From the NCBI GenBank assembly GCA_010015805.1, contig ML978123.1:1-64000 (forward strand): 64,000 nt of DNA, written 5' to 3'. Positions 1 to 64,000 of this stretch are shown here, piece after piece. Position numbers and translations under genes: made by a program. Position 1 is the first letter of the stretch; every line of letters begins with the position of its first letter. The notes under the pieces are model-generated. The model had not been told where the DNA came from. It saw only the letters and a list, made by a program, of their open reading frames with translations, and made no database searches. The DNA comes from Rhizodiscina lignyota. Taxonomy: Eukaryota.

Positions 1-1107
1 TGAAAAGATCAGTCAGCTTCGATGCGAATAGATTCGATGCAAATGGTTCAATATCTGAAGTCTACTCCGACCGTCGCGTCGGAGCGCCACGCTGAGGCTT
101 CAGTGCTGTGTTTGGCATAGCTCCGGATTTGGATTGGTGCTGTTGAACGCAGGGGCAGCGGATAGAGGGAAAGACACGGGGCAGATTAGCCGAGCGATTG
201 CCTTCGCAAACAGAATGGCGAGTTTCATATCTGCGAGTACCTGGATGCTGTTTTGCATAAGCAAGGGCAGATCGGCACAATGAATAGTCTTGAAGATGAC
301 AGCGAATGATGGAGTTTTTCAATTTCGACAGGGAAGACCACGTGGCTGAGTCTGGATGAGTTCAGGAGTGTCGAACGCGGCGAAGAATGTCAGAAGGCGA
401 TGTATGCGGCGGTCTTGATGGTTACGAAGCTGTCGCCATCGTGGTGGCAGCTTGCGCTGATGTCGAGCTTGTGCAGGAAATGGTGCAGAAGGACTCGCAA
501 AGGGTGCGGTTCCAAATCCCAAGCACGAGGGTCGCTCGCGTCGATAGACACCGCGGAAAGGAAAGGCGTGGAATAGCTTCTCGCTCATCTTTTGAAGGTC
601 GTTCGATCATTTTGTAAGTAGGAGGCTAGATTAGATATTAAAGGTTCGCTTAACAGCATGCTATTAGCACAATCCAGTAGAGTTGAGACATTTCCATTTA
701 TCTCATTCTTCTGAGAATACAAGACTGGAGACTCCTTAAAGTGAGTGGGCGTTGTCGCTAACTCTGAAGCTCCATTGTGCTCCAGCCATATCGAGCAGAG
801 CATACTGCGCGGAAATGGTGCCGGAAAATCAGGCAAGATCATTGAAAACAGTGAAGCTCTACGATGCTGTAAGTGACCTGACCATGCCGCTGCGCGCAAG
901 GGCTAAAGGAGAGGAGGCCAGGAGCAGGGGGCGGTGCCGGAGAATCAATAACGCGCGCGGAATGAGATCCGGCAAATCTTCGGTATCCTACGTCAAAGTG
1001 TTTTGCCAAGACTACGAAATATAATAACAAACGCGACACCCTCCTCCTCCAGCCTTCTCAGACTCTCGCAAACACGAACAGCACGCGTCCAGCGTCACGC
1101 ACTGGAA

Positions 1108-2080
1108 ATGCAAAGCAATAAACCCAACATCGTCCCCTGCGATAGTTCTCAAGTTCCAGACAAGATTCGCGTCAAAGTGGACAATATGAAGGAAATGAAG
1201 GAAAAGGACGAACAGGAGCAGTCTGAGGTATTATCACGCTGCTCCGTAGAGAGAACTAAGATTACAATCTCAGGCGCGCGGATCTCGTCACCTTCCAACT
1301 AGACAAAGTGCATCCGCCGAAGGACAGAAAGATGGCGAGCAGAAGGACGGTGACGAGGATCCAAAACTCTTGAAGAAGAAGCTGCAGGAATTGGAGGCTA
1401 AGCTTGAGGCCACGAAGGTTGATCTCCTGGCTACGACAAGTGATCTCATGGCCACGAAATATGACCTTGCGGCTACGAAGAATGATCTTGCAGCGACGAA
1501 GAATGACTTCGCCGCGACGAAGAACCATCATGCAGCCACGAAGCGCGAGCTTACCGGTACGAAGAGCCAGCTCATGGCCAAAATGAAGGTAGACACGAAT
1601 GTGATGTACGAGCTCGCGGCTACGAAGAACAATTACGCAGTCATGATCGACGAGTTCACCGCTGTGAGAAGCGAACTTGTGGCCGAAAGGAAGCTGGCCG
1701 CCAGTGTGATGGAGGAGCTCGCGGCTACGAAGAGCGAGCTCGCAGCCCAGAGGAATTTGATGGCAGCTACGAAGTCGGGACTCGCATCTGCCAAGAGTGT
1801 GACCGCCTCTACCATGAACGAGCTCTCGGCTTCGAGGAAGGAGACTGCGGCCGTGCAGGCTGTGCTCGCTGCTACGAAGAAGGATACCGCAGCTCTGCAG
1901 AGGGAACTCTCGGCCAAGAGGGACGAGCTCGTGGCTGTGAACCTCCGCGTTCACCATCTCAATATGGACATGAGGAACCTGAAGATGGAGTTGTCGTCCA
2001 TGCAAGATTATGTTATCTTCATGCATTCCGGAGAAGACGTGCATTCCGACGAGGCAGAGAAGTCTTGTGATCAGCATTAA
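1108..2080 (+). CDS. Heptad-repeat coiled-coil protein (exons 1108-1227, 1274-2080)
   Basis: ATG at 1108. A phase-0 intron 1228-1273 (GTATTA...ACTAAG...CAG) joins MQSNKPN...EQSE in frame to ARGSRHL...KLLKKKLQELEAK. Continuous (D/E)LAATK heptads follow. Confidence 0.7.
1409..2017 (+). repeat. Degenerate 21-bp coding tandem repeat (about 29 heptads, consensus ATKxDLA)
   Basis: Recurrent gc(g/t/c)acgaag with 21-nt spacing. Translation reads ATKVDLL ATTSDLM ATKYDLA ATKNDLA ATKNDFA ATKNHHA ATKRELT... Confidence 0.85.
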
Positions 2081-3357
2081 ACGTGACATTAAAGAGCATC
2101 ACCGTGCTCAACGGGAAGTGTCAATGGGAGAGATCTCACCGAATTGGCTGTCGATTATGGCGGTGAACTGGGAAGCAGGTATGAACAGCACATGATGAGG
2201 GACATAACGAAGGTCGGGCAGTATTCTATCCCAGAGTTGTTGATAAGGACTCTGCATAGTGTCTTAACACTCAATAAGACTTCAACCTTCGTTGGTAAAG
2301 CTTTTGAAAAGAAAAAATAGTGTTTACATGTTCCGTGACTGTACAAAACCAGAATGCTCCCTGAATGGGACCTCGCTAGCCATGGCAACAGAGTACCAGA
2401 ACACGTGAAAGCCCACATCTTAGTCTATTCCCTTGACAGTAGGAGAATTGATTCCTGGTGGCGGGCGAGTAATGGTCCAATGTGTCTGCAACAATCTGGA
2501 AAGCCCTCAGATGAGGTGAATGAGGTGAATCAGATTTGTCATGACCGTACCTGCACGTGCGGAGTACAGGGTTTCAAACCAACAATCGTACTTTAGCAAT
2601 ACCCAACCTCGTATCATCACTCTTCCGATTCTACCAACTTTCAGCTACATAGTCTACATGCGTGTTCGTGTGTGCTCCAGCTTATTGGCAACTCAATGTG
2701 ACTGTTTCTGCTGGAAAAAGACGCCAGTTTGCCAGTCATTAAAAACTTCTCCTGCGGAACGCGGTCTCTTCTCCCCCGACAGATGACATCCATGGACCAT
2801 AAGCTCGCGAAGAATACCTCACAGCCTAAGTCTCTCCCAATATCGCAATTCCTCCAAATGGGTGCCTTATATAAGTTTCAAGCAGTACCATAATCCTAAT
2901 GGAGGAAGAGTCTCGGGCTGACATCACAGCTCTCGGTGAGCGCCTGACATAATACGCTGACCCTTTCCACCATACAAGCGAGCAGGGCAAGTAGACTGAT
3001 TTGAATATATTTGCGTTTTGGATTCGTTATACGTCGACCGCTATTTCTCTTGTGGAGATTCTGGTTAAGTACTTGGATACACCACGCGCTATATCCTTTT
3101 CTTCTTCATACAGGCCTCGCCGGGCTGAAATAAGAATTCGAACCAAGGCTATTTAGAAGTAAATCGAAGGCACGTTCCGCGAAAACTTGACTCCAAGTGT
3201 TATGCAGGAATCGAAGTGGCATTGACCCAGCACCGCAGCTTACAGCAGTACCCTGATCAGTACTGTCTTCCCAGCACACCAGCATCGCATTGAAATACTA
3301 TACTAAATCATAAGTTTTCGGATTGCATCGCGTGGTCATCTTTCGCAAAAGCTCAAT

Positions 3358-4959
3358 ATGGCAAATTGGATATCCAACATTGACCTCTGGACTATCACAC
3401 CTCGTCTATGCCTAGCAGTGAGTGAAGTCCATGTCTACTTTATCTCCCGTATGCACGCTCTGATTCCGTCAGTTCCTCATATACATCGCCTCCACAGCAT
3501 TTTACAATGTGTTTCTCCACCCACTCCGCAATTTCCCAGGGCCGAGACTCTGGGCGGCATTCCGCTTACCACAAGTCCTCTGCCGCCTCATGGGAAAGCG
3601 TGCGTTCAAGATGCTCGAGTTGCACGAAAAGTACGGCGACATTGTACGCATCGGTCCCGACCAACTTAGCATTGTCAAGTCCGAGGCATGGAAGCAGATA
3701 TACTCGTACGACCACGGCAAGTACACGTTCAAAAAGCACCCCCGAATGTACTCTTCCTGGGAGGAGTCGCACAACATCGTCGACGCGGCGGGCAAGAACC
3801 ACGCGCGCGTGAGACGCGCACTGCTGCCTGCTTTCACTGACAAGTCGATCAAGGAGATGGAGCCGCTGATCCAGAAGAATGTTGACCACCTCATCGAGTA
3901 TCTCTCTAGTGCGCAAAGGTCCAAGGAGAAGCCGGAGATGTGCTCCGTATACGCATTCACGACGACGGACATCATCACAGACATCGCGTCCCTCCAACGC
4001 CCATACCTCCTCGACACCCTCGACCGCTCACAAGTCATCTTCGCCACATGGACCGAATATTGGCTGCTCCAGCTCGTATGCGCCTTCCGCTACTGGCCGA
4101 CCGCAGACTTCTTCTTTCGTCGTCTCGTACTCACACCCGTCTTGTTCTTCCTCATGAGCGGCAAAATGTCACTCGACAGTCTATCGAAGGAGCAGAGCGG
4201 GAAAGAGAGAACGGACCTCTGGAGCTTGGCCCAAAAAGACGAGAACGGAGACGTAAACTTGTCACCAGCGGAGATTCATGGCAATGGCGAGATCTTGACG
4301 ATCGCGGGGGCAGAAACCACATCGACGACCATTTCCGCGCTGACGTGGTATGCGCTGAAGGCGCCCGACAAGATGGCGAAGCTCACTGCGGAAATTCGCA
4401 CGGCGTTTGAGCGCCCGGAGGGTATCACACTTAACAGCGTCCAGTCCTTACCGTACCTCAACGCAGGCCTTCGGGAGGCGTTGCGCCTGCATCCGGCTGT
4501 GGCAGGGAACCTGCTCAGGATCACGCCCAAGAATGGCGCGACGGTGTGCGGGGAGACGCTGCCAGGAGGTATTGAGATATCCATGCCGCCGTACGCTATG
4601 GGGCATATTCCGTCGTATTGGCAGGATGTGGACAAGTTTATTCCGGAGCGCTGGATTGATCCGCTGAATTCGCCGTACGCGTCGGATAGGCGGGATGCGT
4701 CGCAGCCATTTTCTTTGGGACCGCAGAGCTGTATTGGCGAACGGTAAGTTTTAAGTTAACAACATGGGTGGAATGTACCGAGTGTGTGCTGACCAGATAT
4801 GGCAGACTGGCATGGCATCAAGCCCGCCTCATCCTCACGAAGATGTTCTGGCATTTCGACTTCGTACTCTGCGACGACAAGCAGAACTGGCCCAATCAGA
4901 ACGAGATGATAGGTTGGAGGAGGAACGCGCTGAATGTCGAGGTCCACAGAAGGCCTTGA
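3358..4959 (+). CDS. Cytochrome P450 monooxygenase (Tri11/CYP65-like appearance); exons 3358-3417, 3473-4743, 4806-4959
   Basis: N-terminal TM anchor plus HPLRNFPGP hinge, KYGDIVRIGP, I-helix AGAETT, EALR (ExxR), PERW and heme motif FSLGPQSCIG. Introns GTGAGT..CAG and GTAAGT..CAG keep the frame. Family assignment is by resemblance only. Confidence 0.95.
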
Positions 4960-5702
4960 TACAGGCACGAGAGTGAGAAGACACTTGATCCCCGACGGAC
5001 ATTAAAGATTAGTTATGCTCTTCAATTTAGAGTAGGCGAGAGCATCGTTGAAAGTTCATTATGATTCATATTAGCCCATGTGTATTAAAGCGATGTCTTC
5101 AATAAACAAAACCAGTCTTTGTTGTAGTGACTGCATCGGATGTCAGAATATACCCTTAATTCACCTTAAAGTCTCATCATCATTTCTAAGCCCTACTTAT
5201 CGCATCGAGAATGGGTAACACAATCCTCCGGTATTGCCGTCGATCTCATAATCATTGCCGTGCGAGCAACGTCACATATCCAATTGCACAATGGAAGCAA
5301 AATTCTAGTCAAGACAACATGTATTACGTCGATCACCACCCTCGACTAAACCTGCCAATATACACATTTCGAATTAAGTTCTTTGTGTGAGAAGCCCTCA
5401 ATCCCACCTTCCATCCTGAGAGTACCACCAGATGCAAAAAGAGCAAGAAGTCAAAGACCGACTGAAAAGAAACAACCGAAGAGAGTTACAAAACAAACGC
5501 CAGTATGCAAGAGTTTCCCTTCATTCCCTTTGTGAAGTCCCAATGATTCCGTTTTTGTGCAATGTTGTGCTGTCGCAAGTCAAAAGTTCAAGAAAAGTCA
5601 AAATCCGCCGCGTAATCTCATCATTACAACAGCTTCCATCATCACTTCACCAAGCGTCAAATCAACTCACAACCTGCCCTATCACTCTTCCATATCAGCA
5701 GG

Positions 5703-8700
5703 CTATAACTGCCCGCTAATAACCGCCTCCGTCGCGCTGCCAATATACGCCTTCTTCGCATCAAGCGCAACGCCAAACCTCCTCTCCAGCTCCATCTTAA
5801 CGCTCTTCTTCGTCACAGTCATCAGATCCGCAGCGCGCAGAATATCTCTAATCTCCGCGAGGATGGCATCGTCGCTCGGCAGATTCATCATATCGTGCAT
5901 CTCGAGATTCTCGTTGCCATAGCCATGCATGTACTGGCTGTTCGCAAGGCTAAGCCTCGATCCCGAGTTAAAGCGTGGCATATCGAGCTGCGACATTGGG
6001 CGCGAGGGTGTGCCCATGCCTCCGCCGTATTCAGACGGGGAGCGACCACCGGGTGGGCCGTAACCTGCGAAAGAGCGAGTACCGTAGGAGATGCCCGAGA
6101 CTTCGGAGCGGTCGTCGCGCGCAGTCTGAGCCTCCCAAAGCTCGGCCTGGTATTCCTCCCACTTCTTCTTGGGGATGCTCTTGGGATCGAATTTGCCTTC
6201 ATCCGAAACAATGACTTTCTGGCCCTTTTCACCAGTCACAACACGAGTGTTGCCCCATGAGAAGTCGTCCATATGCCAGAAGGCGAACAGAGGCAAACCG
6301 CAGGAGAAGACGGGTGTAGCGAGGATGTAGATGATCATCCAGCCGATCATCTCCCATTTCCTGCGGAGGATGAAGATGATGGCTTGGAGACCGTAAATCG
6401 CACCGAGGAGAATGAAGGCAGTTATGGGGACGACGCTGCTGTCACGTACGAGCAGCACGATCAGGTAGGCGATGTAGCCAACGATGACAGGTTGCACGAC
6501 GGTGGACAGCAAGTCGAGGAACACGACGAAGCGCATGGAGAAGCAGCAGAAACCGCAAAGTTGCTGCAAGGGGATAAGCTCAATGAGGTTATGTACGGTC
6601 GAGTTGATCCATCTGCGGCGCTGGGACATGAACACCGCCCAGCTATCGGGAGCAATGGTCCAGGCGTGCGCGCGGAAGATGTATTTCGTCTTGTATTTGG
6701 AGTGGAACTTGAGCAGCAGTGTCGTGAGATAACGATCCTCGCCCAAGTGCAGCAGGTTCTTCATGTGCAGGGTATCAACGCGGATTTCTGAGTAGGCTTC
6801 GACGACTTCCTTGCTGACAAAGAGCGGCTTTCCGGTCTCGGCGGCGCGGATGCGGTACATAGAGAAACAACCGGGGAGACAGGTAATGGAACCAAAGAGC
6901 GATTCGAAGGCCTTGGTCAGGTTGTGCGAGATGTAGTATTCATAGACCTGCATCATCGTGATGAACGAGGCTTTTGCGTTGGTTAGAGCAGTTTCACCGC
7001 ACACGCCGACGATGCGAGTGTCGTGGAGGAAGGACGAGACCATGCGAGTAGCGGAGTCTGGAGCGACGACGGTATCGGCGTCAATCTGGAAGAGGAATTC
7101 GTAGAATGTCGGGTTGACGCCGATGATGTTTCGAATCTGGTGATGCATTTCGAGCTCGAGAGGCGTCATGGGCAGGTTGTAGTGGACACGATTGAGGAAG
7201 CGCATGAGTAGCATTTGCGAATCACGCTTGCCACGATTACCAGGCCTGCACAATAAAGTTAGCATCTGGGTGTGCTCATAGTATCAGAGAATAAATGGCT
7301 TACTTTGAGACCTCGCTCGGCTTGCCAACTTTGACGATCACCAAGAACGGGACGATGTGGCCTTGGACCTCGTACAAGCCACTGTAAACCTTACCCATGT
7401 TGTGCTGCTTCATACCCTCACCAAGGGACTCAAAGCTGAGCGGTTCTGGATCTACTGTCTCGCTCACACCAAGAATGTCCAACACGATGCGCGGCGTAGG
7501 CCTATCGTTGCCTTGGCCGATAATCATGCCGTCACAAATAACAACCAGGAGTTTCCTCTTGTCATCATACCTCATCCTCGAGAGAGAGTCAATGGCACGT
7601 CTCAGCGAATCTTCATCCTCAGTATACGCGGGCACAGTACACATGACGAACTTGTCGAGGTTCTCGGGTATGTTTCTCTTGCCAAACTGCAGCGCAGCCA
7701 AGAACTTGAATCCAATGACACTGACGAGCATAATGGAAATTGCGAGCAAGAGGTACTTGGCGAACTGACACTGCGTCGAGTTACGAGTGTCGACGTCACC
7801 GACGTAGAAGAGGTTGTCGAGACAGACCTGTTGTCGGGCCTTAACATCAGCGTTGAGGTTGAGGTCTTGCCAATACTTCGAAATGTCTTGACCGGCACGA
7901 CCAGAGAAGAGCTGCACGACGAGAGGGTCCATGAAATCAGAGTCGGGTGCCTGAGCTGGAGGTTTCTCGCCAGCTTTGTAGCGTGGCTGACGTCCACCAG
8001 GGACATAATCCGTCAAGTCGTACACGCGGCTATTGAGGATTGCAATGGCATTTTGCTTGCTCGCCAGAGTCTTGAGATACGTTGGCGAGAAACCAATGCG
8101 GCCCTTCATGTAGTTTGCCTTGAGGTAAATCTGCTGCTCCCACCACCAATCCGGACGCGAATCATTCGTGAACCAGCGGAAGTCGTGATACTTGGCGTTG
8201 TTATCTGTAGTGCTGATCAAGTTGCCCGAGTTGGTATAGTTGGAATTCTTGTAGTTCAGCTGCACAGCATCGTCGACGCTGCCAGTGACACCATTGCAGA
8301 GAGCAGAGACTTGGACCGGGAAGATGTTGGTTGCATCCGTGCCAGCATATTTCTTCAGAGCCGACTCCGGAACAATGTTCGGATAGTGGACGGGCATGAA
8401 GGCACCGAGGTCGTAGACAATACCACGCATGGCAACGTAAGAGTTGTGGCCGCTCTTGCCGTTGTGACTAGACAATTCCTGCTGCGAAAAGACGTGTTGA
8501 GTGGGGCAGATGAGTTCCGGCAGGCCGATCATGAAAAACAGCACGAACGCGCAGCTGAGCCAGATCAAGAAGTTGATGGCGACCTTTTCTCTCCAGGCAA
8601 CGCGGACGTCTTTACGGGTCATCTTGCCGACGTACCTGATCAGGAATTCGGGGATGAAGAAGGTCATCAGGTAAACGATAAAGACCCATCTCTTCCTGCT

Positions 8701-11453
8701 GCCGGAGATAGGGTGCTCATCAACGACATCCATCTTCGATTCCTGGGTCTTCTCGGCCATCTGCTCCTTGGTGTCGAGGCCACGGAACATGTCACCGCCG
8801 TTGAGAGCGCTTGCACCAGCCTCTGAGCGGAGGTCAATCTCTTTGCTACCGAAGTACTCGGCACCCTTGACGTCGTTGTTGTAGAACGATCCCGGGGTCG
8901 CAGTTTGAGAGTGGTCTATGAGGCGGAGTCGTGAGTCAGTTTTACCAGGCATTCCAGGTGACAGGAAGGCATCGTCGTTAACATCCTCGGACGATCCAGC
9001 ACCCATGTAGCGACTCTGAGCACCTGGCGCAGGGAGAGCGGGAAGGTTGGCGATGTCGAGCCAGACTCTCTCACTCAAGAAGACACCAGTAGTACCAACT
9101 CTGGCCTCATTGCCTGGCCATCTCCTCTCGTCCAGGATCATCTCGGCCTTCTCCTTCTCGCTACCGACGATGACTGTTTCACCCTCGGCAAGACCCAAGA
9201 ACTCGTTGAAAGGCAGAAAAACGCTAAAGTCAGCATTGCGCAGTCTTTGACTGATCTCCGCAATACCAAATGTCTGGACCTGTGTTCGCACGCACTTACT
9301 GTCGAACTGGTTGGCAATCTTTCGATCGTTCGGCTTCAGGCAGAAGACGAAGTAAGAGTTCATGTTGGCAGCATTCAGAGACTTGATGATGTTGGTCAAG
9401 CTGGAGAGGTACTGAGCGCTGACGCCCTGCTCAGAGCCAGGGGTTGTCTTGCCACCGCGACCCGGTTTGCTCTCGTCACTGATATTGCTAAGAGTGTCCT
9501 CATCCTGGCCGAAAAGTTTGCGTTTGGTACCTGACCGCTGTAATTGCTGGAACTTCTTGCGAGACATGCTCGGCATACGCATTGGTTTAGACGAGACGGA
9601 TGCTTGGACGATAGCACTCCTCTCCTGTGGGTGAGACACGGTGTTGAGCGCTTTCTGTCCGAAGAGATCGCGGATGAAGTCGCTGTGGGTTGTCCTGATG
9701 AGGTTCAAAAGGTCACCAGAGATGACTTCTGCGTTTTGCTCAAGGAGACCTTCCGTGGGGTAGTCAACTTCTCCAGCAAAGTGCTTGACCTTGAAGAATG
9801 CGGCAGCATTTGGCGTAGAGAAGTTGGTGCCTGGGGCAACGACGGTGGCAGGACTGACTTCAATGGCAGGGTTGCGGCCATCGAAACGCTTGCGGAGGGT
9901 CTCCACAAGTTGCATGTCAGTCTTACTACGACGCATCTGGTCATCGAGGATAGTCAAAAGTCCGTTACTTGGCTTGAGAAGACCCTTGACAGCATCAGAA
10001 TTATCGTAGTAGTTTGTGATGGGAATGGCCACATCCTCGGACTCGAGCAGATCAGCTGCATGCTGGAAGAAGCTGTCCAAGCAAAAGTTGTACAATCCCT
10101 CGTTCGCTGCGTTGTTGAGAAGTTGATCCAAGGTATAGCCAGTTGAGGATTGGGGAGCAAAACCTGGGAAGTCGACAATTGAGACTGTGTTTTGGACCGA
10201 GTCTTCTGGTGCACAGATCTTCTGGTTAATCGTCTCCGTAACGTAAGCCACGAGCAGCGTATACAGAGTCCTTGCAAGCTCGTCGGCATTTTCACGCGCA
10301 CCGCGAGGATCCAGCATCACTGTTACTCGTTCCCGATGAATGGTTCGCGACTTGTTTCCAAGACTCCTCTCGAGATCGGCGGGTGTCAGGCCCAGGAAAG
10401 CAGCCACAGCTTCTAGCTCTTCCTTGTTCTTAACCACAGTAACATCTTGACCACCTTCATGAGAGTACCCGCCACTGTCGTCTGCTTGTGGCGTGGTCGA
10501 CTTCTCAGTGGTAAAGTCCAATTGACCAAGATGGAGGATTGCTGCAAGAACTTGGCAAATTTCTGCAATGTCTGTCCGTGGAAATTCAAGCTTCCTCAGA
10601 GCAGTCTTGAAGTCTTGGAATTGCTGTGCGTCGTTGATACCAATCTTCATTTGCGTCGGGTGGCCAAGGTACCTCCATCGCTTTCCACCCATTGACGTTC
10701 TGTTTCCAGCATCCATGGTGATGGCACCAGGATTATTCAGAGCCAAGTGGGCCTTCTCGGCCACACTTGTGCCCGCCAGAAGGTAGTAGAATATGTGAAA
10801 GTTGCGTTCTCCGGTCGGTACGGAGGCAACTCGACTGCGTTCAAGCCTGTGGTCGAGTAGCTTTCCACCGACCAAAGTCGGAGCCATGGATGTTGCTGTG
10901 TCATATTGAAGCTCGAAGAACAAACCAGCCTTGGAAGCGGTAAGGGTGGTCGCGCTCTTGGTCGTGGTCAAAGAGTCGAAAACGAAGGAGGCATACGAGA
11001 GCTTTTGGGAAAGTGGAGTGGAAGAGTACGTGAGGATGTTCGACAATGCGTGGGAGCGGAGTGTGGTCTTTCCAGAGCCAGATTCACCACTGGAAGCCTA
11101 TTGTTAGTAAAACTATTCCAAACAAGGCAGGGAGCTTGAGATTGCACCCCAAAAAGGACTTACAGGAACAGTATGGCTTGATTCTCAGCACGATGGCCGA
11201 GTCTTGCCCACACTCGAGATGCCAACTCTCGTGTGGCACCGTATCCACTCTCGTCTGGCTCGCCATTTGCACTCTTGGTGGAGCTCGAGTAGTTGTTTAT
11301 CGCGATGATAGCCTGAGACGAGAGGCGGGAAATGGGGAGATGCGCATGGAACCGGCTCGCGAGATGTGCGGTGAGGTGAGTATCGGACTGGAGATGTGCA
11401 GGAAGCGAAGGTAGCGACGCCTGAGCGTGCTGCGGCGGGCCGCTGAGTGACAT
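5703..11453 (-). CDS. csmA: Class V chitin synthase with N-terminal myosin motor domain; exons 11453-11164, 11089-7304, 7245-5703
   Basis: Splicing creates P-loop GESGSGKT. Also [10 protein letters not shown], switch-[15 protein letters not shown], cytochrome-b5-like segment ([11 protein letters not shown]), GT2 motifs (IDADT, LGEDRYL, QRRRW) and a C-terminal DEK_C-like domain ([13 protein letters not shown]). Introns 11163-11090 and 7303-7246 are GT-AG and frame-consistent. Confidence 0.97.
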
Positions 11454-13228
11454 TGTTGTGGTGGAGCAGGAGTTGCGTCCCCTTGGGGAGCGCTAAACGA
11501 GAGTCTAAACAAACAACAAAACGAATGTCAGAGTGCGAGGCCGTGCAGGATGAGCGTGTAGGTCGAATTTAGGCTGCTGGAGGGCGCACAGCAAAATTCG
11601 AGCGAGCAGTGGGATGAGAGTCGCGGTGTGGAATGGAGGCTATGCCCTGTCAGAAGCCAGACAACAAGGCGTGTTTCGAGGAGAGCCGCGTCGGCCGAGA
11701 GCGAGCGAGTTGCACACGGCGGGAGTGCGTTAACGAACGAGTGGTGCAGTAAGGCAGGAAGCAGGACGCAACGAAGCGGGCGACGTGCGAGTTGAGAATT
11801 GAGAGTGGAGGTGGAGTGAGTGGTGATGGGGAGCAGATTTGTGATGTGCCAGGACACAGCGAGTAGTGCAGGGCAGCGATGTGCAGCGGTGCAAAGCCTG
11901 CCTACCGCTAGTGCCGTTCCCCGGAGCAATGCGCTCTCAGTCTCAGTCGTCGCCACTCAGAATCGATAGAGGCCCCTGGCCAGCAGCAATACCCGCAATA
12001 CACAAATAGGGGGGAGTGCCCATTCAACACGGGCCCGGCGGGTCCAGCTACGACTTTTGCTGCTGCTCAGCCTCAACGCCGGATGATTCTGGAATATTTC
12101 GAAACGTCCCACTTTCTCGCTCTACACACACTACGGCACTGCTGGCCCATCGCCCCGTAAGTCTGCTAAAATACCTGGAACAGCTCACCCTGAGACGACG
12201 CAACACGTAAATCACTCCATCTCCCGACGCTGCAGAGTGCACCGGAAAGAGGCCCAGCAGTTCTGTACATAGGGATGCGGATTGACGGTGAATTACGCGG
12301 CTTGCTGCAGCTCGCAGCAGGCAAAGATCTGGGGTCGATCGGTCGGTAGGAAAGGAGGCGTGCACTCATGCTCCAATTCCATGCCTCCACGCCCGGAAAT
12401 CGTGCGGTCCACGGAGCTGGCCACGTTCCACCGCTCATGCGAGTGCTGCTCCAGCTCCCTACAGCTCTTTCACCAGCCAATTCAGCTTCAGGCTGCCCGT
12501 TCGAGCGCTTTCGTGACGCTGTTTTCTGCGCGTGTAAGCCTCAACAGCCCGCCAAAAATAGGCGGTGATCTGCGAAGCCTCTGCCCTCCCTCAGCCGCGC
12601 CACCACGCGACAGGGAGCAGGCCTGCTTGTTCGACTTGTCGTGCCTCGAACTGGCAGCTCCAATATGCGCACTAGACCGCATGTGACGCTCTGCTCGTGT
12701 CGATTGGCGGCGAGCGCGCGACGCTTCTGCGGCCCGTTGCCCTGGACGGCGGATAAGTTACGCGCTAGTGCGCAGTACACCGGCTTTGTTTGTTACCGCC
12801 AAGCCAGGCCGCTCCAGCAAACCACCACCCACGAGAAACCGACTTCTCTCCTGCACGCCGTGTCACCACCACCACTCCTCTCCGCATCCGCATCCGCTCC
12901 CCTTCCCTTTCTCTCCTCTCCCATCTTGCCCGTTCCGTCGCTCGCTGCATCACCACGTTCGTTTGGCAGACGGCAGCCTTCCTCGCTCCAAGCCTCCCTG
13001 CTGCCACGGAGAGCAAAACAAACCCACCTTCGACCGAGACAAGATCTCACACCTTCGCTTGCGCCTCCCATTCCGCTCGATCCACGACATACACCTTCTC
13101 CGACGTACATACAACTCTATTACACCTCCGAAAAACAGCCCATCTTGATTTGAGTCCTCCGCGAGGACAAACAGACGCGACTGCGAGGCCAAACCCACAT
13201 CCCTGGGCCTCAGGCCACCAGAATCAGC
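11454..13228. promoter_or_regulatory. Bidirectional promoter/5' UTR region between csmA and csmB
   Basis: 1775-bp interval between divergent ATGs at 11453 (-) and 13229 (+), with pyrimidine-rich tracts ahead of each gene. The head-to-head class V/VII arrangement is established in filamentous ascomycetes. Confidence 0.8.
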
Positions 13229-16200
13229 ATGGATTTCAACTTCAACAACCGCACCTCGACCTTTTCGGCCGCGTCGGTCACCTCATCCAGACGTGCTGGT
13301 GCATCATCACAGCAGGTGTCCACACAAACTCTTCTAAACGCGCTTCATACTTGCTACCAGAATGGTCAGGCTTTTTCATTAGAGCCAAGTACCAGCCTGG
13401 CTGTAAATACATGGGTCACAGCAAGCAAAGTTGGGCCTGATGGTAGATATGGAGGCACTGTGGACGTCGATGTGGCCAGAAAGGCGTGGGAGCATGCCAG
13501 AAGGAGAGCAGAAGATGGCTGCGTCGTCCTTGGGTAAGCTTCGAAAATTGCAGGAAGCTACATCGAACTTTCACTGACAGAACTTCAGATCTCTCCACGA
13601 CTCGACGCCGTCCATGTTCGCTCCTTTCGTGTCTGCTCTCCCAATCAACGTCCCACCGTCCTTCTATACCTCGCTTGATGTCCTCAAGGCATTCACACAC
13701 TGCGTTACTCCACACAACCCCTCGTTTGCTAGACATTCCGCTCTTTCTGCCACCTTTGAGATGAACTTGACTGGAGTAATCACCGGAGCATCTCTTGCTT
13801 TGTCAACTGCTGGACTCGACACGCATAATGGTTTACTTCATGTGCCCGACATGCCGGGCTACAGAGCATTCAATGTTTTCTATTACCTCAACTCCAGCTC
13901 TGCGTCACAAGCTGAGAGGGATTTTCTCGACCTAAAGCCTCCATCATCTTACACTCTCCTCAAGCGCTCTGGCACTTTCCAACCGCCGTCATACCTCCCA
14001 ACTGAGGATGATGCGGCATCCGGCGAAGAATGGAGGTCCAATCTCCGACGAATTGGCATCAAAGGTGCTGATCAGCGAAATCTCATCTCCGTTCTGGCTG
14101 GTCTCCTCAAGCTGGGAGAGACGCTCAGCTACCTGGTAGACGAAGAAGTGCTGAACTCCGTTTGCGACGATGCAGCTCAGCTTCTCGATCTTGATGTCAA
14201 CGTTCTCCGCCGCAAGTGCGACACCATCGAACGCGAGGTCCTCATTGCCGGTATCTACGAAGCGGTGGTCGATTTCGCCATTGCTCGTGCCAACGAGACC
14301 ATTCGCAAGGAGGTCAAGGGCATCAAGATGGCCCTTTCGTCCGCCGGAAGCGATACAGGTTCTCGAGTTGCCACTCCTCACTCCTCCCACGAGGACGAGA
14401 ATGAAGACAAGGTCAGCATCACGGTCGTCGAAATCCCGAATCAAGAGGTTGGAAAGGCCATTGCCCTCCGCAATGTCTTCGACGACACTGAGGGCATCAA
14501 CGCTGAAATGAAAGAGGATGGTGTACAAGTCGGGGCCGCAGGATCTTCAGTGATCAAGGAGATGAAGACTGCTGTTGCGGAAGCTGCTGCTGATCTTGGC
14601 ATCTCTGACAGTCATCTCAGCCGCGAACGTGAACAGGAGCGAGACCGCAGACAGGCTGTCCTTGAAAAGGTGGCTGCCCACGCCGACAATGATACTTACC
14701 TGAAGGAGATTCTCTGCCCAGAAGAGCTTGGTGTCACAGTGGGCAAGACGGGTCGTTTCAATCTCGCTCATATCATCGCCAGCAGTCGTGTGTGGTTCCA
14801 GCTGGGTCTCCATCCTACCGACGAGGCACCCGCTACCCTTGCGAACACGCTATCCGGCACTTCGGGCTGGTCTGCAGGTGCAGTCTCCCGCCAACTCAGA
14901 GCGTGGCGCCTGCCAGAATGGGCGAACCGCCGCAACAAGAGCTTGGACTTCACTGCAGACTTCGACTATGACGAGTTTGTCACCCGCTACAGCCGTTTGG
15001 GCTGCACCGAAGGCCGTGACGGCGTAGAGAACTGGGTCATGGAGCGTGGCTGGAGCAACGGAGAGGTTGCTCTGGGCAAGGAGCGTGTGTGGATCAGAGA
15101 GGCTGCATGGTGGGAAGCGGAAAACATGCTTGATATGAAGCCCATGGAGGATCATTTCACTCCGGGCAGCGGCGTCGAGACACCAGCCATGGACCCTGCT
15201 TACGGTGGTGCGAGTGTCAACGCCAGCGGCTTTTTTGGCAACCAACCTTTCAACGACGCGGCAACCCTCCAGGGAAGCAAGGACAACCTCTTGCAGAGAC
15301 ACTACAGCTCCGCGACTCTAGGGATGCAAAGTCAGATGGGCGCTAGATCACTTGCTCCAACTCAGGCCGCTCCCACCGCAAGGAATGTCAGTGTCGGTGA
15401 TTACGGCCTCGGAAACAAAGGCGACGACAGGAAGGGCGAGGTGACATATTACGGTGAGCTAGACCCGGAGCTTGGCGATCCAAAGTTCGTCACCGAACAA
15501 CCTACTAGTAATGGCCGACGCATCTGGGTCGCCGTTGTTTGGACACTCACTTTCTGGATTCCTTCACCACTTCTCAGATACGTTGGTCGCATGAAGAGAC
15601 CCGATGTCCGCATGGCCTGGCGAGAGAAGCTGGTGCTCATCTTCTTCATCTTCATTATGAACGCCATCATCATCTTCTACATCATTGAGTTCGGCCGTCT
15701 ACTTTGCCCGAATTTTGACAAGGCATGGAACGCGAAGGAAGTGAGCACCCATCAAGGAAACAACGACTTTTGGGTCAGTCATCATGGTAAAGTGTACGAC
15801 GTCTCAAAGTTCTGGAAACTCCAGCACAGTGATCTCGACAACATCGACACTACTCAGGACGTTATGCAACCGTTTGCTGGAACGAATCTGGACGACTATA
15901 TCACGCCACCACTTACGCTTGCATGTCCCGCATTGATTCCTGCTAACGCCATCAATAACCAACTGGAGCTGACGTCGAATGACACGATCACGAATCCTAG
16001 TGCCTTGCATACGTCCGGACCAACACTTCAGCAGGTTCCAACCACCAAGTTGCACCAACTTGACTGGTATTCCAAGGTCTTCCTGCCACGTATGGCAGAA
16101 TACCACAAAGGCGATTTGGTCGTGACGACCGGCACGATCAAGTCAGAGGGACAAAACAACAACCACATGTGGGCCATCATTGACAACAGCATCTACGACC

Positions 16201-18758
16201 TCACAGACTACTTCCACACCCAGACGGTGCAGAAGAACAACCCGAACTACCACTTCTTCCCAGAGGATGTCGAGAATCTCTTCAAAAACAACCCGGGTGA
16301 AGATATCACAAACCAGTGGATTCAAAACCTCAACGCGACGACAAAGGCAGCCTCGATGCAGTGCTTGCAAGATATGTTTTACAAAGGCAAGACTGATTTC
16401 AGAGACACGCCTCGTTGCAAGGTCAACAACTATATCCTGCTCGCATTCACCATCATCCTCTGTACCGTTATCGGCGTGAAGTTCTTGGCTGCTCTTCAGC
16501 TCGGTTCCAAGCGCCGCCCAGCTCAGCAGGATAAATTCGTCATCTGCCAGGTCCCCGCCTACACGGAAGGTGAAGACTCACTCCGTAAAGGCCTCGACTC
16601 TCTTACCGCACTTGCGTATGACAACAAGCGCAAGCTCATCTGCGTCATCTGCGACGGCATGATTGTTGGCGGCGGCAATGACCGACCAACTCCCAAGATC
16701 GTCCTTGATATCCTCGGTGTGGACCCAAAGATTGACCCGCCGGCATTGCCGTTCCGTTCTGTCGGTACTGGCAGTGAGCAGCTCAACTATGGCAAGGTCT
16801 ACTCTGGCCTCTACGAGTATGAGGGCAATGTCGTGCCTTACGTCGTCGTTGTCAAGGTTGGCAAGGAGTCTGAGCAGCACAAAGCGAAGCCTGGCAACCG
16901 CGGCAAACGTGACAGTCAGATCATGATCATGTCCTTCTTGAACCGTGTGCACCACCGCTCTCCGATGAGTCCGCTAGAGCTGGAGATGTTCCACCAGATC
17001 AACAACGTCATTGGTGTTGACCCTGAGCTGTACGAGTACTTGCTCATGGTCGACGCCGATACTTCAGTTAAGGAGGACTCTCTGAACAGGCTTGTGGCGA
17101 GCTGCGCGAATGACGCGAGGATTGCCGGTATCTGTGGTGAGACGAGCTTGGAGAATGAAGAGAGGAGTTGGTGGACCATGATCCAAGTCTACGAGTACTA
17201 CATCTCCCATCACTTGTCCAAGGCTTTCGAAAGTTTGTTCGGAAGCGTTACTTGTTTGCCTGGTTGGTGAGTATCTCCTTCGCCGCTCAATATCAGACCT
17301 ATTATGCTTTACTAACACAGTTATGGCAGTTTCTGCATGTACCGACTGCGAACCGCGGACAAGGGCAAGCCGCTCATCATTTCCGACAAGGTCATCTCAG
17401 AGTACAGCGATTGCAATGTCGACACGCTCCACAAGAAGAACCTGCTCTCGCTCGGAGAGGATCGTTACCTGACAACGCTGATGACCAAGCACTTCCCGCA
17501 AATGTCCTACAAGTTCATTTCTGACGCCTACGCACTCACTGCCGCACCTGAGACATGGTCTGTCCTGCTTTCTCAGCGTCGTCGCTGGATCAACAGTACA
17601 ATCCACAACCTGGTCGAACTCGTCTTCCTGAAAGACCTGTGCGGTTTCTGTTGTTTCAGTATGCGCTTCGTTGTCTTCATCGATCTCTTCGGCACAATCA
17701 TCCTACCTGCTACTTGCACGTATCTCGGCTATCTCATCTACACCGCGGCAAGTCATTCTGGTCAATTCCCGATCATCTCGATTGTCATTCTAGCAGCTGT
17801 GTACGGCTTGCAGGCGATCATTTTCTTGATCAAGCGGCAATGGCAGCACATCGGTTGGATGATTATCTACATCCTCGCCTTCCCAATTTACTCTTTCGTG
17901 CTACCAATCTACTCCTTCTGGAAGCAGGATGACTTCTCCTGGGGTAACACTCGCGTCGTTATCGGCGAGAAGGGGAACAAGCAAGTCGTCATGGAGACCG
18001 AGGAGGGCTTCGATCCGCGCTCCATCCCGCTCCAGCGCTGGGACGATTACGCCCTCGCAAACAACTTGCCCGGCCGCCGCGGCCTCGGCGCCGCCGTCGA
18101 GAAGGGCACCCCCTTCGAGGACGGCGAGTTCGAGATGGATGAGATGCAAAGCCAGTATTCGTCTGTACGCCCCGCGTCGACCGTCTTGACTGGGTTCGGA
18201 GGGCACCATTCTCAGTACATGCCGCCGCAAGGTGGGATGCAGAGCCCAGGCCCACACCAGGGTCTCATGCATCGACAGAGCACGTACTCGAACTTCTCAG
18301 CGTACAAGGATAGTCCGAACCCAGATCAGCAGCGCATGATGAGCATGGGCGGCATGAGCGACCACATGGCCGGCCACGCCTCCCCGCGCGCCTCCCACTC
18401 CCAGTCCGCAATGATGAACCCCATGAGCCAGGAGAACCTGCACGCCTCGCCGTATGGCCGGTCGTCGCCGAACCTCTTGGGTCGCCAGTCCCCGCAGAAC
18501 CAAGGCCGTGCGAGAAGCCCCTTGGGTATGGGACCGAGTAGACCCGTGAGCACCGTCAATTTCCAAAATATGGTACACGGGCCGACCGACGAGGCAATTG
18601 TGCAGGCGATTCGCGAGTGTCTTGGGGAGGTGGACTTGGACGCGGTGACGAAGAAGCAGCTCAAGGCGCTGGCGGAGCAGAGGCTGCAGACGCAGCTTGT
18701 GGGTGAGCGGAAAGCGTTTTTGGATGAGAGGATTGATTTCGAGTTGGCGAATATGTGA
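13229..18758 (+). CDS. csmB: Class VII chitin synthase with degenerate myosin-like domain; exons 13229-13533, 13589-17266, 17330-18758
   Basis: [18 protein letters not shown]-terminus and AFNVFYYL, no P-loop. Cyt-b5-like ([12 protein letters not shown]), VDADT, LGEDRYL, QRRRW and DEK_C-like end ([10 protein letters not shown]). Introns 13534-13588 and 17267-17329 are GT-AG and in frame. Confidence 0.97.
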
Positions 18759-20462
18759 AGTTGTGAACACGGACGGAAGTAATTTTCTCTTGAGTGGCTT
18801 TTTCTTTTGGGAGTTCATTTGTTTTTGTCCTGTCTGGCAGGCGAGGGATTTTGCATGGGAATGAGGACTATGAGGATACTACAAACTCTTGCTGCATTTT
18901 GGGCGAAAAGTGGCTTTTCATGCTCCATAGCGGGCGATCAAACAACTCAATGGCGAGGTTAATTAATTCTAATTCGTTCTCTGTAGCTTACTTTAGAAAT
19001 ATGGGAATGAGCTTTGAAAGACTATGTGCAATGTCTTCGCGATGATTTTGTTGTGTCTCGCTTGGCGTTTAAGCTGAGTTGGACAGTAGTGTTGGTTAAA
19101 GTCCAGACTGTAGATGGTTGAGCTTTCAGAGATGCTCTCGATTTCGTTGGAGAGCGGGTCTTTTATTTACTATATGCTTTCAATCTCGCCTGTATTGCGC
19201 AGTTTCGAGCATTGTGAGCCTCGACTATTCTCGCAGGCTCGAGCCCGGATCATAGGATTTCAAGTCTCAATCAGAACCTTGGAGGATGATAGCCGCCCAA
19301 ATGGAGACACCCACGAGTTAGAGACATCTCAATAGTGAGAACAATGTGGGATCGCATGCAGTAGCATGTGCGATTCTGAGCTCGAGGAGCCCTGTCTACA
19401 TATAACATGAAATTGATTAGCTAATCATCACGATAGCTTGAAACGAGCGACCTCACCCCTCACCTTACCCTCTCCCCTTCATTCATCTCCATAGAGCGAA
19501 GCTGCAGCTTCGTGTACGCTCGTTGTTTTATCGATTTACTTTGTTACTATAGACTCGTATGCTGATTTCCTTGTTCCTGATTAATCGAGAATGCCTCCGA
19601 GGGCATCGAGACTGTCCTTAGCCACGCTCAGTTAAAATCGCGCCGCCAGACTTCGGTCCCCATCGAAGACACGCTCGATACGGAGTACGACCTGCAGTAG
19701 GACTACCTTCCGGACTTGCTCCATTCGCTCCTCCTCCTCCTACGGCTACATCAATACTGTAGAATGAGGTGATGCGCTAGGGAGAAAGTGGGGATGGTCG
19801 GACCTCCTGCAATCGGTTTTCCGTGATGAACGAAGGTCAGCACGGCGCGAAAGCATTGAATATGCCGAAGGGGGGTCTGGATGATGGAAGAGTCAGTTTT
19901 CGGCTAATCAGCAAAAGAGGAAGTTAGTTGAGTGTGTAGGAACAAGGTGTAAATCGATAAAATAACGAGTGTACGCGAATCCACAGTTTCGTTCCAGGGA
20001 GGTGAGAGGAGGCTGTCTTGGTTTTGGACCATCTCGCGGATTCTTCAGTTTGCCTGTCACCTCGCAAGTGCAGCCATCTCCAGTCAAACTCATGGATGTC
20101 CTGTTTCTCGCCAAGGTGCGTGGTAACTGGTGGACCGACATCTATTCCACGTCTCTTTAGCTCACAAACCGTCACAGCTAAAGTGCACGAATTCGATTCT
20201 CTTCAAACCACTCAACGCTTGTGTTGAAAACTTAACCTTCCAACCCTCTTGTTGCAACCTGTCTCCTGGCAAGGAGATCGACTTGAGATTACGCGGTACG
20301 GAGAACTACGTTGAATGTTATATTGATGCTAACATATCGAGGAGACTACTGTCCAGTGCTATTGAACTTTATACAAGCCATGATGTGGATCTCACGGCTG
20401 CTATGTACATCTTCATGCGTTCGAATGGCGCTGTGCGCGCATTCATGACAGCATAGAGGAGA

Positions 20463-21737
20463 TTACTCCTCATGTGCAGTATTCTCATACTCGTAGCACA
20501 GAATGCCATCACCATCCCGATTGAGCGTGTCCATGACCGTCTTGATTTCAACTGGCGGTGCGATGTAGTCTCCCATGTACATCACAGTATCCAACTTCGT
20601 GACACCGGTTCCGTTCGGGAAGATTGGAGCGTCGATGTCCCAGAGATTCTTTCCGTTATCTTTCAACTGCCAGAGATTCCAGATCCTGTCCAGATTCGCG
20701 TGCTGCATGAAGAACATGGGGTCTTCGGGGCTGGACCACGCGTTGGACTCCGTCCCGCCGACACAGATGTGGCCGCCTACGTGGATTCCAGGGAGGGTAT
20801 TGTTGAATGGCGCGACATTGACGCCGAAGGCGAACTTGGCGTAGGTTTTTTGGTTCAACAGTGGAACCACGGCGCCTTTCCAAGCCAATACGACATCTGC
20901 CAGTTCCGGCTGCAAGTTCCGATGAAGACACCTGGAAGCAGATTGGAACTCGTAGTCAGGGCCAAGGTGCACAGTCATGTGCTTGAATGGGCCGTCAACG
21001 ACGCAACCTCCAAGGTTGGGACCAAAGCCACCTCCGCCTTGTGCAGGACCGGGCAAAGGTACAGTGCCTCCCTCGCCGTTCCCGCCGAATCCATACGTTC
21101 CGTCGAAGACTGGAGATTTATTCAATTGGGCCCCGGCTTCAGCAACATCGAGAGAATAGTCCCAGTACGGATGAGCGCCCTTGTACCCGCAATCGTTCCT
21201 CAAAGACTGCTCGTGCTGCCAGATAAACCACCTGTGCCATGGAAGGAAAACTCCATTGTAGTGGATACCGGGAAAGAGCTTGCCCAGGCCGAGATCGTTA
21301 CCTGTATTTTTGTCGGCAAGTTATTTAGCGCTGGGCACAGAAGACGTACGTATGTCTATGGAACCAACCGGCGGGCCTGTCGCATTTATGTGGCTCGCCG
21401 CGAAATCGTCGTGCCGTGAAGTGACCCCTGGGAAATACCGATGGCTTCTCCCGGGTTTGTTGATGAGACATAAGGAAGCGCGGATGTAGTCGAGTTGCTC
21501 CTCTTTGCACAGTGTGCGCCTTCAATTTATCAGTACACGTTCTCCAATGCTCAGTTGCGGCGTCATGTGTAAGGATAGGAGGAAACGGGTGTGCTATATG
21601 CTTGTTCGTAATCATACTTACCACTCTTTCCTAACAAGAGGTTTGGTGCATTTGGAATGGTGGAAGCGGGAGCCTTCGGCTACCCCAAAGACCGTCAGAA
21701 AGACGACGGCCAACGAGAAGGCATTTGGCCACCGCAT
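20463..21737 (-). CDS. Secreted tyrosinase-like di-copper-centre protein; exons 21737-21622, 21519-21350, 21301-20463
   Basis: Spliced translation: MRWPNAFSLAVVFLTVFGVAEG (signal peptide), then CTKPLVRKEWRTL, SRHDDFAASH, GIHYNGVFLPWHRWF (CuA), PYWD, IHVGGH and SPEDPMFFMQHANLDRIW (CuB). Confidence 0.93.
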
Positions 21738-23618
21738 AATGCCGAGATATTCTGAGGAATCAAATAAAATCGTTGGGGAATGAAATTATTTCATTATGGA
21801 AAGGGACAAAGTGTGTGCGAACAGGCACGACTTATGAGATAAGTGTCGACATCAGCGGAGGTTATTGCTTCGTTAGTGAAAAATTATACATTACGACTTA
21901 AAATAAATGGAGCTAAGTAGTGAAGATGCGCAGAGTCAAGATACCAGGGCACACAAGTGAGCTGATGTGAGAGCGTTCTTTCGCTACCATTCACACAGAA
22001 AAAAAGCCAACGGAGGGCGAGGGCAGCGGAGAGCGAGTCGGCCGCGAGCTCCAAGAGACAGCGCGAACGCCCATCAGCTTCAGTGAGCTATTCTAATATG
22101 CAAGTCTGACGTCTAGTGGTTCAACTGGTTTGACGGATGAGCCCGCTGCCAAGTCTGGAGTCTTTGATTTGAAGATTGTCCGCTCTTGGTCTATACCAAA
22201 AAGTGACGCGACCATAGAACCAATCAGACGCGAGAATGGCTCGTCCTATTTCCTCATATAGGAGGTACTAACTTCATTGAGAAACGTGCGGTATGCGGGT
22301 AGACTAAGCTCACCTGCACATCTGGCACGCCGCCTTTCCGAGTTTGGGGGTAAAGGGCGACGGTGGGATCTGCTTGAGCACAAGCAACGAATGCCACGGG
22401 CCGAAGCTTGGGTCTCAGATTATCCTGCAATAGTTGTTATCAAAAGATAATCATATCACCATACGGTTTGGATAGGCAAGGACCTCGGCTTGCTCTCGCG
22501 GCCAAATGCAGGCAGGAGATTCATCTTTGGGTCTTACAATGTCTAAAGCCACTCATCTCCCTCAACCAGGTACAGCAGTGTGAAAAGTATTCCATACGCA
22601 GCCCGTTCTCGCCGACGAAACACCGACTCACGCCGCATGGCTCCTAACAGCACCAGATTCAAAGAGATGTTCCGGTCAGGATAGCTTTATGTACTGCCAA
22701 ATGCTCGTTGAACATAAAATAGGCCACATGCTGAAGGACGAGGGCCATTCCCACTTCTTTACAGCCACGACTATGAAGGTAGGATATATGAGTAGCTTTC
22801 AAGTTCAAATTTCACAAACGACAAAATATTCTGCAAACGATTCTTCACTATAAGCAGACACCGTAAAGTTATGCAAGTTTAAATTTCTCTTTTTTTTTAT
22901 TTAAAATTGTATCGGAATACGTTTCTGCCTCTTAAAGAGTGCTCAGCAAGCGCTGCTGCTGAACATACTAAATTGGCAGAGGAGCTCTGCTCCATCCCAG
23001 CATCCATCATAGAGGATGAGCCTGTATCCACAACTCGTCTCTAGTCCCAGACTCCCAGTGTCGGTACCATAATTCTGTCCACTGCCTAAAAGACTTGCCA
23101 ATAGGATTGTCGCAAGCGACATGTCAGTGACGGCGGTACCCACCTCTTCCAGATCCTAGTCGTAGTATGTGGAAGAACAACAGATCAGACATCGCAGATG
23201 CGTCGGTGTTCTTATCATCCCGCCTCCCAGTGTAAATCCAGCTGACCTTTCTACCAGACCAGGTAGACTATGAATAGTCTTGCCATCATTACAAAGCAAT
23301 CCAGCAAAAACAAAGGAAATAACAAATAGTAAATGTAAAAATGAGTTGACCCGCCTGCTAACAGCCGTGAGGCTAGTAAATTCGAATGCCCAATACTTCT
23401 CCCTCCCATGATTAGTAGCCTTCTCTTCCTTTTACCCAATATGAGATCGATGATGAGGAAATTTCAACAGCCAAGATATCTCCTGCACGTCGGATATCCA
23501 AACCGACCGTGATGTTTAATAGTGTGCGGGTGCTGAGGGTATGAGTGATGAGGTAATGTCGATAATGTTGAAGCAAATACGCTATTCTCCAAGTACAAGG
23601 TAATATATTGACCTCACA

Positions 23619-26102
23619 TTAGAAGTTCGTTCGTTGCGCCCGACTCGATGCTCCTGGGAAATCGCAAAGACAAGGATTATACTGTTCCAGCTGAATGGAA
23701 ATAGGTCGCGAATGCGTAGTCCTGCCGGAGGCTAAATCCACACCAGTTTCGATGCTCGGAATGGGAGCCGTTTCTATACCGTCTGCGATGCCCGGAGCAG
23801 AAGCTGCATCTAAACCATCTTCGATGCTCAGTGAAGCGCGCTCACCGAAGAACGGCAAAGCCCAGGTTGCCATGGAAGCGCCCAAAGTGATGGCCAAAGG
23901 TAATGCATTACCTATGCTATCCGCAGAGAACTGTTGCAGTACAACTGCAAAAAGGAGGCCAATCGTAGAAAATGCTGCAACGAGTAGCAAATACCTGAAA
24001 TTATATCAGTGCTGCCATGATTATCTACAAGCAGCGATGCTTACAGCTCATTCCGCACAGCTCCATTGTAAGTTGCTCCGATGTACGATATTGTGCTTCC
24101 GGCCCATGTTTCCAGCGTTCTGAGCCCAAAATCAGCCAGAGAAAATCATTTTTGCAGTGCATTTGACTTACGTCAAGCGGATAAAACCATCGAAAATTCC
24201 ACTTGTGTCCGTAAGCACAATGACGCAGAGAATTCCGGAGCCCCAGGAGAGATTTCGAGACAGCCTGCGGAAACGACGTGGGCTGAGATATGCGGCAGCA
24301 ACATAGCATGATACAATAACGGATGGGCCTGCCATACGTAAAAGCGAAAGGATGTCGGGTTGGGCTGAGGATTGGCTCGAATGTACGTCGAGTGAAATGG
24401 CATCCTTCGGGGACAGAAAAGGGCTGTTAGCTGTGTTGACAGCTCCTGCACATGGCAGGAGAAGAAAACAAAAAGTAGCTCTGCACATGATAGGCTCAAA
24501 CCTGGACCTGATAGCCGCAGGCTTCTTTGCGTATCTTTCTCGGGGGTCATCGGTAACTGTGGGGTCTCTAAACTTCACGAATAGAGTAGGCACTCCATAC
24601 CAACGAACGGAGATCTCGGCAAAGGACAGAAAATCAGAGATAGCGTGTAATCGTATACTGATAAGCTGTATGTATGAGCTCAGTCCCTTCGAGTTGTATG
24701 TGGAAGTGCGGGTATGGTGGGCTGGGTTGGGTGCGTGTGCACTGTGACTTTCTAAGAGACTGGTAGTAGTCGAGTCGCGTGTAAACGCGTTCTTGTATCG
24801 ATGTTTGAGGACATACTGCGCTGTAGTCTCGTTCTCGAGGTTGGGGAAAGTACGGGTGTTGATGATGCCATTGCCGAAAATATCTGCAAGGGGCCTTCCT
24901 CCCTTGTACCACTTGTTCTCTGACAGACGCATTGATGTGAGATTAGCTCTGTCTGAATATTCCAACGTGTCAATTCGAGGTCGGCATTCGTCCACCTTGA
25001 GTTGTAGATTCGATGTTGCGGTAGCAAATTGTATACCAGCCAGGTAGTCCTGGATTGCGTCACGGACCGTTCCAGTATTGCCAAGCTGATAATAGGGTGT
25101 CTTGAGATTGATCTCCGGAGTATCCAGTTGGTAAGCACAGTCATTGCAAGATACGGTTGCCCCTCTGCACTTGTTTCGTGGTTGCGCGAAACTGGTGAAG
25201 AATTTCGCACTATTTGACCTGCAGCGAAACGACCAGTAAAGATGTTGCATCCAAACCGGTCTGATCCTGTAATGAATCTCCAGGCTTTGTAGGGCATTGA
25301 GGACTGTCTTGGGTTCCTGACCCAATATCAGATTCGCAAGTTTGCCCTCAAACCCCAAAGTAGGTGTCTTGTCGGAGTATCCTTGAGCTCCTCTTATAAT
25401 AGAGCTCGAAGAAGCTGTGTCTTGTTTCTTTCTGAGGGTATCTAAGCTCCAAGCTTGAAATCTAGACCTCTGTATGCCAGACTGAGTTCTATCAGTGACC
25501 TGAGTTCTACGGATGCCAGACTCAGAAATGAGCTTCGGGGCCCAGTACGAGGAGGACGAGAGATTGAAGAGACGGTCTGAGGGATCACGCTTGACCTTGA
25601 TCGCATCGTAGTCTGGCGGTCTGTAGATAGGCGTATCGTGGAGAAGGGTTGATACGCCCATCGCAAACCCACACTCGTCTTTGTTTGCCGAAGACGACTC
25701 GAGAAGGTCTTCACAAATGCTGTTGACCTGTATCTTTTGGCGAGTCAGCAACTGTTCCTCTTCGAAATAGCACCGGCAAATACGGAAAATGTGTACCACT
25801 GTTACCGCCCTCTGCGGCCCCAGTTAATATCAAGCAATTTAGTGATTCATTTAGTTAGAGAACTTACCCTTTAACAAAATCTCGTGCTCAAAGACAACAC
25901 CAAGGCAGACCAAGCAGCGGATACCGTGAGAGACTATGTCTGCAAGGGAAGAACGAAACTGTAAACGACTTACAACTTCAAATCTTCGACTGAGTGGGCT
26001 GTGAAAGGCAGGTGGGAAACAGCGGGCTGTCATTATCGGGAAGCGGCGGCATGTCTGCTGAATGGATGGCGCGTACGGCGAGGCGCGCAAGAACAATCTC
26101 AT
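23619..26102 (-). CDS. Orphan protein with multi-TM C-terminus; supported exons about 25798-24172, 24119-24045, 23994-23619; 5' exon(s) near 26102-25868 uncertain
   Basis: The 543-codon ORF ends at a GTAAGT donor (24171). Introns 24171-24120 and 24044-23995 splice it in frame through TLETWAGSTISYIGATYNGAVRNELY into the hydrophobic 23619-23990 ORF. No family recognised. Confidence 0.6.
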
Positions 26103-26423
26103 CACTTTCCCATGATTCCATAACCATAGGTTACTGACCAGTTGCCTTATTCGCTTTCAGCTGGTGGCGGGGTTTAGCGCCCGATTTACGAACGTGACGC
26201 CCGACGAGGCTGAAACGATGGAAGACCATTAGCACGTTCCGTGATCCACTTCTCAGTATATTTCCAAGAGAGTGTAGAGCATATTTTGTGTCCTTTGAGC
26301 ACTGATTCTAATGACGGAGCTGATTGAGGTTTCGCGGGTTAAAAGTTCGTCTCTCATGACCTGGGAATTTGTTAATGAGTCTCTAACGCTAGCCTATAGC
26401 TGGATTCATCTTGCCTTGCTGGC

Positions 26424-27146
26424 ATGGTTGCAGTTGAAGTATTATCGGCTTTATTAGCCATAATATCATCAGTTCTCTCTATGTCCTTCGATGTTCAGCG
26501 CAGGACACGGTTGGAAAATCTCATCGTAGATGCGAGAGACTCTGAACACTGCTCTGGGGGATGGCACATAGTGGTCCAGAAATTATTCGCGTGGTCACAG
26601 CAAATCCGTCCGCAGGAGGCAGCTTTTGGTAGGCGAGTGAACAATCCACACACGGTCTGGCTCCCTTTAAATGATAGCGGAGGTTCCGTTAACGTCTTAT
26701 AGTTCCCGGATAATACCGCGAGACCGATCGCCGGCCGTCTATTGGGAGATCTTCCGACTCCCTCGACAACGCTATTGTCTGCCTCCTTAACGTACATCAT
26801 CGCGATAACAGCTATCTCTCATGAGCATGGACACGAAGTACACCAAGACAAATTTCTCATGGGCGGAATACTAGCAGCGCTGATCTTCGGACGAGCAGTT
26901 GGTGCAGATATGAGCAGCACAATTTTGAGTATCCTGCCGTGGCTCAACTTGGCAAGCTTGTACCTGAGTTTCTCAGTACATCGATTGGGAGGCTGGTCAA
27001 GTACGACGAAGGGATCTACAAACGACTGTGGTCTAGAACACCATAGCGGTGTTGTGGCGCAATCCAAAAAAGCGAACAGAGTGAGAATGGGAGATTTCCC
27101 CCATTCTTTCGGGCCAATTCACGCAAGCAGAGAATACTACTTGTGA
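26424..27146 (+). CDS. Small orphan membrane protein (two same-frame ORFs separated by TAG 26700-26702, probably an intron acceptor)
   Basis: Hydrophobic N-terminus MVAVEVLSALLAIISSVL. Second part has three hydrophobic segments (LLSASLTYIIAITAI, FLMGGILAALIFG, ILSILPWLNLASLYLSF). Confidence 0.5.
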
Positions 27147-28290
27147 AGGAACAGGATGGCACGGCAGGACATTAAAGAATATATACTGAGAGTTACAGCG
27201 GGAATACATTCTAGCTTCACAGCAGACACCGCCGGTCAGTGCCTCTCTATTGGCTTTGCAGGCCAGAGCCTTTTCTTAAGCACGCGAGTCAGTGCATTTC
27301 GTAATCTCACAGCTCGGAGAGCTTGGAATTATTTTTCGGGGACGTTTTGAGGAAATGTATAAGAACCTGCAGACGGGCCAGAACTTTGTCATTTACCTAG
27401 GCGGACATTTGATTCAGTCAATGTAACACGATCATTTGATGCTCGTGAAAGAGCTGATATAGAGTGGCCTGAAGAGGGTTTCAGAGTTTACTAGTCACGA
27501 ATCGACATCAAATTAATCCATACACAACGTTCCCTTTGCGGATCTGTCTCCTTCCTTCTGGGCCATTACGTATCGCTTGCGGATAACCTCAACGAATATT
27601 GCATATAGAAGGGTCATGGCTAATCCTTAGAGAATCATGAAGTACCAAAGCAGGGACAGTTATTAACGTTTTCATTTTCTGGACTACGTCGCCTCGATCC
27701 ACAATCGCAGAGACATCCACACTCTTCAATAAGACCAACAGACGACCTGAACGTTCCATGCACTATCTTCCACTAATCTTCAAAAAGCCGTGAACTCAGA
27801 TACCCCTCCTGTATTTAACCCAAAATTGGACCCATTCAACATAAGGAAAAAGTTAAATATGCGCATCATACATCGTACATAAAAGTCATCAAAAAGTGCG
27901 CACATATAATGGCGAATGTGAGAATCGAGATCTAAAGAAAAACAAAATTTGTACATGAACCATCCAATATCAGTAGACTTGGATGCCAGTAATAGAAATA
28001 GATAAAAAGACGCCAGCGCAGTGCAGCTTCGTGGCGAATGGTTAGAAATAAGAAGAAACGGGTATAACGCTTTTGAACCAATTCGCGCGAGGAAATCAGA
28101 GGCCTCTCGTCTCGAACTTTTTGTGCAGTCCCTCCAAGAGAAGATGGAAATCTATCTACAAAAGGAAAAACGGTTTTCCAAGTACGGCCGTTTTGGCGCG
28201 TAATATTCGTACATCGTAGTCATACAGAATATGGAAGAAAATCTTTGTCGCGGAACTGAGCATGGCTAGATGGCAAGAGATATCAAGAAA

Positions 28291-31200
28291 TCATCTGCTC
28301 TCTCCTGGGACGGCAGGTAACGGCCGATTTGGCGGAGCACTAGGCAGCGGCAGTGGCATCACCTGCACCTGCACATCAGCTCCTGGCACTGCAGGAAGCG
28401 GACAGTTTGGCGGTGCACCAGGCGGTGGTGGAGGCAGACCATCAATAATCGGCACTGGGTTCGTGGTGCTCCCACGAATTGGGATCTTGATACCGTTGAC
28501 GCCTTCGATGAATGTCGGCCCATCGACACCCATGTGCGGCATCGACACTCGCATCTTCACGCCCATCGTTGGCGATGGACCACGCTGAGGCATGATATTT
28601 TTTATGTTGACGTTCGAGTAAACAGCCAAGCGTTCGCGGTCCTGCTCAGTTGGCTCCCACGGATCTGAAGGCCCCATGGCTCTCATGACATGAGTTTCGC
28701 CAACTGGCTCAAGGGGCATAGAGTTGGGGCCCGGCGTGAGAGATCCGGAGCGAATGCGGCCAGCAGCTGCTGAAGCTGGGCGGATGATACTGGCAGGATT
28801 GATGGGGTTCATTGAGCGGGAGATGCGGGCGGAAGAGTTCGCTTGGGGCCGACTGGAGGACCAGGAAGGCGAATCGCCACGTATTTGCATGCTTGCAGGA
28901 CGTCGAAGACCTCTATGTGGAGGGCCTTTCGCTACCGTGATGGAGTTGATGGAGTGCGGGAGCGTTGGCGAGTTGTTGTTCGAGCCGATAAGTGGCGCTG
29001 GCGCGGCTGAAGACGATGGCCGTGTTGAAGAGGCTGATTCTGGAGATGGAGTAAAGGAGAGAGGTGTCGGAGCGTTGGGTTTTGCCGTTGGTGGGGGAGG
29101 GAAGTTTGAGATAGTCGGGCTGTTGGGAAAGTATCGAGTGGTCGGCGAAGCAGAAGGCGAGTGCGTGAGTTTGTTCGGCGGCGGGCTCGGCAGTGATGAT
29201 AGGCGCTTTGGAATTATCGGCTGTTCAGCACCTGGAGAGGCAGGGCTAGCCGCTCTGCCGGGAGCAGGACCAGAGACACGAATAGGGATGGGCCGCGAGT
29301 ACCGCTTTCGAGTTGAGGCTGGTATTCGGGCTGCATCCTGAGCCATCTGATATTTGTGGAGTGAAACGAGTGATGGATTAGAGAGATTCGGCAGTGCGCC
29401 TAGGCCTGACAGCGGCCGTGGATTCGATGATCGCCGTTGAGTCGCATTATGGTCCCCGTCATTTGACGTATTTGATAAGTTGGACACGTGGGATACAGTT
29501 GAGACGCGGTTGTTGGAAATGCGGCGGTGATCCATGGCCGACTGTGAGCGGAACGTAGAACGTTCGGAGTTTAGTCGTGTAGGCATAGCAGGCGTATACG
29601 TGGCTACCCGGGGCTGAAGTGGATATTGGCTTTCTGGTTTGGGTTCGACAGGTGAGCTATCATCGCACCCATCGACATTCGAGACTGGCTGCACATTGAG
29701 CTTTAGCTGGTCTGTCAAAACCGCATTTGGCAGTTCCGTGGTAGCTGGCAGTGTCTGCATGCTTCTTCTTCGTGGACCATTGAGTGCATTGGGAGACATG
29801 TAACTGCTCTTCAGCGTCGCCGGGCTTCTGAACGTCTCTTCGAATGTATCCTCATTGGGCGACGGAGGTCCGGATGACGAGGCATGCGAGGTATTGAGGG
29901 TAACAGTGCCGGTGCCTGAAGTCCGATTTGATATGAATGATTCCCGTAGCTGATCAAGGCGAAGTTGGTCTTGGGATAGCATTGTTGCTGTCGTTGCAAA
30001 ACTTGGTGCATCTGCTGACTCTCTGACACTTGCTCGACCGCCGAACTTGGCAGATCGAACTGATGCTGTATCGGAAGGGCCGAGCCTACCTCTGCTAGAG
30101 GCTCGACTAAGCCGTGGTTCAGCTTCACGTCCTGCGTCGCTGTCTGCGCGTCCACGACGTGAGGGTGCGCGAGAGTCTGCTGGCGAGATGCTATTTTCGT
30201 GTTGTGTACTCGGCCGCCGGACTCGGTACCGATGGGAAATGATACTCTGAGCATCATCATCCGCCGTGTGCCCGCTGTCTCGTTTGCTGTCCGACGACAT
30301 TGTCGGCCTGTGTACTCTTCCATTCAAGTCATCGATTACTCGTCGTACAGCTTTCATCCATGCGACCATCTCATCTGCACTGTCCAAAACCAGAAGCATT
30401 GTGTTTGCTTGTCTCCTGGGAAGTACAGTTTGTGACCGGAGGCGACCTAGGATCGACCTGGATGGCTTTGGCACAGGCGGTTCATTGCCTTCCTCCTTTA
30501 TCGCTTGGCGCACCTCGAGCACAAAATGCTTTCCAGGGATCAAGTCGCTTGCGAAGGCAGCAGAGTCAGGACCCAGCTCAAGAACTTGCTCCGGCATGCG
30601 ATCCGAACTTCCCTCTCCGGAATATTGTAGAAGATATCCGGATGTAACCAAGACGTAGACTTTACTTGCGAGTTGTGCTCCGCCAAACGCAGCAGCAGAA
30701 TATCTCTTCTTCGTCAAGTAGGTCTTCTCCGGTTTCCGTGAGGTGCCGTTAGCAATGGATTCTGAATCCAGAGTGAGATCCAGTGAGCTTTCGAACTGTT
30801 CCTGCAACTGGCTCAATTTTCTAGTGTGCCCTTGTGCTCTTTGTAAATTCTCTGCGGAGACAGTCGACGCATGTAGAGTAGCGTATTTGATCGCTTGAGG
30901 GTAAGCCTGGAAGAGTGGAGGTGGATGCCATCCATCTGTACTGGTGGTTGTTGTCCGTATGCTGGCAGAGCCCCTCGACGCCAGCGTGTGGCGCATTTCC
31001 GTCTCTTCCGAGCCTCGCATGAAACCTAGCGAAGATGTAGCGCGTGATGGTGGTCTCGAAATTGATGATTTGATCGACCTTTGTGGTGAGACGGCACGTT
31101 CATGAATAATATCAAGTCCAGTTTCGGTGTATCCTCTTGACTTTTCGGCTTTTGGGGGCGAGAATATGCTGAACAGTGAAAGTTTAGACTGTCGACGTTC

Positions 31201-31392
31201 GATTGTGGGCAGGGGAGGGACAGGCTCCATGGGCGAGTCGACCTTGACCTCGATCTCGTTGACAGGAGTAGTGGATTTGTTGAAATTCCATCGTGAGTTG
31301 GGCGAGGTACCGCTGGACTTGGTACGAGATGCATTGAGAGCTCTATTCTTTTTGCGACCCCGACTATGAGCTGACTGATCGTCTGGCACCAT
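28291..31392 (-). CDS. PH-domain protein with long Ser/Pro/Arg-rich disordered regions
   Basis: 1033-aa intronless ORF. PH-like segment KVYVLVTSGYLLQY...FASDLIPGKHFVL...LVLDSADEMVAWMKAVR; proline-rich C-terminus (PPPPPGAPPNCPLP, PPNRPLPAVP). Confidence 0.85.
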   Translation of the reverse strand: MVPDDQSAHSRGRKKNRALNASRTKSSGTSPNSRWNFNKSTTPVNEIEVKVDSPMEPVPPLPTIERRQSKLSLFSIFSPPKAEKSRGYTETGLDIIHERAVSPQRSIKSSISRPPSRATSSLGFMRGSEETEMRHTLASRGSASIRTTTTSTDGWHPPPLFQAYPQAIKYATLHASTVSAENLQRAQGHTRKLSQLQEQFESSLDLTLDSESIANGTSRKPEKTYLTKKRYSAAAFGGAQLASKVYVLVTSGYLLQYSGEGSSDRMPEQVLELGPDSAAFASDLIPGKHFVLEVRQAIKEEGNEPPVPKPSRSILGRLRSQTVLPRRQANTMLLVLDSADEMVAWMKAVRRVIDDLNGRVHRPTMSSDSKRDSGHTADDDAQSIISHRYRVRRPSTQHENSISPADSRAPSRRGRADSDAGREAEPRLSRASSRGRLGPSDTASVRSAKFGGRASVRESADAPSFATTATMLSQDQLRLDQLRESFISNRTSGTGTVTLNTSHASSSGPPSPNEDTFEETFRSPATLKSSYMSPNALNGPRRRSMQTLPATTELPNAVLTDQLKLNVQPVSNVDGCDDSSPVEPKPESQYPLQPRVATYTPAMPTRLNSERSTFRSQSAMDHRRISNNRVSTVSHVSNLSNTSNDGDHNATQRRSSNPRPLSGLGALPNLSNPSLVSLHKYQMAQDAARIPASTRKRYSRPIPIRVSGPAPGRAASPASPGAEQPIIPKRLSSLPSPPPNKLTHSPSASPTTRYFPNSPTISNFPPPPTAKPNAPTPLSFTPSPESASSTRPSSSAAPAPLIGSNNNSPTLPHSINSITVAKGPPHRGLRRPASMQIRGDSPSWSSSRPQANSSARISRSMNPINPASIIRPASAAAGRIRSGSLTPGPNSMPLEPVGETHVMRAMGPSDPWEPTEQDRERLAVYSNVNIKNIMPQRGPSPTMGVKMRVSMPHMGVDGPTFIEGVNGIKIPIRGSTTNPVPIIDGLPPPPPGAPPNCPLPAVPGADVQVQVMPLPLPSAPPNRPLPAVPGESR

Positions 31393-33479
31393 TGCGACTC
31401 AATTTCGGAGTCATGGAACCGCGTCAAAAGGAAGGTGCGCTGAGTGGGTGGATGTTCTGTACAATAAGGTACGGGATTATGGGATATTAGTGGTCCATGT
31501 GCCGTGTGGGGGAGTGCGGCGGTGAGAAAGACAAATTATGGTATGCGGACGGTGACGGTTCTTTGTAACTGGACAACTACGTGCGGCAAAGTCAATTGAC
31601 CATGTAGAATATGGGGATTGTTGTTGTAGAACGCGTTCGACGAGTTTGTCGCACTCAATTGCGGATGGAAATGGGAGTCAATGGATTTGCCGACACCCTA
31701 TCGGTCCGTCGGCGAATGGCGAGTGGAAGCGAGATGATCTCCTAGTGCATACGAGCAAGAGATGGTCTCTGGAGCGTTGCGAGGAAGAGATTAGGAATGG
31801 AAGCGAATGACTGGAGGAATAGCAATTGTACGCGATTGAACGCGAACAATGTACAATGATACCTAGTAGTAGATGTAGAGACGAGAAGCAACGCGCGCGT
31901 CGGGGTGGAGATGGGGTTTTGGGGGGCAGGCCTGACGAAAGGTCAATGTGTTTCAGGCACAACGAGTAGCGCAGCGAGCGGCAAGTGGACACTTTGTCCC
32001 AATCTGCCCCTGCCAGGATGCGCGAGGCTTGTTTCGAAATGTGCGTGGGTTGAAATTCACAGGCTTCCGGGATGACAGAAGCGCGCTAAGGAGCGTAGGA
32101 GTCCGCTCCGTCGGTGTCTGGCTATGCCGCTTTGTGTGGTAGCGGATGGATCGACCTCGGAATATCCATGTCTTTACAGAACTCCGTCCTGCAAAGGCCT
32201 CACAGGCAACCCTGCGGGCGTCCTGAGCGCGAGAAGCTCGTCACCGGGAGGGAAGACCCGGCGACGCGGTCGTTTGTCGCATCGCGGCATCACAGAGAGC
32301 TGGCGGGCGTGCTGGTGGAGAGCTGTGGCTCACCTAGCGCGTCGCAGAGAAGAAACCCAAGATCCTCATCTTGATAAATTTCGCGTTTCTGATTGATCTC
32401 TGACACGGGACCGAAGCGGGATGGAAGGTTTGAGAGATGATTCAGTGAGGCTCCTTCATCACCGTGACGAGATCTTCCGGGTTGGGCGGCAAGGAGATTT
32501 TGTGACTGCATTTGCATCGCCGTTGCTTTCTCGAAAGCAGCAGACGAGTTGTTAGCCCCGTTCCTCTGCAGCAAGCAGCAGCAGACGAACATCTCCATGC
32601 ACGCTGTGCCATGGGGCCAACCGCTGCTCGCCTCACAGCTGCTGCTGATTTTGCGGAGCCGTGCCGTGCTCTTGGCCGCTCGTCGAAGGATGCAAACGGT
32701 AGCAAGGAAGCGCCTTTATTGTTAGTCTCACCTGCAGTGCTCTTAATATTGCTGTCGCAATTCCTCCAACGTAGGTTCTGCCCTGCACAGAGGCTCGTCC
32801 GGGAGCTGAGTGGTACCTGAGGAGCATCTGCCGTGTGCCCCTGGCCAGCTGCAAGCTCGAAAACGGGAGAGCAGAGATTGCACCAATAATGCCGGCTTAG
32901 CGGCGCTATTGACCGCAAGACCCTGTCGTCCGGCCTGCCTCCCCGAAGATCATTATCGATACCGAAAGGAAAAAGAGGAAAAAGAAAAATCTCCTCTGAT
33001 CCTCGCGTTCCGCCTCTGCGGTGCGGAATCAGTGCGAATCGAGGTATGGCCACTCTACTGCCTACACGCGGAGATGAGTGCCGGGTTGGCGAGACGTCTT
33101 GAGTTGAAAGCTCCCGAGAAACAAGACAGCGGAGAGGAGTGGAACGTGCAGGCGTGCGGAGAGAGGCAGTTGGGCAGATGGAGGATGCTGGTTTGTCGCT
33201 TTGCCCTCTGACGTTCCCTGTCCGCGAGGTGGCCTAAGCTTCCCCAGCTTTTTTGCCCACCACCAACGTCACGCCCTGCTGCGAACGCACACACGCCGCA
33301 TGATATCGTCACCGCACCTGACCTCACCACCAGGACCAGTGCCGGAACATACAGCCCTCAGTTTGAGAAAAAGCAGCACACGCGCCGCCACATCAAACCC
33401 CGCAAGCGCAGCGCGTCGAGCAATCAAGGCGAAACTCCTACAGAGGGATATCGGGCTGCAGCCTTGCCTCTGCCCTACC

Positions 33480-34523
33480 ATGCCTGATCTAAACTCTCTA
33501 CCACCTTCGCGCTCGCCTTCGACCTCTCGTATCCTCTCCTCTGCGAATAACGGGCCCCCAGCGTCCCCGCCATCGCCATCATCTCACTCCCCGCACTCCC
33601 TTGCTGCAACAGCTGCTCTTAATGCAGGCGCTCGAAGCACAGAACGACGCCGCTCAAGCGCACGAATGAATATCAATTTGAGCGACTCGGGTGCATTCTC
33701 AGGTCCGGGTGAAGGCGGCATGAGTCCAGGTCTGCGCGCAAGTCCCGGCTCGATTTCAGGCTTCGAAGGACTCGGCAGACATGGAAGGATGGCGGACAGA
33801 GAACGTGCACCAAGCCTGGGCGAGCTACATCAGGAGCTGGAGAGTGAGCAAGAGGGACAAGTGGTATATGCTTCCAGCCCTAAAATCTCCGGATCGATCA
33901 GCGGCTGACAGCTGGGTGAACAGAATCGACTTCTCCAAATGATACGCCAGCAACAAGCACAAATCCAGCAGCTTCAACTCTCCCAGACACCCTCGAACAC
34001 CCAGAGTCAAGCTGTTGACGACAGCACCCCAACTTCCGAGCGCTCCATGTCCATTTCGCAAGCTCCAGCACAACCACCCATTTCTGCTCAACCCAGCGCG
34101 GTAGTACCTTCGTCGAACCTCCCGCGTTCCCGTTCGCCATTTCATCCACACTCTTCTCTTTCCAGACAATCCTCCTACCGCTCCAGCAGGAACAATAGCC
34201 CCTTGATACGCCCAACGAGCGGTACTCACGAGAGCACAGGCAGCACCGACTTCACATTGGGACAGCCAGCTAGGGATAGAGACGACGCAGCCTTCTACGC
34301 TGCTGAGACTCAATCGCTGAGCCGGGAGAATGCGATGCTGAGACAGAGGATCAGAGAATTGGAGAGGCAGCTGAATGAGGCGAATACCGTTTCAGCAGCT
34401 GCTTCCACGGCAGCTTCAGCGGCACAATCACCAACGGCCACGATGGGCAGAGATGGACAGAGTGAAGGCGGCGGACCTACAATCGTGGCTACATCATCTG
34501 GTGAGGAGGTGAAAGAGGACTGA
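33480..34523 (+). CDS. Fungal Ser-rich coiled-coil hypothetical protein; exons 33480-33863, 33924-34523
   Basis: Phase-0 intron GTATAT...GCTGAC...CAG joins RAPSLGELHQELESEQEGQV to NRLLQMIRQQQAQIQQLQ. Second coiled coil FYAAETQSLSRENAMLRQRIRELE. Confidence 0.85.
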
Positions 34524-35230
34524 ATTCACTGGAGTCGCTTGTTCAGATAAATGCGAGTAATTCGTGGCTGCTTGTCACGCGGCATGAGATTATTGGATTG
34601 ACACGACATTCGGCATAGAGGGAATCTTCACGGATCGGTGACTTTCTTTACGACTAGCGATAGCATTGCAAGGCGCTGCGGATATGTCTCGGTTTACCGA
34701 CATACGCTCCTTCATAGGAGGCTGTAATAGGGCAAACATAAGTGCTGCAATGAACAGAATAATTAAACTCTGATTCCTTTTCAACTCTTCCTCATTCCGT
34801 GAGCCAAAGCAGTTTGTTACGTTATCAATCAAGCTGTCCCCGCTGCCAATTTTCTTGCAGACCATATGAAGATCACATATTGTTGACGAAAACAAAAAGC
34901 TAATAGAAATATTATTGAACTCCTGAAAATAGAATTATCTGAGTTTACAGTGTCCTTCGCCAGTATGCTCTGCTCTGCTCTTCGTCGAGCATCATTGCCG
35001 AGTCATTGGCGGGATGTTCTCCGGGTTCGGCTCTCGACCAAGACCCTCCCCTTTCATCATAAGAGCACGACGATTCTCTACAATTCCCTTGAAACCTTTC
35101 TATTGCTTGTACAAATTTCAAATGCCATTCCAGCAATTCCATGTCTGCAGTTAAAAGCGGTGATACCAATTGCGCATAGATTTCCACCTCGCTTTTCCGT
35201 CATCCTCGACATTGTAGACATTTCCTTGTC

Positions 35231-36466
35231 ATGTTATCGCGCAAAGCATTTCGTTCATTGTCCTCTCAATCACCATCGAAAAAGCTATTCTCCACCAGCA
35301 GCAAGCTCCATGCTGACTTCACGCATGCCGTCGTGGGCGGCGGTGCTGTCGGTCTCGCCATAGCCCGCCAGCTCCAATCAAGAGAGGGCGCCTCCGTCGT
35401 CCTAATCGAGCGCCATGGCATGGTAGGCTACGAGACATCCTCACGCAATTCCGAAGTCATCCATGCAGGAATCTACTACGGGCTCTCATCCCTTAAAGCT
35501 CGTCTATGCATTCGAGGCAAAAACTTGCTTTATGAACTTTGCGAAAAGAACGCCATCCCCTACCGCAATTGTGGAAAGTGGATCGTTGCACAGGATGGCG
35601 AGCAGTATAAAGAGCTAGAGAAACTTCATGAGTTTACCCAGCAGATTGCTGTCCCGACGCGCTGGGTCAGTCAGGAAGAGGCGAAGAGACGAGAGCCAGA
35701 CGTCAGAGCTGCGGGAGGGATTCTGGAAAGCCCGACGACTGGGATTGTGGACAGTCATAGCTACATGCAGTTTCTGCATGGCGATTTCGAGGATAAGGGA
35801 GGGGTATGCGCATTGCAGTCGCCGGTATCTCGCGTTGTGCCTATCGAAAATGGGCGTGGAGGTTGGGAGATCTTCACGAATGTGGACGGGGAAGAGACTT
35901 CCATCAGCTCAGAAACATTCATCAACTCCGCCGGATTGGCAGCCATACCGCTCTCGAATTCGATAATGTCACCTGAGCGACAAAGGAAACCATACTATGC
36001 GAAAGGCACGTACTTCTCGTACAGTGCATCAAAGCCCTCGCCAAAGACACTCATCTACCCCGCGCCGAAACCGTCGTTAGGAGGACTAGGAACACATCTC
36101 ACACTTGATATGGGTGGTCGCATACGATTCGGCCCGGACGTCGAGTGGATTGAGTCTCCGGACGACTACAGTGTGAACGACGCACGAATGCCGGAAGCAC
36201 TGGACGAGATTGCCGAGTATCTACCCACGTATGATAGGAGCGCCGTAGGGTTGGACTACGCAGGCATTCGGCCCAAGTTGGGAAAGGGAGGTGCTGTATG
36301 GAAAGGGGATGGAAAGGAATTTCTCGACTTTTACATCACAAAGGAAGAAGGATTCGAGGGATGGATCAACCTGCTGGGAATTGAGAGTCCAGGACTAACG
36401 AGCAGTCTGGCTATTGGAGAAGAGGTGGAGAGATTGCTGTATGGAAGTAGTGGGAAGGTGATATGA
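35231..36466 (+). CDS. L2HGDH: L-2-hydroxyglutarate dehydrogenase, mitochondrial (FAD-dependent oxidoreductase)
   Basis: Arg/Ser/Lys-rich presequence, VVGGGAVG FAD motif, ETSSRNSEVIHAG, LGTHLTLD, FGPD, DYAGIRPK and IESPGLTSSLAI. Confidence 0.93.
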   Translation: MLSRKAFRSLSSQSPSKKLFSTSSKLHADFTHAVVGGGAVGLAIARQLQSREGASVVLIERHGMVGYETSSRNSEVIHAGIYYGLSSLKARLCIRGKNLLYELCEKNAIPYRNCGKWIVAQDGEQYKELEKLHEFTQQIAVPTRWVSQEEAKRREPDVRAAGGILESPTTGIVDSHSYMQFLHGDFEDKGGVCALQSPVSRVVPIENGRGGWEIFTNVDGEETSISSETFINSAGLAAIPLSNSIMSPERQRKPYYAKGTYFSYSASKPSPKTLIYPAPKPSLGGLGTHLTLDMGGRIRFGPDVEWIESPDDYSVNDARMPEALDEIAEYLPTYDRSAVGLDYAGIRPKLGKGGAVWKGDGKEFLDFYITKEEGFEGWINLLGIESPGLTSSLAIGEEVERLLYGSSGKVI

Positions 36467-36996
36467 GCTGGGAAGAAAGGAGAGATACAGCGCGCGTGTC
36501 GCCGTCAGCAGCACTGAGGGACGAGGGCACACATCATGGACTGATGTACACGTAAAGAGCCGCAGGCATGCTCTCGGCCGCTATTGTCCGATATATCAGG
36601 TTACCCAGAGCGCCAAGAAAATCCACCAACACGTCCAATTCTCTCTCCTGTTCTTTGTTATTGTCCTAACTCTATAAACTCTCATTCCGTTGAATTTCTC
36701 AATATTTCCAACAAATTGCATGCTCGATGCATGCGCAAGAGATGACACACGCACCTTTCCATAGATACCACTGAGCGTTCTAACCAACACTCTCCTCCTC
36801 CCTTAGCGCCGCGGGAACAACAATGCGCCACAACTCTTATTCACAAATTTCAGGCACCAGCGGAGGACCTCATACTATATAAACTTTCCGACTTTCTACA
36901 TCAACGAACCTTCTTACAGCAACCAACACTTCTTTCTCCTCACTCTACCTCTCTCAAAGACCAAAACATACACTTTCAGCCACAAACCACAACAAA

Positions 36997-37624
36997 ATGG
37001 CCGAGCATTTGTCTCAAATCAAGAAGACCGCGTCGCTGCCAGATCTCACCAAAGTGCAGCCTGAAGAGGAGGATCTTTTTGTGCCTCCAACGCCCCCGCC
37101 GCGGATGTCCAGCAGCGCCTTAGGTGAGTCAGGGCACTTCCTGACCGTTGCCCCCTACGCAATGAATTTGATACATCTCCAGACAGCACTTCGGGCACCA
37201 GCAATAGCGCCGGCCCCAGATCGGGCGGCGGCACTTGTCACCATGGCAAGCATGCCGCCGACCCAGATCTGGGTCAGCGGCGTCGGCATCAGACCACGCT
37301 CTTCGGCCTCCTACTGGGTGGCTACCGGCCACTACGTCTTCGGCTCCGACCACAAGGAGCTCACATGGGAGGAGCTGCTGGCAGAAGACGGTATGTTCTT
37401 GATTCTCCAACACTGTGACGCAGAGGATAGTTACGAACTGATGTAAAGCCAGACAACACCAGGGCCGGAAAGGCCGAGCAAGATACCGATCCCAGAAGAA
37501 GTGAGGGTGGAGGGGAGGGAGAGGAGCAGTGGAAGGGGAACAAGCGGCCGGAGGGGTACCATCGCGGGGGTAGGAGGAAGCGGAGGGAGGAGGCGGTCGT
37601 GAAAAAACAGAATGAACTCCAGTA
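36997..37624 (+). CDS. Hypothetical protein (exon structure uncertain; likely intron about 37391-37452)
   Basis: TATA-like TATATAAA at about 36876, C/A-rich leader and strong AAAATGG start. A GTATGT donor and CTGAT...CAG acceptor would extend the 149-aa ORF into a charged tail ending at TAG 37624. Confidence 0.45.
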
Positions 37625-37940
37625 GATGGACACAATTGAAAGCATAGTCACAGAGATAAAGACGAATTGAGCTCATTAAAGGCGTACAATCTCGATAAAA
37701 AAACTCGCTGAAGCACGTGATATTAAACTTCAGTGATGCTCTCGAATACTTGGAAGGACGAATTCTATTTTGACTTCGTCCTTTCAACCAAACACCTGAA
37801 GGAGGTCAACTCCTCTATCACGTGCAATATGCGCTAAGTTACTTCTAGGCTAGCTGATTTGAAAGATATTCGTAAATTCCTAAAGCATATTAGCGCACCT
37901 CTTAACTCGTTTGGTATCGCCCTTACTCACGCCAAGGGAG

Positions 37941-38245
37941 ATAAAATAAATAGCCATAACTTTCAAGGCATGGAACAGCTAAGTCATAAACTGTGCAGAG
38001 ACCGTAGAGTTGGACTTTCAGAAATACTCTCACTTGCCTTGAAGCGCAAGAGCTACTTCTCCTCAAGCGTTACAGGCTGTTAGGCTGCATAACAAATGTG
38101 CCCACGGCATAAAAATACTAGCCGCAACTTTCAAGGCATGGAATAGCTAAGGCATAAACACTCTGAAGAACGTGGAACTGGACTTTCAGCGGCAATCTCG
38201 CTTTCCTTGAAGTGTAAGAGCTGCTCCGCTCAGGCGTTCCAGCTT
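37941..38245 (+). repeat. Two degenerate tandem copies of a 168-bp-period repeat
   Basis: tagccataactttcaaggcatggaacagctaagtcataaac (37951) vs tagccgcaactttcaaggcatggaatagctaaggcataaac (38119). Both continue with tggactttcag...ccttgaag(c/t)g(c/t)aagagct. Confidence 0.85.
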
Positions 38246-39107
38246 GGCAACGGTGCTACTTATAATGCCAGACGCACTGTCAGTCGTACCGCCCTGACTG
38301 AAGAATTGATGTACTGCTATTAATGATATTTTGCGCCAATTTCGCTGAGATAAAGAGCAACTTTGTTCGGCCCGAGTCGTAGTCTCTCAGCGAGTTGAGT
38401 TGAAGTGGAAGAAATGTCAAAGTTGTTAAGATTGAGTGATATTGAGTTGCGGCAGCTATTCCTCAGTCATTCGCGCTACGGAGTACGGAGAAGAGGTTGC
38501 CTCCGTCCGTGCCCTGTCATCTTATAACTTCAACTCCTAAGCGACATTACTGCTATTGCGCCGAAACTCCTCTGTGAGGCTTTAGCACTTACTGCACTTG
38601 TGAGGAACTTGTCTTGCGAAGGCTCGACACGAAGTGCCATACTACAGCGTTTTGGCGGAAGCTCCAGGCGAGCACAGTACCGACGTCACTACCAAAGTCA
38701 AGACCACCACCTGAAAGATTGCGCTCGAGGAGATTCTCTCGAGACACTAAGCCGGACCTTGAACAACAGACAAAGAAGCCGCCGAGGATCTTTCACTCTT
38801 TCCAAGCCACTCTGTGGTGTTAAGCACGCAGCTTCGGCCGTTCGGCCTGCGGCCAACGCCGCAGCTACCACCACCATCGAACCTCTACATACCGCAATAA
38901 CGCTCTTGGACGTCCCAGATGTCTGCGAGACACTGTCCTGAGGCAGTACAGTTCTTTGCATCACCTGGACTTCCCTTCAAATTCAACACCCTTGACAGTT
39001 CGACCGACTCTGTAACACAAGGTAACACTTATTAGTGGCCTCACTGTTCCATATTAATTCTCTTCAGCGCTCTCTCAGTTACAACCTCTCGCCTACTAAG
39101 AGCAACC

Positions 39108-40088
39108 ATGGATGTCGATGGCACCACGATAACAGAGGCTGGAGTTGAATCCACTGGAGTCCTTGCTACCAATGAATACTCCTTTCGCGTCCCCAGTCCT
39201 ACTCGCATAGTCATTCCTCCACCATCGTTCACCGACAAAGGCACCCCGTCAATCTCTTTCGCTCGAATTGCTCCGCAGCCTGGTTTCGACCTTGAGTTTT
39301 TGAATAAAGTAGATTACTCGCACCTCTTCGAGACCAACGTCGGTAACAATGGCTGGTCCTACGATAAACGCCGCTTCGCCACTGAGATCTTACCTTTTAT
39401 CTACTTGGGCCCTATGACCGCCGCTCGCGATAAGGATGCGCTAAAGCGCGATGGCATCACCATGATCCTGGCAGTCCAGCACCGCTCAAAGTTCCCTTCG
39501 CGCATGTCTGCTGGACCCTGGAGGGTGGCGACTGAGCTGGGCCTAGAAGCGCAACTCATCGAGGTCTCTGACAACACTGAGCTCATTGCTGAGTTCCCGC
39601 GCGCCATTCGTATGATCAACGAACACCTGATTCGAGTCCAGCAGCAGTGGGTACTGGGAAACAGCAATGGACCGCAAATGGGAAAGGTTCTCGTATTCTG
39701 CGAGAGCGGGAACGAGCGGAGTGCGGCGGTTGTTGCGGCATATCTGATGCACATGTTCGAGGGCATTGACCACATCAAGGCGTGCCAAGTGTGCAATATG
39801 CGTCGCTTTTCAACGAATTTTGACGACTGGATGAAGCAGTTCTTGCTCTCTTACTGGCAGATCATCCAGGCGCAGAGAGATGTGGGCCTAGGGATCGCCG
39901 GAACATGGAGAGGTTCTCATGGCGCGCATAGTAACCGTAACAGCATTGGCACTCTCCGAGGTCGGGCAGGGAAGAGGACGTTTGACGACGTCGGGGAAGA
40001 CGAGGACGATATGGAGATGGATGATGATGCCGAGAGATTTTCGGGAAGGAACTACGCACCATTTCATGATGCTTCCGAGGAGACTTGA
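39108..40088 (+). CDS. Dual-specificity phosphatase-family protein
   Basis: EILPFIYLGP, GITMILAV and P-loop VLVFCESGNERSAAVVAAYLM (CX5R). Probable 5' UTR intron 39022-39067. Confidence 0.9.
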   Translation: MDVDGTTITEAGVESTGVLATNEYSFRVPSPTRIVIPPPSFTDKGTPSISFARIAPQPGFDLEFLNKVDYSHLFETNVGNNGWSYDKRRFATEILPFIYLGPMTAARDKDALKRDGITMILAVQHRSKFPSRMSAGPWRVATELGLEAQLIEVSDNTELIAEFPRAIRMINEHLIRVQQQWVLGNSNGPQMGKVLVFCESGNERSAAVVAAYLMHMFEGIDHIKACQVCNMRRFSTNFDDWMKQFLLSYWQIIQAQRDVGLGIAGTWRGSHGAHSNRNSIGTLRGRAGKRTFDDVGEDEDDMEMDDDAERFSGRNYAPFHDASEET

Positions 40089-41078
40089 GCGCCGATGGCC
40101 TTGAGCCGGCTACATAGTCTTTTTGCTGGAGTTCAATGGGCGATCGATTTTAAGGCGCATAGAGATGCATAGCAAAGGCAAATGACGGAGCACGTACCGA
40201 GCGAATGGAGATCAAGGCACAGGCCTATGGGGATGATGTTGCTTGAACAGCGAATACGGGGAGGTATGGACTGAAAATGGTTCTCATTATTGCATTGCAT
40301 TGCATGGCTTATATGGACTGTAGGTGGCGACAATCACTTTCTTGCTGTGTGAATACACTGACGCGTTGCAGCGCTAGCGCTTTTCGCAGTTCTCGATCCA
40401 TGGCTCCGGCAAGGCCGAGGGGATGTCATATGTGGATACTCTCAATGGCTCTTTCCTTTCATTGCTTCTTTCAATTAAAGCGAAGTAAAGACTTGCGTGC
40501 TTGTATGGTTGTGACTCAACTCGAGCCTTCCTCCATACTTAAGAATTCAACATGTAGAAAACAACTCACGACTCATCATCCTCCTCTTCACCACCCCTTC
40601 AATATAGTTTCGATAATCGACATTTAATTTATCAGCTGGACAAGCTAACACGACAACGATCGCATCCAGTTACCTGAATAGCAGATCCAGCAACATCACC
40701 TTGATCCACACAGAGCACGCAGAAGACGACATTACACAAGGCACCACACCCAGAAATCGTTCACAATGGCGTATGGACTGCGTCAACGTGATTCCATACC
40801 TCTCCCATCGAGATACAAGGACGACGTTCTTGGTTCTGACGAGCTGAGTGGTTGTGGTACTGATTCTTCCACCAGCTCCTCCGAAGCCGGCTCTACCCCT
40901 ATTACTCCAATTCCTGCCCCTCTTTAGCACAACAACAAACAAGCTCCACGACACAACCTCAAAGCACACTCGCAAGCTGACAAACAAAAAACAACCAGCC
41001 CGTTGCGAACTCGTTGTGCCGGCATTGGACTCCTTCACGGACATTCATTTTCAACCTATCAAAGAGTTGAAGAACATC

Positions 41079-43007
41079 ATGAGCGAAAACCCGTATCAGC
41101 GCGCGTTCTCAACAACGCGTGAGAATCGCGCATCGGCATCACGTCCAGAAAACGACCGACCGTTCTCCCCGCCTCCATCAACAACAGCTTCCTTCATTCC
41201 GTCTTCAACTGACAACCTTGACGGTTGGATGCCCTTCAATACCATGTGGCCGCCGCCTGCCGCGTTCCCAAGCCTCGATATCACGCAGATAGCATTGAGA
41301 GACGTGTCTCAAAATGAACAAAACAACATGCGCGCATCTGCGGAAGTCTCTGTCGCGGAAGGCAGCAACGTGAACAGGCAGAGGACTAATGAGCCTACCG
41401 CCATCGCGCCATCAGCCACGAGAAATGTTCCTACATGGGCTGAGAAGACCAATTCCGCGGAGAAGTCCCTCTACCAGCTCGTCGTTCAGTCGTTGTCTTC
41501 CCCAGACTCTACCGTGTCGAAGACATCAACGGGCACCACGCCTGACGATGTGAAAACCATCCCTGAGGAAACGCTACGCGCCGTGGCAGGCTTCAATTTC
41601 AAGAGCGCTACGAAAAGAATGACGAAGAAGCCTGTCGAAGAGTTTCAGCCTACTCTTCTGAAGCTGGAGCTACAGACGTGGGTGAACAAGTACGACCCGA
41701 AGACCAAGACCGAGGAATGGGTGACGCTGGATGGTCATGTGAGTGAATATGAGACTTGGAAAGATAGTGAGCAGCCCGATACTCTCATGATGGATGACCA
41801 GATTCAACAACTGGCCGATGAGATGGCCGACAGCGATGAGGAGATCGAGAAGGACGACGACAAGGTACTGTATCCACCGCGCAGCTTTGAACGCGATGCC
41901 TTGCTAACGCTACAAAAGACTCCCGTGAATCCCTTCTTCAAGCTTCACGTCACTCTCCAAGTCTGTATCATCGAAACCGTTCTGGAGGAGGCCCAGAAGG
42001 AAGTCCTCCCCTTCTTCCCAGCTCAGTCTTCCGATGCTGCTTCTCGCTGGTACCCGTTCGAGGAGAACGCTCCGTTCATCGACGATGACCAAGCTCGTCG
42101 TCAGCTGATCCAAGCTGCCGTGGCGAAAGAGAAGGAAGAGATTAGCCACGCTGCTCATATTGCCGCTGTTGCCGGTGCATCCACTCAAGTTGATGGATTC
42201 ATTCGCACTGGTCCATCCACCCAAGCTGGCCCATCTACTCAAGCTGCTCGATCATCTACTCGAACTCGCCTGTCCACTCGAGCCCGCCCATTCACTCAAG
42301 CAGCCCCGTCCACTCAAGCAGCCCCATCTGCCGAGCTCAGGCGCCCTAGTGGCCGTCCTCGATCTCGCCCCACTACGCCTGCTTCCAACGCAGCCAACAC
42401 TGAAGTCGGACTTGCAACCCCGTCCCCAAGCAGCATTGCCCCTCAGTTCCATCCGCACGACCCGACTGTCGAAGAGCAGAAGTACTACCCCGCCGACCGC
42501 TTCTTCGGCCTCACGAATAATGTCATCGCCGCGATCTACAGGAAGCAGAAGGCCGAGTACTGGGGTGAGCCCGACAAGGTGCCAACTCCGGCCGACATCG
42601 TCGCCGCAAGGGCGTACCTCAAGAAGAACAAGTGGCCAGAGCGCTGGCTGGTGGGCTTCTACGATGGCGTGGACATGGAGATGGAGGCCGAGGCCGAGGC
42701 CATGCTGCAGGACAAGCTGGCAGAGGAGAGGCGTGCTGAGGAGGAGCTTGAGCGCAAGCTGGCTGAGGCAGAGGCCGCGAGTGACCACGAGCGTGCACTC
42801 GGCCGGGCGAGGGCAGGCAAGAGGGCAGTCTACGGCTACGATGAGGAGCTTGAGCTCATCCGTACCGGCCCCGGTGGCACCGTCGATAAGGGGATGAAGA
42901 GCCACTCGACGGCCAAGAAGGCCGCCGAGAACAAGCAGGAGGATGTTGCCGCGGATAAGGCCAAGAAGAAGGTCCGGTTCTCGGACATGGTGGACTGGGA
43001 TATGTAG
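41079..43007 (+). CDS. Hypothetical protein with hexapeptide repeats and C-terminal coiled coil
   Basis: Long ORF with first in-frame ATG at 41079 (MSENPYQ). GC3-biased 3' half; AGPSTQ-type repeats; E/A/K-rich helix. No family recognised. Confidence 0.75.
   Translation: MSENPYQRAFSTTRENRASASRPENDRPFSPPPSTTASFIPSSTDNLDGWMPFNTMWPPPAAFPSLDITQIALRDVSQNEQNNMRASAEVSVAEGSNVNRQRTNEPTAIAPSATRNVPTWAEKTNSAEKSLYQLVVQSLSSPDSTVSKTSTGTTPDDVKTIPEETLRAVAGFNFKSATKRMTKKPVEEFQPTLLKLELQTWVNKYDPKTKTEEWVTLDGHVSEYETWKDSEQPDTLMMDDQIQQLADEMADSDEEIEKDDDKVLYPPRSFERDALLTLQKTPVNPFFKLHVTLQVCIIETVLEEAQKEVLPFFPAQSSDAASRWYPFEENAPFIDDDQARRQLIQAAVAKEKEEISHAAHIAAVAGASTQVDGFIRTGPSTQAGPSTQAARSSTRTRLSTRARPFTQAAPSTQAAPSAELRRPSGRPRSRPTTPASNAANTEVGLATPSPSSIAPQFHPHDPTVEEQKYYPADRFFGLTNNVIAAIYRKQKAEYWGEPDKVPTPADIVAARAYLKKNKWPERWLVGFYDGVDMEMEAEAEAMLQDKLAEERRAEEELERKLAEAEAASDHERALGRARAGKRAVYGYDEELELIRTGPGGTVDKGMKSHSTAKKAAENKQEDVAADKAKKKVRFSDMVDWDM
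42206..42335 (+). repeat. About 18-bp coding minisatellite (TGPSTQ AGPSTQ AARSSTR TRLSTR ARPFTQ AAPSTQ AAPSAE)
   Basis: Recurrent (t/c)actc(a/g)a-type units visible in the DNA and in the translation. Confidence 0.75.
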
Positions 43008-44300
43008 GCGGTTGGTTGGTTCGTCCGGTGAGCGACTAGGCATTCTGTTTCTTGCGTTAAACATACCATGGAAGTATAGTTATCATAACACGGAGTTTCA
43101 TAGACTATGTGCAACTTGATATCCGTGCAAACCGTGAGAACACTGAAATGCGTATATAAATGCACTTTCAGCGACGCTCTCGCCTTTTTAGAAGAGCGCA
43201 ACATAGGCACAGGCGTATCAACGTTACGTATGGTTCCTTTCCTCCCTAATATATGCAATTAACATGTATTCGAAGATAAACCGATGTCTATAAAGGCGTG
43301 AACACATTAAAAAGTATGTATAATTGTCCTTCCACCGGCGCTCTCACCCTTTGAGAATAGAACAATCAAGTATACTTATTAACTTCACCTTTGCAGCCTT
43401 CCCAAGAGTTAATTTTAATGAATACGTGTGCAAAGTTTAGATGTATAAATGTGTTGAACATGCTGAAAAGTATATATGAAAGCGCGTTCAGCAACGCTCC
43501 CATTTTCCGAGAATAGCACAATCCAAGAGTACACTTGTTAACTTTCTGCATAGGTCTCTTTCATCCGAAGAATGCAATTCCGCATACATAAAAGGCTTGG
43601 GTGATGGTTTCGCTTCCTTTAAATGGCTTAGACTAGCATAGACGCATGGTTTTCCGCAATGCTCTCGCCATCTGTGAAAGAAGAAGACCAAGCACATATG
43701 CGCGGATTCCTCAGTAACATTTCTTGAAAAATGGCCATTTAGCATATCTAATACACGCGTACGACAATTATCTACCTATGCGTAAAGAAAACAATCGAGC
43801 ATTCATTACATAGGCTTCAGTAGCAGTCTAGATTCTCTATGAGAACGAAATACAGCATAGGGCACGTAATTTTTAGATAGTCTACCCAAAGGCGAAGAAT
43901 CCAGTTAACGTATGAACTGAAAGCATACGCCAGTGGCGTACTCTCACGTGTAGAGCGTAATCTAGCATCTATTAGTTGCCTTCAACAGCAGTCCCAGTTC
44001 CTTAGAAGAACGCAATCTCGAATAGGCATATAAATTTCCAACGATTGTTTGCTCACTGACGAAGAATAAACTTAGCATATCAACTAAAGGCCTACAATAA
44101 TATTCTATCTCCGCGTCGAAGAACGCAATCCAGAATATGCTCAGGCTTCCAACAGCGGTCTGCATCTTTCGGAAGAACACAGTGGCACGCAGATTCAAAG
44201 CTTCCAATTAGGGTCGGGTCTTTTGAAAGAGACAACTGAATATACATATTCATAACATCCTGTGACGGTATCCATTCAAGTGAGAAAGGGAATCTGACAC

Positions 44301-44483
44301 TGCTACACAGCTTTTAAGACACTGAACAGCAGTGGCGTGTAGCATCTAAAATCAACAAAGCACGCAAGTTTTTAAATGGGTTGCTATTCTTTAATACACT
44401 CCAAATCACGTACAAGTAAGCTTTCGGAGGCAGTCTCACTTACCTTGAAGTGTAAGAGCCGCTCAAATTTAAGCATTGCAGCT
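44301..44483 (+). repeat. Third, more diverged copy of the 37.9-38.2 kb repeat
   Basis: ccttgaagtgtaagagc at 44443-44459 is identical to 38205-38221. Flanking ctttcggaggcagtctcactta resembles ctttcagcggcaatctcgcttt. Confidence 0.65.
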
Positions 44484-44751
44484 ACTGCGACGGCCAACTA
44501 TTTCATCAGCCTCGTCAACCTCTGCGGAAGAGTACTGTGTATCGTACGTTAATGGCTTTTAGCGACGTGTGATAGAGAATGTCATCCGGGGAACCGGCAT
44601 ATTAAATGAAAGAAGATGAGTAGTGGTAGGACGAGAAAGTACTGGGTCTTATGTCAGTGGGAGATTACGCTGAAAGTCTTTGAATCAAAACTTTACTTTA
44701 ATGGAGTATCAACGTGCATGTCAACTCTGAAACGGGATACCCATTCCTCGT

Positions 44752-45344
44752 TTAATTGGCACCATTGACACCAGCCCTATCCAAGATGCCATTGAAAACT
44801 GCTCTGCTCCTCAAATCCTCCAGTAAGCCCTGGAAGTCGGTATCTCCACTGTCTGCCTTCTTTTTGAAAGCAAGCACATTCTTCTCGAGCCATTCTTCGT
44901 CCTGGCCGGCCTTGGGCACAGAGAAACCGCCTTCCGAGCCAGCAACGATACTACCAAGGACGAAGACACCGCGCAGCTCTTGCTTGCCTTCGCTGCCAAC
45001 AACCTCGGCCCATAAGGATTCAATATCGGCACAGAGAGCATCGTACATCTCTTGCGTGCGGCTGGGACCGTGACGAACGTTGGCGAAGATGCGATTGTTT
45101 GGCCTCTGGTCAGAAAATTAGCCTTGCAGTTACTGCACTTGGCAAAAAGTTATTGGGCGGTGGAAGTTCATACCCGCTTGCCAGCAACGTATGTATTCAT
45201 AGTCGAGATGTCCTTGAAGTTCACATTGACGAAAAGACGCGCAGTCACGAACTTCTCGGAATGGATTTTGGTGATGGCTTCAGCAATCTTGTCTTGCTGA
45301 GCGTCTGTGAGAGGGACGATATGTTCAATGTCGTACATAGGCAT
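44752..45344 (-). CDS. Tautomerase-superfamily protein (cis-CaaD-like, Pro-1); exons 45344-45174, 45105-44752
   Basis: Exon 1 (absent from the ORF track) reads MPMYDIEHIVPLTDAQQDKIAEAITKIHSEKFVTARLFVNVNF...YVAGKR. Phase-0 intron GTATGA...CTAAT...CAG leads to RPNNRIFANVRHGPSRT...GSEGGFSVPKAGQDEEW. Confidence 0.85.
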
Positions 45345-46577
45345 TTTGGGCGATTGTGTCTCGGATGCGATGAGTCTGTGTCGTCTTGCTGAACGTCTTG
45401 CTTTCTTGGTGGATTAGCTGTATATTGCGCCCTTCATTCTGAATATATAGAGCATCGGGTGCGGGTCGGTTAACATGATGCCGTGGATGCCTTTGAAGTT
45501 GATAATGCAACAAAGAGTTCACTAATCATTCGGCGAGGCAGTTGAGTATAGACACTGCATCACAAGACTGCCAATTCTGCTTGTCTCTGATGATTTCTCT
45601 TCGCACATACAGAATTTTCATGATGAAATGTATTCCGAGACATTTGCGGAGGATCGTGGGCATGGAACGTTAGACATGATTGGCCAGATATCGCCGTTGT
45701 CCACCATCGCTCCGAAGTCCGACTTCATCCCATGTCGACCGACGATGACGCTCTTTTAAAATGCTACGTACGAAGCATTCCTGTGAGATTTTAGAGCCTT
45801 GAGCTATCAAATGACCGAGGCGCAATCTGGTGACAATATCTGAAGTCTCATCTGTGATCACGGCTCTCTCAATGCGCATGAAGCACATCGGATGCTCTTG
45901 AAAAGATCTCGCCTCGGTATCTGTACCCGAAGGTTAACTTATGGCGACGGAGAACTTTACACGAATGAGAATTTAGGCACAGAAACCGAGGGAAGACCCG
46001 GGCTCTTACGATTATGCATGAAGCCGTTACTCGACGCGCCTTCCAGCGACGGGCGCAAGGCGGACGCGGTCCAATAATCTTTCTCAAGATGGAAACCTCA
46101 GAGTGCGCGATCAGCAATTTAACCTTAGAGACTTTACTCACCTTTGTAATCTTGACGTTTTTCATTTACGAAAGATACCAAACGCATGATCATCTGTTGT
46201 GATCGTGTGTAGTGGAAGCGCTTCTGGCTGCATTGGGCGGACGCAGATAGAATTCGAACGCAACGCAAAAGAAAGAGAGGAAAACAGAATTTCACTGTCC
46301 TATTCGAGTCATGACCTACCAGGGGTTACCAGCAGAAAGATAAGGCGGCCCGACATGGCGACGCGCCAGGTGTAGTAGTGGTGGGACGTATGGGACTGGG
46401 CGTTAACTTGTCGCAGGTGGCATAATCGACGCGCATAATAATAATAAATTCAGTCAGTCTGGCTTTGTGTGAGGTAGGCACATACGTCATTCCCGTGTGT
46501 TATGCGAGGGAGCTATAGGTAATTTGCCATATTTGACTTTATATACAAATTCTAATTAGCAGCTAACGGATCGAAAA

Positions 46578-46714
46578 GGCAGTATGGCTCAAGGGGTTAG
46601 CCCCGACTTCACCTGAGCTGTACTTGCTCCTCCTGCACACCTCCAACCAACCGGCTGGGGCTGTCAGGTCTGGGGAATAGGTTCGACTCCCGCGGGGATA
46701 GGACCTATTCTTTT
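46578..46714 (+). ncRNA. Candidate Pol III-transcribed structured RNA / tRNA-derived element (not a canonical tRNA)
   Basis: A-box TGGCTCAAGGG starts at +8 (46585); B-box GGTTCGACTCC 46680-46690; T-tracts 46711-46714 and 46718-46722; TATATA at 46540. 5' and 3' hairpins, but no acceptor or T stem. Confidence 0.6.
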
Positions 46715-47369
46715 GTCTTTTTATTTTATATATTTTTTCTCTCTTTTTTTCTCCTATTTACAAATTATTTAAATTTTTTTTTCAGATGCCCGCTGGCGTT
46801 CTAGGACCTGCCACTATGGCATAGCGGAAGCAAGAACGAGAGCTCTAAAAGATGCACTTTGGTCCCTTCACTACACTACTAACCCTTTATGATTGATCGG
46901 GCCAATCAAATACTAAATATCAAAATATCAGGCAATGCTGGTTCAACTGCACCTGCCTCGTCGTCCTGAAAAGAGTTAGCACTGAGGTGGTGTAGACTTT
47001 GCGCCTATTTTCTTTGCTGCAAGAGGTTTGATTCCGGTAAGCATTATTCTTTTTCTCTTTGCATAAATAAATGAGACTATGGGTTCACAAAGATACCCAA
47101 ATGCCCGCAAACGTTTGCGAGTAGGTTTGAAATTGATTATATAGGTAAGACAGGGGTACATTCGCTGGCTTCTGACCACTTTTGCATTCTAAAGTCGACC
47201 TCTCTCGCAATTTTCAACAACAGCTAACGAAACTCTATCACCCGCATCCCCTGTCCATGGTTTCGCGCTAGCTTCTGACTATTTCTGCCTTTCGAGCTTC
47301 TAATCTCTATAGCTTCTAACCAACAACAACAACACTTGCCTCTACTCTCCAAGAGCGACGACCAGCATC

Positions 47370-48632
47370 ATGGCGAACACAAACGAGAACGCGTACTTCA
47401 TCTCTGCCCCTGGCATGCACCACTCCCTCAGGAAGCTTCTTCAAAATGAGGAGGCTGTCAAGGAAGTCTTTACTCTCGTAACCGACTTCAGCATGCTCCA
47501 CATGCCCGAGTCTCCTGAGGACGAACTAAAGGAACTGATCGGCCGTCGCATCGCGGAGTTGCACCTACGGGAACACAATAGGGTGTCTTGGACAGTTATG
47601 ATGGATCGAGGAGTCTTCGAAGCCGCGGTCGGCCTACTGCTTGCTTGGTGAGTGGTGTTGCGCGTGCCAACATCGTTAAGATCTTATGCAATCAGGTGTA
47701 TTCTTTGTAAGGGCAGATATCGCTCATTGCATTCGTTTAGGTGCACCGAAGTCAAATTTCTCGCAATTCGCAACATCCCGCGGAACATCCCTCTCGCTAT
47801 GGTGAACATGGTGGCCACTGCGGCTGTCCATGCCCGCAGTGAATCGACCATCACACTCGAGAAGCTCGAAGGCATCAATATCCACGTCTCCGACGAGCCG
47901 CTGCCGCACGAATACGAAGGACATCTGACCACCCTCTACCGCGCCGCCTGTCTCCCTGCTATGCGCCAGATCACCTTCGCGAATACGCGCCTCGTGCTGC
48001 TGCCGGGTCAAAACATCCTCAAGAAGCATCCGTCATCGAATCTCAGGTCCATCCGGATAGACGACTGCATCATGTCCCCGGTCGCGATGAAGTGGATCTT
48101 AACCTTCTTCAAGGATCTGCAGTGCGTCGACATCGCCGCCAGGATGGTGCCATCCTCGAACGTGGAAGTGGAGAAGTACACGAAGTACGACAATGAGACG
48201 CTCGACAGCGTTCTCCGCCACCACAGCCTGTCCCTCACGTGCCTCCGACTGAACCTCAAGTCGGAAGCGCGGTACTCGCTTACTGGCTACATCAGCGGCA
48301 TAGGCTCTCTCCATCATATGGAGAAGCTGAGAGATCTGGACGTTACGTGGGACCTGCTGGAGGGTGTGGCGAGCGAATCCCTGCTGAACATGCTGCCAAA
48401 GAACTTGGAGGAGCTGCGGGTCGCGGGACAGGGTGGCGGGGAGGCGATGATGAGGGAGGTGGAGAGCATGTCGATGTCGGAAGCGGTCACCAAGGGAACG
48501 CTGCCGAAGCTCCGGAAGGTGACCGTGAACAAGGACTTGCTGCTGGGCTACCTTCAGCATAGTGTCGAGGTTGTGAAGCAGCGTTTTGGTGACATGGGCG
48601 TTGAGCTTCGTGTCTTGGACTCAATCATTTGA
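47370..48632 (+). CDS. Leucine-rich-repeat-like protein of the fungal F-box/LRR type; exons 47370-47647, 47741-48632
   Basis: Intron GTGAGT...TTTAG joins LLLAW to CTEVKFLAI. LxxLxL repeats: NLRSIRI, SLTCLRL, KLRDLDV, LPKNLEELRV, LPKLRKVTV. Confidence 0.75.
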
Positions 48633-48944
48633 GGTATGTTGGGGTCAATAATCTGGCGGTAGTGAACTGAACACGGTTAACATTGGACAGAGCAAACGTA
48701 CACGTTCACTTGCGTGTGAGGTCCGGATTGGCTGAAATCTGGATAGGAGAAGGGTGCCCATCAACAGAGCCTCGTGTGAGCAGCTAGGTTTGCTGTGGAG
48801 AAGTACAGACGTTGCGGTTATTGACTGGATGAGAATATCACGATTGGATTTGGATCACTTGAATTCTTCTTTCAAGGGCTTATGGCTTAGCAGGACTCTA
48901 TTGGCGGGAGCGATGCCGCGTTCCATGCATACAGACCATTGTTG

Positions 48945-50121
48945 TCATACCACCCTCTTGAAAATGAAAAATGCTTCATCCTTCCCTGCAAAGCTCGGTA
49001 AGGGTATCTGCCATATTCTCTCATATTCCGGCCGCTCTCTTGCCATCCATTCAGCTATCGTCTCTCCCTTAAACGCTGTAAATCCATTCGTATTCTGCGT
49101 TCCTGCTACAATGATCGTATCGCCCTCATACGCTCTTATTACCTTCCCCGTAAAGTCTGCCGTGACTTGCGGATATACTAACAGCAAGACAGCGTTGTTT
49201 GCGCCTTTTCCAAGCTCCTTGTATGGACCAGGAGGGCTATGTAAGAAGGATATGCCATCGGCAATAATTGTATCCCCTATCCATGTCGTCCGCCAGAGCG
49301 ACGCTTCGTTATCAACCGCATGAACAGTGAGGCCTATCCTTCGAAGCAGATATGCCCAGTAACCGTTACCGCTCCCAACCTCAACGATTGACTTCGAAGC
49401 ATCGTTCTTGTTACTACCTCTGCATACCTGCTGTACCAACGAGAGCGCATCATACGTCGGACATACGCAACCAAAATGGTGGTACAGCACTGGCAAGATG
49501 TGATGTGACTGCTGAATCATTGCAGTACCGGGTGTTGGGCCCGTCCATTCCAAGCACTGGCAACTCCATATCCAATAATCGAGATATGGATTCTTGTGCG
49601 GTACTTTGAGCTTCGATGGTAAGGCAAGTTTCGAAGAAGTGGGAGGGAGATGTAGATTGGACTGGAGATGCTTTGCGACTTCAGCGCGGGTAGACTCTTT
49701 CTTCGCGTTCGCAGCAAACGCGGTAAGAGCTTTCGTGATCACTGTGGTGGACAGGAATATGTCTGTATACGCTTTGATGTCCGCTGAGGGCGGTGCGTCT
49801 CTCTGAACTTACTACTCAGCTTAGGATACTGTCTCGTGTTCAATTGAAGGTACACACCTTCTTTGCATCATCATACAAGTACCAAGCATGCATTCCATTG
49901 CTCGCTCCATGGTTGATTGCACTCTGGACCTGTGGTAGCGTCACGCTCGCAATTGCATGGTAGACGTAGTCATCGGTCGATTTGAGGTTGAAGGCGTCTA
50001 TGACGGCGGTTTGCAAATTGTTGCCCTGCGGAGCACGCTCGGAAGTCCATTCATCGAAGAATTTGTCTGGATCGAATGACGCAGAGCCGACCGTGTGAGG
50101 TTTCGTTCGTTTTGGCGGCAT
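48945..50121 (-). CDS. SAM-dependent methyltransferase-like protein; exons 50121-49858, 49802-48945
   Basis: Phase-0 intron 49857-49803 (GTGTGT...CAG). Motif-I-like IVEVGSGNGYWA, followed by VHAVDN, VLLLVYP and YEGDTIIVAG. Confidence 0.8.
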
Positions 50122-50487
50122 CCCAATAACAAATACGTCGTGAGTCTCTGTGCGATGACGTTCGAAGTTCGACCGACGATGGACGAATGTGGTGTAGCGC
50201 GGACAGATTCCGCGCCGCAATCCCGCCATCGCTAGTGCTTGGCAATCTTGGGAAGGCGATTGTCAGCGAATTCAGCGCTTACACATCGATTTGTTGTACG
50301 GAAGCTCTCTCTTTCCATCCCGTAGACCCAAAGGGTGATAAGAAAGTCAAATGGATGACAGTGACTTACGAGACGGCGTCAAATCGCGCGATAGAAGCTG
50401 CTTCAAATATCTAGAGGTTACTCTCCTTCATCTCCTTGTGTATATAAGACTCCAATTGATTCAATTGATCCGGTTCTTTCATTCTGA

Positions 50488-51489
50488 ATGACAACAACAG
50501 CATCATCAAAGCTAAACTCACAACCAGCAACAGCAACCAAGTACTTGAGCAAAGTAACAACAACAGCTGTACTTATCCTCATATTAGCCTTCATCCTGGC
50601 GTTCTTCAACCCAGTCCGAACAAACCTTCCCAAACTCTTCTCGAATCCTATCACAACTACAGTCCGCAAAATGTCGACATCTAACGCGGCCACACCTCAG
50701 ACGTTGAAGGTCACCAAGAGACCTTGGAACAAGCGCGGCCACGCCGATCATGGCTGGCTTTACACGTTCCACAGCTTCTCATTCGCATCCTACTTCAACC
50801 CCAAATACGAGTCCTACGGCCCTCTCCGCGTCATCAATGAAGACCGCGTAAAGAAGGGGACTGGCTTCGGCACACACTCGCACGCCGAGTTTCTCATCTG
50901 GTCATACATTGTCTCCGGCGAACTCGAACACAAAGACAGCATGGGCAATCTGGAGAACCTGAGGCGCGGAGAGGTGCAGTTCACAAGCGCCGGAACAGGC
51001 ATTCGACACTCGGAGTACAACCGCAATAAGCAAGAGGATGTACACTTCCTGCAGATCTGGGCGAAGCCGCATACACATGGTCTGAAGCCAACCTACATCA
51101 CGCGCAAGTTTACAGACGATATGAAGAAGGACAAGCTAGTGCGCATCATGGAGGCAGTTGAGAGGCATTCGGGCAAAAATGGAGAGACCGAGCCGATTCC
51201 GTTGCACGCAGACTTGAGCATGGATGCCACCATATTGAGCCCTGGAAAGACTGTTGAACATGAGCTGGTCGCGAACGGAGATCGCAAGGTGTACGTGCAT
51301 GTGGTCATGACTGGAAAGACACAGCCGGAGAAGGGCGGCGCGCAGATCAAGGTTGGAGATACTGTCCTTGGAGAAGGCGATGGTGCATTTGTTGATGGTG
51401 CCCGTGGCCCCGGAAAGGTCTCCATTGAGAACGTGGGAGATGTACCTGCAGAGTTCCTTGTCTTTGACTTGGGCGACGAGGATGCTTAG
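50488..51489 (+). CDS. Pirin-family cupin (YhhW/quercetinase-like)
   Basis: RGHADHGWL, HSFSFASY, LRVINED, GFGTHSH, LEHKDSMGN, AGTGIRHSEYN and LQIW. Alternative start at 50671. Confidence 0.93.
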   Translation: MTTTASSKLNSQPATATKYLSKVTTTAVLILILAFILAFFNPVRTNLPKLFSNPITTTVRKMSTSNAATPQTLKVTKRPWNKRGHADHGWLYTFHSFSFASYFNPKYESYGPLRVINEDRVKKGTGFGTHSHAEFLIWSYIVSGELEHKDSMGNLENLRRGEVQFTSAGTGIRHSEYNRNKQEDVHFLQIWAKPHTHGLKPTYITRKFTDDMKKDKLVRIMEAVERHSGKNGETEPIPLHADLSMDATILSPGKTVEHELVANGDRKVYVHVVMTGKTQPEKGGAQIKVGDTVLGEGDGAFVDGARGPGKVSIENVGDVPAEFLVFDLGDEDA

Positions 51490-53150
51490 ACGACTTGATG
51501 AATCTTATATAAGCAGGTTCACTGTTTGATGAGTTAGGACTCTTGTCCCCATATTCCTAGCCTGTAAATAACCTTTTCCAACAAATTAGAGTTTATCCTA
51601 CAAGACCTACGACCTCTATCACGTTACACAACTTATACAGGTTTCCAATGTTTTTCGTTCCTAATGGCGTCACAGGATATAGGGCAGATCATCGCTTTGA
51701 CTTTCCCATGTGCCGTTTGGTCACAATCCCTGATTGTCTGTGCTGTCACGTCTGGGGTGCATTATGTAACGGATTTGAACGCTGCTGTCGAAATTGGATA
51801 AGATCAGAAGAAAATCCGGGACATGTTTCGATCCCAGCTCATAACAGCGCTTGCAACGATGGCACAAAGTGCGGAGCTCAGCTGAGCGAAATATCATCGC
51901 CTTCGTGCTCATTTTAAAGCCACCTGCATATAGAATCTTGACCAGTGTCCTAGTACAGTGATTTGAGACGATGGTGGCCTCAGGCTACACACTGCTGTGC
52001 CGTCAAGTTGAAAAGAAACGACGCCTACGACAGCGAGTAGGAGATATAATTAGGAACAGAATGCAAGGCAGAGAAGCAGGTGAGAGGCACAGTGCCGGAA
52101 AGTGCATTAATTACTACTGAAAAGGCGGAGACTTGCGAGCATCTTTACAGCCTTGCAAAGCACACGACATAAGTTCCCGCCAATTCACGAGACGTCATTG
52201 GCAGGCCCGTCACATTGAGATCGACGCCCCCAAAAAAGCCGGGGAACAAAGCTTAGCAAGGCCGGAAAGGAGCAAGCATTGAGTACAAGTAGGGCTTACC
52301 GCTGCATGAGCTTGGCCATGTCTCGAATTCGAAAGCCTTCTTGCTGAGCCACAGCCACAAGAAAGACACCTGGGTACCTGCGGCAAGTGCTATGTCCAAA
52401 AACAAAGGATTCTGCTCTCACAAGCCACAAGCAATTCGACAAGCAGCGCGGCTGAGCCTCGATGGCAGAGCTTCTTCGTCTAGTTCCCGGACTGCCCAAT
52501 CGGCGGCGTCTAAGGTATGATGCGGATCTGGATCGGTGACGTACGGACCCCCGGACTTTTCTTCCACCCAGCATGCGATCGACTGCGCTCGAGCAACTCG
52601 CAAAGCCCCCCAATTCAACGTCTATGCCTCGAATGCGGATTAGTGCAGGAAAGGCTTATGCCAGAAGCGGACTGAGCAGCCACTGTAAGCTGGCACTATT
52701 CTCCCGAGAGATGAAACGTCTGCGCATGGGTCGGGCTGGACTGCCATGATGCAGCCGGCCAACAATTTCACGCCACCGACCTCTCTGACACGCAAGCACC
52801 CCGAACTGTGCCATTGTGTTCTCGCTCCTTGCCTTTGGGTCCAAGCTGTGCCGTGAAACAAGGCAGCATGGCGCGGGCATCATTACGTAGTTGTTAGCTG
52901 AGAGACAGGCACAGCATGGTACATCTGCCAGTATAAGAGCCTTTTCTTTCCTCCTCAGCCACTGGCCGTTGCTTCCTTCCGCTCATCGACCGAAATAGCG
53001 CCATTTAACTCAGCCTTGCGCCAGTCTTCGAATACTTATAGGGTGCCTGAGTACAAGCAGCCCTTCCTTCTTGCACAACTCAACCTCGAAACAAACAACT
53101 TCCATCAAACTCAACACCAACCTCACCTCTCAACAACCAACATCATCACC

Positions 53151-53696
53151 ATGCGTTTCTCCATCGTCTTCCTCTCGGCCCTCAGTGCCATCGCTGTCGC
53201 TCAGGACTCCACGTCCACCGACACTGCCTCTCTCTCTGCTGCCGTGTCTTCCCTCAGCAGCGCCGCCAGCAGTGCCGCCGCCAGCGCCACCAGCTCGCAG
53301 GGTGTTATCTCATCTGCCGTCTCCGAGGCCTCCAGCTTGGTCAACTCTGTGACGAGCGCCGGCTCCTCCGACCTCTCCAGTATCATCTCCAAGGCTTCCT
53401 CCGCGGAATCCTCGCTGGCTGCGCTCACCACTGGCTCCGCTGCCTCGAGCGCCAAGTCCGCTCTGAGCTCCCTCAGCTCCAGCCTCGCTTCTGCCGAGAG
53501 CTCTGCTAGAAGCTCTGTCAACTCCCGCGCCTCAAGCGCCGTCTCTAGCGCTGCCAGCACCGCCTCCGCCGCTGCCTCGTCCGCTGCTTCGTCTGCCGCT
53601 TCGTCCTCCTCTTCCGGCATTGCTGCCCCGACTCAGATCCCGATGGTCATGGGCGGTCTCGTCGGCGCTGGTCTCGCTGTCGTTGGTCTCTTGTAA
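53151..53696 (+). CDS. Ser/Ala-rich putative GPI-anchored cell-wall protein
   Basis: Signal peptide MRFSIVFLSALSAIAVAQ, low-complexity S/A/T body and C-terminal SG-IAAPT...GLVGAGLAVVGLL hydrophobic tail; CACCATG start context. Confidence 0.9.
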   Translation: MRFSIVFLSALSAIAVAQDSTSTDTASLSAAVSSLSSAASSAAASATSSQGVISSAVSEASSLVNSVTSAGSSDLSSIISKASSAESSLAALTTGSAASSAKSALSSLSSSLASAESSARSSVNSRASSAVSSAASTASAAASSAASSAASSSSSGIAAPTQIPMVMGGLVGAGLAVVGLL

Positions 53697-54397
53697 ATGA
53701 CCTTTAATCAACGATCACGACAACCGGATCTTCCAAACGGCAAACATGGAAATCAGTCTTGCATCTGGAAAGGGAAGCGGAGGTGTTTGGGAGGTTAAGG
53801 AATTGCGTTGACAATAATTCAAATGGTTGACGGCTCGGCGTCTCATGGTTCTACTTGCCTTCTGGTCTAATACTTATTACCCAAAACTAGTCACATAATG
53901 AACAATGGGACATAAATCTCTCCTGACTGCTCCTGCCAAGATATGACGTGAAAAGTGAAGGATGTGTGATTTTGATAGCACCTGGAAAGAGATGAGATCT
54001 TCTACTTGGGCCTTAAGAGTCAGCAATATTCCGTGCGAGAGTATTACTGCTGTATCGGAATGATTACGCTCAAGATTTGTGCTGCAAGAAGGGAGGACGA
54101 GGTTATCTTAACGTTAGTCTACATTCCAAATCCAAGAACGCCATCCGAGAATTGGCCGAAACAGCCAAGTGCTTGGAGTTGGCAGCTCGCAGGCAATCAA
54201 CATTTTCAACTCCTCAAATCCTTGAGATGATTTGTACCTTTGGTGAAATCACGTAAAAGAACATTCAGCCAGTATGCATTTGGAACATTTTGGGTGTTGG
54301 TGTTCCTGGTCCACTAACCATTCGCACTCTCCATAAGTTCCCTTCCTCTTTTCATCATTCGTCGTAGCGGTGCCTTTATCAGCTTTCTTTGGACATC

Positions 54398-55254
54398 ATG
54401 GACCACGCAGACACAGCATCTAATCCTCTAAATGCCTTCCGCATCTGTTGTCTGCCAGAAAACTTCTACTATGTCCCAAATTTTATTACGAGCGAGGAAG
54501 ACGCTTCTATTCTCCTTAAGGTACGCGCCACCGTGCGATTTCGTCTCCTTCAATGCATTCACCTCTCACGTCATGCGAAATCACGAGAATTAGCTACGAG
54601 TATCTAACGTAGAGTATCTAGTTACCTCCAAATCGATGGATATCGCTCTCCCACCGCCGCCTCCAAGTCCACCCTTCCCAACTTTCCTCCTCGAACACGT
54701 TGCTCGACGCGCCCCTCCCAGCATGGCTCACGACTACACCACCTATTCTTCAGCGATTCGAAGAACTAGGTGTCTTCGCAAATACTCCTCACGGCCAGCC
54801 AAATCACTGCCTGATAAACGAATACAATCCGGGTGAGGGGATCATGCCCCACGAGGATGGATCAGCATACGCACCCGTTGTGGCAACAGTGAGCCTGGGA
54901 GATAACATAGTGCTCGACATATACGACAAGAGGAAGGGGGAAAACGACGCCAATGATGATGAAAGCCCAGGAAATGGATTGCCGCCCATAGCGCGCATAT
55001 TCCAGGAGCCGGGCTCACTCCTTATCACCACTGGCGAAGCTTATACTTCTCTGTTGCACGGGATAAGCCCCATCACTGAAGACGTCGGCCTTGGCCCGGA
55101 TACGGTTGCGAATTGGGACTCGCTGAGTGAGGCGACGAGGAATAAGATTGTGGATGCTGGAGGGAAGAGTGTGCGAGGGACGCGGACGAGTCTGACGTAC
55201 AGAGATGTGCTGAAAGTGCGAAAGGTTGGGATCGGTATCGTTGGGAAGCGATGA
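54398..55254 (+). CDS. ALKBH6: AlkB-family 2OG-Fe(II) dioxygenase, ALKBH6-like; exons 54398-54520, 54622-55254
   Basis: YYVPNFITSEE, spliced to LPPNRWISLSHRRLQ; PNHCLINEYNPGEGIMPHEDG (HxD), LLHGI and RTSLTYR. Confidence 0.88.
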
Positions 55255-55983
55255 GATGTTGCAGTTGAATACCTTGGAGGTCATTAGTAGGCGACTCGGT
55301 TATTACAGCTTCTTCTCAGCTTGAGCATTCGTCATTGCTGTAGAACCAACATCTGGATGCTGGCAGATTGCACAGGAGGCATTTCTGAGGCCGACGAGAG
55401 GCTCTCATGGCTCAAGAGCGCGCTGAGAGACAAGCAGTCGACGTTATAAAGGAGATAGTTCGGCGAGTATACGCTTGGCTAGGATGACTCTGTATCTAAT
55501 AATCCTCTGAACCCTCGCGCTTCGCTGGAAGGCTCTCGACCGAGACTGAGCGTCGGCTTAAATTCCAGCATCCCAGCCAGCTGCATGCTGCTTTTCCAGA
55601 ATCCCTGCCCCGATCGCGCGTCGATGCCGAGCTTAAACCCCTTTGGGGCAAAGCGCGGCACTGCTCCGCAACCAATGATGGAATGTGGGGTTTGATTTCA
55701 CGGGCACCGACACCGGCATTCACGCTTAACCACGGCAAAGGAACGGTCGGTGCTTGAATTGCTCGCGAGGGCGACTCGTCGCCATCGTGACCATGACTGC
55801 TCTCTTGCCCTTCTCAATTCCTGTCACCTTGCTGGGGATATAAGATTGAGGGCTCTGCTCGTGGGTTGAGCTCCAGAGCATCAAGAAACTTCGAGAACAC
55901 ATTCAATTGAAAGATCCGAGTACAGCAAAGTAGGAATTGGCGCGTGAGAGCTGAGGCCGAGCTTCATTGACAGCTGGCACAGA

Positions 55984-58008
55984 ATGTACACAACGTCTTT
56001 TGCCTTCTTTGAGGCACTATGGGAGGCAGGAGTTTCTCATGTATTCGGTACAGCTCACTGAAACCGGGAATTGTAGGGCTAACATGCTAACACAATGCTA
56101 CAGTTAACCTTGGGAGCGATCATCCCTCGATTATCGAGGCAATGGTGAAGGGACAACATGAGCGACCAGATCGTTTCCCTAAGATAATAACGTGTCCAAA
56201 CGAGGTCAGTTTTCTGCTGGAGCACTCCAACATTCAAAATCTTGGTTCGAGCATTGTCCTCACAATTACCACAGATGGTAGCCTTGTCCATGGCTGATGG
56301 ATATGCTCGTTTCTCCGGCCAACCACAAGCGGTTATCGTACACGTCGACGTAGGAACACAAGGTCTCGGAGCCGCTGTCCACAACGCATCTTGCGGACGT
56401 GCTCCTGTGTTGATCTTTGCGGGCCTCTCGCCGTATACTATTGAAGGCGAAACGAGGGGCAGCAGGACAGAGTACATCCACTGGATACAGGATGTCCCAG
56501 ATCAGAAGCAGATAGTAGCGCAGTACTGCAGATATTCGGGTGAGATCAAGGATGGGAGGAATGTCAAGGTATGCTGCACAATGACCAACTCATACAGCTC
56601 ATACGCTCATACAGGACGTAGCAATTGGTCAATCGAGCTCTATCTTTCGCAACTAGCGATCCCCAGGGGCCAGTGTACCTCTGTGGCGCCCGAGAACCCA
56701 TGGAGCAGGAGATCAAGCCATATGCGCTCGATCAAGAGCACTGGAGCCCGGTTGGGCCAGCGGCATTGACTCAAACAGCTGTCAAGACGATTGCGGAAGC
56801 ATTGGTTCGAGCCGAGCAACCACTTGTTGTCACGGGATACAGCGGCAGGACGCACTCCACTGTTGGTGAGCTGGTCAAACTGGCAGACACCGTGAAGGGA
56901 TTGAGAGTACTGGATACTGGAGGCAGTGATATGTGCTTCCCTGCAGATCATCGGTAAGTCATTCGCAGCCCAGTCTAACATCCAAATATATGTTTGCTGA
57001 CAAGAGTGTAGCGCCTGGCTAGGTCTGCGCTATGGAGTGGAAGACGCTATCAAAAACGCAGATGTCATTCTCGTCGCCGACTGTGATGTCCCATGGATAA
57101 ATACGCAGTGCCACCCGAAGGAAGGTGCAAAGATCTACCACATTGACTCAGATCCACTTAAACAACAGATGCCCGTCTTCTACATCAAGGCCCTTGCTCG
57201 CTACAAGGTTAACAGTGGCACCGCCTTCCACCAGCTGCACACCTACATCAATTCCACTGATAGCCTGAGATCTGTCGTAAATAGCGAAGCTTTTCAGGAG
57301 AACTGGACGAAACTGGAGAAGTCCTATCACCAGCGCCTAGACCTGATCAAGAGCCAAGCCGTCGCTGGGAGCGACGGCACATTCGGACCATCCTACCTCA
57401 TCAACCGCCTCCGCCAAGCCTGTCCCCAAGACACAATCTGGTGTATCGAGGCCGTCACAAACACTGCCTTCGTCGCCGACCAGATCCAAGCCACGCTACC
57501 CGGCAGCTGGATTAATTGCGGCGGCGGTGGGCTTGGCTGGTCCGGCGGCGGCGCTCTGGGCGTTAAGCTCGCGACCGACAAGACCGGCGACCCTAAATTC
57601 GTGTGCCAGATCGTCGGCGACGGCACATACCTCTTCAGCGTGCCCGCGTCGGTGTACTGGATCAGCGAGCGCTACCACATCCCCATCCTGACCATTGTGC
57701 TGAACAACAAAGGCTGGAATGCACCACGGCGCTCGCTGCTGCTCGTGCATCCCGATGGCGCGGGCAGCAAGGTGAGCAATGAGGAGCTGAATATTAGCTT
57801 TGCGCCGACACCGGATTATGCGGGGATTGCGAGGGCGGCGAGCGGCGGGAAGATTTGGGCGGGCTGCACGGCTAAGGCGGGTGAGTTGGATGCGTTGCTG
57901 AAGGAGGCGGTTGAGGTGGTGAAGGGTGGGACGAGCGCGGTGTTGGAGGCTCAGCTTGAGGGGCCGCAGGGGAAGTTTGGTGGGGGAAGGGCGGTGCTTG
58001 TAGGTTGA
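55984..58008 (+). CDS. Thiamine-diphosphate-dependent enzyme (acetolactate synthase/benzoylformate decarboxylase-like); exons 55984-56047, 56104-56204, 56275-56568, 56622-56953, 57012-58008
   Basis: Four frame-consistent GT-AG introns. Motifs FVNLGSDHP, CPNE (catalytic Glu)-MVALSMADGYAR, HVDVGT, PQGPVYL, GGGLGW and TPP motif GDG...LNN. Confidence 0.92.
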
Positions 58009-58240
58009 AACCTGAAAGCGTGTAAAACTTGAAATTCGGTAAAAGATTGACCTTGGGTTGAAGTGCGGGGGGTTGCGTGCTATTAGATATAGAGAAGAAA
58101 ATAGCGACTATGAATTCGAACATTGGGACTGGTCTTGCGCAAATGGATTAGTGGACACTGTTAAGTATTCGAGCACCTACCATATCTTCATTCTTTCTCT
58201 TCCTCCAACACACCTTCGCCTCAAATTCAAAGGTTTCAAA

Positions 58241-58978
58241 ATGTCTGAATCATCAAACGCATCCAAAAAGTCGTCTCCACCCGAGTACATCAGCCCGAAT
58301 TGGGTGGCGGAATGTGTAGTGGAGCCAGAGGATGTCCGTCATGGCCCCTTGCTGTTTCCACCTCGAACACAGCTACCGTACATGATTCGAGGCATCGAGA
58401 TGTGGGAATCATGGACTGCGTCCAAAAATCCATCGACGGAATATAATGATACCGATTGGGAAGACATCGAAGAGGATATCGAGGCGGCGCCGTCGAGCGA
58501 TGAACAGAACCCAAAGGACCCGTGGGATATCTCAGCTCTTTCTGCGTCTCGGCTACCTCTGAGGCCTCGATGTCTAAAGTCGGGACCATCAAGCCCTTCC
58601 ACAAATTCCTCAACGCCCGAAAATATCGAAGCGGATTGGGAAGAAATCGATTACTCGCTGTTCCCAACAAGTAATGTGCACAGCCTATGGGAGGTGTGGG
58701 ATGCGGGCACTCCTCCACCACCACCTCCAACACGGCTATCATCCACGATGTCCAGGTCCTGGAATCATTCGTACAAACACAAAATACGCCAGGGTCTCGT
58801 CGCAGAGCTGAAGGAAGAACCGAATTTGTACGAGGCTCTGGCAGCATGGACGATCAGCAATTGCCTGGCATTTCGGGGCTCAAGACTCTTCATCTACAGG
58901 ATGCTGAAGATGTCCCGCCGCGGAAGAGGTTGCAGCTCAGTCGTAGAGAGTACGGAAAAATGTTGCCACGTCCGGTGA
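58241..58978 (+). CDS. Hypothetical protein, 3' end possibly frameshifted
   Basis: CAAAATGT start; acidic, Pro-rich ORF with two DWE(D/E)I motifs. Coding-like sequence continues in other frames to about 59167. Confidence 0.45.
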   Translation: MSESSNASKKSSPPEYISPNWVAECVVEPEDVRHGPLLFPPRTQLPYMIRGIEMWESWTASKNPSTEYNDTDWEDIEEDIEAAPSSDEQNPKDPWDISALSASRLPLRPRCLKSGPSSPSTNSSTPENIEADWEEIDYSLFPTSNVHSLWEVWDAGTPPPPPPTRLSSTMSRSWNHSYKHKIRQGLVAELKEEPNLYEALAAWTISNCLAFRGSRLFIYRMLKMSRRGRGCSSVVESTEKCCHVR

Positions 58979-61163
58979 AACGTCACAAAGAGGGTGTGCA
59001 GGAGATAGCACTGAAGATGGAAAATCGTGATAAGGACTGAAAGAAAAGCGCTGCAAGAAGAGCGCCGCAAACTTGCCATGTGCGATGAAAGCGGATTGCA
59101 TACTCCTTGGAGGTATTATTTGGCAGCAGAGGTACCACTGAGGCGGTTCCTGTTTGCTAGGCGTTGACGGGTAGATGCGCTTCTGTTCAAGCAGGGGAAA
59201 AGGCTGCTCAAAGTTTGCGAAATTAAAGGATCAATTTACTTGATTCCTGTATCTGGGTCTATACACTTCAAGTGCGGCTATTCGTCAGTACAAGTGGATT
59301 ACTATCCGCAACAGGGGATGCTCGCTCGTCTACGTGTGAGATTGTTACTCTCGTGCAAGTCCAATGTGACGGTGAGCATTTTAAATGCTTCCGCTCTGAT
59401 ATCGAGGTCCCAACTTGCCCTCTGAAAAATAGTAATCGACGAGGCCTAGGGAATCGAGCTTATCGCGGGGGTCACGTCCCAAATGGGCCAGATGTGCGAG
59501 TGGTGCAAAGGTTGCAGCTCTTTGGTGTCACTCGCTCTTCCTAGTTTCTCAAGGGCAGTAATTCTCAAATATGGGGTGTGAAGACATTCGATGGTTGAGA
59601 ATGTGAAATCGACGTGCTTGGAAAGGAAGGACGCGATACGGAAATGGAATTGCGTTGCGCGAGGCTTGCGAGCGACGAATGTGGCAAAACCTCGCTCCTC
59701 CGCATCGCAGGTCGAATTCATCATTCTCCGACTGCCTCATTTGTCGCTGGAACGTGCCGTGCTCAGATGCTCGGACGCTTTCGCGTGGTTCCGTGAGTGG
59801 TCTCGCAAGCGACGTCGATAAGGTATGCATGAAATGCCAGCCCCGTGCTTTTTACTTCTGTTGATGGAAACAAAACGAAGCAATCTTGCGACTTCTGAGG
59901 AAATGCAGATGGCTGATTGACATGGAGCCCTGGATGCCCTAGGTCGTGCTTTACTTTATACTGCAACGGGACGCACAAGGCTGGAGTTTCACAGCGTGGA
60001 GAACGGGCAAGTGTTCAGGGTTGCCCCGTCGGAAAGCAGGCACGCGTTCAAATCTCACCCGCCAAGGCGAGCCTGTTTGCACTTCCCATCTTCTTTACTG
60101 CCGGCGCCACTCAGGGCAACGCTCTCTGTGCCAGGGAAACAGGTCCTAGGCACTGTCTTAAGACCGTGAAGCTCATGGATAATCCAGTCAGGTGACTGTC
60201 TCATGTCGAATCTTCCCGCCAGCTTCCCTTTCGCGCTTAGTTGGCGGCGGTCCGCTTTCTGAGGAGCCTTCGAGCCCTAAAGTTCAAACTGGGAGCGGTA
60301 TTTCCCCCTTGTGCGATATGCTCATCGTCGTCCAATGAGCAGAGAGGAGCAGTAAGTAGGTATCTTGCGCATTTTTTTGCCTCTCGTCTCCAAGAGGCAG
60401 CTTCACCTTCAGGGCCCGCGATCCGCACGCGCGTGGAATCGTCGCAATGCGAGATAAGGGCCTGGCTACCTGACTGTTTCGATCAATTTCAAAATGCACG
60501 GTCTGCGAGTTGACGTCGAGCGGCTCAATGTCAACTCTCTCCATATCGCGGGGTTCGTGCTTGGATAACACCTCCTTCATTGGGCGTAGCGGAGAATCAC
60601 GCCCAGGTCCCATCAAGTCGTGTGCCACACCACACAGCAACAGCCGCAGGAGACGCCATCCGCAAAGCCATGCGCTCGCCGTTTGACTTTCTGTTCCTGG
60701 CATAGCCATGCGATAGCTGTGCTTCTCCCGTCACCAACCGTTCATCAGCAGAGCCTTGAGCCTCGGGCGACTAGCTATTCGCCAATCTCACAGCTCTTTC
60801 CGCTGCAGAGATGTGGAGGCTCAAGCTCGAGAGAGCACTTCAGGTAGGTGACAATGGCCATTTCGCCGTCCTCACGGAGATCTTCGCCATTCATGCAGCT
60901 CTACCGGCCTTGTCCGCTGCAAGCTCTAGGGTTTCCCTGTTGACCCGATGTCAATTGCATTGTTTGATTCGCTTCAAGGAAGATGAGCATTTGAAACTCC
61001 GTTGTTTCTCCTCGTCACAACATGCAGGTCGCGTGCAAGGAGCTATGCAGATCTATCTTGTTTCCTGAGAGCTTCCAGAAAATTTATAGTTCCCCGCCTC
61101 TCCTCAATTATCTCGTCATCTCTCATCTCAATTCCTCATCTGAGAGCAATTCTCTTCGTCGCA

Positions 61164-63158
61164 ATGCGTTTTCTCTCCATCTCGTCTCTCGTTGCTGTGG
61201 CGCAAGCTGCTAGCCTGTGGAAACCCGAAGCTCGTTCTACATACGCGCTGAAGGAAGCCCATAATGTACCTCGCCAATGGACCCGTGTTGGTCCAGCGCC
61301 CAAGGACCACATCATCAATCTGCAAATTGGCTTGAAACAAAGCCAATTTGAGGATCTTGAGAGACATTTGTACGAAGGTACGGTTCAATTGAAGCTTGAG
61401 TGGTAGCAAACTTGAAGTCTAATTCACATTTAGTTTCGGATCCTACGCATGAGCGCTATGGTCAACACCTCACGGCAGACGAGGTGAATGAGCTGGTCAA
61501 GCCAACGGACTACACTCTGAACTCAGTTCTCGAATGGCTCTTGGGTGCTGGAATTGGAGCGGAGAAGCTGAGCTACACTCCGGCCAAGGACTGGATCAAG
61601 GTCGCATTGCCAGTCGATGAAGTAGAGCGCCTGCTTGACACCGACTACTCCGTCTACATGCACCAAGAAGAGGGCCATTACTTGGTCCGCACGCCGAAAT
61701 GGTCTCTGCCGTTGCACCTCCATGAGCACATTGAAGCTATTCAGCCTACCAATGCCTTCATGCGCCCAGAGTCACAAGGCCGAACGTTGAAGCCGATTGC
61801 ACCGGAACACGCCTCTACTGCCGCATTCAAGGCTCACTACGGCTCTCCAAGTTATCCAGACGTTTCCAAAGTGTGCAACGCTTCGCTCGTGACGCCGACG
61901 TGCTTGCGCACGCTGTACGGCACCATAAACTACAAGCCTCAAGCAGCGGGCAAGAACAAGATCGCCTTGAACAACTTCCTCGGCGAGGTTCAAGCACGCT
62001 CAGACGTCGGCAAATTCCTCGCGCAATTCCGCCCTGATGCGAAAGGTGCTGAAGACAAGTTCAAGAATGTCATTATTGCCGACGCGGCACCAGACTTGGA
62101 GTTCTTGAACACAACTCAGATTACGGCCCAGACTGGTCTCGAGGGCTCGCTCGATGCGGAGACAATCATTGGTATCACCTACCCAACGCCATTGATCGCA
62201 TATTCGACTGGTGGCTCTCCTCCCTTTGTCCCAGACCTCGCCACAACAACTGATACGAACGAACCATATCTCGTCTGGGTGCAATACGTCTTGGGTCTCA
62301 AGGATTCAGAACTCCCGCAGACTGTCTCAACCTCTTACGGAGATGACGAGCAGACTGTCCCAGAGTCATACGCCAAGAAGGTCTGCAGCCTCCTTGCTCA
62401 ACTGGGCGCCCGCGGTGTTACTTCCCTTCACTCCAGCGGTGACAGTGGCGTCGGTTCCAATGGAACCTGCAAGTCCAACGACGGCAAGAACACCACCCAA
62501 TTCCTTCCTGCCTTCCCTGCCTCCTGCCCATATGTTACCACTGTCGGTGGTGTCATGGACTTCGCTCCCGAAGTCGCAGCTTTCGATCCCCGCAACGGCT
62601 TCGCCTCTGGTGGCGGCTTCAGCAACTACTTCCCTGTCCCGAGTTACCAAGCCTCGACCGTGAAGTCCTACGTCGCTAGCCTCAAGGGCGAATTCGACGG
62701 TCTCTACAACAAAGGTGGCCGCGCATACCCTGATATCTCCGCTCAGAGCGTCGCCTTTGCTGTTGAGTGGAACGGCACTGTGGTTCGCCTCGATGGCACC
62801 AGCGCTGCGTGCCCGACTGCCGCGAGCGTGATCAGTTTGTTGAACGATGCACTCATCGCAGCGGGCAAGAAGCCCTTGGGTTTCTTGAACCCCTTGTTGT
62901 ATAAGAGTCTGCACAGCGGCTTCCATGATGTCACGAGCGGGAGCGCGATTGGGTGCTCGGAGACTGGGAATCCATTGGGTTTCCCGGCGAAGAAGGGATG
63001 GGATGCGGTTACAGGTTGGGGATCTCCGGTAAGTCTCGAAGTGATGATAGTAAATATTCTGAATGCTAATGACTGAATAGGATTTCCCGGCTCTCAAGGA
63101 CCTGCTGCTTGGGAAGAAGAAGAGGAGTGACTATAAGCCGCGGGGTGCGAGGCAATAA
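61164..63158 (+). CDS. Tripeptidyl-peptidase / sedolisin (peptidase S53); exons 61164-61377, 61434-63028, 63081-63158
   Basis: Signal peptide; prodomain (VSDPTHERYGQHLT); catalytic EGSLD, SSGDSG and GTSAACP; GRAYPDISA; Ca-site WDAVTGWGSP. Confidence 0.95.
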
Positions 63159-63404
63159 ATACGGGTAGATGTGGCGGAAGAAGACTGACGACATTGGATG
63201 ACTAATGTGGAATATTCTCCTGTATATTTATCTTGTATGAATGCTGCAATCAATGAATATGCGGACGGAATAGAACCATTTTGCAGATGTTCGTTTTGTG
63301 GTGACAAGTACCAACGCCCATGCATGGCCATTGGGGCAAGCAAGATGTAGTTCATCGTCCTCCTCGTCTCATTATCCCCCTCGTCTTCATCGTCCTCCTC
63401 GCCT

Positions 63405-64000
63405 TCATGTACCGATTGTCTCATGCTCTTGGTTCTGCGGTGCCTCGCACAGATTTCTATGAATATCCCAGTCGTGAGTTTGGCAGTCTTTGGAGCAGTA
63501 CCACGTGGAGCGACATCTTGAGCATTGGAGCAATTTCTCGGGCTTCTTCTTACAATATGTGCAAATCTTCGCAGAGCTTTTTTGATAAAGCCAGTGCGGA
63601 TTCACAGTTCTTTTCCCATTGATGTCAAGCGTGATCTTCGCAGTTCCATACGTGGATTTCTTCCATCTCTTTTGATGGAATACGTCCACTGTCATATTCC
63701 TCCCAGCGCCTCTGATTGTTGTCGGGTTCGTGATCGCATCGCCCCAGATATAACCAGAGATGGGCTTCCACGATCCATCTTCTTTGATTCCAAAGGAAGC
63801 CTGGCATTCCCATCCATCATCCATGTTAAGGTAGGTACCGAAAGTGACCACACGATCGTTCCGTGCGATAATCAGCAGAGCGCCTTTGTCTTGGGCCTTC
63901 TTCGAATACTGGAATTTATTTCCCCATTCCACTGAGTTGTACTTGTCCGTGTCGAGGAATGCACGGAGGGCATTCGGATGCAAGTTGTAGAGGCATGTGG
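63405..64000 (-). CDS. MYND zinc-finger protein, partial (5' end beyond the window)
   Basis: CTYC...LLQCSRCRSTWYCSKDCQTHDWDIHRNLC matches the MYND pattern. The frame is open to the window edge. Confidence 0.8.
   Translation of the reverse strand, partial: TCLYNLHPNALRAFLDTDKYNSVEWGNKFQYSKKAQDKGALLIIARNDRVVTFGTYLNMDDGWECQASFGIKEDGSWKPISGYIWGDAITNPTTIRGAGRNMTVDVFHQKRWKKSTYGTAKITLDINGKRTVNPHWLYQKSSAKICTYCKKKPEKLLQCSRCRSTWYCSKDCQTHDWDIHRNLCEAPQNQEHETIGT

Follow-up and report, generated by a model that had tools for sequence, protein, structure and literature searches.

A dispersed, possibly SINE-like repeat carrying tRNA-type Pol III promoter motifs in a fungal genome

Promoter motifs and predicted fold of the element

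The window, meaning the whole 64-kb stretch of DNA analyzed here, contains a GC-rich island at 46578-46712 (GC 0.59) within AT-rich DNA (GC 0.28-0.33 upstream and 0.18 downstream). An earlier note on this DNA had described the island as a candidate gene for a structured, non-cloverleaf RNA driven by a tRNA-type promoter, and its account of the motifs is borne out: by direct reading, TATATA starts at 46540 within TTTATATACAAA (46538-46549), a GG lies at 46578, and the A box TGGCTCAAGGGG (46585-46596) begins at +8 from the G at 46578. The consensus B box GGTTCGACTCC likewise lies where it had been placed and is closely followed by oligo-T runs, namely T4 at 46711-46714, T5 at 46718-46722, and T4 at 46724-46727. 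All motifs that make up a type-2 Pol III gene, i.e., A box, B box, and T runs, are therefore present at the element (Table 1).

The A-box consensus is TRGCNNAGTGG, and the A box of Pol III genes is typically located ~10-20 nt downstream of the start. Judged at the level of motifs against these general consensus sequences for the A and B boxes, the element would be assigned to the type-2 Pol III class. The exact B box occurs once on the two strands of the 64 kb, with 0.14 occurrences expected from shuffles, and a composite pattern (A box, 25-110 nt, exact B box, and T4 within 40 nt) occurs once in the window and in none of 300 dinucleotide shuffles; relaxing the composite gives a mean of 0.04 per shuffle. 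The Pol III signature at the element is beyond chance. An upstream TATA box at -30/-24, as described for the tRNA genes of S. pombe and plants in the account of PMC7279448, provides the position rule applied to the TATA-like box in Table 1. The element shares with these tRNA genes the order of TATA, A box, B box, and T-run terminator, although it lacks a cloverleaf, an anticodon arm, and acceptor and T stems, and neither ARAGORN nor Rfam gives a tRNA match. Furthermore, its A and B boxes are spaced by 83 nt, whereas 30-40 bp is given for type-2 promoters in the same account (PMC7279448).

Table 1. Features of the element, in window coordinates
Feature	Position	Strand	Basis and remarks
TATA-like box TTTATATAC	46538..46546	+	Direct reading; ~-32/-24 from the predicted start near 46570
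Repeated unit	46553..46740	+	Summed word depth profile of contigs
Pol III start zone, predicted	46565..46575	+	TATA at -30/-24 rule; A box 10-20 nt after start
Hairpin 1	46578..46628	+	14-bp outer stem with one bulge, weaker inner stem; A box in 5′ strand
A box-like motif TGGCTCAAGGG	46585..46595	+	Motif reading and composite scan
Middle domain, C/A-rich, with weak hairpin 2	46629..46673	+	z -1.81; variable part of the family
Hairpin 3	46674..46711	+	11-bp stem and inner 4-bp stem; B box in 5′ strand
B box GGTTCGACTCC	46680..46690	+	Exactly equal to consensus GGTTCGANTCC; best-conserved, highest-depth part of the family
Pol III terminator-like T4, T5, T4 runs	46711..46727	+	Motif printout

The minimum free energy (MFE) of the whole element is -60.2 kcal/mol (z -3.38), a value equaled by 0 of 200 shuffles. 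The two helices pointed out earlier, a 14-bp bulged helix at 46578 and a hairpin around the B box, are both real by MFE and shuffle z-scores. Hairpin 1 (46578-46629) reaches -21.7 kcal/mol (z -2.88) on the + strand and -18.1 (z -1.64) on the - strand; its outer stem includes three G-U pairs, and its stems contain no variant among the sites listed from the aligned contigs. Hairpin 3 (46672-46712), also recovered as inverted repeat I1 in the repeat search, reaches -20.0 kcal/mol (z -3.71) on the + strand and -14.8 (z -3.04) on the - strand, and its sole stem variant, 46704 C>T, converts a G-C into a G-U pair and keeps the pair. G-U pairs make up 9 of the 51 pairs in the + strand MFE; together with the better folding of both hairpins on the + than on the - strand, they favor the + strand as the orientation of the predicted structure. 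A putative pseudoknot between 46598-46605 and 46656-46663 can be drawn as eight pairs, two of them G-U; the CCCC at 46601-46604 in one of its arms also pairs with three other GGGG runs, of which the MFE takes the local one. The middle domain of one variant copy (record 3) still forms a hairpin (-14.6 vs. -17.2). A pair change in this copy, 46645 A>G with 46656 T>C, was set aside as covariation, being too little and referring to a structure derived from the same sequence.

The element is not a cloverleaf tRNA and belongs to no Rfam family. Direct reading confirms the absence of an acceptor stem (GGCAGTA vs. GGGGATA) and of a T stem (ATAGG vs. CCCGC), both of which are unpaired. ARAGORN yielded 0 tRNA genes in the 64-kb window, and 0 genes in four of five intron-tolerant or loose settings; the tRNA-Trp reported in the fifth, only at an 80% score threshold, was treated as spurious, since it would require an intron of 118 nt together with a 5′ exon located in the AT-rich flank (46489). 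Intron-containing, multi-intron, and permuted tRNA layouts were ruled out by eye and with ARAGORN. An Rfam scan of the window at the gathering score matched 0 of 4227 families and gave no tRNA-clan match, and at E ≤ 10 on 46400-46900 it returned four sub-threshold chance matches, none of them to tRNA, 5S, U6, SRP, or RNase P. Since the Rfam tRNA model is silent even at E ≤ 10, the putative tRNA origin is drawn from the two box motifs.

A dispersed family with conserved ends and a variable middle

Contigs of X1, the single DNA run found to contain this sequence, were aligned on 46400-46900, and 34 contig pieces were found on these 501 bases, with identities of at least 99% (14 pieces), 95-99% (7), 90-95% (10), and below 90% (3). 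Up to 46535 the summed word depth stays at 146.6; it then increases to 265 at 46536-46552 and 1287 at 46553-46569, peaks at 3136 in the 5′ end (46570-46586) and at 4560 in the B-box hairpin (46672-46688), and falls to 500 at 46723-46739, 181 at 46740-46756, and 146 beyond. Relative to the flanks, the depth is 21x at 46570-46586, 6.5-11x in between, and 27-31x at 46672-46705, although summed contig depth is not equal to copy number, and unrelated sequences with 80% likeness along a short stretch may account for some of the 27-31x over the B-box part. The contigs that represent the window itself break off at 46585 and 46686. Three others (records 5, 6, and 7, with lengths of 76 kb, 751 nt, and 37 kb, respectively), all at a single-copy depth of 150-156, have an end or a start within copies that show 4-7 letter differences. 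In addition, collapsed unitigs of short length are present at 2-4.5x single-copy depth; the one at 4.5x (record 2) starts exactly at 46570 with one difference, and record 4 has no difference at 3.4x depth.

Because the depth rises and other single-copy contigs end in diverged copies, the element belongs to a dispersed family, which comprises ~20-30 members whose ends are conserved and whose middle varies; full-length-alike copies amount to roughly 6-11 of these. The copy-number check that the earlier note had called for thus identified a multi-copy element, on the evidence of the 34 pieces, the depth of 21-31x over the flanks, and the long single-copy contigs that end in copies; the element is short, interspersed, and multi-copy, as SINEs are. 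The flanks are single-copy directly outside ~190 bp, in the window and in the three other contigs, and therefore the element is not part of a larger repeat. Of the 13 variant sites that were listed, 10 (9 of 11 substitutions, plus the two indels) are located in the middle domain (46629-46673), and 46674-46699 is invariant among the aligned copies; this distribution fits constraint on a promoter plus hairpins. Within the 64-kb window, blastn-short gave no second copy and no match longer than 16 nt. The segment 46909-47060 looked promising as a co-linear diverged copy (score 27.5, matched by 2 of 300 shuffles) and was dropped after 3166 real 200-nt segments of the window scored up to 35.5, which placed 27.5 outside the top 12.

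No single sharp 5′ boundary is apparent: identity with other copies begins at 46556, 46561, and 46570, the last of these near the predicted start. Downstream, two other copies have a loose end that opens with T5 and T6 runs. The repeat search and inspection by eye of the flanks of the window copy revealed no convincing target-site duplication (TSD). The best candidate, direct repeat D2 (12 of 14 positions), is AT-rich and at chance level for such flanks, and a match found by eye between 46540-46553 and 46754-46767 (12 of 14) compares with ~1.5 such matches expected by chance, as a rough estimate. Both sides of the unit carry the sequence TTTATATA (46538-46545 and 46725-46732; repeats D2 and I3), and neither the repeat search nor inspection of the ends by eye gave terminal inverted repeats beyond the self-complementary TATATA (I3). 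The tail of the window copy is T-rich, with no A-rich or LINE-like 3′ tail seen. An imperfect 24-nt period is present at 46704-46759 in this T-rich tail.

Outside the window, an exact 23-mer of the B-box hairpin had 0 matches in metagenome, viral, and prokaryote genome contigs, and the A-box...N{65,95}...B-box pattern had 0 matches in metagenome contigs, both scans being limited to exact matches in collections with few fungi. The open minus-strand frame through the element gave no candidate among 5.8 billion proteins. Against 1.84 billion representative proteins it gave five matches (E 8e-7 to 8e-4), which were rejected as copies of the element and taken as compositional (444-946 aa, with 3-8 short matched stretches). 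At the protein level, relatives with 79-85% identity exist. A full-text literature search for a 16-mer of the element returned 0 papers.

Interpretation of the repeat and its alternatives

The earlier note had primarily proposed a single undescribed ncRNA gene, a proposal not supported by the 34 pieces and the 21-31x depth; the high copy number shifts the reading to a tRNA-derived, SINE-type element. Of this second option, which the note had also raised, the high copy number is seen, whereas the TSDs expected with it have no convincing candidate. We consider, at about even confidence, that 46553-46740 of the window is a tRNA-promoter-type, SINE-like Pol III repeat. Each copy of the ~140-190 bp unit in this host, a Dothideomycete-like ascomycete, would then be a complete type-2 Pol III unit, presumably borrowed from a tRNA gene, with the cloverleaf lost. 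As we infer from the motifs, TFIIIC would bind the A and B boxes and TFIIIB the TATA-like box near -30, Pol III would start near 46570 and stop in the T runs at 46711-46722, and the product would be an RNA of ~140-155 nt in which the hairpins 46578-46628 and 46674-46711 stand around a variable C-rich middle. Most likely, the unit would have spread as a selfish SINE-like element, its tRNA-derived Pol III transcript being copied back into the genome. The absence of a convincing TSD, the lack of an apparent sharp 5′ boundary common to the copies, and the T-rich tail count against the SINE-like reading.

Among known fungal elements, AfuSINE2 of Aspergillus fumigatus provides the closest description: in the account of PMC5063351, its copies are of 140-493 bp, low in number, equipped with A and B boxes and oligo-T, none folding into a cloverleaf, and were defined with TSDs of 4-14 bp and degenerate boxes. 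Mg-SINE and Foxy are also cited in that account, in which no more than a handful of earlier SINE families from fungi are named. The present element resembles AfuSINE2 in being short and of low-to-moderate copy number, with internal A and B boxes, a 5′ part without a cloverleaf, and an intergenic position in gene-rich DNA; an oligo-T tract lies downstream of the 3′ tRNA-unrelated region of AfuSINE2, and T runs end the element here. By contrast, the present B box is perfect, is located 83 nt after the A box, and lies inside the 3′ hairpin; the TATA-like region upstream is common to at least three copies; and there is no convincing TSD. These likenesses to fungal SINEs are drawn from the published descriptions. 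To our knowledge, no SINE-type family is known for this Dothideomycete lineage, and at the level of titles the literature on Dothideomycete SINEs names no such family.

Homology extending upstream to the TATA-like box fits a DNA-level duplication or a gene family better, because a retroposed Pol III transcript should be without its upstream promoter. The main alternative, tentative and on balance unlikely, is a family of genes in many copies that would encode a structured, so far undescribed Pol III RNA of ~140 nt, maybe a domesticated SINE-type RNA like 4.5SH/4.5SI of rodents, each locus having its own TATA-like box, A and B boxes, and terminator. The TATA-like 12-mer or a close variant is present at the same distance (±1 nt) in all three visible upstream flanks (the window included, with nine further loose ends outside the comparison); the two other flanks are alignable by eye back to this box, and one of them shares TTTATATACAAA at 12 of 12 positions. 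Over 46553-46569, which precedes the predicted start, approximately 9 of ~21 copies retain an alignment of ≥80%, and T runs directly follow, both here and in the consensus sequence downstream of two other copies. Several copies show little or no difference (e.g., records 4 and 2), and both hairpins are invariant apart from the pair-keeping change at 46704, with a variable middle. According to the account of PMC7279448, mammalian 4.5SH/4.5SI genes are marked by a conserved TATA-like box at -31/-24 that matters for transcription, whereas SINE copies are without such specific 5′ elements. The likeness to these genes comprises a small non-tRNA RNA, A and B boxes, a TATA-like box at ~-31/-24 common to the copies, and a relation to SINEs (PMC7279448), although the genes are mammalian, have no sequence relation to the element, and are of studied expression and function, whereas transcription here is predicted. 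Against a gene family stand the empty exact-match scans of fungus-poor collections and the empty search of 5.8 billion proteins, and the mosaic make-up (ends at 21-31x vs. a middle at 6.5-11x, with divergent sub-types), which is more typical of decaying repeats; moreover, AT-rich insertion sites alone could supply TATA-like motifs. Somewhat more doubtful still is the full form of this reading, in which ~20-30 dispersed loci, each with TATA, A and B boxes, and terminator, would encode a Pol III RNA of ~140 nt with three hairpins, abundant, representing a class new for fungi, and a counterpart of the SINE-derived functional RNAs 4.5SH, 4.5SI, and BC1.

A repeat spread at the DNA level and not transcribed by Pol III, i.e., a MITE, another non-autonomous DNA element, or a transposon fragment that captured part of a tRNA gene, with the boxes as relics, appears improbable. 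Conserved termini with a variable middle are also a MITE pattern, TTTATATA flanks the unit on both sides, and the upstream homology reaches past any plausible transcription start; however, the unit lacks the terminal inverted repeats of a MITE beyond TATATA, the single-copy flanks outside ~190 bp leave no larger repeat, TATA at -30, A box, perfect B box, and T runs stand in the right order and orientation (0 of 300 shuffles), and the G-U pairs favor one strand. The earlier suggestion of a microRNA-like precursor fares worse, with stems of only 10-14 bp. In Neurospora, as described in PMC3547838, Pol III transcribes the major milRNAs, and milR-4 is cut by RNase Z from a tRNA-containing transcript, the tRNA-miRNA units of MHV68 being similar. 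Like both, the element would be a Pol III unit whose hairpin RNA is driven by promoter elements of the tRNA type, and hairpin 1 is similar to a stacked helix of the acceptor/T-arm kind, a possible substrate of RNase P or RNase Z; in the known units, however, a true tRNA or tRNA-like cloverleaf lies upstream of the hairpins, whereas here the boxes lie inside short-stem hairpins. The stems of 14 bp (bulged) and 11 bp are short for Dicer, compared with hairpins of ~20 bp or more, and a repeat present in many copies would be more likely to yield siRNA-like reads than one defined milRNA, which makes such a precursor highly improbable. The least credible reading, and one largely refuted, is a unique decayed tRNA gene, an extra-TFIIIC site, or a functional tRNA hidden by a long, non-canonical, or permuted layout. 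The A and B boxes are present and, by reading, two G-to-A reversions would restore the T stem, but the element is multi-copy and its broken stems are the family consensus, as the invariance of 46674-46699 indicates. The complement of 46578-46584 is found only at 46621-46628 and not near the 3′ end, no upstream acceptor complement for a permuted layout is visible by eye, ARAGORN with introns gives 0 credible genes, and the Rfam tRNA model is absent at E ≤ 10.

Meaning for fungal genomes

SINE-type elements are poorly catalogued in fungi. Repeat-induced point mutation (RIP), a fungal defense that mutates duplicated DNA, acts above a size limit, and a short repeat below RIP size with a perfect TFIIIC site could spread binding sites for Pol III and TFIIIC through the genome. 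The repeat also breaks assemblies, contigs stopping at its copies, and can mislead programs that search for ncRNA genes. Should each copy really retain its promoter and yield a stable RNA, the family would represent a new abundant fungal Pol III RNA and, if true, this would additionally be a case of a SINE-to-gene or gene-to-SINE transition.

Promoter motifs and predicted fold of the element

The element (forward strand) sits in intergenic DNA with single-copy flanks, and the GC content of 46578-46712 is 0.59 vs. 0.28–0.33 upstream and 0.18 downstream. The island, TATA-like motif, initial GG, A box at +8, B box, and T runs described in the earlier note were all found where it had placed them. 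With A-box and B-box consensus sequences that are our assumption, the exact B box occurs once in the 64-kb window (0.14 expected from shuffles), and one-mismatch B-box-like sites are at chance level (5 observed vs. 4.2 expected in the window). The composite pattern (A box, 25–110 nt, exact B box, T4 at most 40 nt away) has a single occurrence in the window, and none of 300 dinucleotide shuffles contains it; it is this joint pattern that rises above chance. A unitig of 4.5-times depth in X1, the DNA run used for copy counting, starts exactly at 46570. If transcription began near 46570, with the TATA at 46538-46546, the A box would lie at approximately +16 and the terminator at approximately +142 to +153, a geometry that is self-consistent for this putative start. 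The T-rich tail (46704-46759) shows an imperfect periodicity of 24 nt (2.3 copies, 72% matches; CCTATT at 46704 and 46752) and could be the simple-repeat tail of the element or mere low-complexity DNA.

Features of the element and window, with summed word depth in X1 and its ratio to the flanks; summed depth is not copy number, and part of that over the B-box region may stem from short look-alikes
Feature	Position	Strand	Basis or value
TATA-like motif TTTATATAC	46538-46546	+	direct sequence reading
GG	46578	+	direct sequence reading
A box-like TGGCTCAAGGG	starts 46585 (+8 from GG at 46578)	+	direct sequence reading
B box GGTTCGACTCC	46680-46690	+	direct sequence reading
T4, T5, T4 runs	within 46711-46727	+	motif listing
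Hairpin 1	46578-46629	+	-21.7 kcal/mol, z -2.88
Hairpin 1	46578-46629	-	-18.1 kcal/mol, z -1.64
Hairpin 3	46672-46712	+	-20.0 kcal/mol, z -3.71
Hairpin 3	46672-46712	-	-14.8 kcal/mol, z -3.04
Summed depth	flanks		146 (1x)
Summed depth	46553-46569		1287 (~9x)
Summed depth	46570-46586		3136 (~21x)
Summed depth	46604-46654		950-1640 (6.5-11x)
Summed depth	46672-46688		4560 (~31x)
Summed depth	46689-46705		3952 (~27x)
Summed depth	46723-46739		500 (~3.4x)
Summed depth	from 46757		146 (1x)
Chitin synthase gene, myosin motor domain	5703-10887	-	
Chitin synthase gene, myosin motor domain	13614-18758	+	
FAD-dependent oxidoreductase gene	35231-36466	+	

The absence of a cloverleaf and of a recognized RNA class, proposed from the first reading, agrees with the database searches. 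ARAGORN detected no tRNA in the window and, once introns were allowed, only a single candidate, judged spurious, with the score threshold at 80%; Rfam gave no match at gathering score across the whole window, and its four local matches at E ≤ 10 were at chance level (15–19 bits vs. cut-offs of 50–95), with tRNA, 5S, U6, SRP, and RNase P absent among them. By direct reading, no complement of the 5′ end lies near the 3′ end, the sole complement of 46578-46584 is 46621-46628, and neither a canonical nor an intron-split or permuted cloverleaf could be constructed. The 135-nt stretch has a minimum free energy (MFE) of -60.2 kcal/mol (z -3.38), equal stability being reached in 0 of 200 shuffles; G-U pairs account for 9 of the 51 MFE pairs, and the middle domain (46629-46673) folds weakly (z -1.81). 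The element is thus predicted to be structured, with the forward strand favored by the fold. The pseudoknot suggested previously (46598-46605 with 46656-46663) can be drawn; it is without support because CCCC at 46601-46604 could pair with any of four GGGG runs.

Copies and their variation

Copies were counted in X1, the contigs (34 million letters) of one public run containing the stretch, in which 0.94 of its sampled words were found; X1 is possibly the sample behind the window's assembly, which is immaterial for counting copies within the genome. With a likeness cut-off of 80%, 34 pieces aligned to 46400-46900: 14 with an identity of ≥99%, 7 with 95–99%, 10 with 90–95%, and 3 with less than 90%. 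The window's own contigs break off at 46585 and resume at 46686, and three others (76,037, 37,144, and 751 nt) of single-copy depth (150–156) end or begin inside copies differing from the window copy by 4–7 letters. Short collapsed unitigs (72–80 nt) have 2–4.5 times single-copy depth. The element is read as a member of a dispersed family of roughly 20–30 members, about 6–11 of which resemble one another along their full length, with several nearly identical to the window copy.

No second copy was found within the 64-kb window. An apparent decayed copy at 46909-47060 failed the empirical control against real window segments, and the same kind of alignment test gave no significant similarity between the downstream region and the element. 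At 46802-46826, TAGGACCT, the same string as at 46699-46706, precedes GCCACTATGGCATAGCGG, a sequence similar to the 5′ end of the element that includes an A-box-like TGGCATAGCGG; a B-box-like site with one mismatch and a T run behind it occupies 47025-47053.

Among the X1 copies, 13 variant sites are listed (11 substitutions and two indels), 10 of them in the middle domain, and none in the A-box (46570-46611) or B-box (46674-46699) region. The others are 46612, in the loop of hairpin 1; 46700, an unpaired position of hairpin 3; and 46704 C>T, which converts G-C to G-U among the MFE pairs of the hairpin 3 stem. In one contig both partners of an MFE pair are changed (46645 A>G and 46656 T>C), another pair is broken, and three bases are inserted; the middle domain of this contig nonetheless forms a hairpin (-14.6 vs. 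-17.2). Selection on the two hairpins and the promoter boxes could account for this variation; a sample this small, and this dependent on one sequence, does not qualify as covariation. In a divergent sub-type (a copy with a loose end before 46634), the 3′ strand of hairpin 1 differs; its perfect partner would be a 5′ end closer to that of a tRNA than the one in the window copy.

The flank comparison rests on six of 15 loose ends, two of which are upstream flanks; their copies begin to align with the window at 46556 and 46561. One flank carries TTTATATACAAA, identical to 46538-46549 and ending 7 nt before the junction vs. 6 nt in the window; the other carries TATTTATAC and then an AAATTC..AATT string, aligned by eye with 46540-46557 at an offset of 1 nt. 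A TATA-like box hence lies at the same distance in all three visible upstream flanks (window and two others). The alignment still holds in 46553-46569 for about nine of about 21 copies, and for two other copies the consensus on the downstream side goes directly into T5 and T6 runs.

Elsewhere in the window, the two divergent chitin synthase genes each encode Myosin_head, Cyt-b5, Chitin_synth_2, and DEK_C domains and each extend across two ORFs, an intron being the presumed cause; filamentous fungi typically have such head-to-head pairs. The oxidoreductase resembles L-2-hydroxyglutarate dehydrogenase; Dothideomycetes supply its best named relatives (≤69% identity), which places the host in that class of ascomycetes, and relatives in Logan contigs reach 79–85%.

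Nature of the family

The earlier note's Pol III motif anatomy and non-tRNA character stand, and the reading as a single non-coding RNA (ncRNA) gene gives way to a family of approximately 20–30 members. The note's SINE check is answered in part: copy number is high (34 pieces, summed depth up to ~31x flanks), and candidate target-site duplications are at chance level. We give roughly even chances to a tRNA-promoter SINE-like Pol III repeat, of which the window would hold one short interspersed copy; the family is multi-copy, dispersed, and short, with A and B boxes without a cloverleaf, a T-rich end, and mosaic sub-types. Fungal tRNA-related SINEs, according to PMC5063351, are 140–493 bp and of low copy number, with A and B boxes, an oligo-T tract, and no cloverleaf fold in any, and the element is likewise short, with A/B boxes, a T-rich end, and no cloverleaf. 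The exact 23-mer of the B-box hairpin had 0 matches in metagenome, viral, and prokaryote genome contigs (collections with few fungi), the exact A-box...B-box pattern had 0 in metagenome contigs (few fungi), and a literature full-text search for the element's sequence returned no mention. The open minus-strand frame through the element gave no candidate among 5.8 billion proteins, and its five hits among 1.84 billion representatives (E 8e-7 to 8e-4) are taken as matches of composition.

The copy number refutes a one-off locus, whether decayed tRNA or extra-TFIIIC (ETC) site; a hidden or decayed tRNA is scarcely credible, and a milRNA precursor is very improbable. A non-Pol III DNA repeat is unlikely, and a MITE-type DNA element is less likely given that the element has no terminal inverted repeats and that its Pol III signature is improbable by chance. 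Simple retroposition is opposed by the lack of a convincing target-site duplication at the element, by 5′ boundaries staggered at 46556, 46561, and 46570, and by an upstream promoter region common to at least three copies; these observations favor, over simple retroposition, a multi-copy family of functional ncRNA genes, or of genes derived from a SINE, that duplicates together with its promoter, a minority reading. According to PMC7279448, tRNA genes of S. pombe and plants have an upstream TATA box at -30/-24, and TATA-like boxes at -31/-24 matter in rodent 4.5SH and 4.5SI genes, unlike SINE copies, which are without specific 5′ elements. Beside the SINE-like reading stands a real but minority chance that R. 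lignyota carries a multigene family whose members bear their promoters and encode a new small RNA of fungi.
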